Source of the DNA: an uncultured Candidatus Poseidoniales archaeon
GTDB taxonomy: Archaea; Thermoplasmatota; Poseidoniia; Poseidoniales; CAYMED01
Assembly: GCA_964389655.1 (NCBI GenBank)
Contig: CAYMED010000008.1
Location: forward strand, 22,052-86,051
Length of the DNA stretch: 64,000 nt
Direction: 5' to 3'
In this document: piece by piece, positions 1 through 64,000 of the stretch
Position numbering within the stretch: position 1 is the stretch's first letter
Layout of the letters: every line of letters starts with the position of its first letter
Program-made: the position numbers and the translations under genes
The notes under the pieces: model-generated
Database searches by the model: none
Told to the model about the DNA's origin: nothing
Seen by the model: only the letters and a program-made list of their open reading frames with translations

Positions 1-1240
1 CATCTCCCTCATCCTCTGTATCATCGGTATCATGGTCAAATCCAACCGCTAGGAAATCGGGGCCCTCCCCTTCACTACCCTCAGCCTTCAATCGCATTGG
101 TTTGAATATTCTGAATGTGCTAAATTCTTTTAGAATCACTTTCAATATGCCTTGTTTCACGCGGTCAGGGGGCAATGCCGTGCGGCTAGTTACTTGATAA
201 GCGACAAAAATATCTATTGAAACCTCGCGTATATTCACGTCAAAAGAAGCCCAATCAACCTTTAAAGCATATTTTTCGGCAGCCTCTTCGATACACCGAA
301 GAGCCAGTCTTTCAGTTTCCTCATCTGTGAGTTGATCATCAATGGATTGGTGATAGACTTTGTAAAGCAACGGATAGAGAATGAATAGACTAACTAGGCT
401 GAGGCTGAATGAGATGAATGCCATCCACCATGCGGGAACTCCTGCTGCACCCCCAGTTAGCATTGCAGTTTCACGACCGCCTCCAAGTTCGGCAGCCATC
501 AAGCCCCAACCCCATCCCGCCAAGGATTTGGTGGACCAGCATCCTCTCGCCCCTTCTCTTTCGATGCTAGCATGCTCTGAAATTTTTGATGACACACCGG
601 GTAAAAATGCAAAAAATCCTTTTTCTTCTTTACTAATTGTAACTTTTAATTCAGCAAACACAACTTCTTCGGTTTGGTTTGACGTTTGGTTAAGTTTTCC
701 TACTGAGATTCGGATGGTGTGCTCACCTTCATCCCACCCCGAAAATGGTGTTTGAAAGCGTGATGTATTTTCCACATAAGTCGCACTTTCAGCATTTGCA
801 TCTAGGATGATGCTCGTGTTTGTATTTTGAATGTTGACATTTTGTGTTGTCATAACAATCACGTGCGCATCGTTGTTTGGATATGCGTTGATCCATGGGC
901 TTGATTCTCGGTCTTCACAAGGGTCGCCAGTATCGAGCATGGTTTGGGAGAAGCTTCGGTCAATCCAAACTGATTCGCTCATAGCGGCAGGCATCAGTGG
1001 AACAATTATGAGTAAAATAGCATACAATATACCATATGCGAATCCAATAATGAGGAGAAGGTCTTCGAATGTACGTGGGAACCTAGTTGCCTCACTTTTC
1101 GTCCTTCTTGCGCGTATGTCCTCGATTTTCGCGTCAATCCTGTCTCGCGGTATGCTCGATGCATATTCCGAAGTTTCCCTCTCAATGGCATCATCCTCTT
1201 CGGCATTTATGCCGATCGGATGCTCATCGCTGGAATCCAC
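1..1240 (-). CDS. Hypothetical membrane protein, 3'-truncated by the window edge (not in ORF track)
   Basis: Manually translated open frame from a probable GTG at 1240 to position 1. It has an acidic N-terminus, a TM segment (LLLIIGFAYGILYAILLIIVPLM), a beta-rich region with NxS/T sequons, a second hydrophobic region (GWGWGLMAAELGGGRETAMLTGGAAGVPAWWMAFISFSLSLVSLFILYPLLY) and a soluble domain. Start is uncertain. Confidence 0.75.
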   Translation of the reverse strand, partial: MDSSDEHPIGINAEEDDAIERETSEYASSIPRDRIDAKIEDIRARRTKSEATRFPRTFEDLLLIIGFAYGILYAILLIIVPLMPAAMSESVWIDRSFSQTMLDTGDPCEDRESSPWINAYPNNDAHVIVMTTQNVNIQNTNTSIILDANAESATYVENTSRFQTPFSGWDEGEHTIRISVGKLNQTSNQTEEVVFAELKVTISKEEKGFFAFLPGVSSKISEHASIEREGARGCWSTKSLAGWGWGLMAAELGGGRETAMLTGGAAGVPAWWMAFISFSLSLVSLFILYPLLYKVYHQSIDDQLTDEETERLALRCIEEAAEKYALKVDWASFDVNIREVSIDIFVAYQVTSRTALPPDRVKQGILKVILKEFSTFRIFKPMRLKAEGSEGEGPDFLAVGFDHDTDDTEDEGD

Positions 1241-1499
1241 GGAGGCCGGTGGGGCGGTGGTCTTTTCTCCTTTCGCTATTTTGGCTATAGATTGCTGATC
1301 TGTAGTTTTTGTTCAAAGCAATCATTGGTATGTGTCTTTATGATTTGTTTGACACGAATAGTTCAAAGACGGCCAGCCAAGAACCGCTGCCTCGGAGGAC
1401 AGAATGTGCACCCCCTGACCCACCCCGCACAAGTTGAATTTGAGATGAATAGTCCCTTGCGATTCATGATGTCGCATGCCTTTGGTCGGAGGTGTATAG

Positions 1500-3203
1500 A
1501 TGAGTGAGGGGGGGGTTGACTCCATTCACGCAGAGGAATTAGACCGGGCGGTCCAACGGGTACTCGAAGCAGTTCCTAGTGCTGACCCCGATTTAGTGCG
1601 CGAGGAATTTGAACGGTATGAGAAAGATTTTCTCATGCCCCCAAAGAATGCCGTTCGATCGGTAGTAACTCGCATGCGAAAATCAGTAGGGGTGGTTGAT
1701 TCTGAATCAACCTATGAGCCCCCAGAAACTCAAGTGATAGAGACACTTGATGAAGTCGAACCTGGGACTTCAAACCTCACAATAGAAGTGCGCATTCTTG
1801 AGCATCGTCGTGTAGAACGAACAGTACGTGGTGAGCGCCGAACGATTGGGGCAGCCCGAATTGAGGACCGGCCTAATGCCCCTTCAAGTGAGAGGAATCG
1901 TTACGATTGTACTGACTGGGGGGACAATGAGGATTCACTTAGACCAGGGGCAGTTGCGCGCATCGAAGGTGCGCGGGTAAGTGAGTGGGAAGGGCGCCGC
2001 CGCCTTGAGATAAATCGGTCAAGCAGAGTTGTAGTTCTTGAGGCATCAACAGCCCCTGTGGTTCGTAGTGGGGATGTCATGAATATCTCAAAAGCATCTC
2101 GGGTGGAGGGTTCGGTCACCCTAGTTGCCCGCGTGATGTCGAAGGCAAATCGCACAATAACTCGTCGAGACGGATCTCAAATAGAGGTTGTTTCAGGCCG
2201 TCTAGGTGATTCAACAGGTGCAGTATCATTCACAGCCTGGGAGGGGTTTGACTGGGATGTTGGGGGGCTAATCCGAATTGCCGATGCCCTAATGCGTCGA
2301 TATCGAGACACTCCAGATCTGAGTTTTGGTCGTTATACAACAATCGAAGAATTTCATGATGCTGAATTCCCGACGCTGGATGAATTAGAACGTGATTCCG
2401 CAACTGAGATTCGCTCATTAACTGAAGGTGCCAGAGGTGTCTCTATCACGGCCGAAATCATTGAGATTTCATCCCGCAAGATCACAGTTCAAGGTGAAGA
2501 AAAAACCATTTGGGGTGGCGAAATTATAGACCCCACGGGAAGATGCCGATTCACTGTTTGGTCTGACCCGGAAATTGATTCAAGCAATACTCCCATGCCT
2601 GTACGTTTGCAAGATGTCCGCATCCGTGCTTGGCAAGGATTGCCTGATGTAACTATTGACAATGCAACTCAGATCATTCAACTAGAGGAAGTGCCATGGG
2701 AGGCTATAGACCCAATGAATCATTGGGTGACCTCTTCAATCGAGGAACTCACTGACAGTTCTTCAAGATCTTCTGTGCGCAGTACTGCCAAGATTGTATC
2801 CATCCGTGATGATTGTGGTCCTATCGAACGGTGCCCCGATTGTCGCCGCGTTTTGCGTGATGGAGAATGTGCAGATCACGGCCGAGTTGAAGGCATTCCA
2901 GATCTAAGATTGCGTTTTGTCCTTGATGATGGAAGGGCAGCTCTTACCACACTTCTTGGCAAAGATGCCACGGAATCTTTGTTATCTAAAACCCAAGATG
3001 TAATCGAAAAAGAAGTGCGGGAAGAGGGACAAGAACGCTTTGTCAATGAATTGCGTAAGCAGTGGCTGGGTGCTCAAATTGAAGTGACTGGCAGGACTAG
3101 GATGGATGATTTTGGCGGTTTTTTACTAGTTGACTCAGCGAAATCAGTGGGGCTTCGTGGTGCCGAATCAGTTGCTGAAATCAGAGAGAGGTGGGGTTTG
3201 TGA
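1500..3203 (+). CDS. rpa: Replication protein A, large subunit (multiple OB folds plus Zn finger)
   Basis: Repeated OB-fold motifs (GRLGDSTGAVSFTAW, GEIIDPTGRCRFTVW, DLRLRFVLDDG), a CPDC..CADH zinc finger, and a GGAGGTG RBS upstream. Confidence 0.9.
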   Translation: MSEGGVDSIHAEELDRAVQRVLEAVPSADPDLVREEFERYEKDFLMPPKNAVRSVVTRMRKSVGVVDSESTYEPPETQVIETLDEVEPGTSNLTIEVRILEHRRVERTVRGERRTIGAARIEDRPNAPSSERNRYDCTDWGDNEDSLRPGAVARIEGARVSEWEGRRRLEINRSSRVVVLEASTAPVVRSGDVMNISKASRVEGSVTLVARVMSKANRTITRRDGSQIEVVSGRLGDSTGAVSFTAWEGFDWDVGGLIRIADALMRRYRDTPDLSFGRYTTIEEFHDAEFPTLDELERDSATEIRSLTEGARGVSITAEIIEISSRKITVQGEEKTIWGGEIIDPTGRCRFTVWSDPEIDSSNTPMPVRLQDVRIRAWQGLPDVTIDNATQIIQLEEVPWEAIDPMNHWVTSSIEELTDSSSRSSVRSTAKIVSIRDDCGPIERCPDCRRVLRDGECADHGRVEGIPDLRLRFVLDDGRAALTTLLGKDATESLLSKTQDVIEKEVREEGQERFVNELRKQWLGAQIEVTGRTRMDDFGGFLLVDSAKSVGLRGAESVAEIRERWGL

Positions 3204-4126
3204 GTGCCGATATGCGTTCAAGGCGTCGGCGCGAGCCAGCATTGCGTATGTTCTCCGAAGAGATCAATCATTCCCATCTTCATCAAAAAGGGACTGGTGA
3301 ATTTGACCCCTCGTATGTGATTAGTCGATTAGGTGCTAGAGCCAATCGAGTGATCGTGGCGGGGCTTGTTGAGCGAATTGAGCGCCGCGATAATGAATCA
3401 GGTGCATCTTACAATGGCATCCTTACAGATCCATTGGGCCGCACGTATTTCCAAGTAGGGTCTTTTCAAGAAGATGTTCTTGACATCTCTGAAGAACTTG
3501 TTTCACGGCACGAAGAAGGTGAATCCTTGCTTCTTATGATTGTGGGGAAAACTAGGCATTGGGCGAGCCCAGAAGACGGCTCGGTATACATCAGTCTACG
3601 CCCAGAGGAGATCGCCACGATCGATCGAGACCGCTATGCGGATTGGATCCTTGAAACAGCAGAACATACTCTTGGCCGGATGCAAACAGTTCATGCTGTG
3701 AAGGAGATGGAACCTAATTATGAAGCGCTTGAATCAGCCGGAATCCGCGAAAATGATATCCAGCCACTTCTTGATGCACGCGCATTTTATGGCGACCGTT
3801 TTGATCCTGATTCCTATGCATTAGGGATTCTTCGTGCGCTTGACATGATCGGAAGCGGTGCAACTCTTGAGCCACCCAAGAATGCACCAATGGATGATGA
3901 AGTTTCAATTGATGATCAAGTCTTGCGTGATCATCTAATCCGATATGTCACCGAAACGGATGGGGGTAAGGGAGTTGATCACGAATCCATCGTACGCGCG
4001 GGTGAAGGTTTAGGTGCAAGTAGGTCACAAGCGGAAGAAATGCTCGAAACACTAACTGAAGAGGGGATTCTGTGGGACCGAGAGTTCGGATGGTACCGCG
4101 TTGTTGAAGAATCGGATGCTTCGTGA
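3200..4126 (+). CDS. RPA-associated protein (OB fold plus C-terminal winged helix; RPA32-like)
   Basis: RRREPALRMF..E, PSYVISRLGARANRVIVAG, SLRPEEI and a C-terminal wH-like segment. GTGA overlap with the rpa stop codon, the usual euryarchaeal pairing. Confidence 0.85.
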   Translation: MSADMRSRRRREPALRMFSEEINHSHLHQKGTGEFDPSYVISRLGARANRVIVAGLVERIERRDNESGASYNGILTDPLGRTYFQVGSFQEDVLDISEELVSRHEEGESLLLMIVGKTRHWASPEDGSVYISLRPEEIATIDRDRYADWILETAEHTLGRMQTVHAVKEMEPNYEALESAGIRENDIQPLLDARAFYGDRFDPDSYALGILRALDMIGSGATLEPPKNAPMDDEVSIDDQVLRDHLIRYVTETDGGKGVDHESIVRAGEGLGASRSQAEEMLETLTEEGILWDREFGWYRVVEESDAS

Positions 4127-4185
4127 AGTCCCAACTCGACGGAGCAGTTTGATAATGCAACCCGATAGTCCAACCCCGATAACCC

Positions 4186-4533
4186 ATGTCCGGTACACAG
4201 ACCTGCTTCCTCCGCGCCGCTGGTGGAGAGGATTGGCTCCAACTAGATGAATGTGCGATTAAGGTCTCAATTAATCGTCGGATGACCCGAACAGTGACGC
4301 ATGGGGGTGAAGGCGATGACCTTGTTGATGAAGGTGCGGAATCTGCAGAATACAAGATTACGGGGAAGATTTCTCTCGATGATTATAAGAAAGTCCTTGA
4401 GATCTTTCGTGGTGGTCAGCCCTTTTTCCACGAACCATATGAAGAAAAAGAGATGAAAGTCGTGTTCACCCGTCTAGAGTTTGATGGGGGTACAGGTGAA
4501 TACACATTCTCCTTGTCCGAGGACATTCGTTGA
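4186..4533 (+). CDS. Small protein resembling the phage tail-tube-initiator / Mu DNA-circularisation N-terminal fold
   Basis: 115 aa with pattern RR..(x)..DDLVDEG.ES.EY.ITG...DY...HEP...V...YTFSLSE. First gene of a tightly spaced four-gene operon. Fold call is by eye. Confidence 0.55.
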   Translation: MSGTQTCFLRAAGGEDWLQLDECAIKVSINRRMTRTVTHGGEGDDLVDEGAESAEYKITGKISLDDYKKVLEIFRGGQPFFHEPYEEKEMKVVFTRLEFDGGTGEYTFSLSEDIR

Positions 4534-4546
4534 ATGAGGTGATGAG

Positions 4547-5113
4547 ATGGTCCTTCCTGAAGAGCGTGATTTACTCTATGCTCTCCGGACTATGGAAGTT
4601 ATGATGTCTTCTGGGATTGGACTCGAAGCGGCTCTACTGAACCTCAGCCAGGGCGGGTATGGAAAGATCACCTCTGATTTCTCCAAGGCTCTAGAGGCTG
4701 TTGGGAAAGGAAAGCCATTGGATGCCGAATTAAGCAGGATGATGACAAAGACAAAATCAAAACCTTACCGGAAATTTATCACAACTCTGTACAATAATGT
4801 AACTAAGAATACTGATGTGGTTGATGATTTGCGCAAGCAAGGTGATTCAGAAGAAACTAGTCGTTCGGACAAGGTTGAGAAGTATATTGAAGCTCTGGGT
4901 GGACTTCCTGAAACCCTCCTCTCAATAGGTATGACCAGTCCATTGATCCTATCTATATTGGGCCTTTTCCCGCAATTGATGGGTGATTTGCAATTCATTG
5001 ATGTCCCTGATCAGGGGACAATTATGGCTGTGGTAAATGGAGGGCTCGCATTTACTGCCTTTGGTATGGCAATGGTTGGGATCAAAGCTCATACAAAAGA
5101 TCCTGGCCTATGA
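4547..5113 (+). CDS. Type II secretion F-family / Tad-like pilus platform protein
   Basis: LLYALRTMEVMMSSGIGLEAAL..YGKITSDF..GKPLDAEL T2SSF signature, two C-terminal TMs, GAGGTGA RBS. Confidence 0.85.
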   Translation: MVLPEERDLLYALRTMEVMMSSGIGLEAALLNLSQGGYGKITSDFSKALEAVGKGKPLDAELSRMMTKTKSKPYRKFITTLYNNVTKNTDVVDDLRKQGDSEETSRSDKVEKYIEALGGLPETLLSIGMTSPLILSILGLFPQLMGDLQFIDVPDQGTIMAVVNGGLAFTAFGMAMVGIKAHTKDPGL

Positions 5114-5123
5114 GGTGATTAGA

Positions 5124-5882
5124 ATGGTCGCAATGTTATTTGATTTCCTTGAATTCATAGGGGACTATCCCTCTATGAAGTGGTTTTTTCCTTTAGCACT
5201 CGCTTCACTTGGAGGGGCAGTCCCCCTCATGAGGGAGCGTGCTCGTAGGCGCGGCCTTGAACGCGGTCTCCCTGAAATGCTTGACACGATGGCGCAAACA
5301 GTTGGTGCCAATGAATCTGTGCAGGCTGCACTTGCGGCATATGCCGACTCAGGTCAAGGCCCCCTCGGTGACTTGGCTCGGACAGCGGTTCATGAAAGTC
5401 GTGAAACCACCTTTGAAGCCGCCATGACAAATCTGGCAGTTAATTCGCGCTCTGCCCAAGTCCAACGATCTGTGACAATCTTACTTACTGCAATCGAACA
5501 AGATTCTCCTCTTCGTGACCTGTTGCAACGAATGGCAGAGGGGATTGAACGCCTAAATGACTTGATGGACCAACGAGATTCGAATATGGGAGGTGCATCA
5601 TTGATGATGAAAATCATGGTTGGTATCATGCTTCCAGCAATTATTGCCACAGTAACTGGTTTATTCGCCTCACCTGCCTCGGGGATAGATGCTAGTGATC
5701 TCAATTCCTCAATTTCCACATTTTTAGGGGCTGCAACGATGATTTCGGTTGCAATTGGTGGCCGAATGCTTGGTCGTTTCCAAGAAACACTTTGGCAATT
5801 GCCGCTGTGGGGTTTCTTGTCAATGTTTTTGTATTCGTTCTTGTATATCGCAATTGGAAATACGATGGGCGGTGGGGTGTGA
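5124..5882 (+). CDS. Type II secretion F-family / Tad-like pilus platform protein (second paralog)
   Basis: LERGLPEMLDTMAQTVGANESVQAAL..GPLG T2SSF signature and several TMs. ATG 5124 follows a GAGGTGA RBS. Confidence 0.85.
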   Translation: MVAMLFDFLEFIGDYPSMKWFFPLALASLGGAVPLMRERARRRGLERGLPEMLDTMAQTVGANESVQAALAAYADSGQGPLGDLARTAVHESRETTFEAAMTNLAVNSRSAQVQRSVTILLTAIEQDSPLRDLLQRMAEGIERLNDLMDQRDSNMGGASLMMKIMVGIMLPAIIATVTGLFASPASGIDASDLNSSISTFLGAATMISVAIGGRMLGRFQETLWQLPLWGFLSMFLYSFLYIAIGNTMGGGV

Positions 5883-5893
5883 GGTGATCAGAA

Positions 5894-7138
5894 ATGCGTG
5901 ATGATTTGGAAATACTTGAGCAATATGGGCGGGTAACAATTTACAAGGAACCAGGCCATCCAAGCCCGATATACCACGTAGATGGTAATATTGAACCCAA
6001 TCCATATGGGAAGTTAAAGGCCCTATTTGATGATGACAATCTGGAAGAAGTAATGTACAATGGTGGAACTCAGTGCGTGAAAATCGCTCATCGTGAGCAT
6101 GACATGTGTCGTACCAATATTTGGATCGAAGATGAAGAAGGACTGCAAGTGGCAAAAAATATTGCTGCATTTACTGCAGTTCCGCTGGGTGATGGGCCAG
6201 GTCTTGTCCCAATTTTCGACGGGAGGCTACCAGATGGGTCGCGTGTGAATGGCACAATCCCCCCTGTATCTCCTGATGGTCCTACTCTGACAGTCCGTAA
6301 ATTTCAGGAAGATCCTCTGACAATTATTAATCTCCTCAAATTTGGAACAATGAGCACTCGTTTAGCTGCAACGCTTTGGTGCTATGTCGAGGGACTTGGT
6401 GCGAAACCGGCTAATTTTGTCATAGCAGGGGGTACAGGTTCAGGTAAGACCACGACACTCAATTGTCTTGGAATGTTCATTCCCTGGGACGAAAGGGTTC
6501 TTTCAGTCGAAGATACTGCTGAACTGCAGATTTATCATGACCATTGGCTTCGTATGGAAACTCGTGCTGAACGCCCCGATGGGACAAATGAAATTGACAT
6601 GGATGCATGTCTGAAGTCGAGTCTTCGAATGCGCCCAGATCGTGTTATTGTTGGTGAAGTTCGTGGGCCAGAGGCGGCGACATTATTGATGGCAATGAAT
6701 ACAGGCCACGATGGGTCATTTGGCAGCCTTCATGCAAACACTGCTGCAGAATGTGTAAACCGCATGATCAATCCCCCAATGGTGGTTCCAACGATCATGC
6801 TTAGTGCATTGGATATGATCATTATTCAGGCAAGGTTACATTATGGTGGCCGAACCGTGCGAAAAATCCTAGAAATATCTGAAATTGCAGGCATGGAGGG
6901 TTCTAAGCCAAGGTTGAATCAAATTTGGAAGTTTGATCCTATGACTGGTGAAATTGTTGAAACTGGAGTGCCAAGTAAATTGCGGGAAATAATATGCAAA
7001 GCAGCCGGGCTAACGCCAGCTGATTTCGATAATGCAGTTGAAGAGCGCGACAGGATTCTGACGGATTTACTTGAACGTGATATTGACAATATTCAGCAAG
7101 TTACTCGGGTTATTCAAGCCTATCACACGGCGCATTAA
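5894..7138 (+). CDS. CpaF/TadA/VirB11-family type IV pilus assembly ATPase
   Basis: Walker [17 protein letters not shown] Asp box, [15 protein letters not shown] Walker B, TGHDG..SLHA His box. Confidence 0.95.
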
Positions 7139-7160
7139 AATTGCACAGTTGGAAGGTGTC

Positions 7161-9182
7161 TTAATCCTCAATTGATGTACCTTCGTCTTGGAGGACGATG
7201 CCCTCTTTTCTTGATCCACGAAGGCGCTGCATCAGATGATCTGCTTTGGACATGCGTTCGCGTATCTCATGAAGGCCCTTGCGTGCTTCAGAATAAGCAT
7301 CATCATCGATGGATGAATCATGCTGGTTTAGGTCCTTGATGGCTTCTCTATCACTACCAAATTTGTCAGCCAAGTCCTTCAAATTTGACACAACCTGGGC
7401 TAATTGGTGCTCGTCCATTGTAATCCCAGTTGGAAGCCGAGGGGCATTTTCTCGGCTTAGGTACCCCAATTCAACAGCCAATACTCCTGCTGCAGCTAAT
7501 ACTCTCGGGCGTATTTCGGGAGTGTTTACTGCATATTTCCGTTCTTCTAACATGCGTACCATCAGAGCCTGTTGTCGTGCGGCGAAATGTCCGTCATATC
7601 GCCGCATAATTGCCTCTACTAATCTCTCAAAACCTTCTATCCGTTCAACAATCCTGTCGATGACGTCCATTGATGCGGCACTGAGGCGATGGGCATCAAA
7701 ACGCAAGGATTCTATGGCTCTTCTCCGTCGTTCAGCGATGGGATCTAGGTTTGCTGCAGTTTCCCGGAGAGATACGTGCAAGTCAAACAGCCCGTGAACG
7801 CGGCCACTGACTGCAGGAAGTTCAAGTTCCAAACCATGTTCTACCATGGCCCTTTTTTCATACGCAACCCGTATTTCACGGACATCACCCCCAAATTCTT
7901 CAAACAAATCTTCTATAGAATCAACGAGATCTCCTCTCCGAAGTTCAAATCGGCGCAACGCCTCTCTTTCTCTCCAACTGCCGGGTCCGCGTGATTGGGC
8001 TTCATTTTCCGCACCCCGTAGTGAATCCATTTCTAGAAGAACTTCAATCAACCTTCTTTGAACAGCCGGCGAATCAGTAAGAATTCCAATCTCTCCACAT
8101 TTTTCGACGAAACGTGCCCTATCTCGCATTGCTGAGGGGTCCAGATTTAGGACCAATAATTCTCTAGCGATAGAGCGTATTTCTGCGACTCTCGCTTCTA
8201 CTTGGGCAATTTGGATTTGTACTTCTTGGGTGATGGTTTTTTCGTCCTGTTCTACTTCAAGTAACGATCTAGCACGCACTCTCGCCGAAGCGTCTTCTAG
8301 CCAACGATCGAATGCTTCCCCTGCCCTTGGGCGATGGAGTGGTACTCCGGATGCAACTAGATCAGTCCTCAATTTTGCTTCATCTTCAAACGCCCATCCT
8401 CCAGGATGTGCGTCTGCGAATGCTTCTATTCGACTGCGTAGTAAACTGGCTTCTGTTGCGTCTAATACTCCTTCGATGGCAAGAGGTGATGCTGGACTAG
8501 GGATTTGAAGAGCCACTTTTTGATGTTTGTTGGATTTGTCAATTGTCTCAACTAAATCTGAGAAGTCAGTTTTTTCTTCAGAAACGTCCATCAAATTTTC
8601 TTTAGGGTCTAGTGTGATATCAGGGGATGTTGTCTCCTTTTCAATTTCTCTTGGATTTTCTTCATGATCTAGTGTCATCTCTGCGGTGGACGGTAGGTTT
8701 CGTGGGGCTGAAACTGCTTGGGGTACATTGCTTCTCCGCATCGTTTTCTTTGCTTCCCCCCAATCTCCAGCATGCCGTTCTAATAATCCCGCCACCCTTC
8801 TCTCCATGTCTTTGGTCTTTCCAGATGTTGGTACACCTAACCCCTCGAGGAGGCTTTGAATTGATTTTTCACTGAGCTTCTCAACGTCATCGGGTTTTAA
8901 TTGGCGCCGGTCGTAATTAGCGTGTAAGAATAGGCGCTGTCGCTTTTCACTTTTTGATCCGGATGACTTTACGCCGAATGATTTTAGAAGATCTGTTAGG
9001 TGTGCGCTAGATAGTCTAGAGATTCCATCTGCAGTTAGGTCCCAATCCTGAAGAATTAGGTCCCTAATCAATCTTGATCGAAGATATCCGACACTTCCGG
9101 TTTTCGGTAATTTGTGATTCGTTGCTACTTCTTTGAGGGTTTCATGTCGAGCTGCAAGTAAATCTCCAAGTGCGATGCTCAT
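7161..9182 (-). CDS. Protein with three N-terminal SAP-like motifs and a long helical C-terminal region
   Basis: LKEVATNHKLPKTGSVGYLRSRL, LTDLLKSFGVKSSGSKSEKRQRL and IQSLLEGLGVPTSGKTKDMERRV fit the SAP pattern L..L...GL..SG.K..L..RL. 673 aa. Confidence 0.7.
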   Translation of the reverse strand: MSIALGDLLAARHETLKEVATNHKLPKTGSVGYLRSRLIRDLILQDWDLTADGISRLSSAHLTDLLKSFGVKSSGSKSEKRQRLFLHANYDRRQLKPDDVEKLSEKSIQSLLEGLGVPTSGKTKDMERRVAGLLERHAGDWGEAKKTMRRSNVPQAVSAPRNLPSTAEMTLDHEENPREIEKETTSPDITLDPKENLMDVSEEKTDFSDLVETIDKSNKHQKVALQIPSPASPLAIEGVLDATEASLLRSRIEAFADAHPGGWAFEDEAKLRTDLVASGVPLHRPRAGEAFDRWLEDASARVRARSLLEVEQDEKTITQEVQIQIAQVEARVAEIRSIARELLVLNLDPSAMRDRARFVEKCGEIGILTDSPAVQRRLIEVLLEMDSLRGAENEAQSRGPGSWREREALRRFELRRGDLVDSIEDLFEEFGGDVREIRVAYEKRAMVEHGLELELPAVSGRVHGLFDLHVSLRETAANLDPIAERRRRAIESLRFDAHRLSAASMDVIDRIVERIEGFERLVEAIMRRYDGHFAARQQALMVRMLEERKYAVNTPEIRPRVLAAAGVLAVELGYLSRENAPRLPTGITMDEHQLAQVVSNLKDLADKFGSDREAIKDLNQHDSSIDDDAYSEARKGLHEIRERMSKADHLMQRLRGSRKEGIVLQDEGTSIED

Positions 9183-9319
9183 GACCGGGGACGCTCCAAT
9201 TTCCTCTCTTCGGCCTTCTAGGTATCATATCCTTTTCCTTACCCGTGACCTATAATATGCCGTTCCGTGCACAAAGGATTGAAGGCCGAAGCCAAAGACG
9301 GCCCGTTTGGGGTCAAACC

Positions 9320-10000
9320 ATGGGAAGCTATTCCCGGCAGGCCAAGCGCGCACAACGCTCGGCTGAAGATGCACTAGCATCTTTGATCCAGACTATGCGT
9401 GCAGACCTTGATACTGTGATGTCTCGCTCGACAGAGAGGATGAAACGACGACTGGATGAAGTCACTTCAGCCCTTCATGCCGTTGCTTATTCGCGAGATC
9501 AAGCCGGGGGGGATGCTGCTGATGTCTCTCGCCAGCTTGAGCGCTTTCGCCGCAAAGTGGAAGACCCTCGCACCTCCCGTGAGGATTTGGCGCATCATTT
9601 AGAATCCCTCAAGGCCGAGATTTCTCGCGTCACTGGCCTATTTGATGAGTTGAGGCGTGAGGCTCAACAAGCCCTCAGTGATGGGCAGCGCAGTTCACAC
9701 TCGATCAAGGATATTGAGATGCGAATGAGTGAGTGTATGGCAAAATGGCAAACCAGTGCGAAAAGAGTAGATGAACTGGTATTTGACATGGATGACCGTG
9801 GCCAGCCATCTGATCTTGCAGATGCAATAAAGGCTATCGAGGTAGAAGGTTTTGATCTCCTTTTAGAGGATGACGTGGATCAAGTGGTGGGTGGTGCTCA
9901 AGGGCCCGAACTCATTGATCGATTGGAACCCGCTAGAGAAGTCGCAGAGCGCATTGATGCTGAAGTGGATCGGGATAATGAGCCCCAACCTATTGGATGA
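9320..10000 (+). CDS. Hypothetical all-alpha coiled-coil protein
   Basis: About 226 aa from ATG 9320. Heptad-rich, basic N-terminus, acidic C-terminus, divergent from the SAP-like gene. Confidence 0.65.
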   Translation: MGSYSRQAKRAQRSAEDALASLIQTMRADLDTVMSRSTERMKRRLDEVTSALHAVAYSRDQAGGDAADVSRQLERFRRKVEDPRTSREDLAHHLESLKAEISRVTGLFDELRREAQQALSDGQRSSHSIKDIEMRMSECMAKWQTSAKRVDELVFDMDDRGQPSDLADAIKAIEVEGFDLLLEDDVDQVVGGAQGPELIDRLEPAREVAERIDAEVDRDNEPQPIG

Positions 10001-11018
10001 ATGCGGCCGATGCCGGTCCATGGCGCGGGTCATCAGGGACTTCAGCCATCCAAATATCACAAGCCTCTTTCCATTCTCTAACCATCAACCTCCCTACAAA
10101 TGCGGCTTCTGCAACGGGCGATAATCTAGATATTCCAAAACTCCGTAGGCCTCCACGGCCGATGTATTCAATTTCTATTTCAATGCGGCGCCCGCCCGTT
10201 TTGATTTTTCCACTTGGGTTAACCAATTCATCACGTAGTATTTGGTCCTCGGGGCGCTCTTTCAAGAGGCTACCAGGACGCCGCAAATCAACCCGCATTC
10301 CTATATGGGGTCTGAGTCGTTGGTGGATTGTGGGCCATATTGTCTTTTGAACATCCCAAGATATAGCAGCGTCATCGTCTAGTGTTAGCGGGCATTCATC
10401 TGCTAATTCACCAGACCTTGCCAAGATCAAGGTAATCCCTGAATAGGGATGGGCAAGGAATCGCCCGTCATTATTGGCTCCAACTTCAAGGCCAAGTCGG
10501 TGCCGTCGACGCCTACCCCCCTGTGCTTCCCAAATTTCCCTGTCAACGACGATTCCATCGACAAGGCCAGAGTCAATCTGTTTCAATCCCCATTTTAACA
10601 GTTCATTTTTCTTTGAAGGTGGCCCTTCCAGCCCGTTCTTTTGCGCAAAATCATCTGTATTCCTGATGCTCAAGTCATGTCTAAATCGGCGCAACTGGCG
10701 TTTTACAAGGGGCCGGTCGCACAATATCCTAGCGCGCCGAGGGAGGTGTTCTGGTCTATCATCAGAGACCAATACGCTTCCCACATTTCGTACTGGGAGT
10801 GCGCCGATAATGTCGACGCCATCAGGCATCGGCCCTTCAAGATCGGTAGCGAATACTGCTAGGTGGTCAAATTCACGTTCCAATAATGACTCTAGTGCAT
10901 CGCCTAAATTCTCGAAAACAGCACATTCAATATCTAATTCGCTGCTTTCAACTGGTTCAACCCTTGACCTTGCCGGCATGCCTACGGCTGCCATCAGGTG
11001 GGGTTGGTTGGGGGGCAC
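9990..11018 (-). CDS. Divergent HemC (porphobilinogen deaminase)-fold protein, probably inactive
   Basis: LESLLEREFDHLAVFATDLEGPMPDGVDIIGALPVRNVGSVLVS..EHLPRRARILCDRPLVKRQLRRFRHDL aligns by eye with HemC LEEALL.G.IDIAVHSLKDVP..LP.GL...A...R..P.DALVS..LP.GA.VGTSSLRR.AQL...RPDL. Confidence 0.7.
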   Translation of the reverse strand: MPPNQPHLMAAVGMPARSRVEPVESSELDIECAVFENLGDALESLLEREFDHLAVFATDLEGPMPDGVDIIGALPVRNVGSVLVSDDRPEHLPRRARILCDRPLVKRQLRRFRHDLSIRNTDDFAQKNGLEGPPSKKNELLKWGLKQIDSGLVDGIVVDREIWEAQGGRRRRHRLGLEVGANNDGRFLAHPYSGITLILARSGELADECPLTLDDDAAISWDVQKTIWPTIHQRLRPHIGMRVDLRRPGSLLKERPEDQILRDELVNPSGKIKTGGRRIEIEIEYIGRGGLRSFGISRLSPVAEAAFVGRLMVREWKEACDIWMAEVPDDPRHGPASAAFIQ

Positions 11019-11086
11019 TAAATGCCCGCCCGTGGATCATGGTTCATAAACGCCGTCGAACAGCACATGGTGTGATTTTGCGTGAG

Positions 11087-12061
11087 ATGGTCGGCGGGGA
11101 GCTCCGTGGAGTCAGTGATTTGCTCGAACTCATTGAGTCCGCCCTCGTAGATTTGCTCGATCGCCTAGAATCCGAAGGCCATGGCCGAGCAGTAGAATTA
11201 TCACGTTATGTGCTCATGGCGGGAGGTAAGCGCCTACGTCCCTTATTTGCCCTACTTGTTCATGAGGCGTGTGGGGGGGAGGCTCGCGAAGAGATTTTGC
11301 CCATGGCTCTTGCCTTTGAGATGATACATACGGCAACTTTGGTCCATGATGATATGAATGATCGGGCAAAATTACGGAGGGGTGTTGTTACGCTCCATGA
11401 AAAATATACCCCTGTTGAGGCATTAATTGCAGGTGATTTTTTGTTTGTGCAAGGGTTTGGCTTAGGGGGTGCCTACCAAGGTTCAATTGTTGATGTATTC
11501 ACTCGCTGTTGCTCGATGATTGCCACTGCTGAAATGGCTCAATATGCGAGTATTGGCAATCTGGATTTGTCTCGTGAACAGCATTTTGAAATTATTCAAG
11601 GAAAGACTGCAGGGCCATTTTCCGCATGCTGCGAAGGTGCTGCCATGATTGCGGGAGCAACTCCAGATGTGGTATCCTCGATGCGCCGTTTTGGCTTAGA
11701 ACTTGGAGTTGCATTTCAACTAGTTGATGACATTCTTGATCTTGAAGGTGATTCTCGAACCGGAAAAGGACGCTGTTTAGACCTTATTGAGGGTAAAGTT
11801 ACTCTTCCCCTCATCGAGGCCATTGACCGGCTTGAGTCACCCGACCGTGAGAGGCTAATCCATATTGTCTCAGACTACCATGAAAAGCACCTTGGGGAAG
11901 TGATTGAATTGATACGGGCCTGTGGCGCATTTGATGCTTGCCGGGTAGAGGTCGACCGCCGAATTAGGTGTGCTCGGTCTGAATTATCCTCTCTCCCTAA
12001 AGGCCGTGCATTGGGAACCCTTGAGCGTCTTCTTGACCGTTTGGGAAGCCGCCGTTTCTGA
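11087..12061 (+). CDS. Polyprenyl diphosphate synthase (GGPP synthase-like)
   Basis: GGKRLRP, first Asp-rich motif HDDMND, RRG, GKTA, second motif FQLVDDILD. Start uncertain (11039 or 11087). Confidence 0.93.
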   Translation: MVGGELRGVSDLLELIESALVDLLDRLESEGHGRAVELSRYVLMAGGKRLRPLFALLVHEACGGEAREEILPMALAFEMIHTATLVHDDMNDRAKLRRGVVTLHEKYTPVEALIAGDFLFVQGFGLGGAYQGSIVDVFTRCCSMIATAEMAQYASIGNLDLSREQHFEIIQGKTAGPFSACCEGAAMIAGATPDVVSSMRRFGLELGVAFQLVDDILDLEGDSRTGKGRCLDLIEGKVTLPLIEAIDRLESPDRERLIHIVSDYHEKHLGEVIELIRACGAFDACRVEVDRRIRCARSELSSLPKGRALGTLERLLDRLGSRRF

Positions 12062-12071
12062 GGTTCACTCA

Positions 12072-13172
12072 ATGCCCTTTTCTGATCATGCAGATGTTGT
12101 CGTGATTGGAGGGGGTCCTGCGGGGAGTACTGTCGCTCGATACTTGGCAAAAGAGGGCGTTGATGTACTTGTAATCGATGGCCGTGAATCTATAGGATCT
12201 CCGCTTCAATGTGGTGAATTAGTCCCAAGTAATGCGGAGTTGTGCAGATTGTGCCCGGATGTCCCTGAAATCGCGGAACTATTCCAAACGCCCGAGGCAG
12301 TGGTTTCTTGCAGGGTTGATGAATTACATGTCATTGCTCCATCGGGAAAGCGACTTGCGTATCCCTTTGAGGGCGTCATGCTCGATCGAGTAGCGCATGA
12401 CGAAGCACTGGTGGAGCGCGCTCAATCTCTTGGTGCGCGTTATCTGGTTGGGAAGCGCGTTGATCAGATCGGAGCAGATTATGTACAATTAAGAGATGGG
12501 TCCAGTATCTCCGCCAAGATTATTGTCGGTGCGGGGGGCCATAATGATCCTGTGCGTAGGGACTTTTGGGATGAAAAATCTCTCAAGATCCCGGTGAAAT
12601 TTGTACTGATGGATGGGTACGTACCAGACGCGCTAGAATTTTATTTTGGTTCTTTGGCTCCTGGTGGCTATGCTTGGGCGTTTCCAAAGAAAGGAGGGGC
12701 GAATGTTGGCTTGGGCGTACAACCAGCAATGGCTAAGGGTGCAAATGTGAATACTTGCACAGATCGCTTCATCTCTCGGTTTTCAGGAGATGCTGTGTTC
12801 AAGGGGGCGGGATCTCTTCCAATGTCGGGCACAATTAAGAGGTTTGTAAAGGAAAACTATGTTCTTGTGGGGGATGCTGCGGGAATGGTTCTTCCATCGA
12901 ATGGGGCAGGAATTACGATTGCAATGATTGGTGGTAGAATAGCGGGGCAGGTAATTGCAGCCCATATCCAGTCGGGTGTGCCGCTAGTTGAGTATGAACG
13001 CCGTTGGTCTCAACAAATGGGCAAAGTCATGCGGAATTCAAAACGGTCGTTTAGGTTGGGTAGCATTCTATTCCGGTGCCCCGACTGGGTCATAAATATG
13101 GCTTTCAATCGATTGACTAAACCGATTATTTGGCGTGCCATTACATGTCGACGGATGTTTTGGATTGTTTGA
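12072..13172 (+). CDS. Geranylgeranyl reductase family (digeranylgeranylglycerophospholipid reductase-like)
   Basis: DVVVIGGGPAG FAD motif, QCGE, PGGYAWAFPK, LVGDAAGMVLPSNGAGI. Confidence 0.9.
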   Translation: MPFSDHADVVVIGGGPAGSTVARYLAKEGVDVLVIDGRESIGSPLQCGELVPSNAELCRLCPDVPEIAELFQTPEAVVSCRVDELHVIAPSGKRLAYPFEGVMLDRVAHDEALVERAQSLGARYLVGKRVDQIGADYVQLRDGSSISAKIIVGAGGHNDPVRRDFWDEKSLKIPVKFVLMDGYVPDALEFYFGSLAPGGYAWAFPKKGGANVGLGVQPAMAKGANVNTCTDRFISRFSGDAVFKGAGSLPMSGTIKRFVKENYVLVGDAAGMVLPSNGAGITIAMIGGRIAGQVIAAHIQSGVPLVEYERRWSQQMGKVMRNSKRSFRLGSILFRCPDWVINMAFNRLTKPIIWRAITCRRMFWIV

Positions 13173-13229
13173 ATTTTGATCAGACATGATCATAAACCGG
13201 TGACTAGTCGCTGGTTTTGGCGATCTTTG

Positions 13230-13547
13230 ATGACATCTGCCTCTCTTCTTGAAAGCATCCGAAATGCCGAAGCAGAGGCGGATAAAATCCTCACCTCTGC
13301 AAAATCTGACGCGTCAGAGCGCGTGAATGCCGCTAGGGAAGAATCTGCAAAGATCGTTTCTGAGGCCCGCTCAGAGGCCCAATCAATTGTGGAATCTGTT
13401 ATTGAAGGTGCTCTTTCCGAAGCTGAAGATGAAGCAGAATCACTTCGAGCGTCCGCCGAATCTGGCCTCGGGGCAGCGCGAAAAACTGCCGAAGATGGCA
13501 TGGACCGTGCTATTTCTACAATTATTGGCGCATTGAATATGAATTGA
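13230..13547 (+). CDS. atpH: A-type ATP synthase subunit H
   Basis: LLESIRNAEAEADKIL..A..EA coiled coil; first gene of the ATP synthase operon. Confidence 0.85.
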   Translation: MTSASLLESIRNAEAEADKILTSAKSDASERVNAAREESAKIVSEARSEAQSIVESVIEGALSEAEDEAESLRASAESGLGAARKTAEDGMDRAISTIIGALNMN

Positions 13548-13558
13548 GGCGACCTAAG

Positions 13559-15658
13559 ATGGCCAACCCACTATTGCCCATCCCAATGGTTAGGGTCCGC
13601 GTCGCAGGGATACGGCCACGCCTTGAGGAGGTGTTGCGGCGAACAGCCAAACTCCGCGCGCTGCATCTTATTGATCATGATGGGGGACATGCCGGTTTTT
13701 CTTTGGGGGCTCCCCTCTTAGGGGCGGACCAAGCATCTGAACGTCTATCACGATTGCGAAGTGCCGCATCGAGGTTGAACCCCTTATTTCCCGAAGATAA
13801 GATTGACCCTGGGGCCATTAAGCAGATTGTTGAGGATGACCTCGACGAAGAACTCACGTCTCTATTTGGCATGATGGATGATGTTCAGGCCCTAGAGGAA
13901 GACATTGAAGCCGCTGAAACAGAGATTGCGACCCTATCATCTATTTCAGAATTAGGAATCCCCCTTGACCTCCTCCATGGTCGCAGGACTGTTGACATTA
14001 TTGTGGGAAAAGCACCTGCTAAAGCTCATCCAAAAATATCAGGTGCACTAAATTCCTCGATCGGAGATGGCGTTTCATTGATCTCTAAAAGTCAATTATT
14101 GGTCATTATCGTGCGATCAGGCCAAGGCGGCACAGCCTCTCAAATTGCTACTGCTAGGGGATTTGAGGCCATTCCCGTCCCGGAGCGGTCAGGTGATACG
14201 GATTCAGTAATTTCTTCAGTAAATAGTGAGATTGAATCCAGTAAGGAAAAATTACGCACCCTTAGTGATGGGATTGAACGGTGGAACCATCGACATGGCC
14301 CCTTCATCGTGAGTGGTGTTGAGCATCTCGAGTGTGAAGTCGATATCCTCGGCGCGCCTGTCCGCTTAGCCACTACTCCTCATTCATTCATCATCGATGC
14401 CTGGGTCCCCAAAACTCTAGCGGATGATGTGCAAGATACATTGCTGGCAGAGGGCGGTGCTAGTTATTCTGAAGTGGAAGAGTGGCATCCCTCACACGGT
14501 GGGCACGATGAAGCACATGAAACTCCCCCTTCTGCTTGGGCAGACCATGGGGCAGCCAAACCATTGCGTTTTGTTACCGAACTCGTGGGTAGGCCAAAAT
14601 ATGGCACGATTGACCCTACAGCATTCATGCTTTTCACATATCCATTGATCTTTGGGATGATGCTCGGGGACATCGGATATGGCTTGATTGTTTTAGGCGT
14701 GGGCTTTCTTCTCCGTTCAAAAGTATCCGAAGATTCGATGGGTGATTATGGCGCGCGGCTTCTAATTTATATTGGTATGTCGACGATGATTTTTGGCCTC
14801 ATTTATGGCGAAATATTTGGATGGGAGGTCGCGCCCTCCTATCATCATGGGGGTGGACATGGGGAAGCGGAAGGTCATGCTGTCCCCTTCCTCTTCCAAT
14901 GGATGGCCAAACTCTATCCCGCAGACCACGCATTGCATAGTCCGACCATATTTGGCGTCTACCTCGCTTATCCGTTCCACCGGGTGAGTTCGGATATGTC
15001 CACCCTCATGGTTCTAACAATTTACTTGGGGGTCGCCCATCTTATGCTCGGCTTCATTCTTGGTTTTATTAATGTGCAAAGGGCTCATGGATTTGCGGCG
15101 GCTCTCTTTGAAAAAGGATCTTGGGTTGTGCTTCTGCTTGGCGGCTTCATGTTTTGTTATGCGTTTTTGAATATACCTCTACATAGCGATGCAGGGTATG
15201 TTGTGCTCCTAGAAAAAATGAGCATGCTGGGCTTAATTCTCATGGGTATTGGGTTACCGATGCTTGCGGTTGGCCTAGTGATCTATGAAAAAATGGGCGG
15301 AGTTGGGATAATTGTTGCACCGATTGAGAGTTTTTCCCTCCTCTCGAATTCCCTTTCTTATGTCCGCATTTTTGCAGTGGGTGTGGTGGGCGTCAAGATT
15401 GCAGAAGTTGGAAATCAACTTCTTTGGCCAGCAATCTTCGATCATATAGGGCTGGGCACGGTTTCAGGAGTGCTTCTTGGCTTTGGTGCACTGGCCATGT
15501 GGCTTGCAGTTCAGACATTAGCAATAATCCTTGGAATTCTTTCTCCAAATATCCATGCAGCGCGATTACATATGGCAGAATGGATGAGTAAATTCTATGA
15601 CTCGCCGGGCGAGCCATACGAACCATACGGGCGTGAGCCCACCCACATTGCGACATGA
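13559..15658 (+). CDS. atpI: A-type ATP synthase subunit I (a)
   Basis: PKYGTIDPT, FGMMLGDIGYG, SNSLSYVRIFAVG, HAARLHMAEWMSKFY. Confidence 0.95.
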   Translation: MANPLLPIPMVRVRVAGIRPRLEEVLRRTAKLRALHLIDHDGGHAGFSLGAPLLGADQASERLSRLRSAASRLNPLFPEDKIDPGAIKQIVEDDLDEELTSLFGMMDDVQALEEDIEAAETEIATLSSISELGIPLDLLHGRRTVDIIVGKAPAKAHPKISGALNSSIGDGVSLISKSQLLVIIVRSGQGGTASQIATARGFEAIPVPERSGDTDSVISSVNSEIESSKEKLRTLSDGIERWNHRHGPFIVSGVEHLECEVDILGAPVRLATTPHSFIIDAWVPKTLADDVQDTLLAEGGASYSEVEEWHPSHGGHDEAHETPPSAWADHGAAKPLRFVTELVGRPKYGTIDPTAFMLFTYPLIFGMMLGDIGYGLIVLGVGFLLRSKVSEDSMGDYGARLLIYIGMSTMIFGLIYGEIFGWEVAPSYHHGGGHGEAEGHAVPFLFQWMAKLYPADHALHSPTIFGVYLAYPFHRVSSDMSTLMVLTIYLGVAHLMLGFILGFINVQRAHGFAAALFEKGSWVVLLLGGFMFCYAFLNIPLHSDAGYVVLLEKMSMLGLILMGIGLPMLAVGLVIYEKMGGVGIIVAPIESFSLLSNSLSYVRIFAVGVVGVKIAEVGNQLLWPAIFDHIGLGTVSGVLLGFGALAMWLAVQTLAIILGILSPNIHAARLHMAEWMSKFYDSPGEPYEPYGREPTHIAT

Positions 15659-15697
15659 GAGTCCCTTAGATTAACACGGACATAGGAGGAAATAACG

Positions 15698-16009
15698 ATG
15701 CAAAATAACATCTTGAAAAACGGAATGAGAATGGCGATTGCTTGTTTGTTACTAGCCCTGCTTTCGCAGAGCGTGGCGGCAGAAGGAGATGCACCAGATA
15801 ATGCGCAGACGGTGGAAGCCTTTGGCAAGATTGGGGCTGGTATAGCACTCGGCCTTTGTGGTGTGGGCGCTGGATATAGCCAAGCACAATTAGGAGCAGC
15901 CTCTGTAGGCTATATGGCAGAAGGCGGCAATTTTGGGCAAGCCTTGCTGTTCACAGTGTTGCCAGAGACAATCCTTATCCTTGGTCTTCTGCCACTCTTG
16001 ATGGGCTGA
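15698..16009 (+). CDS. atpK: A-type ATP synthase subunit K (c), with signal-peptide-like leader
   Basis: GAGIALGLCGVGAGYSQAQLGAA..LFTVLPETILILG hairpin with the ion-binding Glu; AGGAGGA RBS. Confidence 0.93.
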   Translation: MQNNILKNGMRMAIACLLLALLSQSVAAEGDAPDNAQTVEAFGKIGAGIALGLCGVGAGYSQAQLGAASVGYMAEGGNFGQALLFTVLPETILILGLLPLLMG

Positions 16010-16033
16010 GTAGAGAGGGAGCTCTGGGGGGTA

Positions 16034-16612
16034 GTGTGCGTGTCGTCAATTGACGAGTTAGTCTCGGAGATCACTGCGCTTGCTCGCGAGGAGGCCGAAG
16101 GTATTCTCGCAGCAGCGGATGCGGAAGTAAATGCACTCATTGGTGCAGCTAAATTAGAGGCCAAAGAAGTTGTGGATGAAGCTAGTTTGACTGCAGAAAG
16201 GCGTGGTATTCAGCAAGCTTCTGAAACCGTTGCATCTGCGCGCCAATCTGCACAGACCGCCCGTCTACTAGTCGAGCGGGAAGCACTTGAAACAGCGCGC
16301 AGTCGCGCGGAAGAGCAACTTGGATCTCCCGGACTTAGTGGGCGTAAAGATCTGTTGAAGGCTCTGCTTGCAGAAGCGAAAGATGCTGATGTGGAAAAAC
16401 CAATAATGCGTCCCGTTGAGGTTGATCGACCTACGCTTGAATCGATGGCAAAGAATAGCAAATTTGGCGATTCAGTTGATGGCCTTGGCGGCTTTGTCCT
16501 TGAATCAGCAGATCAGACCATTCGTCTTGACTTCAGATTCGACGCCCGTCTTGATCGCGTCTGGGATGAGAAAATCCCCGAAGTTTCTCAAATACTGCGT
16601 GGCGAGGCATGA
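16034..16612 (+). CDS. atpE: A-type ATP synthase subunit E
   Basis: N-terminal coiled coil and GLGGFVLES..IRLDFRFD motif; operon position. Confidence 0.9.
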   Translation: MCVSSIDELVSEITALAREEAEGILAAADAEVNALIGAAKLEAKEVVDEASLTAERRGIQQASETVASARQSAQTARLLVEREALETARSRAEEQLGSPGLSGRKDLLKALLAEAKDADVEKPIMRPVEVDRPTLESMAKNSKFGDSVDGLGGFVLESADQTIRLDFRFDARLDRVWDEKIPEVSQILRGEA

Positions 16613-16624
16613 GGGGGAATATCA

Positions 16625-17677
16625 ATGTCAGGTGGAGGCAAAGGTGGGTGGTCATATGCCGCTACTCGTGCCAAGGCCCGACGCGCCAAACTGATTGATA
16701 GCATGAGATATCGCCAAATGCTTCAACAAACTCCAAATCAAATAGTTACTACGATCGCAGAACTAGGCTACCGTGAAGAAATTGATCTTTATGCTAATCG
16801 CCTGCAAGGTTCTGACCTTGTCGAAGCAGCAATCTCTCATGCGTTTGATGTCGACATTGCTCAAGTGCTTCACTTCTGCCGGGGATCTCAACGCCGGCTC
16901 GCTTCAGTATATGCGTCTAGAAATGAAATTGACAAGGTGCGTATCGTGCTAAGGTCTATCGCTGGTTCTATCGATTCTGATGAGGTGGGCGTCTCCATTC
17001 TTCCTTCGGAAAATGAGACAAATGGGCCTTGGTTGGATATGATACGCAGCTCTGATGACTTTGATTCTGCCATTTCTCAATTGCCCATTGGACCAGTTAA
17101 ACAAGCCCTTAGTTCCCTTCCATCGGGAACCTCACTGCGCGATTATGAGGACGCAATCGACCGTTCATCTACGAGGATGAGTCTTGATGCCCTTAAGGAA
17201 AATGATGCACCCACCCGCGTCCTTCGAAAGATTCTACGGCATGAAGTGGATCAGAGAAATTTGGCCAATTTATTGCGTGGTCTACGTCAAGGCCTTGACC
17301 TTGAAACCCGACGAGGCATGATGCTCGATGGCGGCCTGCGCTTTTCCGGCCTAACCCTTTCCTCTATGGCTGAAGCAAGCGATGTCGAAGGTCTTCGATC
17401 GGCTCTCTCAGGCGTGCGGGGTTTTGATCATGCGGGATTTGAAGAAGCCCTTGATGGCGTAGATGCTACAAATTCGCTCGACCCGGTGATGGTGTGGGCT
17501 CGTAAAGACCGAGACCTGATGATTGGGAGGCTAGGTCATCAGCATCCTGTTTCAGCCATCCCAGTCGTACATTACATCTTCTCCAAGCGCGGTGAAATCG
17601 CGAATTTGCGACTTATTGCACGTGGCTTGTCAGCAGGGCTTTCGGCAGAAAAATTGGAGACCCGACTTCACATATGA
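16625..17677 (+). CDS. atpC: A-type ATP synthase subunit C
   Basis: YAATRAKARRAKLI, EVDQRNL, K..EIANLRLIARG. Confidence 0.92.
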   Translation: MSGGGKGGWSYAATRAKARRAKLIDSMRYRQMLQQTPNQIVTTIAELGYREEIDLYANRLQGSDLVEAAISHAFDVDIAQVLHFCRGSQRRLASVYASRNEIDKVRIVLRSIAGSIDSDEVGVSILPSENETNGPWLDMIRSSDDFDSAISQLPIGPVKQALSSLPSGTSLRDYEDAIDRSSTRMSLDALKENDAPTRVLRKILRHEVDQRNLANLLRGLRQGLDLETRRGMMLDGGLRFSGLTLSSMAEASDVEGLRSALSGVRGFDHAGFEEALDGVDATNSLDPVMVWARKDRDLMIGRLGHQHPVSAIPVVHYIFSKRGEIANLRLIARGLSAGLSAEKLETRLHI

Positions 17678-17685
17678 GGTGTATT

Positions 17686-17988
17686 ATGATGGATCTTGTT
17701 GTTGTTGGCCCGAGCGAATTCACACTAGGTTTCGAACTTGCTGGAGTTCGCAGTGTACACAACCCTCCCGATGATGATGCGCTGGCAGTGACTATGCGCA
17801 ACGCGATGTCCGATGCTGATGTTGGAATCGTGGTCTTACACTCCGACGCACTCGCCCGCCTCCCGGCGCGAATGCGTTTAGAGGTCGCAGAAAGTGTGAC
17901 CCCAACCGTCCTTGCAATCGGGGGTGCAGAGGATAACTCGCTACGAGAGTCAATTCGTAGAGCGATCGGAGTCGATCTTTGGAAATAA
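17686..17988 (+). CDS. atpF: A-type ATP synthase subunit F
   Basis: VVGPSEFTLGFELAGV ... LRESIRRAIGVDLWK. Confidence 0.95.
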   Translation: MMDLVVVGPSEFTLGFELAGVRSVHNPPDDDALAVTMRNAMSDADVGIVVLHSDALARLPARMRLEVAESVTPTVLAIGGAEDNSLRESIRRAIGVDLWK

Positions 17989-17997
17989 GGTGAAATT

Positions 17998-19740
17998 ATG
18001 TCTGAATCAGGAAGAATCCATAGAATATCTGGGCCGGTAGTGACGGCCGTTGGCATTGATACAGCGATGTATGACGTCGTACGGGTAGGGCATGAACGGC
18101 TTATGGGTGAAGTGATTGAGATACACGGTGAAAAATCGGTCATTCAAGTCTATGAAGATACGAGTGGAATGCGGCCAGGTGAACCAGTGGTAAACACAGG
18201 TCAAACACTTTCAGTTCAACTTGGTCCGGGTTTGCTGACTCAAATCTATGATGGGATTCAGCGTCCTCTACAAAACCTTGAGGAAGTTATGGGTGTATTC
18301 ATTACCCGTGGTGTGGATGCTGATGGTCTCGATTTAGAGAAGAATTGGGCATTCAGTCCTTGCGTTTCAGTGGGTGATGAGGTTGTAGCCGGTCAGGTAA
18401 TTGGGACCGTACAAGAGACCGAGACCATTGAGCACCGAATAATGGTCCCTCCTAGGAAGTCGGGTAAAGTTACTAGCATTGAATCAGGTGACTATAACGT
18501 GACCCAAACAATTTGCACCCTAGATGGTGAAACTGAACTTCAAATGATGCAATTGTGGCCTGTGCGAACCCCACGTCCGTTCCAACAGAAGTATGCACCA
18601 GACGTCCCATTGATCACAGGTCAACGTATTCTTGATTTCTTATTCCCTTTGGCCAAAGGTGGAACTGCTGGTATTCCAGGTCCTTTTGGTTCGGGAAAAA
18701 CCGTTACTCAACAGCAACTTGCTAAGTGGTCGGATGCACAACTTGTGGTCTACATTGGATGTGGGGAGAGGGGAAATGAGATGACAGAAGTACTTACTGA
18801 ATTCCCTCACCTCATCGACCCAAATACGAATAAGCCTTTGATGAACCGTACTACGATGATTGCTAACACATCTAACATGCCTGTTGCGGCAAGAGAAGCA
18901 TCGGTGTACACGGGAATTACAATTGCGGAATATTTCCGTGATATGGGGTATGATGTCGCTCTTATGGCAGATTCAACAAGCCGATGGGCGGAAGCCATGC
19001 GTGAAATCAGTAGCCGTCTTGAAGAAATGCCTGGTGAAGAAGGATATCCAGCATATTTGTCCAGTAGGTTGGCTGAATTCTATGAACGCGCTGGGCGCGT
19101 TCAAACTCTCAACGGGGATGATGGATCCGTATCGGTGATAGGGGCGGTATCCCCTCCTGGTGGGGATATTTCTGAGCCCGTAAGCCAAGGAACTCTTCGA
19201 ATTGTCAAAGTATTTTGGGGACTCGATGCAGGCCTTGCCCGACAGCGCCATTTCCCTGCAATAAATTGGTTACAATCGTATAGCCTATATCCTCAATCTC
19301 TTGATGCATGGTATCGAGAACACATTGCACCGGATTTTCCCGAAATACGCACAAAAATCAGTAGTTTACTTCAGATTGAGGCAGAATTACAAGAAATCGT
19401 GCAACTAGTGGGGTCCGATGCATTGCCCATTGACCAACAACTGACGTTGGAAGTTGCTCGCATGATTAGGGAATTTTTCCTCCAACAGAATGCTTTCCAT
19501 GATGTAGATACTTATTCAGCTCTTGAATTGCAATATCGCATGGCATTGGCAATCCTTGCATTCCATGAATCAGCAAAGCGTGGGTTGGATGGCGGCGCAT
19601 CACTAGAGGATGTAGTCAATGTACCTGCAAGAACCGACCTCATGCGAGGCCGATTTGAACAAGGCTACACGGAAAAATTCGATACATTAGTTGAGAAAAT
19701 GACTGAGCAAATCGCAGCAGCGGTTTTGGAGAATGACTGA
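17998..19740 (+). CDS. atpA: A-type ATP synthase subunit A
   Basis: [28 protein letters not shown]; normal length, no intein. Confidence 0.98.
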
Positions 19741-19751
19741 GGGGTGAGTAT

Positions 19752-21149
19752 ATGGCACAAAAAGAATACAGAACAATTACTGATATCAAAGGACCTTTGG
19801 TCTTCCTAGATCGAACTGAAGCTGTTGCATATGGTGAAATTGTAAATTTACGCTTGTCAGATGGTACCATCAAAGCAGGACAAGTTCTAGATACATCTGA
19901 TGACATGGTTGTCGTTCAAGTGTTTGAGGGTACAGCGGGTGTTGACCGGCATACTGGTATCCGTTTCTTGGGTGATGTGTTTCGCCTACCTGTGAGCAAG
20001 GACCTCGTTGGCCGCATTCTTTCGGGTGCTGGAAGGCCTAGAGATGGTGGGCCAGACATCGTTCCCGAGCGGCAAGCAGACATTATTGGTGCAGCAATTA
20101 ACCCATATAGCCGGCGTAGCCCTGAGGAATTCATTCAAACCGGAATTTCAGCAATCGATGCCTGCACAACACTCGTTCGTGGGCAAAAGCTGCCGATCTT
20201 TAGTGCCAGTGGCTTGCCACACAATGATATCGCGCTTCAAATCGCTCGTCAGGCAAAACTCAAAGATAGCGATGAAGAATTCATTGTCGTGTTTTGTGCT
20301 ATGGGGATTACAGCAGAAGAGTATAATTTCTTCCGCAGTGACTTGGAACGGACAGGGGCACTTGAAAATGCAGTGCTATTTGTCAATTTAGCTGATGACC
20401 CTGCTGTGGAGCGGTTGATTACTCCCCGGCTTGCCCTTACTGCAGCAGAATATCTGGCGTTTGATCATGATTACCATGTTCTCGTTATTTACACTGATAT
20501 GACAAATTATTGCGAATCTCTGAGGCAAATTGGAGCAGCACGTGAAGAAGTTCCTGGTAGGCGTGGCTATCCTGGATACATGTATACTGATTTGGCTATG
20601 CTCTACGAACGTGCAGGGATTGTCAAAGGGAAAGTGGGCAGCATTACCCAATTCCCAATCTTGACAATGCCCGGTGATGACATTACACACCCGATTCCAG
20701 ATTTGTCAGGATATATCACCGAAGGACAAGTTGTGATAAGTCGTGAGCTGCACCAAAAAGGAATTTATCCACCAATCAATGTTCTTCCTTCTCTTTCTCG
20801 ACTAATGAATGCAGGAATTGGAGATGGCAAGACTAGAGAGGATCATAAATCGGTTTCTGACCAAGTGTATGCTGCATACGCTCAAGGCCGTGAACTTCGG
20901 GGCTTGGTTGCAATTGTTGGTGAAGATGCGCTCAATGAGCGAGACCGACAATTGTTGGCGTTTTCAGACATTTTTGAGGACCGCTTCTTGCGGCAAGACC
21001 GAGATGAAGATCGTAGCATTGATGAGACGCTTGGATTAGCATGGAATCTCCTTTCAGATATAGATACCAAATACCTTGTCCGCCTTGATCAAAAATGGAT
21101 TGAGAAGTATCACCCTAATGAGAGTACAGGTTCTAATGAAGAAGAGTGA
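19752..21149 (+). CDS. atpB: A-type ATP synthase subunit B
   Basis: [44 protein letters not shown]. Confidence 0.98.
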
Positions 21150-21176
21150 ATGGGGTTAAGTCCAATTTGGTGATGT

Positions 21177-21806
21177 ATGATGGCACTCGACATCAAACCA
21201 ACTAGGAGCGAACTACTAAACCTCGTTCGTCGCATTGAGCAAACCGAGAAAGGTTACAATCTTTTAAAAATGAAAAGAGATGGCCTTTTCCATGAGTTTC
21301 GTGAACTGCTTTCTGAAATGATTGAGGCAAGGGCCGAGCTCAAATCAACTTACGATGAAGCAGAGAGGGCCATTGGCCTTGCACTAGCAGTTAGGGGTGG
21401 CTTGGAAGTACGTTCTGCAGCACTTTGTTCTGGGGCAAAACCAACAGTTAATGTCGAGAAACATAACATCATGGGGGTTGTGGTCCCTCGAATAGAAGGT
21501 CAGAACCTTTCTTCTACAATTGTAGAGCGTGGCTCTGGATTGATTGATGGAAGTCCGTATGTTGATGAAGCCGCTGATGCATATGGGTCTCTGATTGAGA
21601 GAATTGTGAGAGCTGCAGAAATGGAATCTACCCTCAAGCGCTTGTTGCGCGAGATTGAGGCAACAAAACGGCGTGTTAATGCCCTTGAATTCAAGGTCAT
21701 ACCTGAAATGGAGGAGGCCCGTGATTTCATTCGGCTCAGGTTAGAGGAAATGGCACGTGAGGAAACATTCCGCTTAAAGCGCTTCAAGAATAAGGGCGAT
21801 GATTGA
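21177..21806 (+). CDS. atpD: A-type ATP synthase subunit D
   Basis: IKPTRSELL, GYNLLKMKRDGL, EIEATKRRVNALEF. Confidence 0.97.
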   Translation: MMALDIKPTRSELLNLVRRIEQTEKGYNLLKMKRDGLFHEFRELLSEMIEARAELKSTYDEAERAIGLALAVRGGLEVRSAALCSGAKPTVNVEKHNIMGVVVPRIEGQNLSSTIVERGSGLIDGSPYVDEAADAYGSLIERIVRAAEMESTLKRLLREIEATKRRVNALEFKVIPEMEEARDFIRLRLEEMAREETFRLKRFKNKGDD

Positions 21807-21859
21807 GCATTACATTATATCAAAACCATTTCCGCAGAATGGCTGCTGGAGGCGTCTGA

Positions 21860-24442
21860 ATGTCCGGTAATGAGTCGGTTGAAGATGCCCTTTCGCCGCT
21901 TGAAGTCGATGCTGAATTATGGGATGAAAATGACTTCATCGAAGAAATAATATCGCGCGATTGGGAACCTCTCGATCGTTTACGTGGTGATGTTCCAGGT
22001 TGGGCTATTGAAGCAATTGATGAGGATGTTGAATCGCGGCAAATTCGTCTTAGGTCATACCTCGAACCACTCGGGCTGATGCCTCGCCTTCGCCGCGGCA
22101 CAACATCTTGGCGAATTCGTATCCTTCCCTTGCCTAGGTCTCCTGCTATGGTGAAGGGTATTGTTCTCCTTTGTGCATGGGTTGCCAGCATCATTTGCTT
22201 GTTGGCGATGGGTGTTCGTTGGATTGCTATGCACAACGACGCACGATCTTGGATGGATCTTGATGTGTGGTTACAATCAGCCCTATTTTACACCACTCCC
22301 GTCTTGCTAGTTCTAGTTATTGTCGATAGATTAGATGCCACTTTTCACCGGCAAGTTGGGATGTCCCGTTCTGGCATGCTACCAATCCCTTGCCCAATCG
22401 CTTTGCCAGGATGGCCGTTTGGGTTGTTAGGTATGACTTCAGTACCTCGTATTGAAGCGCAGGTGTGGATGGACCGGAAGACATTGTTGCGTGTTTCTTT
22501 TACAACACCCCTCATCCTTCTATTCTCAGGTGTGATGGCAATATCGCTCGGAATTTACCTTACTCCATCTTTGCCGTCTGGAGTGCAAGGCGATGTGCTG
22601 AGAATTCCCCCTGTTATCTCTTCCATTTTTGGATTATTTCTGGGGGATGCAGAACTTGCTCGTCGCAGTGCTTGGGCACACCCGTTAGCCCTTTCTGGCA
22701 TGTTTTTCTTGATGTCTGGATGGATCTCTCTCCTGCCTCTACCTACTTTCCCAGGTGGCCGTTTACTCGTAGGGGTTCTTGGCCCTGAAAATGCCAATGG
22801 AAGGCTTGCACAAACAGTTCGTCTTGCGGCAATTATTTTGCTATTGTTAATGGTTCTACAGTATGGTGATGCTGCCGCTTCAGCGACAATGGTTTGGCTT
22901 GCTCTTGCCCTTATTGGCTTGACTCTAAATCATCAGTTTGGTTCTAACCCTGGAATTCCTCTGATGCTTGACCCAGACCAACCAGTTGCTTCAGAGGTCC
23001 GGTGGAGAGTTAGTGTTCTCTTGATCGTTGGAATTCTTGTTGCTTGTCCATCTTTGACTCCAATTAATGACTCCGCAGACCGAGGCAGCTTACTCGTCTT
23101 TGGTTCCTCCTCTTTCAATGTGGATGCCCAGGAGAATTCTACTGGCAGCCTTTTACTTCCCCTTGAGCAGCAGGGACTTACTTCATCTAGTTGGTACGTG
23201 AATGGGGCTGTTGACCCAATGCATGATGCTTGGAATTTGACTATGATTTGTCCAGGTAGCATGGAACATGTTGATTTGCACGTGGGTTGTGCAGGGGAGG
23301 ACCTTGCCCCCGGAAAAATTACTGAAATAGAACTTTCATGGATTACCCCCCCTGCTCATCAAGTTGCATTGAACCCAGTCATTGCATTGTTATTGGATGG
23401 TGTTCCCGCTAATCGGGTTGAAATCAATGTTAAGAGAGCATTTCGGAGTTTGTCTGTTGGTTGGGAAATGGCGACGAATCACATGGCCCCAACTCTTTCA
23501 ATGGAATTTCAGATGAGCGATACGCATGGTCACCTCAATCTCAGTTTACTCGATCCTGCTTGGAGTCTTGATATGAATTCACAAATAATTGATCCCTCAA
23601 ATTCAGTAATGTCCATCCGCGCAATTGGGGGTGCGGGAGCCATACATGGGCTTAATACAATTGACCGATACAATCGTCCACATTTTTCCTTAGATGGGGT
23701 TGCTGATGATGGGACACGCCTTTCTTGGTCCCTTCCCATTCTTGCGCCCCTGCAATCTTTAGCGACTAATTCAGAGGGGTTAGTTGATCTGCACCATGGA
23801 GACCTCACAAACGCAAGTTCTTGGGGGCGTATTCCGGCGCCAAGTTGGGCACTAGATGGGCACGTCATTCTCTCATCAGCAAATTTGAGTGATGTGCGTG
23901 ACGCCGGTTGTGGGCAAAACCCGCGCACACCCATATTCTCCTCGGACGGAATACACGTCCGTCCTAGTTCAATTCGGTCCACTACAATGCCGGGCCAGGA
24001 CTTCGTCAATCTCACTGTTGAGACGACTGGTTTGTCGGCTATGAGGGTCTGCTATGATCCTTCAAACCAGTCTCTTGAGCGTACCTTTTCGTTGCAAATC
24101 GCCCCTGCAATTGGTGTCAATGATGGACAAGGATGGCATGCAGCTTGGATCGGGCACCCAATTCTTGTAGATCCAACCACGTCCAATCACTCTGTCTCAT
24201 TTACTTTATTCAATCCCAGTTCAGAGAATGTTGAATTTAGAATTGAATCGATGGGTACTCTACAACTGATATCTGGGCGTGGATGGAATCTGGCGGATAC
24301 TTCACCGATATCAATTCCAGCACATGGTTCTATAGACTATGTCCTTCGTTGGTCACAAATTGAAACAGGAGATAGATTACGTGCTTGGCTTGATTTTGAT
24401 GAGCGTGGACCGCTGATCGCATTGACTGGTGAAGGGATATAA
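21860..24442 (+). CDS. Site-2 protease (M50)-like membrane protein lacking catalytic motifs, fused to a large beta-rich C-terminal region
   Basis: M50 scaffold is recognisable (PFGLLG, DRKTLLRVSFTTPL, HPLALSG..LLP...GGRL), but VDRLD replaces HExxH and PTFPGG replaces LDGG. Confidence 0.7.
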   Translation: MSGNESVEDALSPLEVDAELWDENDFIEEIISRDWEPLDRLRGDVPGWAIEAIDEDVESRQIRLRSYLEPLGLMPRLRRGTTSWRIRILPLPRSPAMVKGIVLLCAWVASIICLLAMGVRWIAMHNDARSWMDLDVWLQSALFYTTPVLLVLVIVDRLDATFHRQVGMSRSGMLPIPCPIALPGWPFGLLGMTSVPRIEAQVWMDRKTLLRVSFTTPLILLFSGVMAISLGIYLTPSLPSGVQGDVLRIPPVISSIFGLFLGDAELARRSAWAHPLALSGMFFLMSGWISLLPLPTFPGGRLLVGVLGPENANGRLAQTVRLAAIILLLLMVLQYGDAAASATMVWLALALIGLTLNHQFGSNPGIPLMLDPDQPVASEVRWRVSVLLIVGILVACPSLTPINDSADRGSLLVFGSSSFNVDAQENSTGSLLLPLEQQGLTSSSWYVNGAVDPMHDAWNLTMICPGSMEHVDLHVGCAGEDLAPGKITEIELSWITPPAHQVALNPVIALLLDGVPANRVEINVKRAFRSLSVGWEMATNHMAPTLSMEFQMSDTHGHLNLSLLDPAWSLDMNSQIIDPSNSVMSIRAIGGAGAIHGLNTIDRYNRPHFSLDGVADDGTRLSWSLPILAPLQSLATNSEGLVDLHHGDLTNASSWGRIPAPSWALDGHVILSSANLSDVRDAGCGQNPRTPIFSSDGIHVRPSSIRSTTMPGQDFVNLTVETTGLSAMRVCYDPSNQSLERTFSLQIAPAIGVNDGQGWHAAWIGHPILVDPTTSNHSVSFTLFNPSSENVEFRIESMGTLQLISGRGWNLADTSPISIPAHGSIDYVLRWSQIETGDRLRAWLDFDERGPLIALTGEGI

Positions 24443-25374
24443 TGCGTGTTGGGATTCTTGGTGCTGGTGCGATAGGAACTGTTTTCGCGGCCGCCCTTTC
24501 GGAAGTTGCAACTAGTGTCTCAATCCTTGCTCGAGAGCCTCAGGCGTCTTATTTGGAAGTAGAGGGTCTAGAAATGACCTTCTCAAATGGGGATGTCCGA
24601 AGATACCCGCCTTCTTCATGGTCGATCCTACGCCCGGGTGACTTGGCTCCTGAAGTCGACCTTCTTCTCTTATCTGCAAAAGCTTCCTCAACACGTGAAT
24701 TGGCACCAATTGCATCACAGTGGCTTGCTCCCTTGGGCTATGTGATCAGTTTGCAAAACGGTCTTGGCCATGCGCACCAACTTGGACTACATTGCGGCCA
24801 TTCTCGGGTGATCCCGGCCATCACAACACATGGAGCTAATCGCCAAGGCCCGGGCCACACTCATTGGGCAGGGGTGGGGGAAGTTATTCTAGGAAACAGC
24901 GGGGAGTCTCCAAGTGATGCTATGCAGCCAATTCTTGACTTATTTGCCAAAGCATCTTTGCATCCGCGATGGTCCACGTCCATTGATTCTGAAATATGGT
25001 TGAAATTGATTTACAATGCTGCAATCAATCCTATTGCCTCGATTTGTGGGATTACCAATGGTGAGATCCTCTCGTCCCCTGATTTACGCGCATGCGCATC
25101 ATCTATTGTGCAAGAAGCAACACGAATGGGGCATTTACATGGGGCTGACTTGCCTCCCTTGCTTGAAATTGAAGCGGGACTTGATCATATTCTCACTATG
25201 ACTTCAAACAATGAATGCAGCATGCTCCAAGATTTGAAAGCGGGCCGAAAAACGGAAATTGAATCTATTTGTGGGGTTCTTATTGAGACATCGGAAGAAC
25301 ACGGTGTTCCTATTCCGACCCTGCGTGCGGTATACGCGCTTGTGCGAAGTCTTGAAGCGGGCATATTGGTCTAA
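24442..25374 (+). CDS. panE: 2-dehydropantoate 2-reductase
   Basis: MRVGILGAGAIG, SLQNGLG, WLKLIYNAAINP, SMLQDLKAGRKTEIESICG. Confidence 0.93.
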   Translation: MRVGILGAGAIGTVFAAALSEVATSVSILAREPQASYLEVEGLEMTFSNGDVRRYPPSSWSILRPGDLAPEVDLLLLSAKASSTRELAPIASQWLAPLGYVISLQNGLGHAHQLGLHCGHSRVIPAITTHGANRQGPGHTHWAGVGEVILGNSGESPSDAMQPILDLFAKASLHPRWSTSIDSEIWLKLIYNAAINPIASICGITNGEILSSPDLRACASSIVQEATRMGHLHGADLPPLLEIEAGLDHILTMTSNNECSMLQDLKAGRKTEIESICGVLIETSEEHGVPIPTLRAVYALVRSLEAGILV

Positions 25375-26987
25375 TTTTGCACATGATCAAGGTTATAATG
25401 CAACCCTATGTTTTGTTTCCTGTTAGCTGCAGCATGTGCTATTTTTGTTGATATGAGTGCTAAATTTCTCAATTCAACCAATTCTTTTGTTGGTTTCGAT
25501 GTATGCCAGTGGCGCATGATTTCATCGTTAATATGCAGCAACCTTCGTTCCGCCCTTTCAAGGCGCTGAATCGTGCGAACAACCCCCACGTCTCTTGTCA
25601 TTGTTCTCCCTAAGGCCAAGCGGTCATGGATTAATGGGCCATGTGCTGTAAGGTGTTTGAGATCATCAGACCTCCAAAAGGGAAGCCTTCGATTTTTCTT
25701 TTTCCGCCTACTTTTTTTCGATAACAAACGCACTAACCTTCGGGCAAGAACTACTGCTTCAAGCAGACTATTGGATGCGAGTCGGTTAGCGCCATGGAAG
25801 CCACTACAGGCAACCTCGCCTATGGCATATAATCCCCCAATAACTCTGTTACCTCGGGTGGAAGTGAATGAGTTTAGGGTCTCTGCTTGCCAGACACCTC
25901 CGTCTTGATTGACATCAATACCCCCTACTGAATAGTGTGCTGCGGGGGTGATCGGTATTGGGTTGTCACCTAAATGAAGCCCATGCTTGGCTAGATGGCT
26001 GGCAGCAGTTGGAAATTGACGTTGAAGATCTCTTTGGTCGAGGTGACTGGTGATTAGCCATACTTGTTCATCGCCTGTTTTAGTTAATTCTAGGTCGATT
26101 GCTCGTGCAATAATGTCCCTTGTTGCTAGCCGCCCTCTTTCGTCATGGCGCTTTAGGAATGAATATGATTCAGGATCGCCTTTAGAACCCCATGCGACCA
26201 AGTCCCGTTCTGAAAGGATCGAGGCGCCTTGCCCCCGCATTGCTTCGGTCAGCAGAAAAGGCCTTTCTCCAGGTAAGTGAAGGACTGTTGGATGGAATTG
26301 TATGAATTCTAAATCCCGTGTGGCTGCCCCTGCGCGCAAGGCGAGGGCAATCCCATCCCCTGTTGAGACAGTAGGATTTGTCGTACGTTCAAAGACTTGG
26401 CCAAGGCCGCCTGTTGCTAAAATGACGGAATCAGCATCCATTGCCTTGACCTGACCGTGGGGATCTAATGCCCACACACCACAGACGTTTCGCAAATGCG
26501 AGGTTTTTTCCTCAAGGATCAGGTCAATTACCATCGTATTCTCCATTACTTCGACTTCACTCATTTCGATCCTTTCGGATAGTGACCTTTCGATTTCTGC
26601 GCCAGTTCTATCTTGGTGGTGGAGTATTCTTCTTTGCATGTGCCCACCTTCTAGGCTTAGATCAAATTCCCCGTGCTGGTTTGTGTCAAATTGAGCACCC
26701 CCTTCGATAAGATATTGGACAGCATCAGCAGCTTCCCGGATAACCATCTCTACGAGTGTTCTGTCGTTATGCCCGCATCCAGATTGGATGGTATCCTCCA
26801 CATGATCCTGAATTGCTTTGTCATCGTCTGGGTTAAGTATCGCTGCGATACCGCCTTGTGCCCAATTTGTTGATGAATGCTTGAGGTCTGACTTGGTGAT
26901 GACAGTTACGTCACGCCCTTGTTGGGAACACCCTAAGGCCACGGTCAAGCCGGCGATGCCCGAACCAACGACAACGATCTTGCCCAT
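25371..26987 (-). CDS. nadB: L-aspartate oxidase
   Basis: VVGSGIAG, STNWAQGGIAA, LEGGH..RRILH, EFIQFHPT, HGANRLASNSLLEA. Confidence 0.95.
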   Translation of the reverse strand: MGKIVVVGSGIAGLTVALGCSQQGRDVTVITKSDLKHSSTNWAQGGIAAILNPDDDKAIQDHVEDTIQSGCGHNDRTLVEMVIREAADAVQYLIEGGAQFDTNQHGEFDLSLEGGHMQRRILHHQDRTGAEIERSLSERIEMSEVEVMENTMVIDLILEEKTSHLRNVCGVWALDPHGQVKAMDADSVILATGGLGQVFERTTNPTVSTGDGIALALRAGAATRDLEFIQFHPTVLHLPGERPFLLTEAMRGQGASILSERDLVAWGSKGDPESYSFLKRHDERGRLATRDIIARAIDLELTKTGDEQVWLITSHLDQRDLQRQFPTAASHLAKHGLHLGDNPIPITPAAHYSVGGIDVNQDGGVWQAETLNSFTSTRGNRVIGGLYAIGEVACSGFHGANRLASNSLLEAVVLARRLVRLLSKKSRRKKKNRRLPFWRSDDLKHLTAHGPLIHDRLALGRTMTRDVGVVRTIQRLERAERRLLHINDEIMRHWHTSKPTKELVELRNLALISTKIAHAAANRKQNIGLHYNLDHVQN

Positions 26988-27077
26988 ATTGGCGTTTGCT
27001 AGGGGTGCGTGGTTCAATCCTGCGATGGCTTGTTCGCCCGATACGGCTATGGGTGCACGCTCTTGTCCCCCCCTTAG

Positions 27078-27905
27078 ATGGGTGTTCTCCGCGTACTCGG
27101 CGTCGTGCTTGGCCTTGGCCTTGCAGCCATATCAATCCTCAACGTGATGGGCTTTTTAGCCGTCGATGCAGAGGGTGGCCCCATCAAAATTGATCTGTCT
27201 GTTGCCAGCGAATGTTTCAACTCAAACGACGTGAGTGATTGCGCCACCGCCCCCGGCCTATTTCAGGCACCAGATATTGCACTCGTCCTTGTTGGCGCAC
27301 TATTGTTTTTCAAAGCCCTCTTGGGTAAAAAGAAAAGGAAAAAGGGGGCTGCTGTACAATCAAAGAAGAAAAGACGAAGGGGGCGCTTACAGATTGCAAT
27401 TGGCCTCACATTCATTGGAGTGGCTGCTTTTGATATGATGGGCATCATTCAACCCTTGATCTCAGGAAGGGCCGGGAGGACTTCCTTGCCTTATGATGAA
27501 TTATTTGGGATTCCCAATCTCCCTAGTTTCATTCCTTTGGACAAATTCGTCCAAATCCCTCTCCTTTTGATAGGGTTGCGCTTCTTTATCTCAGGTCGTG
27601 GAAATGTGCGCCAAGCCGGCCGCAGTGATACGCTCATTGGGATGGGTGCAATATCTGGGTCTGAATCATCAGGTAGACACTCACACCGAAAAAGTGACTC
27701 CAAATTGTTCAAAGGGAAATTGGAAAGCAAAGGAATAGATAAATTTGCTACTGTTGGTGACCTCCGGCGAGCATATGATATGGATATGCACACGGACTCA
27801 TTCCAAATTAGCACTACCGACAATGATGATGAGGTGGCTGGAAGGACGTGCCACTATTGTAGTGGTGGTGGTTGCAAGGAATGCAATTTCTCCGGTGAAA
27901 TTTAA
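27078..27905 (+). CDS. Hypothetical membrane protein with C-terminal CxxC-GxGCxxC Zn-finger-like tail
   Basis: Four hydrophobic segments, a Lys/Arg-rich loop, and the terminus CHYCSGGGCKECNFSGEI. Confidence 0.7.
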   Translation: MGVLRVLGVVLGLGLAAISILNVMGFLAVDAEGGPIKIDLSVASECFNSNDVSDCATAPGLFQAPDIALVLVGALLFFKALLGKKKRKKGAAVQSKKKRRRGRLQIAIGLTFIGVAAFDMMGIIQPLISGRAGRTSLPYDELFGIPNLPSFIPLDKFVQIPLLLIGLRFFISGRGNVRQAGRSDTLIGMGAISGSESSGRHSHRKSDSKLFKGKLESKGIDKFATVGDLRRAYDMDMHTDSFQISTTDNDDEVAGRTCHYCSGGGCKECNFSGEI

Positions 27906-27921
27906 TCGGCATATTGGTGTA

Positions 27922-27946
27922 CCCTCTCGAATCGATATTGAGAGGG
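27922..27946. promoter_or_regulatory. Inverted repeat upstream of smc (terminator or operator candidate)
   Basis: CCCTCTC(G)AAT-CGAT-ATTGAGAGGG: 10-bp stem with one bulge, in the intergenic gap. Confidence 0.35.
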
Positions 27947-28031
27947 GATTGCAAACGCATGCCTTATAGTCCAATGAATGACGCTAGCGTATTCGGGGTC
28001 GGGCAAGCCCTCCTCAAAGGATGGGAAGTGA

Positions 28032-31000
28032 ATGTATCTCTCGAACGTTGTTGTCGAGAATTTCAAGTCATTTCGCGGGACGACTATAATACCCTTTGAA
28101 TGCGGATTTACTGCAATCACGGGTCCAAATGGATCGGGGAAATCGAATTGTGGCGATGCGATTCAGTTTGTACTGGGCCCACGTTCATCGAAAAGCCTCC
28201 GTGCAGGTAGTGTGAGTGACCTTATTTTCAATGGAGGAGGTACACACCGTCCAGCAACTCATTGCTCAGTCTCGCTTATTTTCGCTAATCCAGTGCTTGC
28301 AGATGGAAAGCGCCGCCTCCCGCTTGACCAAGATGAAATCAAGTTCACGCGATCAGTGAAAATAGGGCGCAAAGGTCAAGCAACATCATCGTACCATCTT
28401 GATGGCCGTGTTTCAAGCCTAGGTGAATTCCGCCGTCTTCTTGCCTCCTCTGGTATACGGGCAGATGGGTACAACATCGTTCTCCAAGGTGACGTAACTG
28501 CTTTGGCCAATATGGGAAGTGTTCCACGCCGTAGGGTCTTGGAAGAAATTGCAGGAGTAACTGCCTATGACCAAGAGATCACAAAGGCCAACCGCCAAAA
28601 AAACAAGGCTGAAGCATCCATCACACACCTAGAACTTCTGCATCATGACCAATGCCAGCGTCGAGATGACTTGAAATCAGAGAGAGAATTGGCCCTGAAG
28701 CACAAAAAATTGCATGATGATCTAGCAGATGCGCGCATCACACACCTCTGGGCACGCCACCGCGCCAAATTTGAAGAAATTGAATTAACACTTGAACAGG
28801 TTGAAATTCAGCGCCAGCGGTCAGAATTCGAGAAAGAATCAGTCGATCAGGGGCACAAGGATCGCCTGAAACTGGACGAGAATCTTGCTCAGATCGAGAG
28901 ATCATTAGAGGAGATTTTGGGTCCAGACCACAAGACATTGACGTCTTCAATTAACAATCTTCGTGTACGTATTGATCGTGCCAAAGATCGCATAGATGAA
29001 GCAGAAGAGGCATCCCTCAGGGATGTTGCGGAGATGGAACGATTAGAAAGTGACAAGGAAGGAATTGTGGAGGAAATTGCGGAAGTCCGCAATTCAGCAG
29101 ATGAAGCCGAAGCAGCTGCCGTTAATGCAGCAGCTGCACTGAAAAAGGCCCTCGATGATGAGCAGTCGGCTAGGGATGCAGTGGATGCGGGCGATCGCCG
29201 AAGTCACGAACTTCTTCGCACCTTGGCTCAAGCCAATGAGGCGGTTGGCCTTGCAGAAGAAAATGTGGGAAAGGCTCGAGCAGAGTATGAGCGGGCTCAA
29301 GCGAGACTTGAATCAGTAGAGGCAGCCCTGGGTGAGGCAGAAGAGCGACTGGAGGACTTACGGCTTGATGTTGACGATGTTAAACACCGCCTTGAAGAAA
29401 TTGGGGGGGATACGCCAGCAGTTGACAAGAAGGCTCTCCTCTCCCGTCTCCAGCAGCTCCAAGAGGAAGATCGCTCTTTGTGTGCGCAAAGGGATGACCT
29501 TGATGCACGAGCGCGCAAAGCACGTCGGGATTTGGATGAATCTCAACGAGCAGCAACTAAACGCGGCGATGACCTTGGCGGCCAAAGCCCAGCAGTCCGC
29601 GCCATATTGCAATTAAGGGATGCAGGAGATGTGCGCGGAATCCACGGGACCTTGGGTGAATTGGCGGCCCCTCGTGACCCCTTGCATGAAGAAGCCCTAG
29701 CTCTCGCTTTAGGTGGTAGACTCAACAGCATTGTAGTCGAAGATGATGAGGTTGCAGCATCTTGTATCAAGTGGTTACGCTCAGCTCGAATAGGGCGCGC
29801 TACGTTCCTCCCCCTATCGAAATTAAGCCCCCTCCGCGATGGTGGCCGCGCCCAATTAGTTTCAAGAAAAGATGGCGTTGTTGGATTCGCTTGGTCATTG
29901 CTCCATATCGAGGAGCGCTTTTCAGTGGCCCTCCGACATGCTGTTCGGGACACACTTGTCGTCGAATCCACTTCAGTTGGCCGTACACACATGGGTGGCG
30001 TGCGTATGGTATCACTAGATGGTAGTGTCTTCGAACCAGGGGGTGCAATGAGTGGGGGTAAGGGTCCTAAATCCCAGCGTGCCTCATTCGGTGGCGACGC
30101 GCGCCGTAAACACGCAGTAGACGAATTTCGCAGTGAAGTTACTCGCTTGGAAATGGCACTTGATGCCATTTCCTCTGCCGTTGATGAAAACCGTGCGTCT
30201 CAACGAAAAGTTCGAGGGGATATACAAACTGCCTCTGCAGCCGATCTAAATGATGAAGTCCAAGAATTACGCATGCGTGCAGATTTACTGGAGAAGGACC
30301 GTCCCAAAGTCAATGCAGCAGTAGCCGCACGAAAATCTGAATTGGAGAAGGCAACGGCAGGTGTTGAGGCTGCTCTTGTATCTATTGATGAAGCAGAATT
30401 GGAAGTGGGGCAGTGCATTGAGGAACGTGAAGCCTCTTCTAAGGAAGTGCATGAACAGACACCGGAGCACCTTGCAACTCGCCTAAGGGCGGCCGAAGAG
30501 GCCCGTCTTGCTTCGCGTGAAGCGGGTGCGGAAGCAGATGCAGCGAAACTCAATGCAGAGGGGCGGATCACCTTGCTTGAGTCCGCAAAGTCTGATATTC
30601 AACGTCGCATGGACCGGCTTATTTCTGATTCAGAAACGCGAGAAAAACTTGTTGCAGAAGAAAATAGCGAACGTTCTGAAGCAGCTTCTGAGTTGGAAGG
30701 ATTAGAACGCCAACAATCTGAAATCTCGGAAGAAGCTGATGCTTTATCGGCCTCTCGCCTTGAAGCAGTTGAACGAAGAGCTAGAATTGAACAAAACATT
30801 CGTTCAGCAGAAGACCGAATGCGCCGGCATGATGAGAGTCGTATGGCCCTAGAGCAACGGATTTTAGCTCAGAGGTCGGAATTATCTGAACTTGATTCAG
30901 AAATAGAAGATGGGGAAATTGGTACGCCTCCTGCTGGTCTTGACCTTCCCTCAGTTGAATCGGCTAGGGACCGTGAGCGTCGATTATCTAGACAACTCGA

Positions 31001-31952
31001 ACAACTTGGGCCGGTCAATATGCTGGCTATTGAGCAATATGAAAGCACTCTTGAGCGCCTAGCGGCATTTGAATCGGATCTCAAAATTCTAGCCCAAGAG
31101 CGCGATCACCTCGATGGGCTTACAGAACGCCTTGAGGATGAGAGGAAGGCGCGCTTGCAAGCGGTATTGGAGGCAATCGACAAGAATTTCCAAGAGATCT
31201 ATCAGCGATTGGATTCGGGCGGAGAGGCCCACCTCGAACTTGAAAATCCAGATGATCCCTTCAACGCGGGCTTAGCCATGGTTGCAAGACCAGCAGGCAA
31301 AAGCAAAGTTACTCGTCTTGAATCGCTTAGCGGGGGTGAGAAATCAATGGTTGCTCTTGCCTTTGTCTTTGCCGTGCAGCAATTTGATCCATCTCCCTTT
31401 TATTATCTGGATGAAGTGGATCAGAATCTCGATGCTGCTAATGCACAGCGAATTGCTGAATTGTGTAGGGAAGTAAGTTCACACGCCCAATTCATTATGG
31501 TCAGCCTTCGGAAAGTGAGTTTACAGCTCGCAGACCATCACCTCGGAGTAACTCACCCAGGAGATGGGGTGAGTCAAATAATCACGGATCTCGACGCAGA
31601 CCGCGCTGTTGAAATCGGCGAAGCAGCATTGAAAGAGCAAGTGGATGGTGCCAAGAGCCAACGCAGCAAGGTGATTGAGGGCTTGCCGGATCCAACTAAT
31701 ATGGAGCGGGTTCCAGAACCTCATGTAGTTCTTTCAATCCTTGAATCTGATTCGGTCGGTCCGGACCAAATTCCTGAATCAATGAGTCACTTGGTCAAGC
31801 GTTCAGTAACAAACCCTGTTGATGATCCATCTATTGGAGGTCTTCTTTCTCGTGCAGTTGATGGTGTGGGGTCAGAGGAACCAGCAGGGGGAGAATTGAT
31901 TGAAAAGGACGCTGCATCAGTTCCTAGTATCGATGGAGATGGTGCTCAATGA
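28032..31952 (+). CDS. smc: Chromosome segregation protein SMC
   Basis: GPNGSGKSN Walker A, hinge (GIHGTLGEL, GRATFLPL, GGAMSGG), LSGGEKS signature, YYLDEVDQNLD. Confidence 0.97.
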   Translation: MYLSNVVVENFKSFRGTTIIPFECGFTAITGPNGSGKSNCGDAIQFVLGPRSSKSLRAGSVSDLIFNGGGTHRPATHCSVSLIFANPVLADGKRRLPLDQDEIKFTRSVKIGRKGQATSSYHLDGRVSSLGEFRRLLASSGIRADGYNIVLQGDVTALANMGSVPRRRVLEEIAGVTAYDQEITKANRQKNKAEASITHLELLHHDQCQRRDDLKSERELALKHKKLHDDLADARITHLWARHRAKFEEIELTLEQVEIQRQRSEFEKESVDQGHKDRLKLDENLAQIERSLEEILGPDHKTLTSSINNLRVRIDRAKDRIDEAEEASLRDVAEMERLESDKEGIVEEIAEVRNSADEAEAAAVNAAAALKKALDDEQSARDAVDAGDRRSHELLRTLAQANEAVGLAEENVGKARAEYERAQARLESVEAALGEAEERLEDLRLDVDDVKHRLEEIGGDTPAVDKKALLSRLQQLQEEDRSLCAQRDDLDARARKARRDLDESQRAATKRGDDLGGQSPAVRAILQLRDAGDVRGIHGTLGELAAPRDPLHEEALALALGGRLNSIVVEDDEVAASCIKWLRSARIGRATFLPLSKLSPLRDGGRAQLVSRKDGVVGFAWSLLHIEERFSVALRHAVRDTLVVESTSVGRTHMGGVRMVSLDGSVFEPGGAMSGGKGPKSQRASFGGDARRKHAVDEFRSEVTRLEMALDAISSAVDENRASQRKVRGDIQTASAADLNDEVQELRMRADLLEKDRPKVNAAVAARKSELEKATAGVEAALVSIDEAELEVGQCIEEREASSKEVHEQTPEHLATRLRAAEEARLASREAGAEADAAKLNAEGRITLLESAKSDIQRRMDRLISDSETREKLVAEENSERSEAASELEGLERQQSEISEEADALSASRLEAVERRARIEQNIRSAEDRMRRHDESRMALEQRILAQRSELSELDSEIEDGEIGTPPAGLDLPSVESARDRERRLSRQLEQLGPVNMLAIEQYESTLERLAAFESDLKILAQERDHLDGLTERLEDERKARLQAVLEAIDKNFQEIYQRLDSGGEAHLELENPDDPFNAGLAMVARPAGKSKVTRLESLSGGEKSMVALAFVFAVQQFDPSPFYYLDEVDQNLDAANAQRIAELCREVSSHAQFIMVSLRKVSLQLADHHLGVTHPGDGVSQIITDLDADRAVEIGEAALKEQVDGAKSQRSKVIEGLPDPTNMERVPEPHVVLSILESDSVGPDQIPESMSHLVKRSVTNPVDDPSIGGLLSRAVDGVGSEEPAGGELIEKDAASVPSIDGDGAQ

Positions 31953-32932
31953 GCCTTGCAGTATCTGGGGTGGATACCGCTCAATTACGCCTTGATGATA
32001 CGGTCATTCAAAGTTTAATTCTCCAAAATGGACCCTCATTACGCCAGCGGGATCTTTTGGTTGAGGAGGCCCTTGAAGAGGGGCGGCACCATCTTGACCT
32101 TTCTGACCCATTTGATCGTTCTGTCGCTCTTGTCTTTGAATTAATTTCGACGCATGACTTTGATCCTTGGGCTATCGACTTGCATCGCTTCATCGAATTA
32201 TTTACCGAGCGTATTGAAACAACAGAAGGTCTTGATTTACCCGCCTGTGGGCGGTTATTACGCCTTGCATGGGGTGTGCTTGCTGGGCGCGCTGAAGAGT
32301 TACTCGGCCGTCAACAAATGATGGATGTTGAGGAAGATGACTATTGGGATGGATCTGAGATTGATGGTTGGCAAAGTGACTTGGATGATGCATCTTTTGA
32401 ATTCACAATGCGGATGGTCGATGGAACCGGCCATAATGCACTTGAGAGCTTACTTTCCCCTAGGCTACGGAGGGATGAGGGGCGACCAGTTACGTTGACT
32501 GAACTGCTTGCAGGCCTGTCTGATGGTCAAGATGATATGGCGATCCGGGCGGAACTCGAAGCGAATAGGAAAAGGCACGCTGCAAATCTTGAATTGGCTT
32601 TGTCAAATGTAAGTAATCGGGCGCACGATGAGAACTTGGAAGGTGATTTGGAACGCGTCTGGCAAAATTTGCAATCGTTAGATGGTGGTAAAGGGGTTTC
32701 CATGCCTGATTTGAGGAAGAAAATGGTTGATGTCGAGGGAGTAACTGAGGATTTGGATCGAAGGGAGGTCGAAGTTGCAACATTCATTGCGGTATTATTT
32801 CTCACGCGCCTCTCAATTGCAAAAATATCTCAGTCGGATGCAGGTGTTGTCCACATCCGTAATTTGTGGCCGGAGGCAAATAATTTTCATGAGGCTCAGG
32901 CACTTGGTGGACAGAAAGGGTTGGGGATATGA
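31949..32932 (+). CDS. scpA: Kleisin ScpA
   Basis: FDPWAIDL, RPVTLTELL, VATFIAVLFL; ATGA-coupled to smc. Confidence 0.9.
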   Translation: MSLAVSGVDTAQLRLDDTVIQSLILQNGPSLRQRDLLVEEALEEGRHHLDLSDPFDRSVALVFELISTHDFDPWAIDLHRFIELFTERIETTEGLDLPACGRLLRLAWGVLAGRAEELLGRQQMMDVEEDDYWDGSEIDGWQSDLDDASFEFTMRMVDGTGHNALESLLSPRLRRDEGRPVTLTELLAGLSDGQDDMAIRAELEANRKRHAANLELALSNVSNRAHDENLEGDLERVWQNLQSLDGGKGVSMPDLRKKMVDVEGVTEDLDRREVEVATFIAVLFLTRLSIAKISQSDAGVVHIRNLWPEANNFHEAQALGGQKGLGI

Positions 32933-33492
32933 TGGAAGGTGGACTTGAGCCGATGGTCGAGGCTCTGCTCTTTATTGCAGGTAAACCACTTACTGTGGGT
33001 GATCTTTGTGAACGCCTCAATGCGGGGACGGGTGATGTTGAAGCAGCTTTGCAATCTTTGCAGAAGCATCACAGGCGTCGAAAAATTGGGTCTCTAAGGG
33101 TGAATAAAGCGGGAAAGGGCTGGGTTCTTGAAGTTGCTACAGGTCTTTCGGAGCAATTGGAAAGTGTTGCGAGGGCTGAGATTCCAAAGCGCTTGCTTCC
33201 AACAGCGGCCCTGATTGCTTACCATCAACCAATATCACAATCTGATTTGGTCCAGATGATAGGGCAAAAAGCGTATGATCATGTCCATGACCTTTCATCA
33301 TTTGGTCTCATCGATCGCCGGCGTGATGGGAATACGCGTCGTCTGACTACAACGGCGAGGTTTGCTGAGTACTTTGGTTGCCCATCGGCGGATCGTAACG
33401 CCGTACGTGCTTGGTTCAGGGAGCGTGCTTCTGCCTTGGGCCTTGATGCTTCGGACCCCGCTATGGAAGGGGATCGTTCAGTTATTGTTTGA
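32929..33492 (+). CDS. scpB: ScpB
   Basis: VEALLFIAGKPL, TAALIAYHQPISQSDL, TTARFAEYFG. Confidence 0.93.
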   Translation: MMEGGLEPMVEALLFIAGKPLTVGDLCERLNAGTGDVEAALQSLQKHHRRRKIGSLRVNKAGKGWVLEVATGLSEQLESVARAEIPKRLLPTAALIAYHQPISQSDLVQMIGQKAYDHVHDLSSFGLIDRRRDGNTRRLTTTARFAEYFGCPSADRNAVRAWFRERASALGLDASDPAMEGDRSVIV

Positions 33493-34794
33493 GCGAAGGT
33501 CCTTGATTGCAGCTTCAACAGATGCCATTGTGATTCTTGTTCCACTGGATCGCAATTTGGAGGCTACTTCATCGACTTCACTGCCTTTGGCGCCAGCAGA
33601 TGCGGCCATATTGCGCACATGGAGTTTCATGTGGCCTGCTTGGATGCCTACTGTTGCTAAGGCGCGCAGTGCGCCAAGATTTTGAGCGAGTCCCGCGGCA
33701 GCCATTACGGCAGCCAATTCGTTGGCGCTTTCTGTTCCAAGTAAAGCAACATTGGCTTTGGCACCAGGGTGGACGCGAATTGCTCCCCCTATTAGGCCAA
33801 CTGCCATTGGCAATTCGATTGAACCAATCAGGTTGCCACTTGCATCTTTCTTCCACGTAGTTAGTGATGAGTATGTCCTATTGTGGGCAGCATATGAGTG
33901 GGCGCCTGATTCAATTGCTCTCCAATCTTGGCCACACGCGATTGCAATTGCTGAGATTGCGTTCATGATACCTTTGTTGTGGGTGGTTGCTCGAAACGGG
34001 TCTGCTGCGGCAAAATGGTATGCTTGAATGATGCCGTTGATCGTAGAGTCGCCATTTTGTTCCTTTCCCCCCATTTCTTCAGGGGTGAATATTGCAGATA
34101 CTCTTGCCAGCCGGTGTATTGCTAGGTTGGAGATGATTCGGAGGATGACGGTGCCGCCAGTGAGGTGTTCAATCGCTGGTGCAATGGACTCGGCCATTGT
34201 GTTTACTGCATTTGCTCCCATTGCATCCCTGCAATCAACGAGCAAATGGGCAATTACCATGGGTCCGGACAGTGTGTTCAATACTTTTGCTTCAATATCT
34301 CTGCACCCTCCGCCGAAACGAACTAGGATTGGATCAACTTCATTGCAAGCATCTATGAGCTCGTTTTTTGCCTCTAAAAGGCGCTTTTTAGCTAATTCTG
34401 GCTGATCGCAATCAACAACTTGTATCTGTCCAATCATGATTGGGTCTGTGTTGTCTGATGTGAACCCGCCTGAGGATAGGCATCGCTTTGCCATGTTTGA
34501 GGCAGCAGCCACGACAGATGGTTCCTCAAGAACGAATGGGATTAGGTATGATTTTCCATCAACTACGAAGTTTGTTGCTACTCCGACGGGTAGTGACATG
34601 GTGCCCACGACATTCTCGATCATTCGGTTGGCATCTTCTTCAAGCAATTCCCCTGATGCGGACCATGCATCAGTATGGACTTTTTCTAATCCTGCGAGTT
34701 CGGCGGCAATCTGCCGGCGCTCGGATACAGTATGTCGAAAGAAACCCTTGATGCGGCTATCTTCTACTGGCATATACTTCGTGCGAGCCGCCAT
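33478..34794 (-). CDS. hmgA: Hydroxymethylglutaryl-CoA reductase, class II
   Basis: MIENVVG, EEPSVVAAAS, DAMGAN, RATTHNKGIMN, GIQAGHMKLH. ATG 34794 follows a G-rich RBS. Confidence 0.95.
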   Translation of the reverse strand: MAARTKYMPVEDSRIKGFFRHTVSERRQIAAELAGLEKVHTDAWSASGELLEEDANRMIENVVGTMSLPVGVATNFVVDGKSYLIPFVLEEPSVVAAASNMAKRCLSSGGFTSDNTDPIMIGQIQVVDCDQPELAKKRLLEAKNELIDACNEVDPILVRFGGGCRDIEAKVLNTLSGPMVIAHLLVDCRDAMGANAVNTMAESIAPAIEHLTGGTVILRIISNLAIHRLARVSAIFTPEEMGGKEQNGDSTINGIIQAYHFAAADPFRATTHNKGIMNAISAIAIACGQDWRAIESGAHSYAAHNRTYSSLTTWKKDASGNLIGSIELPMAVGLIGGAIRVHPGAKANVALLGTESANELAAVMAAAGLAQNLGALRALATVGIQAGHMKLHVRNMAASAGAKGSEVDEVASKLRSSGTRITMASVEAAIKDLRSNNN

Positions 34795-34812
34795 CCCCCC
34801 TTCATCATTCGG

Positions 34813-34961
34813 ACGCTTCAACGCGTTAATTAACACATCAACGCGTCAACCAACGCGTTAACAAAACACCCCTACGCGTTAACAAAACCCCCCAAACGAC
34901 AACCATAACGCGGCGTCGCACCACGAAGAACGCGTTGAAATGGCGCGTTCTGACGCGTCAA
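34813..34961. repeat. Array of ACGCGT-centred palindromes, including a 21-bp tandem direct repeat
   Basis: Exact ACGCGT at 34821, 34841, 34853, 34874, 34930 and 34953; near-matches at 34813, 34908 and 34943. Tandem pair ACGCGTTAACAAAACACCCCT (34853-34873) and ACGCGTTAACAAAACCCCCCA (34874-34894), 19/21 identical. Confidence 0.9.
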
Positions 34962-34985
34962 TCAACCGAACCTTGAAGGAGTCTC

Positions 34986-36389
34986 TTGGTTGCCCAAGGC
35001 TCAATGTTGTCTAAGTGGAAATTTGATCTTCCAGCACTTCGATCGAATCCATTCTCACTTGCGCCACTTGAACCTGAGTCTCGTGATTTACTCGTTGGCA
35101 GGGGAGTTGAAGTTGAACGATTTTATGAATCGGTTCATTACAGTTCAGCTCGCCAAATTCTCCTTATCGGGGAATCAGGCAGTGGGCGCACATCGCTATT
35201 ATCGGCAGTTGCGGGAATGGTGGATGCTCCAAAACGCTTCACGATGCTTCCTGAAGATGGTGATTTAGACCGATGCTTGGGTGAATTGTATTGTACATTG
35301 GTCTCGTTTGATTCCCCGCAAGGTGGCCGATCCTCAATCGTAGAGCACATTGTCGCTTCTCTTGCACCTTCACCGAATGGGGAGATCCCTCTGATTATTC
35401 TTGATGATTCATCAATTGATGGGGGCATCCTCGCAGAACTTACCATGCGTCTATTACCTCTTTTTCGCCGCATGAAGGCAGTTGTAGTTATTTCCGTTAC
35501 TCCTGCACAAATTGCATCTTGGTCCGATGATCTCGTCGAATCATTTGATCTAATTGGGCCATTAAATCCGCTCGCAGAAGAGGAAGTAAAGGACTTGATC
35601 TGCTCGAGAATGAACAGAGCAGGTGCACACGGGTGGGTTCCTCCTCAGGGCTTAGTTGAGGAGATTCTTGACCAAACAGGAGGGCATCCTAGACGTATTG
35701 TTCGGCTAATGCGAGATGCGATAGACCATCAGAGAACTGGGCGTGATCGAACTTCTGCCCTTGCAGAACTCCATTTGCGAATGCAAAGCCAACTGGAAAA
35801 TTCCTCCTCCCTTGATGAATTAGAATCTTCACCTTCTCCGCCAGTTCATTCATTATCGCCTCTACCAATTCCCGTATCAAATGTGCAAACTCCAGAACCG
35901 ATCCACACTCAAACTTTCCAAGAGGCACCAGGAGTTGAATGGTCAGCTTCTCCGGAGATATTGGGTCACTCTCCGTCTCCTCCCGGATTTGGTGGTTTGG
36001 CAGCGCGTAATAGGAATTTCTTGGACGCATCCAATGAATTTCCATCCCCATCGGATCAACCAGTAACGCCACTTCCACTAGCTCCGGATCCAAGGATCGA
36101 TCAAATTTCTCCAGAACCCGAACCATCTCTCTTAATAGACGATCTAAAGGGGATGGAAGTCACATTACTGATTGCAGCGGCAGGTCGCTCAATTTCTCCT
36201 TCGGACGAAAAATTGCAACTCGACTTTGGCATTGGACGTCCTCGTCTTTCACAGATTCTCAACGGTTTGCGAAAGCGCGGATATCTCAATGTTGAGATGC
36301 AAGGCCGCCATCGCATGTTCCGCACTCCCGTTTCTATTCACACATCGCTGATACATGCCGGTCACCTTGAGGAGGTGGAAAGTACATGA
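34986..36389 (+). CDS. Atypical AAA+ ATPase-like protein with Pro-rich linker and C-terminal winged HTH
   Basis: NPF..LLVGR..E, Walker A GESGSGRTS (Arg for Lys), Walker B IILDD, TGGHPR, a Ser/Pro-rich linker, and RPRLSQILNGLRKRGYL...QGRHRMF wHTH. GAAGGAG RBS precedes the TTG start. Confidence 0.8.
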   Translation: MVAQGSMLSKWKFDLPALRSNPFSLAPLEPESRDLLVGRGVEVERFYESVHYSSARQILLIGESGSGRTSLLSAVAGMVDAPKRFTMLPEDGDLDRCLGELYCTLVSFDSPQGGRSSIVEHIVASLAPSPNGEIPLIILDDSSIDGGILAELTMRLLPLFRRMKAVVVISVTPAQIASWSDDLVESFDLIGPLNPLAEEEVKDLICSRMNRAGAHGWVPPQGLVEEILDQTGGHPRRIVRLMRDAIDHQRTGRDRTSALAELHLRMQSQLENSSSLDELESSPSPPVHSLSPLPIPVSNVQTPEPIHTQTFQEAPGVEWSASPEILGHSPSPPGFGGLAARNRNFLDASNEFPSPSDQPVTPLPLAPDPRIDQISPEPEPSLLIDDLKGMEVTLLIAAAGRSISPSDEKLQLDFGIGRPRLSQILNGLRKRGYLNVEMQGRHRMFRTPVSIHTSLIHAGHLEEVEST

Positions 36390-37429
36390 GCAGTGAAAAT
36401 TCGTGGACTATTGCATGGTCTCATGAATTTGAGAACAATATTTCAGCACTTGGAATTGATATGAACGGTGCCATCGTTCTAAGTGACGACAAAGTATACG
36501 CTTTTGACCCAAATGGTTCTCAGATTTGTTCGACAAGATTGCGTGCTTCGACTTATTCGGTTTCTATTTCAGAGGGAATCGTTGCAATTCTAAGTGGCCC
36601 AGATCTTTGGTTTCTCAGCCGCGAGAATCTAGATTCAGTATTTGAACCAAGGCGTGTTCCAGGTGGTTTTCATTCAGTGATCCCTAGAGTGGGGGGTGGA
36701 TGGGTTGCTGCAGACCGTGGAGACCATATCCATCTTTTTTCTGAGCGTGGACGTGGATTAAGACGAATACGTAGTGGCGCAGTTCGCCGCCTCTTGGGTT
36801 GGTTTGATCGAGAGCATTTGTTATTGCAAGGCCTCGATGGGCGTCTTTCTTGTATTTGTGTTACTGGAAGAGGGCGTAAGCGCACAGTCGACGAACGCCC
36901 GTGGTCATATGCGAGTTTGTTGCATGATGGTGCTTGTTTAGTAGAGTCGATTGATGGTGCTTTGCATATTGGAGTGCCGGATCCTTTTGGCTGGTCTCGT
37001 TTTGACCTTGCTTCACCCCCTGGTGTTCTAGAGCCATCCTCTTCCGCTCCCTGTGTCGACGGGTGGCTTGTTGTCGACCTTTCAGGTGAGGTTCATCTTG
37101 CTCCAATTACTGAAAATCCCTCCCCAATTGTTCAGAAAGCAGACCTCATTGCCTCAGATGGGCAATATGCTGCAGGTGTTGGAAATCGATCTGGCTTATT
37201 CCGGTGGATCGATGCTCCTGTAGCAAGTCATCAACGTGGTATTGACTTGCGGAAGCGAGCAGCAGAAGCGCGAGAGAAATCAGATTGGGATCAAAGAGAA
37301 AGCCTCTTTGAAAAGGCCCGAGATGCGGAAGATGGGGGTGCAATTACCCGCGCGATTGAACTTTATCGGGCCTTAGGCCGAGATGAAGATGTACGCCGCT
37401 TACTTGCTGTGCAGGAGGAAGATCGATGA
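36386..37429 (+). CDS. Beta-propeller-like protein with C-terminal TPR-like helices
   Basis: Repeated short beta blades (VYAFDPNG, IHLFSERG, LVVDLSGEV) and a helical end (LFEKARDAEDGGAITRAIELYRALGR); ATGA-coupled. Confidence 0.6.
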   Translation: MSSENSWTIAWSHEFENNISALGIDMNGAIVLSDDKVYAFDPNGSQICSTRLRASTYSVSISEGIVAILSGPDLWFLSRENLDSVFEPRRVPGGFHSVIPRVGGGWVAADRGDHIHLFSERGRGLRRIRSGAVRRLLGWFDREHLLLQGLDGRLSCICVTGRGRKRTVDERPWSYASLLHDGACLVESIDGALHIGVPDPFGWSRFDLASPPGVLEPSSSAPCVDGWLVVDLSGEVHLAPITENPSPIVQKADLIASDGQYAAGVGNRSGLFRWIDAPVASHQRGIDLRKRAAEAREKSDWDQRESLFEKARDAEDGGAITRAIELYRALGRDEDVRRLLAVQEEDR

Positions 37430-37725
37430 GTGATGATATGGTAATGGTAACTCTTGAACGAATTGAGAAGGCACTTTCAATTACTGCTGAGGCTCGAAAA
37501 TTGTTGTCTCCTCTTGTAACTGCAGATTCACATCTTGGAAAAATTCTGGCAGATATGCTTCGTATGGCCGATGATTACATCGCTGATGCATCTCATTTCA
37601 GAGATAAAGGAGATCTTGTGCGGGCGCACGCCGCTTCTTCTTATGCGCATGCTTGGCTTGATGCCTCGGTGCGAATCGGTCTTGCTGATGGGCATGGCGA
37701 TGATCGACTATTCACTCTACCATGA
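37426..37725 (+). CDS. DUF357 family protein
   Basis: MADDYIADASHFRDKGDLVRAHAASSYAHAWLDASVRIGL ... LFTL. Confidence 0.9.
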   Translation: MSDDMVMVTLERIEKALSITAEARKLLSPLVTADSHLGKILADMLRMADDYIADASHFRDKGDLVRAHAASSYAHAWLDASVRIGLADGHGDDRLFTLP

Positions 37726-37832
37726 CTATTCATCATTTGTTAAGGATGACCCCATAGTACCGCACAATTTGGACTCCATCTGAGGCGGTAGTTGCGAGAT
37801 ATTCAAGAACGACCGAATATGGGTTTATTTCC

Positions 37833-39002
37833 ATGCCCTCATATTTGGATCGCATTGGAGCAGGTCTTGTGATTCGAGATCCAGTTCCATTGGGGTATGA
37901 ATTTGTTCCTTCAGAACTTGTGGGCCGAGATCATCAACTTGAATCTCTTGCTTCACTATTTACGGGTATTGATCGACCAAACATAAGTTGTAGGGCTGCG
38001 ATTACTGGTCCAGTTGGTTCAGGAAAGAGTGTTATTTCTCGCCGTTTTGGCCTCGACCTTGTCTCCCATCTTGCTTTAGTACGTCCAACCAAAGTTGTCC
38101 GAGTCAATTGCCGTAATCACCCGACAACGCCACAAGTAATGCAGCGTTTAATCACATCACTAGATGCCCGGCACCCTGAACGCGGGTTGGGTCGAGGCGA
38201 AATTCTGCAATCATTGCGTCGTCATTTGATCCAAGATAATCTTCATCTTCTCATAATCTTGGATGAGATCGATCATTTGTTGTCAAAGGAAGGGGATGAT
38301 TTACTCTATCAGTTACTGCGGATTGATGAGGATCAAGACACCGCAGGTTCTGTTTCTCTTATCATCATCAGCCAAGAGCCAGTTCTTGAACGCCTTGATG
38401 CATCAGTGCTCTCTCGCTTTGGTCGGAGCCATCAACTTTCTCTTCAGGCATATGACCGAGCATCTTTATTCCAAATTGTTGAACAACGCGCATCTTTGGC
38501 ATTAGTTGATCATGCCTGTGATCCATCAATTATGCGATTGATTGCGGAGGCAGCTAGTGACATTGGGGATGCACGACTTGCCATTGAGATGCTTGATGAG
38601 GCCGCAAAAAGGGCAGAAAGAGCAGGACGTGATACAATTGAGCCCAAGGACGTTCAGCGCGCTACATCTGTCCGGCCAACGCATGTTGAACCATTTGATT
38701 TTGACACGCTTCCCAAACACGCTAGCCTTGTTCTCCTTGCGGCCGCCCGTCGTTTGCGAAAAGAACCCGAAGTATCGAGTGGAGAAATTGAGCAATTATA
38801 CCGTCTAGTGTGCGAGGAAGTCGAAGAATCAGCCCGTGGCCATACTACCGTATATTCACATCTAAAACGCCTTGAACAAGCAGGAATTTTGACAGCCCGT
38901 CAATCAACAATTGAAGGTGGTCGTGGTCGTACACAGTATTTTTCGATGCCCACGCTTTTACCCCAAGATCTCGTGGTCCGGCTTGAGAAAACGATCCGAT
39001 AA
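37833..39002 (+). CDS. cdc6: Orc1/Cdc6 replication initiator
   Basis: YEFVPSELVGRD, GPVGSGKS, VNCR, IILDEID, GDARLAIEML, and a wH domain with GGRGRT wing. Confidence 0.95.
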   Translation: MPSYLDRIGAGLVIRDPVPLGYEFVPSELVGRDHQLESLASLFTGIDRPNISCRAAITGPVGSGKSVISRRFGLDLVSHLALVRPTKVVRVNCRNHPTTPQVMQRLITSLDARHPERGLGRGEILQSLRRHLIQDNLHLLIILDEIDHLLSKEGDDLLYQLLRIDEDQDTAGSVSLIIISQEPVLERLDASVLSRFGRSHQLSLQAYDRASLFQIVEQRASLALVDHACDPSIMRLIAEAASDIGDARLAIEMLDEAAKRAERAGRDTIEPKDVQRATSVRPTHVEPFDFDTLPKHASLVLLAAARRLRKEPEVSSGEIEQLYRLVCEEVEESARGHTTVYSHLKRLEQAGILTARQSTIEGGRGRTQYFSMPTLLPQDLVVRLEKTIR

Positions 39003-39081
39003 TTCCCTTCAAGTTGATTCCCTACGTCCCGAAGTGCTGATATACGGTTGTCAGGTGGGCGACCTCGCAGGTCGTTGAATC

Positions 39082-39600
39082 ATGGCTAAGGGTGAGGAAT
39101 CCGTATTCAAAGCGGTTGTCAATGATACAGACCCTGAAGCGAAAGGCAAATCCTATTCTATAGAGATTAAGGGCCCGAATTACAGTCAATTTCTCGGAAA
39201 AAGAGTTGGCGATGTAGTTGATGGAATTTTTGTCGGTGAAGGCGATACGACACTGGCCGGTTATAAGTTGGAGATCCGAGGGGGCAGTGACCTCACAGGT
39301 ACGCCCATGAGAGGCGATATTACTGGAGGAAATCGAAAACAGGTGATGACTGCTCCAACAACAGGCTTTGCAGGAAAGAAACGAGTGCATTACAAACAGA
39401 AAACTCTCAGACGTCGTAAGCACGATGTTGCTCTCGTGCGAATTTCCAAACCCAAAGGGCTGCGTATGCGGCGTGTATTTCGAGGAAACACAATCACGAC
39501 CGACATCATTCAAATTAATCTCAAGGTTGTAGAACGTGGAAGTAAGCCACTTGGTGTGATCTTCAACAGCGAGGACGAGGAAGCCGGCGAGGACGCCTGA
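39082..39600 (+). CDS. rps6e: 30S ribosomal protein S6e
   Basis: GYKLEIRGGSDLTGTPMRGD, RGNTIT.DIIQINLKV. Confidence 0.96.
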   Translation: MAKGEESVFKAVVNDTDPEAKGKSYSIEIKGPNYSQFLGKRVGDVVDGIFVGEGDTTLAGYKLEIRGGSDLTGTPMRGDITGGNRKQVMTAPTTGFAGKKRVHYKQKTLRRRKHDVALVRISKPKGLRMRRVFRGNTITTDIIQINLKVVERGSKPLGVIFNSEDEEAGEDA

Positions 39601-39617
39601 GGTGCGGGGGTGCGCTT

Positions 39618-40850
39618 GTGGCTGTCATGCCAAGCCAGCCAGAAGTCAACATCGGATTAGTTGGTCACGTAGACCATGGTAAGACTACTCTAACGCGTGC
39701 ACTTTCTGGTGAGTGGACAGATACCCATTCTGAGGAGCGAAAGCGTGGCATCTCAATTAAACTCGGTTACGCTGATACAGCATTCTATCGGACAAAGGAT
39801 GGACGAACATACTCAAGTGGTCGTCACCCAGATGAAAAGGAAGATCAATCCGAGGATTTGTTACGTGTTGTATCGTTTGTAGATTCGCCAGGTCATGAGA
39901 CCCTCATGGCGATTATGATTACGGGCGCCTCAATAATGGATGGAGCATTGCTATTGGTCGCTGCAAATGAAACGTGCCCGCAACCTCAGACAATTGAGCA
40001 TCTTATGGCGCTTGAAATTGCTGGAATTGACCGTCTTATTGTGGTTCAGAATAAAGTCGATGTCGTGAGCAAAGAACGGGCAATCGAAAACCAAGCCGAG
40101 ATCAAAGAATTTCTAGCAGGTACAATTGCAGAAGATGCTCCCATCATTCCAGTTAGTGCCCATCATGATGTGAATCTAGATATTCTAATTGAGGCCATAG
40201 AAAAGGTGATTCCAACACCCGACCGGGATGCAGATGCCCCCGGAATCATGCACATTGCGCGTTCATTCGATGTCAATCGGCCAGGAACCCGCCCTGCTGG
40301 GTTGAGGGGAGGAGTCATTGGAGGTAGCATTGTAATGGGATCCTTCCATCTTGATGATTCAATCGAAATTGGCCCAGGGAGAAGAAATGCGAAAGCTGGA
40401 AAGTGGGAACCAATTGAAACTAAGATCTCAGGCCTAAAAGGTGGCGGTTTGGACCTTGACCATATGCAAGCAGGTGGGCTTTGTGGAATTTCCACGCCCT
40501 TGGATCCGATTGTAACAAAGGGTGATTCATTATCAGGACAAATCGTTGCAAAATCTGGCCATCTTCCTCCAATTCACGACTCGATTCGAATTCAGTTACA
40601 TCTCCTCAAAACAATGCTCGACCCAGAAGGTGGATCATCCTCCAAGGTTGCTCCCCTTCAATCGAATGAGACATTAATGGTGAATGTCGCTACAGCAACC
40701 AGCGTTGGAGTGGTTAAAGAAACCAAATCTGGCAAGGCCACACTTCGCCTTCGTCTGCCAATATGTGCTGATGTTGGAGGAAGGGTTGCCCTTTCACGTC
40801 GAGTTGGTATGCGTTGGCGTCTGATTGGCTATGGCGTCATTATTGAGTGA
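39618..40850 (+). CDS. eif2g: Translation initiation factor aIF2 gamma
   Basis: QPEVNIGLVGHVDHGKTT, DSPGHE, NKVD, WRLIGYG. Confidence 0.97.
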   Translation: MAVMPSQPEVNIGLVGHVDHGKTTLTRALSGEWTDTHSEERKRGISIKLGYADTAFYRTKDGRTYSSGRHPDEKEDQSEDLLRVVSFVDSPGHETLMAIMITGASIMDGALLLVAANETCPQPQTIEHLMALEIAGIDRLIVVQNKVDVVSKERAIENQAEIKEFLAGTIAEDAPIIPVSAHHDVNLDILIEAIEKVIPTPDRDADAPGIMHIARSFDVNRPGTRPAGLRGGVIGGSIVMGSFHLDDSIEIGPGRRNAKAGKWEPIETKISGLKGGGLDLDHMQAGGLCGISTPLDPIVTKGDSLSGQIVAKSGHLPPIHDSIRIQLHLLKTMLDPEGGSSSKVAPLQSNETLMVNVATATSVGVVKETKSGKATLRLRLPICADVGGRVALSRRVGMRWRLIGYGVIIE

Positions 40851-41224
40851 TTCAGGTGGGCCGCACGGTCCTGATTGATGCATGCGGGTGGGTCGCGCTT
40901 GTTGATGCAGGGCTAAATCTCGATCTTGCTTTGAAAGAGATTGTTGGAAAAGCGGATCTTGTCGTAATCGACAAGGTGAAGAAGGAATTAGATCATATTG
41001 GAAAGCACCGAAATAATTTACTCCTTGACCTATTGTATTCTAAATCTCGAACGGTTTCAGCGCATGATGGTGGGCACACAGATGATCATTTGCTTGAATT
41101 ATCTAACAAATTGGATGCACCTGTATTGACAGTCGACAAGATGCTTAAGCGGCGGCTCATGAAAAGAGGCTGTTCCGTGATTGAAATTGTGCGTGGGAAG
41201 TATTTGCGATTGCTTGAGCCTTAA
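40847..41224 (+). CDS. PIN-domain protein (Fcf1/Utp24-like)
   Basis: VLIDA, VKKEL, TDD.LL, VLTVDK.LKRRL; conserved position after eif2g. Confidence 0.85.
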   Translation: MIQVGRTVLIDACGWVALVDAGLNLDLALKEIVGKADLVVIDKVKKELDHIGKHRNNLLLDLLYSKSRTVSAHDGGHTDDHLLELSNKLDAPVLTVDKMLKRRLMKRGCSVIEIVRGKYLRLLEP

Positions 41225-41299
41225 ATCTCCCCTAATATTGAATGCATCAAAGGGCCATCTTCCCAAGCATTGAATGCTCGCCTCCCACCCCTTGCGACC

Positions 41300-42310
41300 A
41301 TGCGGGATGTCATACTTGTCGTGATGATCTCGCTTTGCCTTTTTTCAGCTGGTTGCGTCGAGAAAATCCCTGAAGAGGCGGTTGACCCAAATGGTGATGA
41401 TGATCAAGATGGCTTACCGAATGGCTGGGAATTGGAACAGGGTCTTGACCCAAATAATGGGCAAGATGCCCCAAACTGCATGGGCGCTGTTGAATACTGT
41501 CTACGGGCATATGACAATTTTACGTTTGCTGAAACCCACAATTCGTTTGCAACATCGGATGATGGTGTTTACTATCCTGCATCAAATCATGACACAGGGC
41601 TTGACGCTCAATGGAATGGTGGCATTCGTGCGTTTATGCTGGATACACATCACCGTTCTGATACTGAAACCGATCAAGATGACATTGCTTTCTGCCATGG
41701 GAGTAACGATGCACTCATTCACCCATGCCTGTATAGTGAAGTTGATGCATTTGTTTGGCTTGAACAGTTACGCACTTTCATGGATTCAGACTCAAACCAG
41801 ATTGTAACTTTGTTGTTGGAGAATTATGTTCCTTCCAGCCACCTTGAGTACCTATTTAACCAGACAGGAATGCTTGAACGTGCCTATGTCCATCAGATTG
41901 GCGATACGTGGCCAACATTGGGTGAAATGATACTTTCAAACCGCACTTTAGTGATCTTTTGGGATGGTTCTGATGACTCATCTTATCCTTGGCTACATCA
42001 TGCTTGGACACATAGCTGGGATACCCCATATGGTGAAAGCGATGAAAGTGAGATGTCTTGCCAAGTTGGGCGTGGTAATGGAGATCAACCCGTTTGGCAC
42101 CTAAATAATTGGTTGAGCAATGCGTTTGGTCTTTCAGATCCCCTGCGCGCTGAGAGTGTCAATAATTATGAATCACTGCGTCAAAGGGCACTTGGATGCT
42201 GGGAAGAGGTTGGAAATCGGCCCACATTTATTGCAGTTGATTGGTGGGAAGATGGGGATGTCGTAAGTGTTGTAGAATCGCTTAATTCAGTCACACACTG
42301 GAGTACCTAA
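41300..42310 (+). CDS. Secreted or lipid-anchored PI-PLC X-domain (PLC-like phosphodiesterase) protein
   Basis: Lipobox-like LFSAGC, an Asp-rich DDDQDGLPNGWE..GLDP repeat, ETHNSF, GIRAFMLDTH, FCHG, IVTLLLEN, RPTFIAVDWW. Confidence 0.85.
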   Translation: MRDVILVVMISLCLFSAGCVEKIPEEAVDPNGDDDQDGLPNGWELEQGLDPNNGQDAPNCMGAVEYCLRAYDNFTFAETHNSFATSDDGVYYPASNHDTGLDAQWNGGIRAFMLDTHHRSDTETDQDDIAFCHGSNDALIHPCLYSEVDAFVWLEQLRTFMDSDSNQIVTLLLENYVPSSHLEYLFNQTGMLERAYVHQIGDTWPTLGEMILSNRTLVIFWDGSDDSSYPWLHHAWTHSWDTPYGESDESEMSCQVGRGNGDQPVWHLNNWLSNAFGLSDPLRAESVNNYESLRQRALGCWEEVGNRPTFIAVDWWEDGDVVSVVESLNSVTHWST

Positions 42311-42327
42311 TTTGTAATATCCAATGC

Positions 42328-42528
42328 TTAGGATTTTTCACGAGTAAATGCTTGTACCATCATCATTCCATGATTTTCAGCATCTCCCCATCCGCCCATT
42401 GAAGGCCCTCCTAGGGGTTTCCAACCTTCATTAAGCAATTTTGAAACCATTTGCCTAAATTCTTCCTGAGATTCTTGGCTTCTGTTTCGGTCAATCGCCA
42501 AGATTCGCCATGTATACTCAACTGACAT
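42328..42528 (-). CDS. DUF1737-like small protein
   Basis: F...VSKLLNEGWKPLGGPS ... QAF pattern. Confidence 0.7.
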   Translation of the reverse strand: MSVEYTWRILAIDRNRSQESQEEFRQMVSKLLNEGWKPLGGPSMGGWGDAENHGMMMVQAFTREKS

Positions 42529-42639
42529 ACTCCCTGCGAGAACAAGAACCCTTCTTTTAAGTGTTGAAAATTCAGCATTGATTATTGAAGATTAGGGTGT
42601 TTCAATAAGCAGAAGAAGGAAAGCCAGTTCGAGAGACGC

Positions 42640-42999
42640 ATGGGGAGCATCAATTTCAAGGACAAATTTTCCAAATTTACAGATCATTGGTCGCCGAAGG
42701 TCATTGCTGAGATGAATGATTATCAATTCAAATTGGTTAAGATTGAAGGGGATTTTGTTTGGCATCATCATGCGGATACTGACGAGGTATTCATCGTGAT
42801 TGAGGGTGATATGAAAATTGACTTTAGGGATGGATATGTTAAATTGAGTGAGGGTGAATTGTATGTGGTTCCAAGAGGGATGGAACACAAACCGAGCTCT
42901 GAAAATGAGTGCAAAATATTACTCATCGAACCTCGTGGAGTTGTGAATACGGGCAATAGAGATGGTGAGCTGACAGCATCTAACGATGTGTGGGTATAG
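42640..42999 (+). CDS. Cupin-domain protein
   Basis: [13 protein letters not shown] ... [10 protein letters not shown] ... LLIEP..VNTG. Confidence 0.92.
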
Positions 43000-43165
43000 A
43001 AAAGGGTCAAACACAATTTGTGGTAGTTACTTTATCCGCGATCCTGAGCGAGTAATTCAAAATCATTCCCGTTTTGTTTTTTCCTCTCAATTCATTGATG
43101 CTTAGATTTGATGAAGATTGCTCAATTAATGATGATTCCAAATAGGATAACTCGGTGCGCGCATC

Positions 43166-44470
43166 ATGCCAGATCCTGTCTTAAGTCCAGATGGTAAATT
43201 CATGTGGACTGGAAGTGAATGGATTCCCGCACCTCCTGCTGTTGAACCAGAACCAGCCGCACCGAGTGAACAAGCACTCAATATGCAGGACTCTGTCATC
43301 GGTGGAGATGTTGTCCACAGCACGGTCATCAACAATGATCCAACGACCGTCACGACCGCAGTAATCGCAGCTCTACAGCAGATGGGTATGGTCAATCAGA
43401 CACCAGCCGCACCCGCAGCACCCCCCCCTACACCCGAAGTCGAGTTGCCAGCCGCATTCAGTGTTGGGGACCATGTCGAATATCACAGCCCAACCAATGC
43501 TCGCTGGCTGGACCGCTGCAAAGTTGTCGCTGTCAATGATGATGGAACATACCGGATTGAAGTACCCAAGAGCACGAGAGTGGAAACCAAGCATGCTGTT
43601 GTCATTGGTTCAGCACTAGGTACCATTCGACCTGCGAGTCCGCCATACAACGCTGGTGACCGGGTATTGGTCAATTGGAAGAATTACGGGACTTACTACC
43701 CTGGGAAAATTATGGCAGAAAATGAAGATCATACATTTTCAATATTTTTTGATGATGAGGATTGGGAGTATAATGTCGAATGGGGTAGAATCGAGCCACT
43801 TATGGAAGACTCTTCAGACGAGGTTCAAGACTATCTCGAGAATGTCGTAGATGCCGAGAGAGAGCTAATCGAGGCGTTCCAGATGTTTGATGAAGAAGGA
43901 ACTGGAACCATTTCTGCGCGAAAATATTTCGAAATCCTCACCGAAATTGGTGATGACCCGATTTCTGTTGATGATGTGTTGGAAGACTTCGCAGCCCTTG
44001 GAATCGGGATAGATTCTGAAATCGATTATCGAGAGTTGGCCAAATACATGGTCAGCACCGAAGGTGGTGCTGAACCTGAGCAGCAAAAAACCGAGGTGAT
44101 CATTCGTGATGCAGAGATTGTTGATGGATGCCTCAAAGGGTTTGCATATGCCCACCCTAAACTCGGCGAAGGACCCGTGAATACGTCTAGAATTATGGGG
44201 ATTTCCTACGATGAAAGGGCAACTGCGCGTGTGGAAACACGAAATTCGATGTATGTTGTTGGACCCACGGGTTGGAAGGTCATACCAGATGGCCACCCAT
44301 TCCTGATTCGATCCTCGGTCGGTGACCGAGTCGAGGTTGAATGGCAGGGAAGTTGGTGGACTGCGCAAATCCTAGAATGTGATGATGAGAGATACCTGAT
44401 TACATACATCGGATTCGATTCGAGTTGGGATGAATGGGTCGGTCCGGAACGAATTCAGAAAATATCCTAA
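43166..44470 (+). CDS. Multidomain Tudor / EF-hand / chromo-barrel (Agenet-like) protein
   Basis: N-terminal SPDGKFMWTGSEWIP motif; two Tudor/SH3-like barrels; EAFQMFDEEGTGTIS..EIDYREL EF-hand pair; HPKLGEGPVNTS domain; VGDRVEVEW..WW.A.I..YLITYIGFDSSWDEWV barrel. Confidence 0.85.
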   Translation: MPDPVLSPDGKFMWTGSEWIPAPPAVEPEPAAPSEQALNMQDSVIGGDVVHSTVINNDPTTVTTAVIAALQQMGMVNQTPAAPAAPPPTPEVELPAAFSVGDHVEYHSPTNARWLDRCKVVAVNDDGTYRIEVPKSTRVETKHAVVIGSALGTIRPASPPYNAGDRVLVNWKNYGTYYPGKIMAENEDHTFSIFFDDEDWEYNVEWGRIEPLMEDSSDEVQDYLENVVDAERELIEAFQMFDEEGTGTISARKYFEILTEIGDDPISVDDVLEDFAALGIGIDSEIDYRELAKYMVSTEGGAEPEQQKTEVIIRDAEIVDGCLKGFAYAHPKLGEGPVNTSRIMGISYDERATARVETRNSMYVVGPTGWKVIPDGHPFLIRSSVGDRVEVEWQGSWWTAQILECDDERYLITYIGFDSSWDEWVGPERIQKIS

Positions 44471-44485
44471 TCACGTAGTGATTAA

Positions 44486-44632
44486 ACGCTACACAACCTC
44501 GGGTGAAGGCCAGTGCGTACACCTACAACTCTAAACCTCCTTTATGACGAACAAAGAAATGCCAAGGTTGAGACACAGAATACGGTGTATGTCGTTGGAC
44601 TTAATGATTGGAAAATTCGTAAACGACCATCC
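44486..44632 (+). pseudogene. Decayed partial duplicate of an internal domain of the upstream gene
   Basis: VRTPTTLNLLYDEQRNAKVETQNTVYVVGLNDWK matches VNTSRIMGISYDERATARVETRNSMYVVGPTGWK. The preceding LGEGP codons are frameshifted (ctcgggtgaaggccagtg vs ctcggcgaaggacccgtg). Confidence 0.75.
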
Positions 44633-44683
44633 ACTGAACTGATTCTATTAGCCGGAAAGTCAAGAAGTGAGGCCAATGACGTC

Positions 44684-44760
44684 TTGCAGCCTCGGGATCG
44701 GGGCGAGGGGCCCGAGGTGTGCTTCACCTCGCCGGGTGTGCAACTGTGAACCCTCGTTCC
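44684..44760. ncRNA. Candidate GC-rich structured element (family unassigned)
   Basis: Overlapping stems CCTCGGG/CCCGAGG, CGAGGTG/CACCTCG, GGCGAGG/CCTCGCC, CGAGGG/CCCTCG and TTGCA/TGCAA in a less GC-rich context. Confidence 0.35.
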
Positions 44761-44809
44761 ACCATACTAGGTTTGAAAAGTGAATTACCCCTCAAAGTGC
44801 TGTATTCAC

Positions 44810-45547
44810 ATGCTAGGAACTCCATCTTCACAGTTGCCTTGGTCATGGCCTTGGTGTGATGTCAATGGAAAGCGAATGCGCCCTTTGACTTGGATCATTT
44901 CTCGTCCTTTTACGCACATCTATTTGTTATCGATTTGGATGATCTGGCTTTTCCTTGGATTTGGTCCTGAATCGAATTGTGATCGGTCTTCTACGCCCTT
45001 TCATTGCCTCGCAGCTTTCTGGCCAGCAGATGTTCTGTATTCGCCGTTAGAATTTCTAGCAGCAATTCCTATAGCCCCTTTTTTCCATAGTAATGAACTT
45101 CATCATATCCTATTTGTTTCGGCAGGAGTCATCCTTTTTGTACAGTCATTTGAAGTTAGAGCCGGCTTTATCCCAACAGTTCTGATCTTCTTCCTTTCTG
45201 TTGGATTTGCTGCCGTGACCGTCGCATTGGGTATGAATCTAGCAACTCTTGCCTTTCCAGACGATGCAATCCTCAAAGAAGGAATGGCTCGAAACTGGAA
45301 AGGTGGTTCTGTTGGTTTCTTTGGCATAATTGGGGCTTCTGCACATCAGTCAAGCAAACGCTGGCTTCTTCCAGTTATTGCCATCCTATTCGAAATTTGG
45401 AATCACAATTTCAATGATATTATTCTCTTCACTTCCGCAGCACATTTATCAGCGATGGGCTTCGGTTTCTTGTGCTGGGGATGGTGGACCAGTCGTTTAC
45501 CTCACACGTCAGATTACAAGATTGCATCCGATCGCCTAGCAACCTAG
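44810..45547 (+). CDS. Divergent rhomboid-like intramembrane protease
   Basis: APFFHSNELHHILF..FE..G, GGSVG (catalytic Ser position), AAHLSA (catalytic His position); about 6 TMs. Confidence 0.65.
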   Translation: MLGTPSSQLPWSWPWCDVNGKRMRPLTWIISRPFTHIYLLSIWMIWLFLGFGPESNCDRSSTPFHCLAAFWPADVLYSPLEFLAAIPIAPFFHSNELHHILFVSAGVILFVQSFEVRAGFIPTVLIFFLSVGFAAVTVALGMNLATLAFPDDAILKEGMARNWKGGSVGFFGIIGASAHQSSKRWLLPVIAILFEIWNHNFNDIILFTSAAHLSAMGFGFLCWGWWTSRLPHTSDYKIASDRLAT

Positions 45548-45565
45548 ATTTCACCCTCTTATTGA

Positions 45566-46120
45566 TCACCAAGGAAATCTGATGCTCCACCAAATTGCAT
45601 CATTGATGATGACTTGAATTGCAAACATGCCTACACCCAAGAGGCACACTTTCGTATATTTTCCAATTTTTTTGCGATGTGCATCCCAGGCCAACATCCC
45701 TAGCAAGATATTTCCTATTGCGACTAAGGTAAGGTCTGCAATGACAATGAATGGTGACCAATTGTACGCATGGTGGATGTGAAATATGGTTAATTCAAGC
45801 CATAACGATGAGGGGATGAGAATCAGAAGGTAGGCTAGCAAAAGTCGTCTATGTCCTCCTTTTTCGGTATTGTTCCATGGCCAGTCTAACCTTTCGACTA
45901 GTTGTTCTTCCCATTTATACAAGAATAGCCACCACATCACGAGAAAGCCCAAGGCCGCAATGAACATACATGAAACATTCAACATGCGCAGTGATTCAGG
46001 TATCCCCCCCCAAAGGAGATCTTTGTTGGATATCCGTGCTAGCCCTGCAGCATATGATATCAGTACCAGAGGTCCAAGAACATAGACCGTATTGCGCACG
46101 GTTGTCCGATTTGCTTTCAT
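45566..46120 (-). CDS. Hypothetical multi-pass membrane protein
   Basis: About five TMs; LWGGIP and NDAIWW motifs; GAGGATG RBS. Confidence 0.75.
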   Translation of the reverse strand: MKANRTTVRNTVYVLGPLVLISYAAGLARISNKDLLWGGIPESLRMLNVSCMFIAALGFLVMWWLFLYKWEEQLVERLDWPWNNTEKGGHRRLLLAYLLILIPSSLWLELTIFHIHHAYNWSPFIVIADLTLVAIGNILLGMLAWDAHRKKIGKYTKVCLLGVGMFAIQVIINDAIWWSIRFPW

Positions 46121-46149
46121 TTGAACATCCTCTCATGAAATGTGATTAG

Positions 46150-46404
46150 TCAATCATAACGGTAATTTCTCGTCCTATTTATGCTATTTCGTGTTCTCAA
46201 TCCAAGAAAAAAACCAGCACTATTTACAATGATGTCGGAAATTTTGTTGTCCCATGTTTCTATAGTAAATTCGTAAGGAAGTACCAATTCAAGAAGTTCC
46301 CAACTGAGCGAGAGTGCAAAGAAAATATACCAACTTCTCAATATGAATCTCCCAAATAAAGCCCACAGGAGAAAGTGTCCCAATGACCAAAGGTTCAGTA
46401 TCAT
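46150..46404 (-). CDS. Small membrane protein with H...WE..E...D motif
   Basis: WSLGHF..WELLE..ETWDNKISDIIVN, typical of small putative metal-binding membrane families. ATG 46404. Confidence 0.7.
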   Translation of the reverse strand: MILNLWSLGHFLLWALFGRFILRSWYIFFALSLSWELLELVLPYEFTIETWDNKISDIIVNSAGFFLGLRTRNSINRTRNYRYD

Positions 46405-46527
46405 CAAAATTGACACTATATGGTGCCGCTTAAATCGTATTCCGAAAAAATAGATCTGCATGAATTCAATGCATTGTTGATCTGGAATCACGAATGGTCA
46501 AGGAGTCTAACTCCTTCCGGAAGCACG

Positions 46528-47790
46528 ATGGTCCCTCATTTAGTTGCCTGTCTACGCGACCTCGATCCACCAGTGGGGGGCGCAGAGATGAGTCTGATGG
46601 CGCTACTCAAGGGTGTTTCAGCCCGGGGTCCAAAGATTGATGATGCGCCAATTTATCTTCCATGTGAGAAAGAAGAAAGCATTAGCAATGATTTGTTCTC
46701 AGATAACTGGACCGTCAGTGTTTACCAATCCAATGACCGTGGTAGGCGGGTTGAAGAAAAAGGCGTTGCGGACTTTTACAGAGAATACACATCAATTCCT
46801 GTTGAAAGTCTATTTTCAGGTGCTGCTTGGAGGCTGCGTTCACGTAGTACGCAGAGGCCAAACAAGAAACTACTGCACAGGCATCTAAAGAGGCGGAATC
46901 ATGCCTTTGGAAAGTGGCTTCTTCCGCGATTGTCTAATTTGAAAGAGAGGTCTGAAATTGAACATAAGCGTGTGATTGGAGTAACGCAACTCGATTGGTC
47001 CGCGGGAGCCGCTTTCGCCTTTTCAGAGGTTGGAATTCCATGGATCGTTTTCGTCCGTGATGAACTACAATTTCATCAACCTAGTCTCTTTCGCGCATCT
47101 CTTGATGGGGCAATTGCGGTATGTGGTGCCGGTGAAGGACTCCTTCACCAGATCAGCGATGTCTTCGCCCCAAAGAAAGTTGTCAATGTACCCCTTCCCA
47201 TCGATTTTCAGGGCCGATTTGGCACTTTAGATGACATTGCTTCGATCAAGGAAGAGGGGCTTTCAAAGCGCAAGAAAAGCAATGATCTTCAAACCCCTCG
47301 AATCGCTATTGTTGGCGTCTCTCCTGAGAAAGGGGCCTCATTTTATCCGCAATTGCTTGATGCTCTATCTGAAACATGGCCATCGGCGCAAATCGATGTC
47401 TATGGAGATGGATCATATGCTAGTTCACTCGGTCAACATTCAAATGCAAATTGGCATGGGCACGCCTCCACCGCAGATGTGTTTTCATCATGTGATTTAC
47501 ATTTGCTCACCGTAGAAAGTACTGGTACGTGGGGGCGCGTCATCAATGAGGCAGGGCTCTTCGGTGTTCCAACGGTTTCCGTTGATATTGGGAGTCAAGC
47601 GGAAGCCGTTGGCCCCGGTGGGCGCATCCTTCCCCAAAATGCAAACCTTGATGCATGGGTATCTGCCCTACAGGAGGTCTATGAACAGCGATCTGAATAT
47701 GGAGAAAAGGCAAAAGAGCATGCAGGTGTTAGCGATCATCGTCGATCGATTGCGATTTTCCGAACACTTCTGCATGAACTCATTGAGTAG
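46528..47790 (+). CDS. Glycosyltransferase, GT4-like
   Basis: PPVGGAEMS, PEKG, and TWGRVINEAGLFGVP (a variant of ExFGxxxxEA). Confidence 0.85.
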   Translation: MVPHLVACLRDLDPPVGGAEMSLMALLKGVSARGPKIDDAPIYLPCEKEESISNDLFSDNWTVSVYQSNDRGRRVEEKGVADFYREYTSIPVESLFSGAAWRLRSRSTQRPNKKLLHRHLKRRNHAFGKWLLPRLSNLKERSEIEHKRVIGVTQLDWSAGAAFAFSEVGIPWIVFVRDELQFHQPSLFRASLDGAIAVCGAGEGLLHQISDVFAPKKVVNVPLPIDFQGRFGTLDDIASIKEEGLSKRKKSNDLQTPRIAIVGVSPEKGASFYPQLLDALSETWPSAQIDVYGDGSYASSLGQHSNANWHGHASTADVFSSCDLHLLTVESTGTWGRVINEAGLFGVPTVSVDIGSQAEAVGPGGRILPQNANLDAWVSALQEVYEQRSEYGEKAKEHAGVSDHRRSIAIFRTLLHELIE

Positions 47791-47851
47791 GGTGCGAAAT
47801 TCAAGATGAATCATTGCCTATCCAATAATGGTGGTTTTGAGTGAACATGTA

Positions 47852-48961
47852 TTATGGTATTTCATCGAATTGATATCCATCTTCCCACATCTTTAGACCA
47901 AGCGCGACCTCAAGCTCAAATGGAGTGATAAGTGGCTTTCTATAGCGGACGGAATCATCAATTGCGATACGTGGACATGCAGTGTTGATGAATGCATCCA
48001 CTGGATAAAAGTCAATGAGTTCTGGGCTCACATGATCAAGAGATAGAAGATATCCCTTGCGGGCATGTGTTTCGAGCAATTTCTTCAGAGTGAGTGCCAA
48101 TGTCCTGCGCATTTGGCCGGGCTTTTCACCTATGAGGATTCCAAACGAATTTGCGCTTTGAACTGCCATAATGAGCCCAAAACGCTGTCGGAGAATGCGC
48201 TCAACCCGTTCCAAAGAAATTTCGCTTGCAGAACCTGTGTATGGGTCAAGGAGTGCCAATGGCTTGCCAGTATGGAGGACAAGACCTATTGGATGAAAGT
48301 CACCACTGCCAAGAAAGAGATATTGACCAATGCTTGAATCATCGCCAGAATAATTGCATCCTAGAACTTGTCCTGGAAAGGTGAGGCGGTCTCCCCCGAT
48401 TGGAATTATGACTTCAAACCCGGCTTCTTCCAACTGCGCCTTGAAGTTAGGAAGAATATGAAGGTGCTGAATGCTTCCAACTAGGCCAATCTTCGAATCA
48501 CTAAGGGGGGCCCGGCGACCAACAGCATCAAGAAATCTCTCTTTCCCTTCTTTTTCAGAAATGTGAGCATCGAATTGAGCATTTTCTAATCTTGAAATAG
48601 CCAATTCATGGTGTTGATGAAGGATTGGAAGCACGGCGCTTAGTTGAGGTGCCCCATCATAGGTTACTGGGATGAAATGAGTTGGCATTCCCGAGTCAAT
48701 ATTCATCTGACTATGTCCCATATGTGCAACTAATTCTACACCCATCATGCTCATCTTGTCGTGTATTAAGTCACATGCACCATAGCATGGATTTGCAGCA
48801 AGAACAATTTTTGCTCCTGATTTAGATTCAATTTCATCCATCATCTCAAGGGCTTGAATTTTGAGACCCTCAGGTACTTGCAAAGCAACAAGTCGATGGT
48901 CACCTGCTTTGATTCGCTCAACAAGTTGGTCGAGTTGGAAATCGTGGCGAGTCAAATCCAT
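47852..48961 (-). CDS. dph2: Diphthamide biosynthesis enzyme Dph2
   Basis: LQVPEGLK, PCYGACD, GQVLGC, NTACPRIAIDD. Start 48961 avoids overlap with the upstream gene. Confidence 0.95.
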   Translation of the reverse strand: MDLTRHDFQLDQLVERIKAGDHRLVALQVPEGLKIQALEMMDEIESKSGAKIVLAANPCYGACDLIHDKMSMMGVELVAHMGHSQMNIDSGMPTHFIPVTYDGAPQLSAVLPILHQHHELAISRLENAQFDAHISEKEGKERFLDAVGRRAPLSDSKIGLVGSIQHLHILPNFKAQLEEAGFEVIIPIGGDRLTFPGQVLGCNYSGDDSSIGQYLFLGSGDFHPIGLVLHTGKPLALLDPYTGSASEISLERVERILRQRFGLIMAVQSANSFGILIGEKPGQMRRTLALTLKKLLETHARKGYLLSLDHVSPELIDFYPVDAFINTACPRIAIDDSVRYRKPLITPFELEVALGLKMWEDGYQFDEIP

Positions 48962-49004
48962 GTGAACACCATCTCGATTTCGTTGAAGAACACTCGCATG
49001 TAGT

Positions 49005-49583
49005 TCAGAGCGCGCGGATTGATCCATCAGAATCAATTTGAATCCGGATGAGTGGATCTATTTGTAATCCATTTTTTTCAGCCACAAGTTCAATTCCGCT
49101 CCCTTTTGCGACAACAACTATCACAGCATGAACATTGACTTCCATATCCTCTAGCACTTTGAGCAAAGGTACCATTGTTCCGCCTGTAGATATTACATCA
49201 TCGAGTAGGACAATCCGTTCACCTGCTTTGAGATCATTGATGAATAATTCTCCAGATGAATATCCTGTATGCTGATCGAGTGACCGTTCTCCGGGTAGGT
49301 CATATTTTCTTTTGCGAACAACGAGGTATGGAAGTCCGACTTCAAGGGCAACTGCACTGATTAAGGGAAGCGCCATTGCTTCAGCGCCTACAATGACGTC
49401 TATCATGCTCCAATCATCCACTCTCGCTATAATTTCATCTCGGACTTCAGCAAGGAGAGTTGGATCAACTCGCGGTACGCCATCAGTTAGGGGATGAATC
49501 ACATAGGGGTAAGTGTCCTTCATTACGATTGGAGCATCATTGAGACTATCATGTAATCTCTTGAGGCCGCTGGCCTCTTCCAT
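49005..49583 (-). CDS. hpt: Purine (hypoxanthine/guanine or adenine) phosphoribosyltransferase
   Basis: YPYVIHPLTDGVP, EAMALP, RKRKY.LPGE, LLDDVISTGGT PRPP motif. Confidence 0.88.
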   Translation of the reverse strand: MEEASGLKRLHDSLNDAPIVMKDTYPYVIHPLTDGVPRVDPTLLAEVRDEIIARVDDWSMIDVIVGAEAMALPLISAVALEVGLPYLVVRKRKYDLPGERSLDQHTGYSSGELFINDLKAGERIVLLDDVISTGGTMVPLLKVLEDMEVNVHAVIVVVAKGSGIELVAEKNGLQIDPLIRIQIDSDGSIRAL

Positions 49584-49595
49584 ATCCCATTCACC

Positions 49596-50135
49596 TCAGG
49601 CAATGCCCTTGAGCAATTCTTTTCCATCATCGATTCGAATGCGGCATGGAGTTGGGAATTTCATCGATGCTTTACGAAGCGCATCTCTTGCTGCAAGATA
49701 GTGTTCGGGGGATGTCTTTATCGTTACTAATGCCTGATTTGCCTTGACTCGCGCCGCAGTCCCTACATTTTTTCCAAATGATAGTCGCATGCCTTGACTA
49801 ACGCGGTCTGCTCCAGCCCCCGTTGCTTGCTTATTTTCACGCAGAATTTGGTGAGGATAAACGCGAATACGCATCCCATATCCTAGTGCACCTGCTGCTT
49901 TGCGAATTCTAGAATTCGCAGTAACTCGGCCAGATTCCAATGCGGTATGGCGTATTTGGCAAGCTTCTTCAGAATAAAGGGTAATTGCGATCTCAAATTC
50001 ATCCTTTTCATAGGCCTGTTTATTCCCCACTGTGAACTGCATAATGCGGTTATTTGGCACTCCACCAGTATATTCTCTTCGAGTAAATGACTGGGAGCGC
50101 GCGTTGCGATACATACGTCCAGGCTTGCGGGCCAT
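49596..50135 (-). CDS. rpl10e: 50S ribosomal protein L10e (uL16)
   Basis: MARKPGRMYR, QIRHTALES, GADRVSQGMRLSFGK. Confidence 0.97.
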   Translation of the reverse strand: MARKPGRMYRNARSQSFTRREYTGGVPNNRIMQFTVGNKQAYEKDEFEIAITLYSEEACQIRHTALESGRVTANSRIRKAAGALGYGMRIRVYPHQILRENKQATGAGADRVSQGMRLSFGKNVGTAARVKANQALVTIKTSPEHYLAARDALRKASMKFPTPCRIRIDDGKELLKGIA

Positions 50136-50242
50136 GAGAATCGACCGACTCGGCCACCTGCCCTTTCCTTTTCAAAGTCACCGAACGCCTTGATTGGCAC
50201 TTTCTTATCATCAATGGTTGCAGCACATTCATCAACCGGAGC

Positions 50243-51604
50243 ATGGCGTCCCTGTTGAGGCTCATGGGACTCATCGGATCATCCGGTAGCGGCAAGGATG
50301 ACGAACCGCTATCACAGCGGCTGCTCAAATTGTTTTCACAATCACGAGACGACGGTCAATTATGGGTTGCAATTGGATTTGTCTTATCCATGATTTTAGG
50401 TGCTATTTTGATTGGAGGGGGGCGCAATCTTCCAGGATATTCTCATGTAGAGATCTTGGAAGGTGCAGAAATTGTTGACGCAACTTGGAATCCAGAGTAC
50501 AATGGTGGTGAAGGACTCATGATTATTGAAGATGCAGCAACTGGTATACGTTCATTGAAAACACTTGATGGGACAACAGATGTTTCATTTGATGCCAATG
50601 CGACTCCATTAACCATTGCTAATTCAGGGTCTGAAGGATGGATAGTTGGTGGAAAAGAAGGATGGATTGCTGAATGTACTCTTTCAAGTTGTACGACCAT
50701 GAATTTAGCATGGAATGATGATTCAGAAACCCGATCAAATGTCATCGCTTTAGCATCAGGGGGCACAGGTCGTGGAGTTGCATTTACAGTACCAGCGGGA
50801 ATTCAGGTTGCCGGTCAGGCAAATTCTTCGGGTAGTTCAACCAGTGTATCCAGTGGTATTCGATCATTTGGTAGTGGCACAATGTCCAATGCAAGCGCAA
50901 TGGCAATGGAAGGCCTTAACCTCCGCTCAATCGCTGCAGTATCCTCTACTAATGGAATCTACATTGGAATTGGAGATGATGATGACTTGGTCACACCTAC
51001 TGCAGATGGACGTGGTGGAGAAGTTATTGTTAAGATTCGGAACCCTGTTCCTGCAGTACCTCCTTCCATTGAACTTCTCCATTATTCATCTGCTGGTTGG
51101 ACGCATAGCATTGCTGTTCATCCTTCATCCGAGATTCTTGCCGTAGTTGGTAGTACACAATCTGCCTATCTCATCGATCATGAATACAACCTATCATCGA
51201 TTCCGGATGCTTCATCTTCTTCTCTTGCAGTTGACAGCATAGGTGATTTGTGGCTTATGCCTGCAACCGCAGCAGATCAAGTAGGATCTTGGTCGGTTAA
51301 TGATGAAAGTGTCCGTTGGCGCCAGGTTCCATTGACCTCCGTCGTTATTCCACAAGTGGGCTTGGCTACCGATGGCGGAGACCATGTCCGATTCATTGGT
51401 GAATCGACCTCAGGTGGTGATGGCATTCTCACAAAATCGTCAACTAAAGAAATCGTGAGCGCCAATGTTGATTCAACAGCCTCCTCATCGATGGTCCGAA
51501 ACCCAGATGTATTAGGTGATGTATTATTTCTCCTCGTAGCCCTAATTTCGGTCATCGCGATAGGTTGGATCGTTGTTGAAAATTGGGGAAAGAAGAGTTG
51601 GTAG
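50243..51604 (+). CDS. Hypothetical membrane protein: two TMs flanking a beta-propeller-like extracellular region
   Basis: N- and C-terminal TMs; Ser/Gly-rich repeated beta strands with NxS/T sequons. Confidence 0.7.
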   Translation: MASLLRLMGLIGSSGSGKDDEPLSQRLLKLFSQSRDDGQLWVAIGFVLSMILGAILIGGGRNLPGYSHVEILEGAEIVDATWNPEYNGGEGLMIIEDAATGIRSLKTLDGTTDVSFDANATPLTIANSGSEGWIVGGKEGWIAECTLSSCTTMNLAWNDDSETRSNVIALASGGTGRGVAFTVPAGIQVAGQANSSGSSTSVSSGIRSFGSGTMSNASAMAMEGLNLRSIAAVSSTNGIYIGIGDDDDLVTPTADGRGGEVIVKIRNPVPAVPPSIELLHYSSAGWTHSIAVHPSSEILAVVGSTQSAYLIDHEYNLSSIPDASSSSLAVDSIGDLWLMPATAADQVGSWSVNDESVRWRQVPLTSVVIPQVGLATDGGDHVRFIGESTSGGDGILTKSSTKEIVSANVDSTASSSMVRNPDVLGDVLFLLVALISVIAIGWIVVENWGKKSW

Positions 51605-51689
51605 AACTTTCTTATCTTTCGAAGTTCTTTAGGGTCGATTACTTGAACTGAGGCGACTGACTCGAGTGACCTCAGGCGTGGCGTGATCG

Positions 51690-54356
51690 ATGGGCACCGG
51701 GATGATGGACCAGTTTTCTGCGATTAAGGCAGAACACCCAGATACCGTATTGTTCTTTAGAATGGGGGACTTTTATGAGTTATTTCATGACGACGCACGT
51801 ATTGCCTCAGAGGTCTTGGGCCTCACACTGACAACTCGGGATAAAAAATCGGCAGACCCTATTCCAATGGCGGGTTTCCCTTGGCACGCACTTGAAACAC
51901 ATGTGAGAACCATGCTTTCAAGTGGGCGTCGCGTAACTGTTGTTGAACAGGAAAAGGATATCCGTCCTGGACGAAAAATTCTCGAGCGTGTCGTTACTCG
52001 TGTATTTACTCCAGGAAGCATACACGAGTCCTCCCTTATTGGTGAAGATGGTGAAGCAATTCTTCTTGCTATTGTTGTGGACCGCGGTCGTATTGGCTGT
52101 GCCCGCATTGACCTTTCTTGTGGAACTGCAATGCTTTCAGAACACGCGGGGGACTCGCGTTGGGCTACTTTGGCAGATGAGGTTCTAGCTGCACATCCCG
52201 CAGAAATCCTTGTTCCAAGTGCACAAGCGGATCTTGAGGAAATATTAGGCATAGTTGGAATGATTGATGGTTGCATGCTTTCAACCCACGGCGCACGTGT
52301 GGTCCGCGACCCATATGCAGTTATTGAATCCTCAATTAGAGGTCTGAAAATGGATCCACTTGAGATTGACGCCCATCCCATGGCTGCAAAATCCCTAGCA
52401 TTAGTTGCGGATTACATTTCCCACCTTCATCGTGGCCATCCTCTTGAATTGGGAGATGTTCAAATTCAAGGGGTAGATGGAAGAATGCGCATTGACCGAA
52501 CATCTTTGCGTAATCTCGAAATCATTCGTACAACTCTTGGAGAAGAGGAAGGGTCGCTTGCTAAGCGCATTGATCGAACAAAGACCTGGATGGGGAGGCG
52601 GTGTCTCCGAGAATGGCTAGTTCATCCCCTCACCGATTTAGAACAGATTTCTTTCCGTCAAGATGGGATTTCTCACTTCATCCAACATCCTCGACGTCTT
52701 TCTGAGCTACGAGACCTTCTGAAAGGTATGCGAGACCTTGAACGCCTTTCAACCAAGCTTGCCTATGGGCATACCGGCCCGAGAGATATGACTGGTATTG
52801 CAGATGGATTAGAGCGCTTACCGCGCATGCTGGCAGTTTTAGGGAATAATGCGCCTGAAATACTTACGGCCATCCGGCATGACCTTGATGCTCTTGGTGA
52901 ATTATCTGAATTGATCCGAAGTCGGATCGAGGATGATCCATCTCACACAATTGGTGATGGAAATGTCATTCGACACGGCATAGTTCCAGAATTGGATGAC
53001 CTTCGCTCCATGCGCAGCGAGGGGCGTGCTTGGTTTGCAGCTTTTGAAACACGCGAACGAGAACGAATCGGGGTGCCATCTCTTAAAGTGCGTCAAAACC
53101 GGGCATTTGGATGGTTCATTGAAATAACCAAAAAGCACATTGAAAAAGTTCCAGAGGAATATCGTCGCCGACAGACTCTGACCAATGCAGAGCGCTATGT
53201 AACAGAGGAACTTCAAGAGCGTCAAGAAACCCTCCTTTCGGCCGAACAACGGATACGAGACCTTGAGATGGAAAGTTATGACGAGTTGTTGTGCATCTCT
53301 CGTGCATCTAGCCAGACTTTAGCTAGAGCTGGTCGGGAAATTGCACGAGTTGATGCCTTGGCAAGTCTTGCTGAAGTTAGCCGGCATGGCGATTGGTCAA
53401 GGCCGAACCTTGATAATTCATCGAAAATTGACCTTCTTGCAGCAAAGCATCCCGTGCTCGAGGAGAATGGCGATTTTGTGCCAAATGATCTAAAAATGGA
53501 TGGCAAAAAGCGAATTATCCTTATTACAGGACCGAACATGGGTGGTAAATCGACCTATCTTCGCCAAGCAGCATTGATTGTCCTTCTTGCTCAAATTGGA
53601 TCTTATGTACCCGCTAAAAAGGCAAAGATTGGCATTGTTGATGCGATGTACACGAGAATTGGTGCGCATGACGATTTGCGGCGAGGACGCTCTACCTTCA
53701 TGGTGGAAATGCTCGATGTGGCTCATATTCTCCGAAGAGCATCGCCCCGAAGTTTGATTTTGCTGGATGAGATAGGGAGAGGAACATCTACTTTTGATGG
53801 TCTCGCAATTGCATGGTCTGTGCTAGAATGGATTGGTGAGGAGATAGGTGCTCGAACATTGGTAACCACTCATTATCATCAGTTGGTTGGTCTAGAAGGA
53901 CAACTCAAAGGACTTGTGAATCGGCATGTAGAGATTCGAGAAGTGGATGGTGAATTGCGGTTTCTACATTCCGTTTCGGATGGCCCTTGTGACCGATCCT
54001 ACGGGGTTCAAGTTGCTGCATTAGCTGGCCTTTCATCCGCTTTGGTTGATCGAGCTAGTGATCTACTTGACTTCCTTGAAAGGAATGCAGAACGTGCCCG
54101 TGCGGGTGAGAAAAGCGTACCTTCATTGAGGGATTCAGGACAATACTCTTTGTGGTCAGCACCTTCAAAGCCGCGCGAGAAAATTGACCCTAGTGCCCGC
54201 AAAGTCCTTGAGCGCTTAAGAGAAATTGATCCGGATCTCCTCTCGCCACGTGATGCTTTGGATGAAATATTCCTCCTCAGGCGCTTGTTAGATCCTGCAG
54301 CGACCCTCGGTGTTTTAGATCACGAGGCAGATAAAAGTACAGAGGGTATTGCATGA
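51690..54356 (+). CDS. mutS: DNA mismatch repair protein MutS (MutS1)
   Basis: FFRMGDFYELF, TGPNMGGKSTYLRQ, STFMVEM, DEIGRGTSTFDG. Confidence 0.97.
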   Translation: MGTGMMDQFSAIKAEHPDTVLFFRMGDFYELFHDDARIASEVLGLTLTTRDKKSADPIPMAGFPWHALETHVRTMLSSGRRVTVVEQEKDIRPGRKILERVVTRVFTPGSIHESSLIGEDGEAILLAIVVDRGRIGCARIDLSCGTAMLSEHAGDSRWATLADEVLAAHPAEILVPSAQADLEEILGIVGMIDGCMLSTHGARVVRDPYAVIESSIRGLKMDPLEIDAHPMAAKSLALVADYISHLHRGHPLELGDVQIQGVDGRMRIDRTSLRNLEIIRTTLGEEEGSLAKRIDRTKTWMGRRCLREWLVHPLTDLEQISFRQDGISHFIQHPRRLSELRDLLKGMRDLERLSTKLAYGHTGPRDMTGIADGLERLPRMLAVLGNNAPEILTAIRHDLDALGELSELIRSRIEDDPSHTIGDGNVIRHGIVPELDDLRSMRSEGRAWFAAFETRERERIGVPSLKVRQNRAFGWFIEITKKHIEKVPEEYRRRQTLTNAERYVTEELQERQETLLSAEQRIRDLEMESYDELLCISRASSQTLARAGREIARVDALASLAEVSRHGDWSRPNLDNSSKIDLLAAKHPVLEENGDFVPNDLKMDGKKRIILITGPNMGGKSTYLRQAALIVLLAQIGSYVPAKKAKIGIVDAMYTRIGAHDDLRRGRSTFMVEMLDVAHILRRASPRSLILLDEIGRGTSTFDGLAIAWSVLEWIGEEIGARTLVTTHYHQLVGLEGQLKGLVNRHVEIREVDGELRFLHSVSDGPCDRSYGVQVAALAGLSSALVDRASDLLDFLERNAERARAGEKSVPSLRDSGQYSLWSAPSKPREKIDPSARKVLERLREIDPDLLSPRDALDEIFLLRRLLDPAATLGVLDHEADKSTEGIA

Positions 54357-56284
54357 CTCGCATGATTCGCCCCCTCTCGGATGAACTCATAGGACACATT
54401 GCCGCTGGAGAAGTTGTCGAACGGCCTGCACAAGTGATCAAAGAACTCATAGAGAATTCAATTGATGCAGGTTCTAGCAGAATTGAGGTGCGGATAGAGG
54501 GTGGAGGCTTCCAATCAATTGATGTTGTTGATGACGGTGAAGGCATTCCTGCAGGAGAGTTGCCTCTTGCACTGACCCGTCATGCAACGAGCAAATTGAG
54601 GACAATTGGTGACTTGGGGTCGATTGAGACCAAAGGATTTCGTGGAGAAGCTCTAGCATCAATTGGCATGGTATCTGATCTGATGTTGTCCAGTCGAACA
54701 TCAGATGCGTCAGGACACCGTCTCTCAATGCGACATGGCCGCCAAGGAATCGTAGAACCAGCAGGAATGGCCCCTGGGACGCATTTGTATGTTCGGTCAC
54801 TATTCTCAAATGTCCCTGCGCGTAAGGCCTTTCAGGCACGTCCTTCTACTGAAGTGTCTCGAATAGTAGATGTTGTCGTTGCACAGGCCATGGCCCATTT
54901 TGGGATTGGCTTTCGCCTGATATCTGATGGACGTAACCTGTTAGATGCCCCACGCACCTCAAAGGTTGAGGAGCGCCTGCATGATCTTCTTGGTGATATA
55001 TCGGACCGTCTTGTTGAACTTGTGTTACCTGAAACCGATGATGAAGCACCAGGTGACGAGCAATGGTCAGGGTGGATTTCAATCCCTGAAGTAAATCGAG
55101 CACGTGCAGATGAGATACACATCTTAGTCAATGATCGCCCTGTTGCGGCTCAGCCCTTTCTCACGGCAATACGCCGTGGATACCGAACACGCTTAATGGT
55201 GGGAAGGTCTCCAATTGCCGTTCTCAATCTTCAACTTCCTCCAGGTGACGTTGATGTAAATGTTCATCCAACTAAACGGGAGGTTCGCCTCCGTAATGCA
55301 TGGCGCGTACTTGAGCGCCTTGAACGAGCTATTTCTCATACGCTTGAGTCTCACCCAACACGAACTGTTGCATTTGATGAAATTCTTTCGGGTGTTGAAA
55401 ACCAAGCCCGCTTACCATTTTCATCACCTAAAGATCCTGTTTTGATGCCTCCTTGGGCTAAAGTGGCTGAACAGCGTTTGGCTTCAGATCAAGACGCTGT
55501 TGCTCGAGGTGATGTACCTCCTCCAGTTATGCCAGCGCCTTCGCGTGTAACTCCTCCTAGCCCAGTTGTAAGTTCATTTGTTGGGGAGCAAACGACTCTT
55601 CCTGGTGCGCCAACTCGCGTTATGTCACCTGCCCTTTCTGCCGAAGAGCGGGACCTTGAGAGACAAGGGCGCTTGGAAAGAAAACCCCTTGTTCATGATC
55701 TAGAGGTAATGCCAGAACTTGAGCCAATAGGTCAGTTTTCCCAGACCTACATTCTTGCTCAATCAGATGATTCATTTTACATAATTGATCAGCACGCAGC
55801 TCATGAGCGGATTCGGTTTGAGCGACTCCGTGAGGATGGGCATTCTTGGTCTCCGCAGATGCTTATTGACCCAATCCCTCTAACTCTTACTGCTGCGGAA
55901 AAAGCTAGCATTGAGCAAGTAGGAGATATATTGGAAGAATGTGGTTATCTGATTTTTGTTGATGAACAAGAAACGATATTGAAAGCAGTCCCAGAACCAA
56001 TTCTTGGTGACGATGCCGTGCCCCTTCTTCGAGACCTAATTCGCGATTTATCTAGTGATGAGGGTCGCCCGGATGCCATTGAGCGAGAACGCGACCGCCT
56101 CGCATTTTTGTCAGCATGCCGTAAGGCGATCAAAGCAAATGATGAACTCGACCCTGCAAGCCAGCGCCGGCTCCTTCATGACCTTCGGACAATTCCAAAC
56201 CCATGGGCGTGTGTACATGGAAGACCAACAGTCATGCGGATAACAATTGATGACCTTGACCGACACTTTGGCCGGCATGGGTGA
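54353..56284 (+). CDS. mutL: DNA mismatch repair endonuclease MutL
   Basis: IAAGEVVERP, GFRGEALASI, DVNVHPTK, DQHAAHER, ACR, CVHGRP. Confidence 0.97.
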   Translation: MTRMIRPLSDELIGHIAAGEVVERPAQVIKELIENSIDAGSSRIEVRIEGGGFQSIDVVDDGEGIPAGELPLALTRHATSKLRTIGDLGSIETKGFRGEALASIGMVSDLMLSSRTSDASGHRLSMRHGRQGIVEPAGMAPGTHLYVRSLFSNVPARKAFQARPSTEVSRIVDVVVAQAMAHFGIGFRLISDGRNLLDAPRTSKVEERLHDLLGDISDRLVELVLPETDDEAPGDEQWSGWISIPEVNRARADEIHILVNDRPVAAQPFLTAIRRGYRTRLMVGRSPIAVLNLQLPPGDVDVNVHPTKREVRLRNAWRVLERLERAISHTLESHPTRTVAFDEILSGVENQARLPFSSPKDPVLMPPWAKVAEQRLASDQDAVARGDVPPPVMPAPSRVTPPSPVVSSFVGEQTTLPGAPTRVMSPALSAEERDLERQGRLERKPLVHDLEVMPELEPIGQFSQTYILAQSDDSFYIIDQHAAHERIRFERLREDGHSWSPQMLIDPIPLTLTAAEKASIEQVGDILEECGYLIFVDEQETILKAVPEPILGDDAVPLLRDLIRDLSSDEGRPDAIERERDRLAFLSACRKAIKANDELDPASQRRLLHDLRTIPNPWACVHGRPTVMRITIDDLDRHFGRHG

Positions 56285-56293
56285 TTTTCGAAA

Positions 56294-57322
56294 TTACGTC
56301 CAGTATGGATTTCGCGATAGGTTTGCTTCTCTGATGAGTTCATTGAGGGCGACTTTACGTTCACTTTCTTCTTTTTGGAATATAGGCGCTATGTTCAGAT
56401 TGTAATCATCAGTTAAGAGACAAGATTTTAGCATTCCATCACTAGTTACTCGTAACCTAGTACACCCCATGCAGAATTCTTTGTTCCTCCATGGTCGAAC
56501 AACTTCAATTGTTATTCGTCGCTGATCTAAATCGGGGTTTGAAAAAATACGCTCAAGTGATCCGTTACTAAATTGAATTGGTAGAATCTGGTGTTGGAGT
56601 GATGTTCGATCGATCAGAAACCTCCAACGTGCGTGCATTTTTCTTTGTTCAGATCGTATCGCACATTTCCGCAATGCATCTTCAAAACCCTTGAGACTGA
56701 TGTACATCATTTGGAAGAATACCTGCTTTTCCCCCTCTCGGTCAGTCTCTAATTCGATAACTTGCAAATCAACACCCTCTTCAAAGGCAAAAAGGAGAGT
56801 ATCTCCAAGTGCATCAAAGGTTGGACCCTGCATAATTACAACGTTTGCCTTAATTTTTCCGATTCCCGCCTCCCGTGCAGCTCGCAAGCCTCGAATTGCA
56901 TCTTGCAAGCGATCCCGTTGAGTTACTTCCGCATATGTTGAATGGTCAAGACTATGTAAACTGACATTGACTCTATCCAGCCCGGCTTCCTTTAACTCAG
57001 AAGCTAGATCAGGAAGAAGTAACCCGTTTGTAGTCATAGATACGTCTTCGAATATCTTCGCAGCATCCGCAATAATTTGAACAACATCGTGCCGAATTGT
57101 AGGTTCACCTCCACTAAATTTGATGGCGCGGACACCTAGACTTGCAGCTTCATGAAATATCATGCATAATGTCTCTCGATCGACTTGTTCGGCACCAAGG
57201 TCCTGGCCTTCGTTGTGACAGAATACACAGGCTAGGTTACACCGTTTTGTTAAGGAGACTCGTAGGTTACTAAGTTCTCGCCCGTGAGCATCGACCAGCA
57301 TCTTGACCATCCTAAATGACAT
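56294..57322 (-). CDS. moaA: GTP 3',8-cyclase MoaA-type radical SAM enzyme
   Basis: LRVSLTKRCNLACVFCH.EG, SGGEP, RVNVSLHSL, FCMGCTRLRVTSDGMLKSCL. Start could be 57322, 57310 or 57301. Confidence 0.88.
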   Translation of the reverse strand: MSFRMVKMLVDAHGRELSNLRVSLTKRCNLACVFCHNEGQDLGAEQVDRETLCMIFHEAASLGVRAIKFSGGEPTIRHDVVQIIADAAKIFEDVSMTTNGLLLPDLASELKEAGLDRVNVSLHSLDHSTYAEVTQRDRLQDAIRGLRAAREAGIGKIKANVVIMQGPTFDALGDTLLFAFEEGVDLQVIELETDREGEKQVFFQMMYISLKGFEDALRKCAIRSEQRKMHARWRFLIDRTSLQHQILPIQFSNGSLERIFSNPDLDQRRITIEVVRPWRNKEFCMGCTRLRVTSDGMLKSCLLTDDYNLNIAPIFQKEESERKVALNELIREANLSRNPYWT

Positions 57323-57356
57323 GTCGCTTAGGTTTGAAACCTCGTTTGGGAAACGT

Positions 57357-57878
57357 TCACGAAGTGGCCGCAGTGTTGGGGGCGGGCAATGTGATTGAGG
57401 CTACTTTGGAATTCGACCCATGATCAAATAAAGTAAAGCGCCATGTTCCATTTTGAGTTCCTGAAAGACTAGTGTCTATGACAAAATAATCTCCTATATT
57501 CACTGAATATGCTCCATCCAAGTCATGATATGCTACAGGCACATCAACCGTGCCATATACAGCGGGGTCATTTGCACGTCCAGCAAGTGCTACTGAATCA
57601 AGGGGGGCATCAATTGGGATTACCTGCCATTCGAGCATTATTGGGGCAATTGCGGTATCAAGATCTACGACACGTACAACTTGAAATCCATCTGACACTG
57701 CCCGTGCAGATAGCCGCCCTGTGATGGGCTGTTTCTCGATTCCAGTGAATTGGTCAGCAATGACAAGGAAAACCATACTGGAAAGTGAAACCGTAATGGC
57801 GAGAAGCAAGACCGTCGCGATAACAGGGCTGACTGCGGACACGTCATCCTGTTTGCCAATTCTCTGATGGCTTTGCAT
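57357..57878 (-). CDS. Archaeal type IV pilin (DUF1628-like N-terminus)
   Basis: Class III signal peptide ..DDVSA/VSPVIATVLLLAITVSLS; GAGGGGA RBS before ATG 57878. Confidence 0.88.
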   Translation of the reverse strand: MQSHQRIGKQDDVSAVSPVIATVLLLAITVSLSSMVFLVIADQFTGIEKQPITGRLSARAVSDGFQVVRVVDLDTAIAPIMLEWQVIPIDAPLDSVALAGRANDPAVYGTVDVPVAYHDLDGAYSVNIGDYFVIDTSLSGTQNGTWRFTLFDHGSNSKVASITLPAPNTAATS

Positions 57879-57889
57879 GATTTTTCCCC

Positions 57890-58699
57890 TCAACTAATAC
57901 GTTCAACAGTCTCTGGCGTAATGCCTTCTTCACCAGTGACTCGGAAACTAATGACTGCCATATTTTCGGGCGAATTCCGAAATCTCCGAATCGTCAAGCG
58001 CGTTTCGAATTCACTTCCCATGCGCACGACGTCGAATTCAAAGACAACATCTGCTAGGGCTGAAAGTGAACGCTCAGTTGAAACATCAACGATCCCGGAA
58101 GATAAGTTCATCAACAATAGTCCCCGACTTTTTTGAACATGTGTCTGCATTAATCGCACCATTGAGAGCACACGGCTAGGCTCATATCGCTGAAAGAAGA
58201 AGTCAAGAGAATCAATGGCTACTCGGAAATAATCCTTTAGGTTTGTGATGGAAGTTGTCATGTCAATCAACCAATCTTTTGTCCCCGATTCTACAAACCT
58301 CGTTCGAGCAAGGCGCTGTATGTCAGGGACACTAAAACCTTCAAGCCGTAAACGACTTGCAGCAAGGTCTCGTTGCAGAATTTCCATGTTGTATTCATGT
58401 CCAATAGGGCGCAGGCCGAGATCGCTTGGCCATCCATATTTTTGAAAAACTTGCAGAATTTCATCCTCTTTCTCATTGGTTGAAATGTAAATTGTTTTTT
58501 CAGGATCTTCGACAGGTGATGAGAATTGCTTTGAGAATAAATCCATTCCTGCTCCTGCATCTCCTATGGCTAGGATTGTAAATCCGCGAGGAATACCTCC
58601 ACCTAGCAAACGATCAAATTTTGGAATTCCTATGGAGCCGTGAGTTCCATAGAATTCCTCGTCTTCCGGGTCAAATCTATGTCCATCATCCATATGCAT
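57890..58699 (-). CDS. KaiC/RecA-superfamily ATPase with degenerate Walker A
   Basis: GIPKFDRLLGGGIPRG, GDAGAGMD (no Lys), IDSL, LADVV, IRRFRN, GITPET. Confidence 0.85.
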   Translation of the reverse strand: MHMDDGHRFDPEDEEFYGTHGSIGIPKFDRLLGGGIPRGFTILAIGDAGAGMDLFSKQFSSPVEDPEKTIYISTNEKEDEILQVFQKYGWPSDLGLRPIGHEYNMEILQRDLAASRLRLEGFSVPDIQRLARTRFVESGTKDWLIDMTTSITNLKDYFRVAIDSLDFFFQRYEPSRVLSMVRLMQTHVQKSRGLLLMNLSSGIVDVSTERSLSALADVVFEFDVVRMGSEFETRLTIRRFRNSPENMAVISFRVTGEEGITPETVERIS

Positions 58700-58702
58700 C
58701 CC

Positions 58703-59284
58703 TCAACTGATAACCACTTCTCCCCTGTCAATCAGGTCAGTGCAGTACAGGTCTAAATTTGCCAATACATGTGGGGGGATTTGGTCCGGAATTGTTAGAA
58801 TCACTGACAAAGCATTTCGTTGTCGGAATGTATTGATGAATGTGTGCAGATATTCTGCAAGAATCCGTTCATCATTGTAAATTGATAGTGAATGCACGGC
58901 ATCAAGCATCACAAACATCTGAGATTCAGTTTCACTGCGCTGGAAATACATGGTGCGCAGCATGATACTTTCTAACAAAACAGGCGAATCAATAAAAGAG
59001 ATATTTGGACGGTCAGTTGAAGTGCCTCCCACTACTGAAGTAGATACGCAATCGATAAAATGAATGGGGGATGTATCGATCCCAATTTCTTCTAATGCCT
59101 CGATAATTTCAGACGCAGCTCTAGATGCAGAAATGTAAATTCCGCGCATGCCAAAACCTGCGGTAAGCGGGTGCAAGAGGCTGGCTACGACTTCAAATTG
59201 ATTTTCTGAACCCATGCGTACTTGGAGTGATGAATTGACACTGACTTTTGTCAAATCTTCGGCAATTCTCTCATCAATTTCCAT
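58703..59284 (-). CDS. Inactivated KaiC-like domain protein (DUF835-like)
   Basis: GIYISASR, IHFIDCVS, SPVLLESI, MLDAVHSLSIYN; no Walker A. Confidence 0.75.
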   Translation of the reverse strand: MEIDERIAEDLTKVSVNSSLQVRMGSENQFEVVASLLHPLTAGFGMRGIYISASRAASEIIEALEEIGIDTSPIHFIDCVSTSVVGGTSTDRPNISFIDSPVLLESIMLRTMYFQRSETESQMFVMLDAVHSLSIYNDERILAEYLHTFINTFRQRNALSVILTIPDQIPPHVLANLDLYCTDLIDRGEVVIS

Positions 59285-60042
59285 TACTCAGCAGCCCCCC
59301 ACTTGAGCGTCGGCGTCATCATAATGCCGTGAGGTGTTAGTTCCATCGTATAACGCGCCCTGCTATGATTTGTGCCCCGCATTTTGACCACTTGTATGTG
59401 CCTCATCAAATGCCCCATGCGCTTAGAATCGGCAAGCACAATGATCCCATCACTGATGGCTTCTTCAACGCCGAATGATGAATAATATGCTGTTGCTTGT
59501 GATGATGTAATTTCTGCAACTAGCAATGACGTGCACCCAAGGGTTGCCAATGTTTTTCCTAATGTGAATAAAAAGTCCCGAATTAATTGCTCGCTAGGTA
59601 TCTTATAGCACAATGTGGTGATCGAGTCTATCACAAGCCGAGTGACTCCAATTTTGTTAACAATGTCTGTGATAGCCTTGATCAGTGCCATAACATCATC
59701 TTTGTCAAATGTGGATTTGTTCAGGCCAATCCAGTCATTGAGCACATCCATGTCAAATACATTGATCAATCCTTGATCTACATAATTCATGTCAAAAAAG
59801 CCGAATTGTCGCACGTTCTCAAGTAATTTCACACTCGGTTCTGTGGCGGTAAAGTGTGCACATGCTTCTCCCATCCTTGCTCCATTTGTGAGAAATTCAA
59901 GGCCAAGTGTAGTTTTTCCACAGCCACAAGTTCCTGCTACAAGAACTGTTGAACCGTAAGGAATCCCCCCTCGCAGAATCTCATCTAGGCCGTGAATACC
60001 AGTGACACATCGGTCGCGCACATAGGCGGTGCCGGGTAGCAT
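59284..60042 (-). CDS. Single-domain KaiC-like ATPase
   Basis: TGIHGLDEILRGGIP, GTCGCGKTT, RLVIDSI, ISDGII, VVKMRGTNH. Confidence 0.92.
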   Translation of the reverse strand: MLPGTAYVRDRCVTGIHGLDEILRGGIPYGSTVLVAGTCGCGKTTLGLEFLTNGARMGEACAHFTATEPSVKLLENVRQFGFFDMNYVDQGLINVFDMDVLNDWIGLNKSTFDKDDVMALIKAITDIVNKIGVTRLVIDSITTLCYKIPSEQLIRDFLFTLGKTLATLGCTSLLVAEITSSQATAYYSSFGVEEAISDGIIVLADSKRMGHLMRHIQVVKMRGTNHSRARYTMELTPHGIMMTPTLKWGAAE

Positions 60043-60106
60043 CAAGGGGGGGAAGTCCTCCTCTCCTTGAAGAAGCCGCCGCCGCAGTTCTCACTTTGAA
60101 CTGCAT

Positions 60107-61180
60107 TCATGGATTACCAGGTGTTGGCGAAGATGAGATCTCCCAACCGCCATTCTGAGATGGAATCAGTGATTCATCATATCCAATCGCAGTCGTCATG
60201 GCAGTTCCAGGACCCCACCGAACAGTTTCTAGAGGTTCAAGCTCTATTGTGGCCATGTTGCTGAATGTCAAACGCACACCCCCTGCATTGTCCCCAAGTT
60301 TTCCTCCTTCTCCTCGCCCCAACCATCCTTGAATGCCCAGGTCGATAACGAGAGATGCATTACCCTCTTCCTGAGACGCTTTTTGGCCCGTTAGTAATGC
60401 CCTTTTTTGACCCGGTAACACATATTCACCAACTCTTCCCCCCGTCCACGTTCCATCACCTTCAAGAGTCATCATTCCATAATATTCTAGAGATAGAGCA
60501 AAAGCACCACGGTTTCTTACTTCGATCCATTCAGGTGATCCATCCGAAGGAGACACTAGAATCTCTGAAATCTCGATCACCTTCGAGCTTAAGCCTCCAT
60601 CGAGCACACCGAGTACCAATTCGATGGTTTCTTCTCCCATGCGCATTGTTCGTTTTGTCATTGAAGATGTGTGACTGTTGGTGGCAGTTGCACCCCCGCA
60701 GAAAATTTCCTTGCCAATGCGAGATGGATCGGGAGATTGAGATACCTTGATGCAAAGATAAAGGTGGTGATCTTTTGATAATCCAAGACCTCGTCCTGCT
60801 TGGTCTACAGTTAAATTAGCTAAGGCTTTGACTCGTTCTGGATCTATTTGGCCTAATTCGGTGGAGATACCTGGATGTGTCCAGCCTTTAGCAAGGGCTG
60901 TTGCATTCATGCGATGCCATTCAGAAGTAGAATTTTCCACGTCCCGATTTTCCCCAGCATCAAATGGAATGTGGACTCCTTCTGTCTCTGTCAATCGAGC
61001 TAATGCATCAACTGCTGCCCTATCTGTTGCTTCAATAGTTGGGTCATATGCTCCGAGGCGGATCTGTGCTAGGCTAAAGAAAGCCGTTATAATGACTAGA
61101 AAAAGCACAAATGCTGCTAAAAACTCGATTACCGCGATGATCGCTTCATCGCGAGCCGAATCGGTGCGCCGGGTTTGCAC
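60107..61180 (-). CDS. Pilin-like membrane-anchored protein with C-terminal lamin-tail-like domain
   Basis: From GTG 61180: RRTDSARDEA-IIAVIEFLAAFVLFLVIITAFF (class III-like leader), then ISEILVSP..PEWIEVRN..PTPG LTD signature. The ORF-track extension to 61435 overlaps the opposite-strand gene. Confidence 0.72.
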   Translation of the reverse strand: MQTRRTDSARDEAIIAVIEFLAAFVLFLVIITAFFSLAQIRLGAYDPTIEATDRAAVDALARLTETEGVHIPFDAGENRDVENSTSEWHRMNATALAKGWTHPGISTELGQIDPERVKALANLTVDQAGRGLGLSKDHHLYLCIKVSQSPDPSRIGKEIFCGGATATNSHTSSMTKRTMRMGEETIELVLGVLDGGLSSKVIEISEILVSPSDGSPEWIEVRNRGAFALSLEYYGMMTLEGDGTWTGGRVGEYVLPGQKRALLTGQKASQEEGNASLVIDLGIQGWLGRGEGGKLGDNAGGVRLTFSNMATIELEPLETVRWGPGTAMTTAIGYDESLIPSQNGGWEISSSPTPGNP

Positions 61181-61301
61181 GGATGCTGAACTTGCGCTTA
61201 CTGCAATGAATCCTGCGCAACATAATGAACATAATGTTGGTTGTACAACCGTTTCGTTCATCAGGCGCCCCGCCGACGAAGGTATGTTGAGGGGACTAGG
61301 T

Positions 61302-64000
<2,699 letters not shown>

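Follow-up and report, generated by a model that had tools for sequence, protein, structure and literature searches.

How an archaeon comes to encode a single protein that joins Tudor-like barrels to a calmodulin-like lobe, and what such a protein does, are the questions raised by this locus. The names of the homologues place the window, the whole 64,000-nt stretch of DNA analysed here, in the Poseidoniales (Marine Group II). The gene and its parts, all on the plus strand, are as follows.

43166–44470 (+): whole gene of the Poseidoniales Tudor–EF-hand family; 434 aa, ATG start, defined by the open reading frame and homologues
43175–43237 (+): conserved two-Trp motif, SPDG.x.W.G..W.P; residues 4–24
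43277–43390 (+): conserved 'QDSV-GGD' strand motif and helix; residues 38–75
43454–43636 (+): barrel 1, strongly conserved, predicted SH3/Tudor-like fold; residues 97–157, from the predicted model and alignment
43643–43801 (+): barrel 2, Tudor-like, of PHF20/53BP1 type; residues 160–212, from structure and cage alignment
43847–44059 (+): EF-hand pair resembling the calmodulin C-lobe; residues 228–298, loop 1 at 43889–43924 and loop 2 at 44000–44035
44084–44305 (+): fourth domain, all-beta, related to small phage proteins; residues 307–380, from profile links via relatives
44312–44464 (+): barrel 3, Tudor-knot/chromo barrel of MRG15 type; residues 383–433, from Pfam, structure and cage alignment
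44495–44620 (+): decayed second copy of the fourth domain, directly downstream of the gene; 45% identity, one in-frame TGA

Pfam, PDB sequence searches, an AlphaFold model and fold matches together bear out the three barrels and the EF-hand pair that an earlier note had read from this DNA; the fourth domain and the two conserved N-terminal modules had been missed there. In the AlphaFold model (mean pLDDT 66, pTM 0.32) three beta-barrels, all small, are accompanied by a lobe of two EF-hands and by one more domain made entirely of beta strands; the low global confidence is what separate domains on linkers would be expected to give. The two-Trp and QDSV-GGD parts are conserved yet unfolded in this monomer model. 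No catalytic domain was found in the 434-aa protein, and hydropathy, the only measure used, gave no signal peptide or membrane helix (19-residue maximum 0.84). A promoter and terminator scan of this archaeal DNA with a bacterial model returned matches at chance level.

The earlier note had raised misassembly as a way in which the finding could fail, and an assembly chimera or eukaryotic contamination might be suspected from the genome contamination estimate of 5.7% and the slightly low GC around the gene (0.45 versus about 0.48). Against this, the flanking genes are archaeal (cdc6, rps6e, eIF2-gamma, Dph2 and rpl10e), and the same domain architecture is found in dozens of independent genomes: in at least 120 homologues at 64–85% identity among the matches listed, and at 80 GTDB loci, some of them on contigs of 0.2–1.5 Mb. 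Moreover, overlapping contigs from public runs tile the gene (no single listed contig covers the whole stretch), and 26 of the 32 strain differences that they show in it are synonymous. Misassembly and chimerism of 43166–44470 are excluded, and we give this explanation next to no weight.

The core gene is present in about 85 of 301 Poseidoniales genomes, with full-length orthologues spread across the order, and was not found in the 306 other Thermoplasmatota genomes searched. IMG/VR yielded no relatives of the full protein, and the ESM Atlas gave only Thermoplasmatota clusters of the same family. To the earlier note's concern that the architecture might already be widespread and annotated, the answer is divided: it is widespread in Poseidoniales, and some copies carry the NCBI name 'Tudor-knot domain-containing protein', but our literature search found no paper that describes the family and none that joins Poseidoniales with Tudor or SPFH proteins. 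We regard it as a real, order-specific and apparently unpublished family. The 434-aa copy is 78–83% identical to Thalassarchaeaceae-type copies, and the only genome of the same genus (a sister genome, 83% complete) has a distant variant alone, 48% identical over the Tudor–EF part; transfer of the gene between Poseidoniales lineages is possible. A shorter variant with two Tudor barrels and the EF lobe lies at L123:1822-2688 in the sister genome.

Barrel 3 is the most readily classified of the parts. Its residues 385–431 pass the Pfam cut-offs for both Tudor-knot (PF11717; 29–31 bits, cut-off 20.8) and Agenet (27.6 bits, cut-off 27), and it superposes on the MRG15 chromo barrel (2f5k) with Z 10.4 and an rmsd of 0.7 Å over 54 residues. 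Five aromatics line its cage (W393, W398, Y414, F417 and W421); each of these positions keeps an aromatic residue in no fewer than 111 of 112 homologues, and they align with the cage positions of MRG2/Eaf3. Barrel 2 falls below the Pfam cut-offs for Tudor_3, Tudor_2 and Tudor_5 (residues 164–203), with 24.5 bits against a Tudor cut-off of 25.8, whereas a homologue, L024, passes (31.6 and 32.2 bits); barrel 2 superposes on the PHF19 Tudor domain with Z 9.4 and an rmsd of 1.9 Å. Its cage residues W171, Y/F178, F/Y195 and D197 are each conserved in 120 of the 120 homologues listed, Asp199 stands in the place of the fourth cage aromatic, and these places line up with PHF20L1/53BP1. The cages were assigned from established knowledge and from PMC5906684 (Kaur, Iyer, Subramanian & Aravind 2018). 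The cage motif FFDD.DW that had been proposed for this barrel stands in part: F195 and D197 are conserved, but its Trp (W200) is Val in 103 of the 120 homologues listed and therefore lies outside the family cage.

Barrel 1 matches no Pfam family and has S108, L115 and V133 at the places equivalent to the cage (by manual register with barrel 2). Two barrels and not three therefore look like readers, in agreement with the earlier note. Barrel 1 is missing from some orthologues. Barrels 1 and 2 together can be aligned to tandem Tudor domains, with SGF29 giving Z 8.9 but an rmsd of 9.9 Å, and Foldseek multi-barrel matches to viral proteins were weak and uninformative. In the sister genome G001, one protein (L122:3831-5021, minus strand) repeats barrel 1 four times in tandem and also has a coiled coil and, at its C terminus, a QDSV module.

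Both caged barrels are acidic (pI 4.2), as would be expected for basic peptide ligands, and the EF lobe is acidic too. Barrels 2 and 3 have nearly invariant cages of methyl-reader type, and their putative ligands are suggested by likeness to known readers. With these cages, the acidic barrels and no catalytic domain, the protein fits an adaptor or the scaffold that the earlier note had proposed. The family resembles the eukaryotic readers MRG15/Eaf3/MRG2 and PHF20/PHF19/53BP1/SGF29 in fold (Z 9–10.6, rmsd 0.7–1.9 Å) and in the cage positions of barrels 3 and 2, respectively. It differs from the MRG/Tudor readers in sequence (20–36% identity) and in the absence here of an MRG domain and a chromatin-complex context, and from the Tudor readers in its cageless barrel 1 and in the Asp of barrel 2.

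The best PDB sequence match of the EF-hand pair is the calmodulin C-lobe (residues 228–297, E 8e-12), and the best 60 PDB matches listed are all calmodulin or calmodulin-related; the likeness to calmodulin claimed in the earlier note is borne out. The Pfam model EF-hand_7 matches residues 232–295 below its cut-off. With the calmodulin C-lobe, myosin light chains and centrin the lobe shares the helix–loop–helix pair and the EELIEAF.FD and LT.xG.. pattern. An identification as calmodulin itself was rejected: there is a single EF pair and not four EF-hands, set as one lobe inside a multidomain protein, and the loops do not carry the full set of calmodulin ligands (Glu12; Asp/Asn at 1, 3 and 5). 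Loop 1 has Lys at position 12 (K253) in the source copy, and loop 2 is degenerate, opening with an invariant Gly279 and missing the Asp at positions 1 and 3; its first ligands are absent in all orthologues, and this loop is dead throughout the family. Both features had been noted before, but the Lys is not family-wide: across the GTDB loci (79 orthologues), position 12 of loop 1 is Lys in 37 and the canonical Glu in 34. This natural Glu/Lys switch offers a direct test of calcium signalling in Poseidoniales.

Where these parts came from has no single answer. The closest relative of barrel 3 found outside the family is a chromo-like domain of bacterial type that forms part of a CHAT/TPR protein (55% identity, compared with 28–30% for MRG15/MRG701), the only outside relative found for barrel 1 is an algal Tudor-repeat protein (27%, weak), and the EF lobe leads to calmodulin; the origin therefore looks mixed. 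The label 'eukaryote-like' accordingly holds best for the EF lobe and weakly for barrel 1, but barrel 3 is nearer to the bacterial protein. Acquisition of the EF lobe from a eukaryote by gene transfer is a suggestion that we offer.

Chromo-like domains with cages are described in bacteria and, rarely, in euryarchaea, and the bacterial proteins are secreted, with EF-hands among their fusions (PMC5906684). The Poseidoniales family resembles them in its prokaryotic SH3-fold barrels, conserved aromatic cage, tandem copies and EF-hand fusion. Unlike the bacterial proteins, which are secreted and in many cases joined to peptidases, caspase-like ones among them, the archaeal family has neither signal peptide nor enzyme and is confined to one archaeal order; it also has a lobe of calmodulin type and a link to an SPFH protein (below). 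Most of what is known of prokaryotic chromo/Tudor domains concerns secreted bacterial proteins for which no ligand has been identified, and these domains bear on the source of the eukaryotic readers of methyl marks; a conserved family that is not secreted, in very abundant ocean archaea, offers small soluble domains that are open to direct test.

The earlier note had also entertained an effector aimed at eukaryotic partners, which would enter eukaryotic plankton and bind host methyl-histones or calmodulin targets. The calmodulin-like lobe and the algal contig that supplies the barrel-1 relative could be read this way. However, the protein lacks the export signal that extracellular bacterial chromo-like proteins have (PMC5906684), the gene is conserved across free-living Poseidoniales, some forms are fused to an SPFH scaffold, and the match of one homologue to the XopAW model is negligible (13.5 bits, cut-off 120). 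We consider an effector very unlikely.

The flanking genes of the 80 GTDB loci are not conserved and fall into 30 neighbourhood types. Their recurrent neighbour is a two-gene operon encoding a helical protein of about 175 aa and an SPFH-fold protein of 400–480 aa; the next most shared flanking family occurs in 4 of the 30 types. The SPFH gene or its helical partner was found in 18 of the 80 loci (fused in 6, head to head in 10 and about 5 kb away in 2); for scale, a 12-kb interval is about 0.6% of a 1.9-Mb genome. Eight independent proteins of 859–869 aa carry a 430-aa N-terminal extension whose homologue has the SPFH fold, the Tudor–EF-hand part being fused at the SPFH C terminus, and in six genomes of genus g17 the operon is adjacent or one gene away. 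On the protein tree (144 columns, with many forks left unresolved) the linked cases occupy six distinct places and span both large families; fusion is confined to one clade, and in five other groups the gene lies beside the operon. The remaining 62 loci are not near the operon, and in the source genome the gene and the operon (G000:C38:2082-4023, with a 174-aa helical partner) lie on different contigs. This patchy linkage may preserve, in places, a single ancestral arrangement and not repeated recruitment, and in either case no other link to a neighbour survives; alternatively, the SPFH operon may be an insertion hot spot.

Consistent with a link, the SPFH gene is present in 80 of 85 carriers, and genera without it also lack the Tudor–EF-hand gene; this count is confounded by kinship and genome shrinkage, the genera without both having genomes of 1.3–1.6 Mb. 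The SPFH gene occurs in 160 of 301 Poseidoniales, half of which (80 of 160) have no Tudor–EF-hand gene, and SPFH relatives are present in other Thermoplasmatota that lack it. Across the two families, the two-Trp motif and a zinc ribbon can stand in for each other: the motif is swapped for the ribbon in genus g17, and it terminates one SPFH partner protein. A predicted complex of residues 30–300 with the SPFH tail (315–475) scored 0.02, which is evidence neither way.

The SPFH partner has no Pfam match by sequence, and its assignment comes from its predicted model, which matches flotillin (Foldseek E 1.3e-8), erlin, HflK/C, stomatin and vault protein and superposes on the stomatin SPFH domain with Z 9.5 and an rmsd of 3.1 Å over 104 residues. 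The SPFH domain leads into a long coiled coil; a zinc ribbon lies at the C terminus, and there is no membrane anchor. The helical partner matches NCBIfam LIMLP_15305 weakly (26.8 bits, cut-off 210), a family for which the literature gave no function, and nothing informative was found for it in the ESM Atlas. SPFH proteins form membrane-bound cages, of which the coiled-coil C termini are the cap (cited in PMC11188069), and the modelled fold suggests that the partner would form one too.

Scaffolds that combine an SPFH domain, a coiled coil and a zinc ribbon are known from two systems, YdjI of the Bacillus subtilis PspA operon (PMC11237479) and the SPFH protein of methanogen 'Meth_adaptin' ESCRT loci (PMC11188069); the partner here shares this layout, has no membrane anchor and is encoded together with the small helical protein. 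By contrast, PspA, ESCRT-III and Vps4 were not noticed in the flanks here, which were read by eye without profiles, and the accessible parts of both papers mention no Tudor or EF-hand adaptor of SPFH systems.

The QDSV motif is found in other Poseidoniales proteins, including the upstream neighbour of the source-genome SPFH operon, which is the sole other clear QDSV protein in that genome. In this operon region (L121:2082-4974, G000:C38) the QDSV motif sits in a membrane protein with a zinc ribbon, alongside the helical and SPFH proteins. The idea that the motif marks all SPFH-operon neighbours was weakened: it holds for one subfamily, and the common subfamily gave 1 clear case in about 19 loci. 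In several genomes (L132:2844-4184, L133 and L134) genes for a TPR protein with a DSV-type motif and for a PP2C phosphatase extend the SPFH operon, a hint of signalling linked to phosphorylation. The two-Trp motif had also been tried as DUF2510/WW, for which Pfam gave no support.

Outside the core domain order, which is common to the 80 GTDB loci, the ends of the protein vary: some copies have an extra barrel, an extra fourth domain or a 109-aa insert, and others have lost barrel 3. In P0197 (L182:5123-7366) two other domains and, at the C terminus, a pair of membrane helices take the place of barrel 3; this copy shares a 90% cluster with ordinary copies, and the two-helix ending recurs in P0204 and P0211. 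The fourth domain, too, leads outside the family. Residues 307–380 have no direct Pfam match and no PDB sequence match, but when 1.84 billion proteins were searched with a profile, the domain turned up in small proteins of 64–96 aa, some of which match PHROG families or sit in phage-like gene runs. These small relatives match DUF6957/DUF6634 weakly; one path runs from residues 307–380 to P0170 (HHalign 98.3%) and from P0170 to DUF6957 (24.5 bits, cut-off 27). Several marine membrane proteins carry the domain in their tails, and tblastn found it in no GenBank phage. Directly downstream of the gene, the decayed second copy is probably a pseudogene remnant, to which the 78-aa open reading frame at 44513–44749 also belongs; intact tandem fourth domains occur in the relatives L084 and P0102. 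Newly reported here are the connection to SPFH by fusion and neighbourhood, the fourth domain with its phage kinship and the variant anchored in the membrane.

Several of these observations would suit an anti-virus or conflict module, in which the protein is a variable sensor or decoy for invader proteins, possibly passing them to the SPFH scaffold: presence is patchy within genera, C-terminal modules are swapped quickly even inside one 90% cluster, a decayed module lies downstream and the fourth domain is common to small proteins of phage early type. However, PADLOC returned no match, the protein carries neither a toxin nor an enzyme domain, its gene has no defence genes as neighbours and the conserved core has a mean column identity of 73%, unlike most arms-race genes. 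We judge such a module rather unlikely.

Our preferred reading, held tentatively and with somewhat less than even confidence, is an adaptor role: with no enzyme domain, the cytoplasmic protein would serve an SPFH membrane scaffold and grip methylated or otherwise cationic Lys/Arg. It is placed at the membrane because of the SPFH fusion and adjacency, the variant with membrane helices and the occurrence of its fourth domain and QDSV motif in membrane-protein tails; this context points to a role at the cell membrane rather than at chromatin. The 434-aa protein would be a set of loosely joined binding modules at the inner membrane face, working with a flotillin-like SPFH scaffold. Given that SPFH C termini form the cage cap, fusion at this end would present the module of the 859-aa proteins on the cytoplasmic side, at the tip of the cage, and the free form would dock either there or on common partners. 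Through cation–pi contacts, barrels 2 and 3 would grip client proteins by their methylated or otherwise cationic Lys/Arg side chains, and the EF lobe would clamp an amphipathic helix, independently of calcium in the Lys12 source copy and perhaps in a calcium-dependent manner in the Glu12 orthologues. The net role might be protein sorting or assembly at a membrane microdomain. The flotillin-like scaffold provides the first concrete place to search for a partner and moves attention from chromatin to the membrane.

Chromatin is nevertheless where the nearest solved folds act: MRG15, PHF19, SGF29 and SETDB1 are histone readers, and Poseidoniales are reported to have 'acidic quadruplet' histones of their own (10.1101/2025.06.26.661778). 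The barrels might read methyl marks on such histone-fold or other nucleoid proteins, and the source genome encodes a histone-fold homologue (C16:47132-47968). Yet this protein has no long lysine-rich tail, histone-fold matches also occur in genera without the Tudor–EF-hand gene, no SET enzyme was found in the source genome and the context links are all to the membrane and none to DNA genes; a chromatin reader is unlikely. The histone-fold protein (G000:C16:47132-47968, plus strand) is a divergent multi-histone-fold protein that was missed by PF00808 and recovered by BLAST, and is probably the 'acidic quadruplet' histone of the same study.

Every methyl-reader reading is weakened because a writer enzyme was not found: 101 Poseidoniales genomes gave one partial SET match, and the sole match to the PrmA model in the source genome is a HemK-like/BirA fusion (L177:514-1956, minus strand; G000:C18), named from its motifs as a putative HemK-like methyltransferase with a biotin-ligase-like domain. 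A bolder form of the adaptor reading, which we consider doubtful, is a membrane-cortex signalling layer made of a flotillin-like cage, an adaptor reading methyl-Lys/Arg, an unrecognised writer, a calcium lobe in some lineages and shared tags. If it existed, such a layer would be without known parallel in non-Asgard archaea, and the tags (two-Trp, zinc ribbon and QDSV) would wire membrane proteins into a network.

Aromatic cages in general bind quaternary amine and sulfonium groups, and such compounds are common in seawater. The protein might instead be a sensor of small molecules or lipid head groups, its cages binding betaine, choline, trimethyl-lysine or DMSP and not proteins; an archaeal SPFH/ESCRT locus described in PMC11188069 includes the betaine-binding protein ProX. 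However, no output domain (kinase, DNA-binding or transporter) is present, and the acidic surfaces and the Tudor/chromo folds are typical of peptide binding. A sensor of this kind seems to us improbable, and we reserve a small but real share for readings outside those set out here.

Elsewhere, Poseidoniales are said in PMC9258230 to have calcium-binding families, which are not named there, and Tudor domains are not mentioned. Three other proteins of the source genome have EF-hand-like loops (G000:C2:66563-68803, C9:3-500 and C21:5378-7252), in agreement with that remark. Upstream of the gene, 41270–42310 (plus strand) encodes a probable lipoprotein with a TSP3-like calcium repeat, for which the Pfam TSP3 match is weak; by eye, this product has the look of a PI-PLC-type domain.
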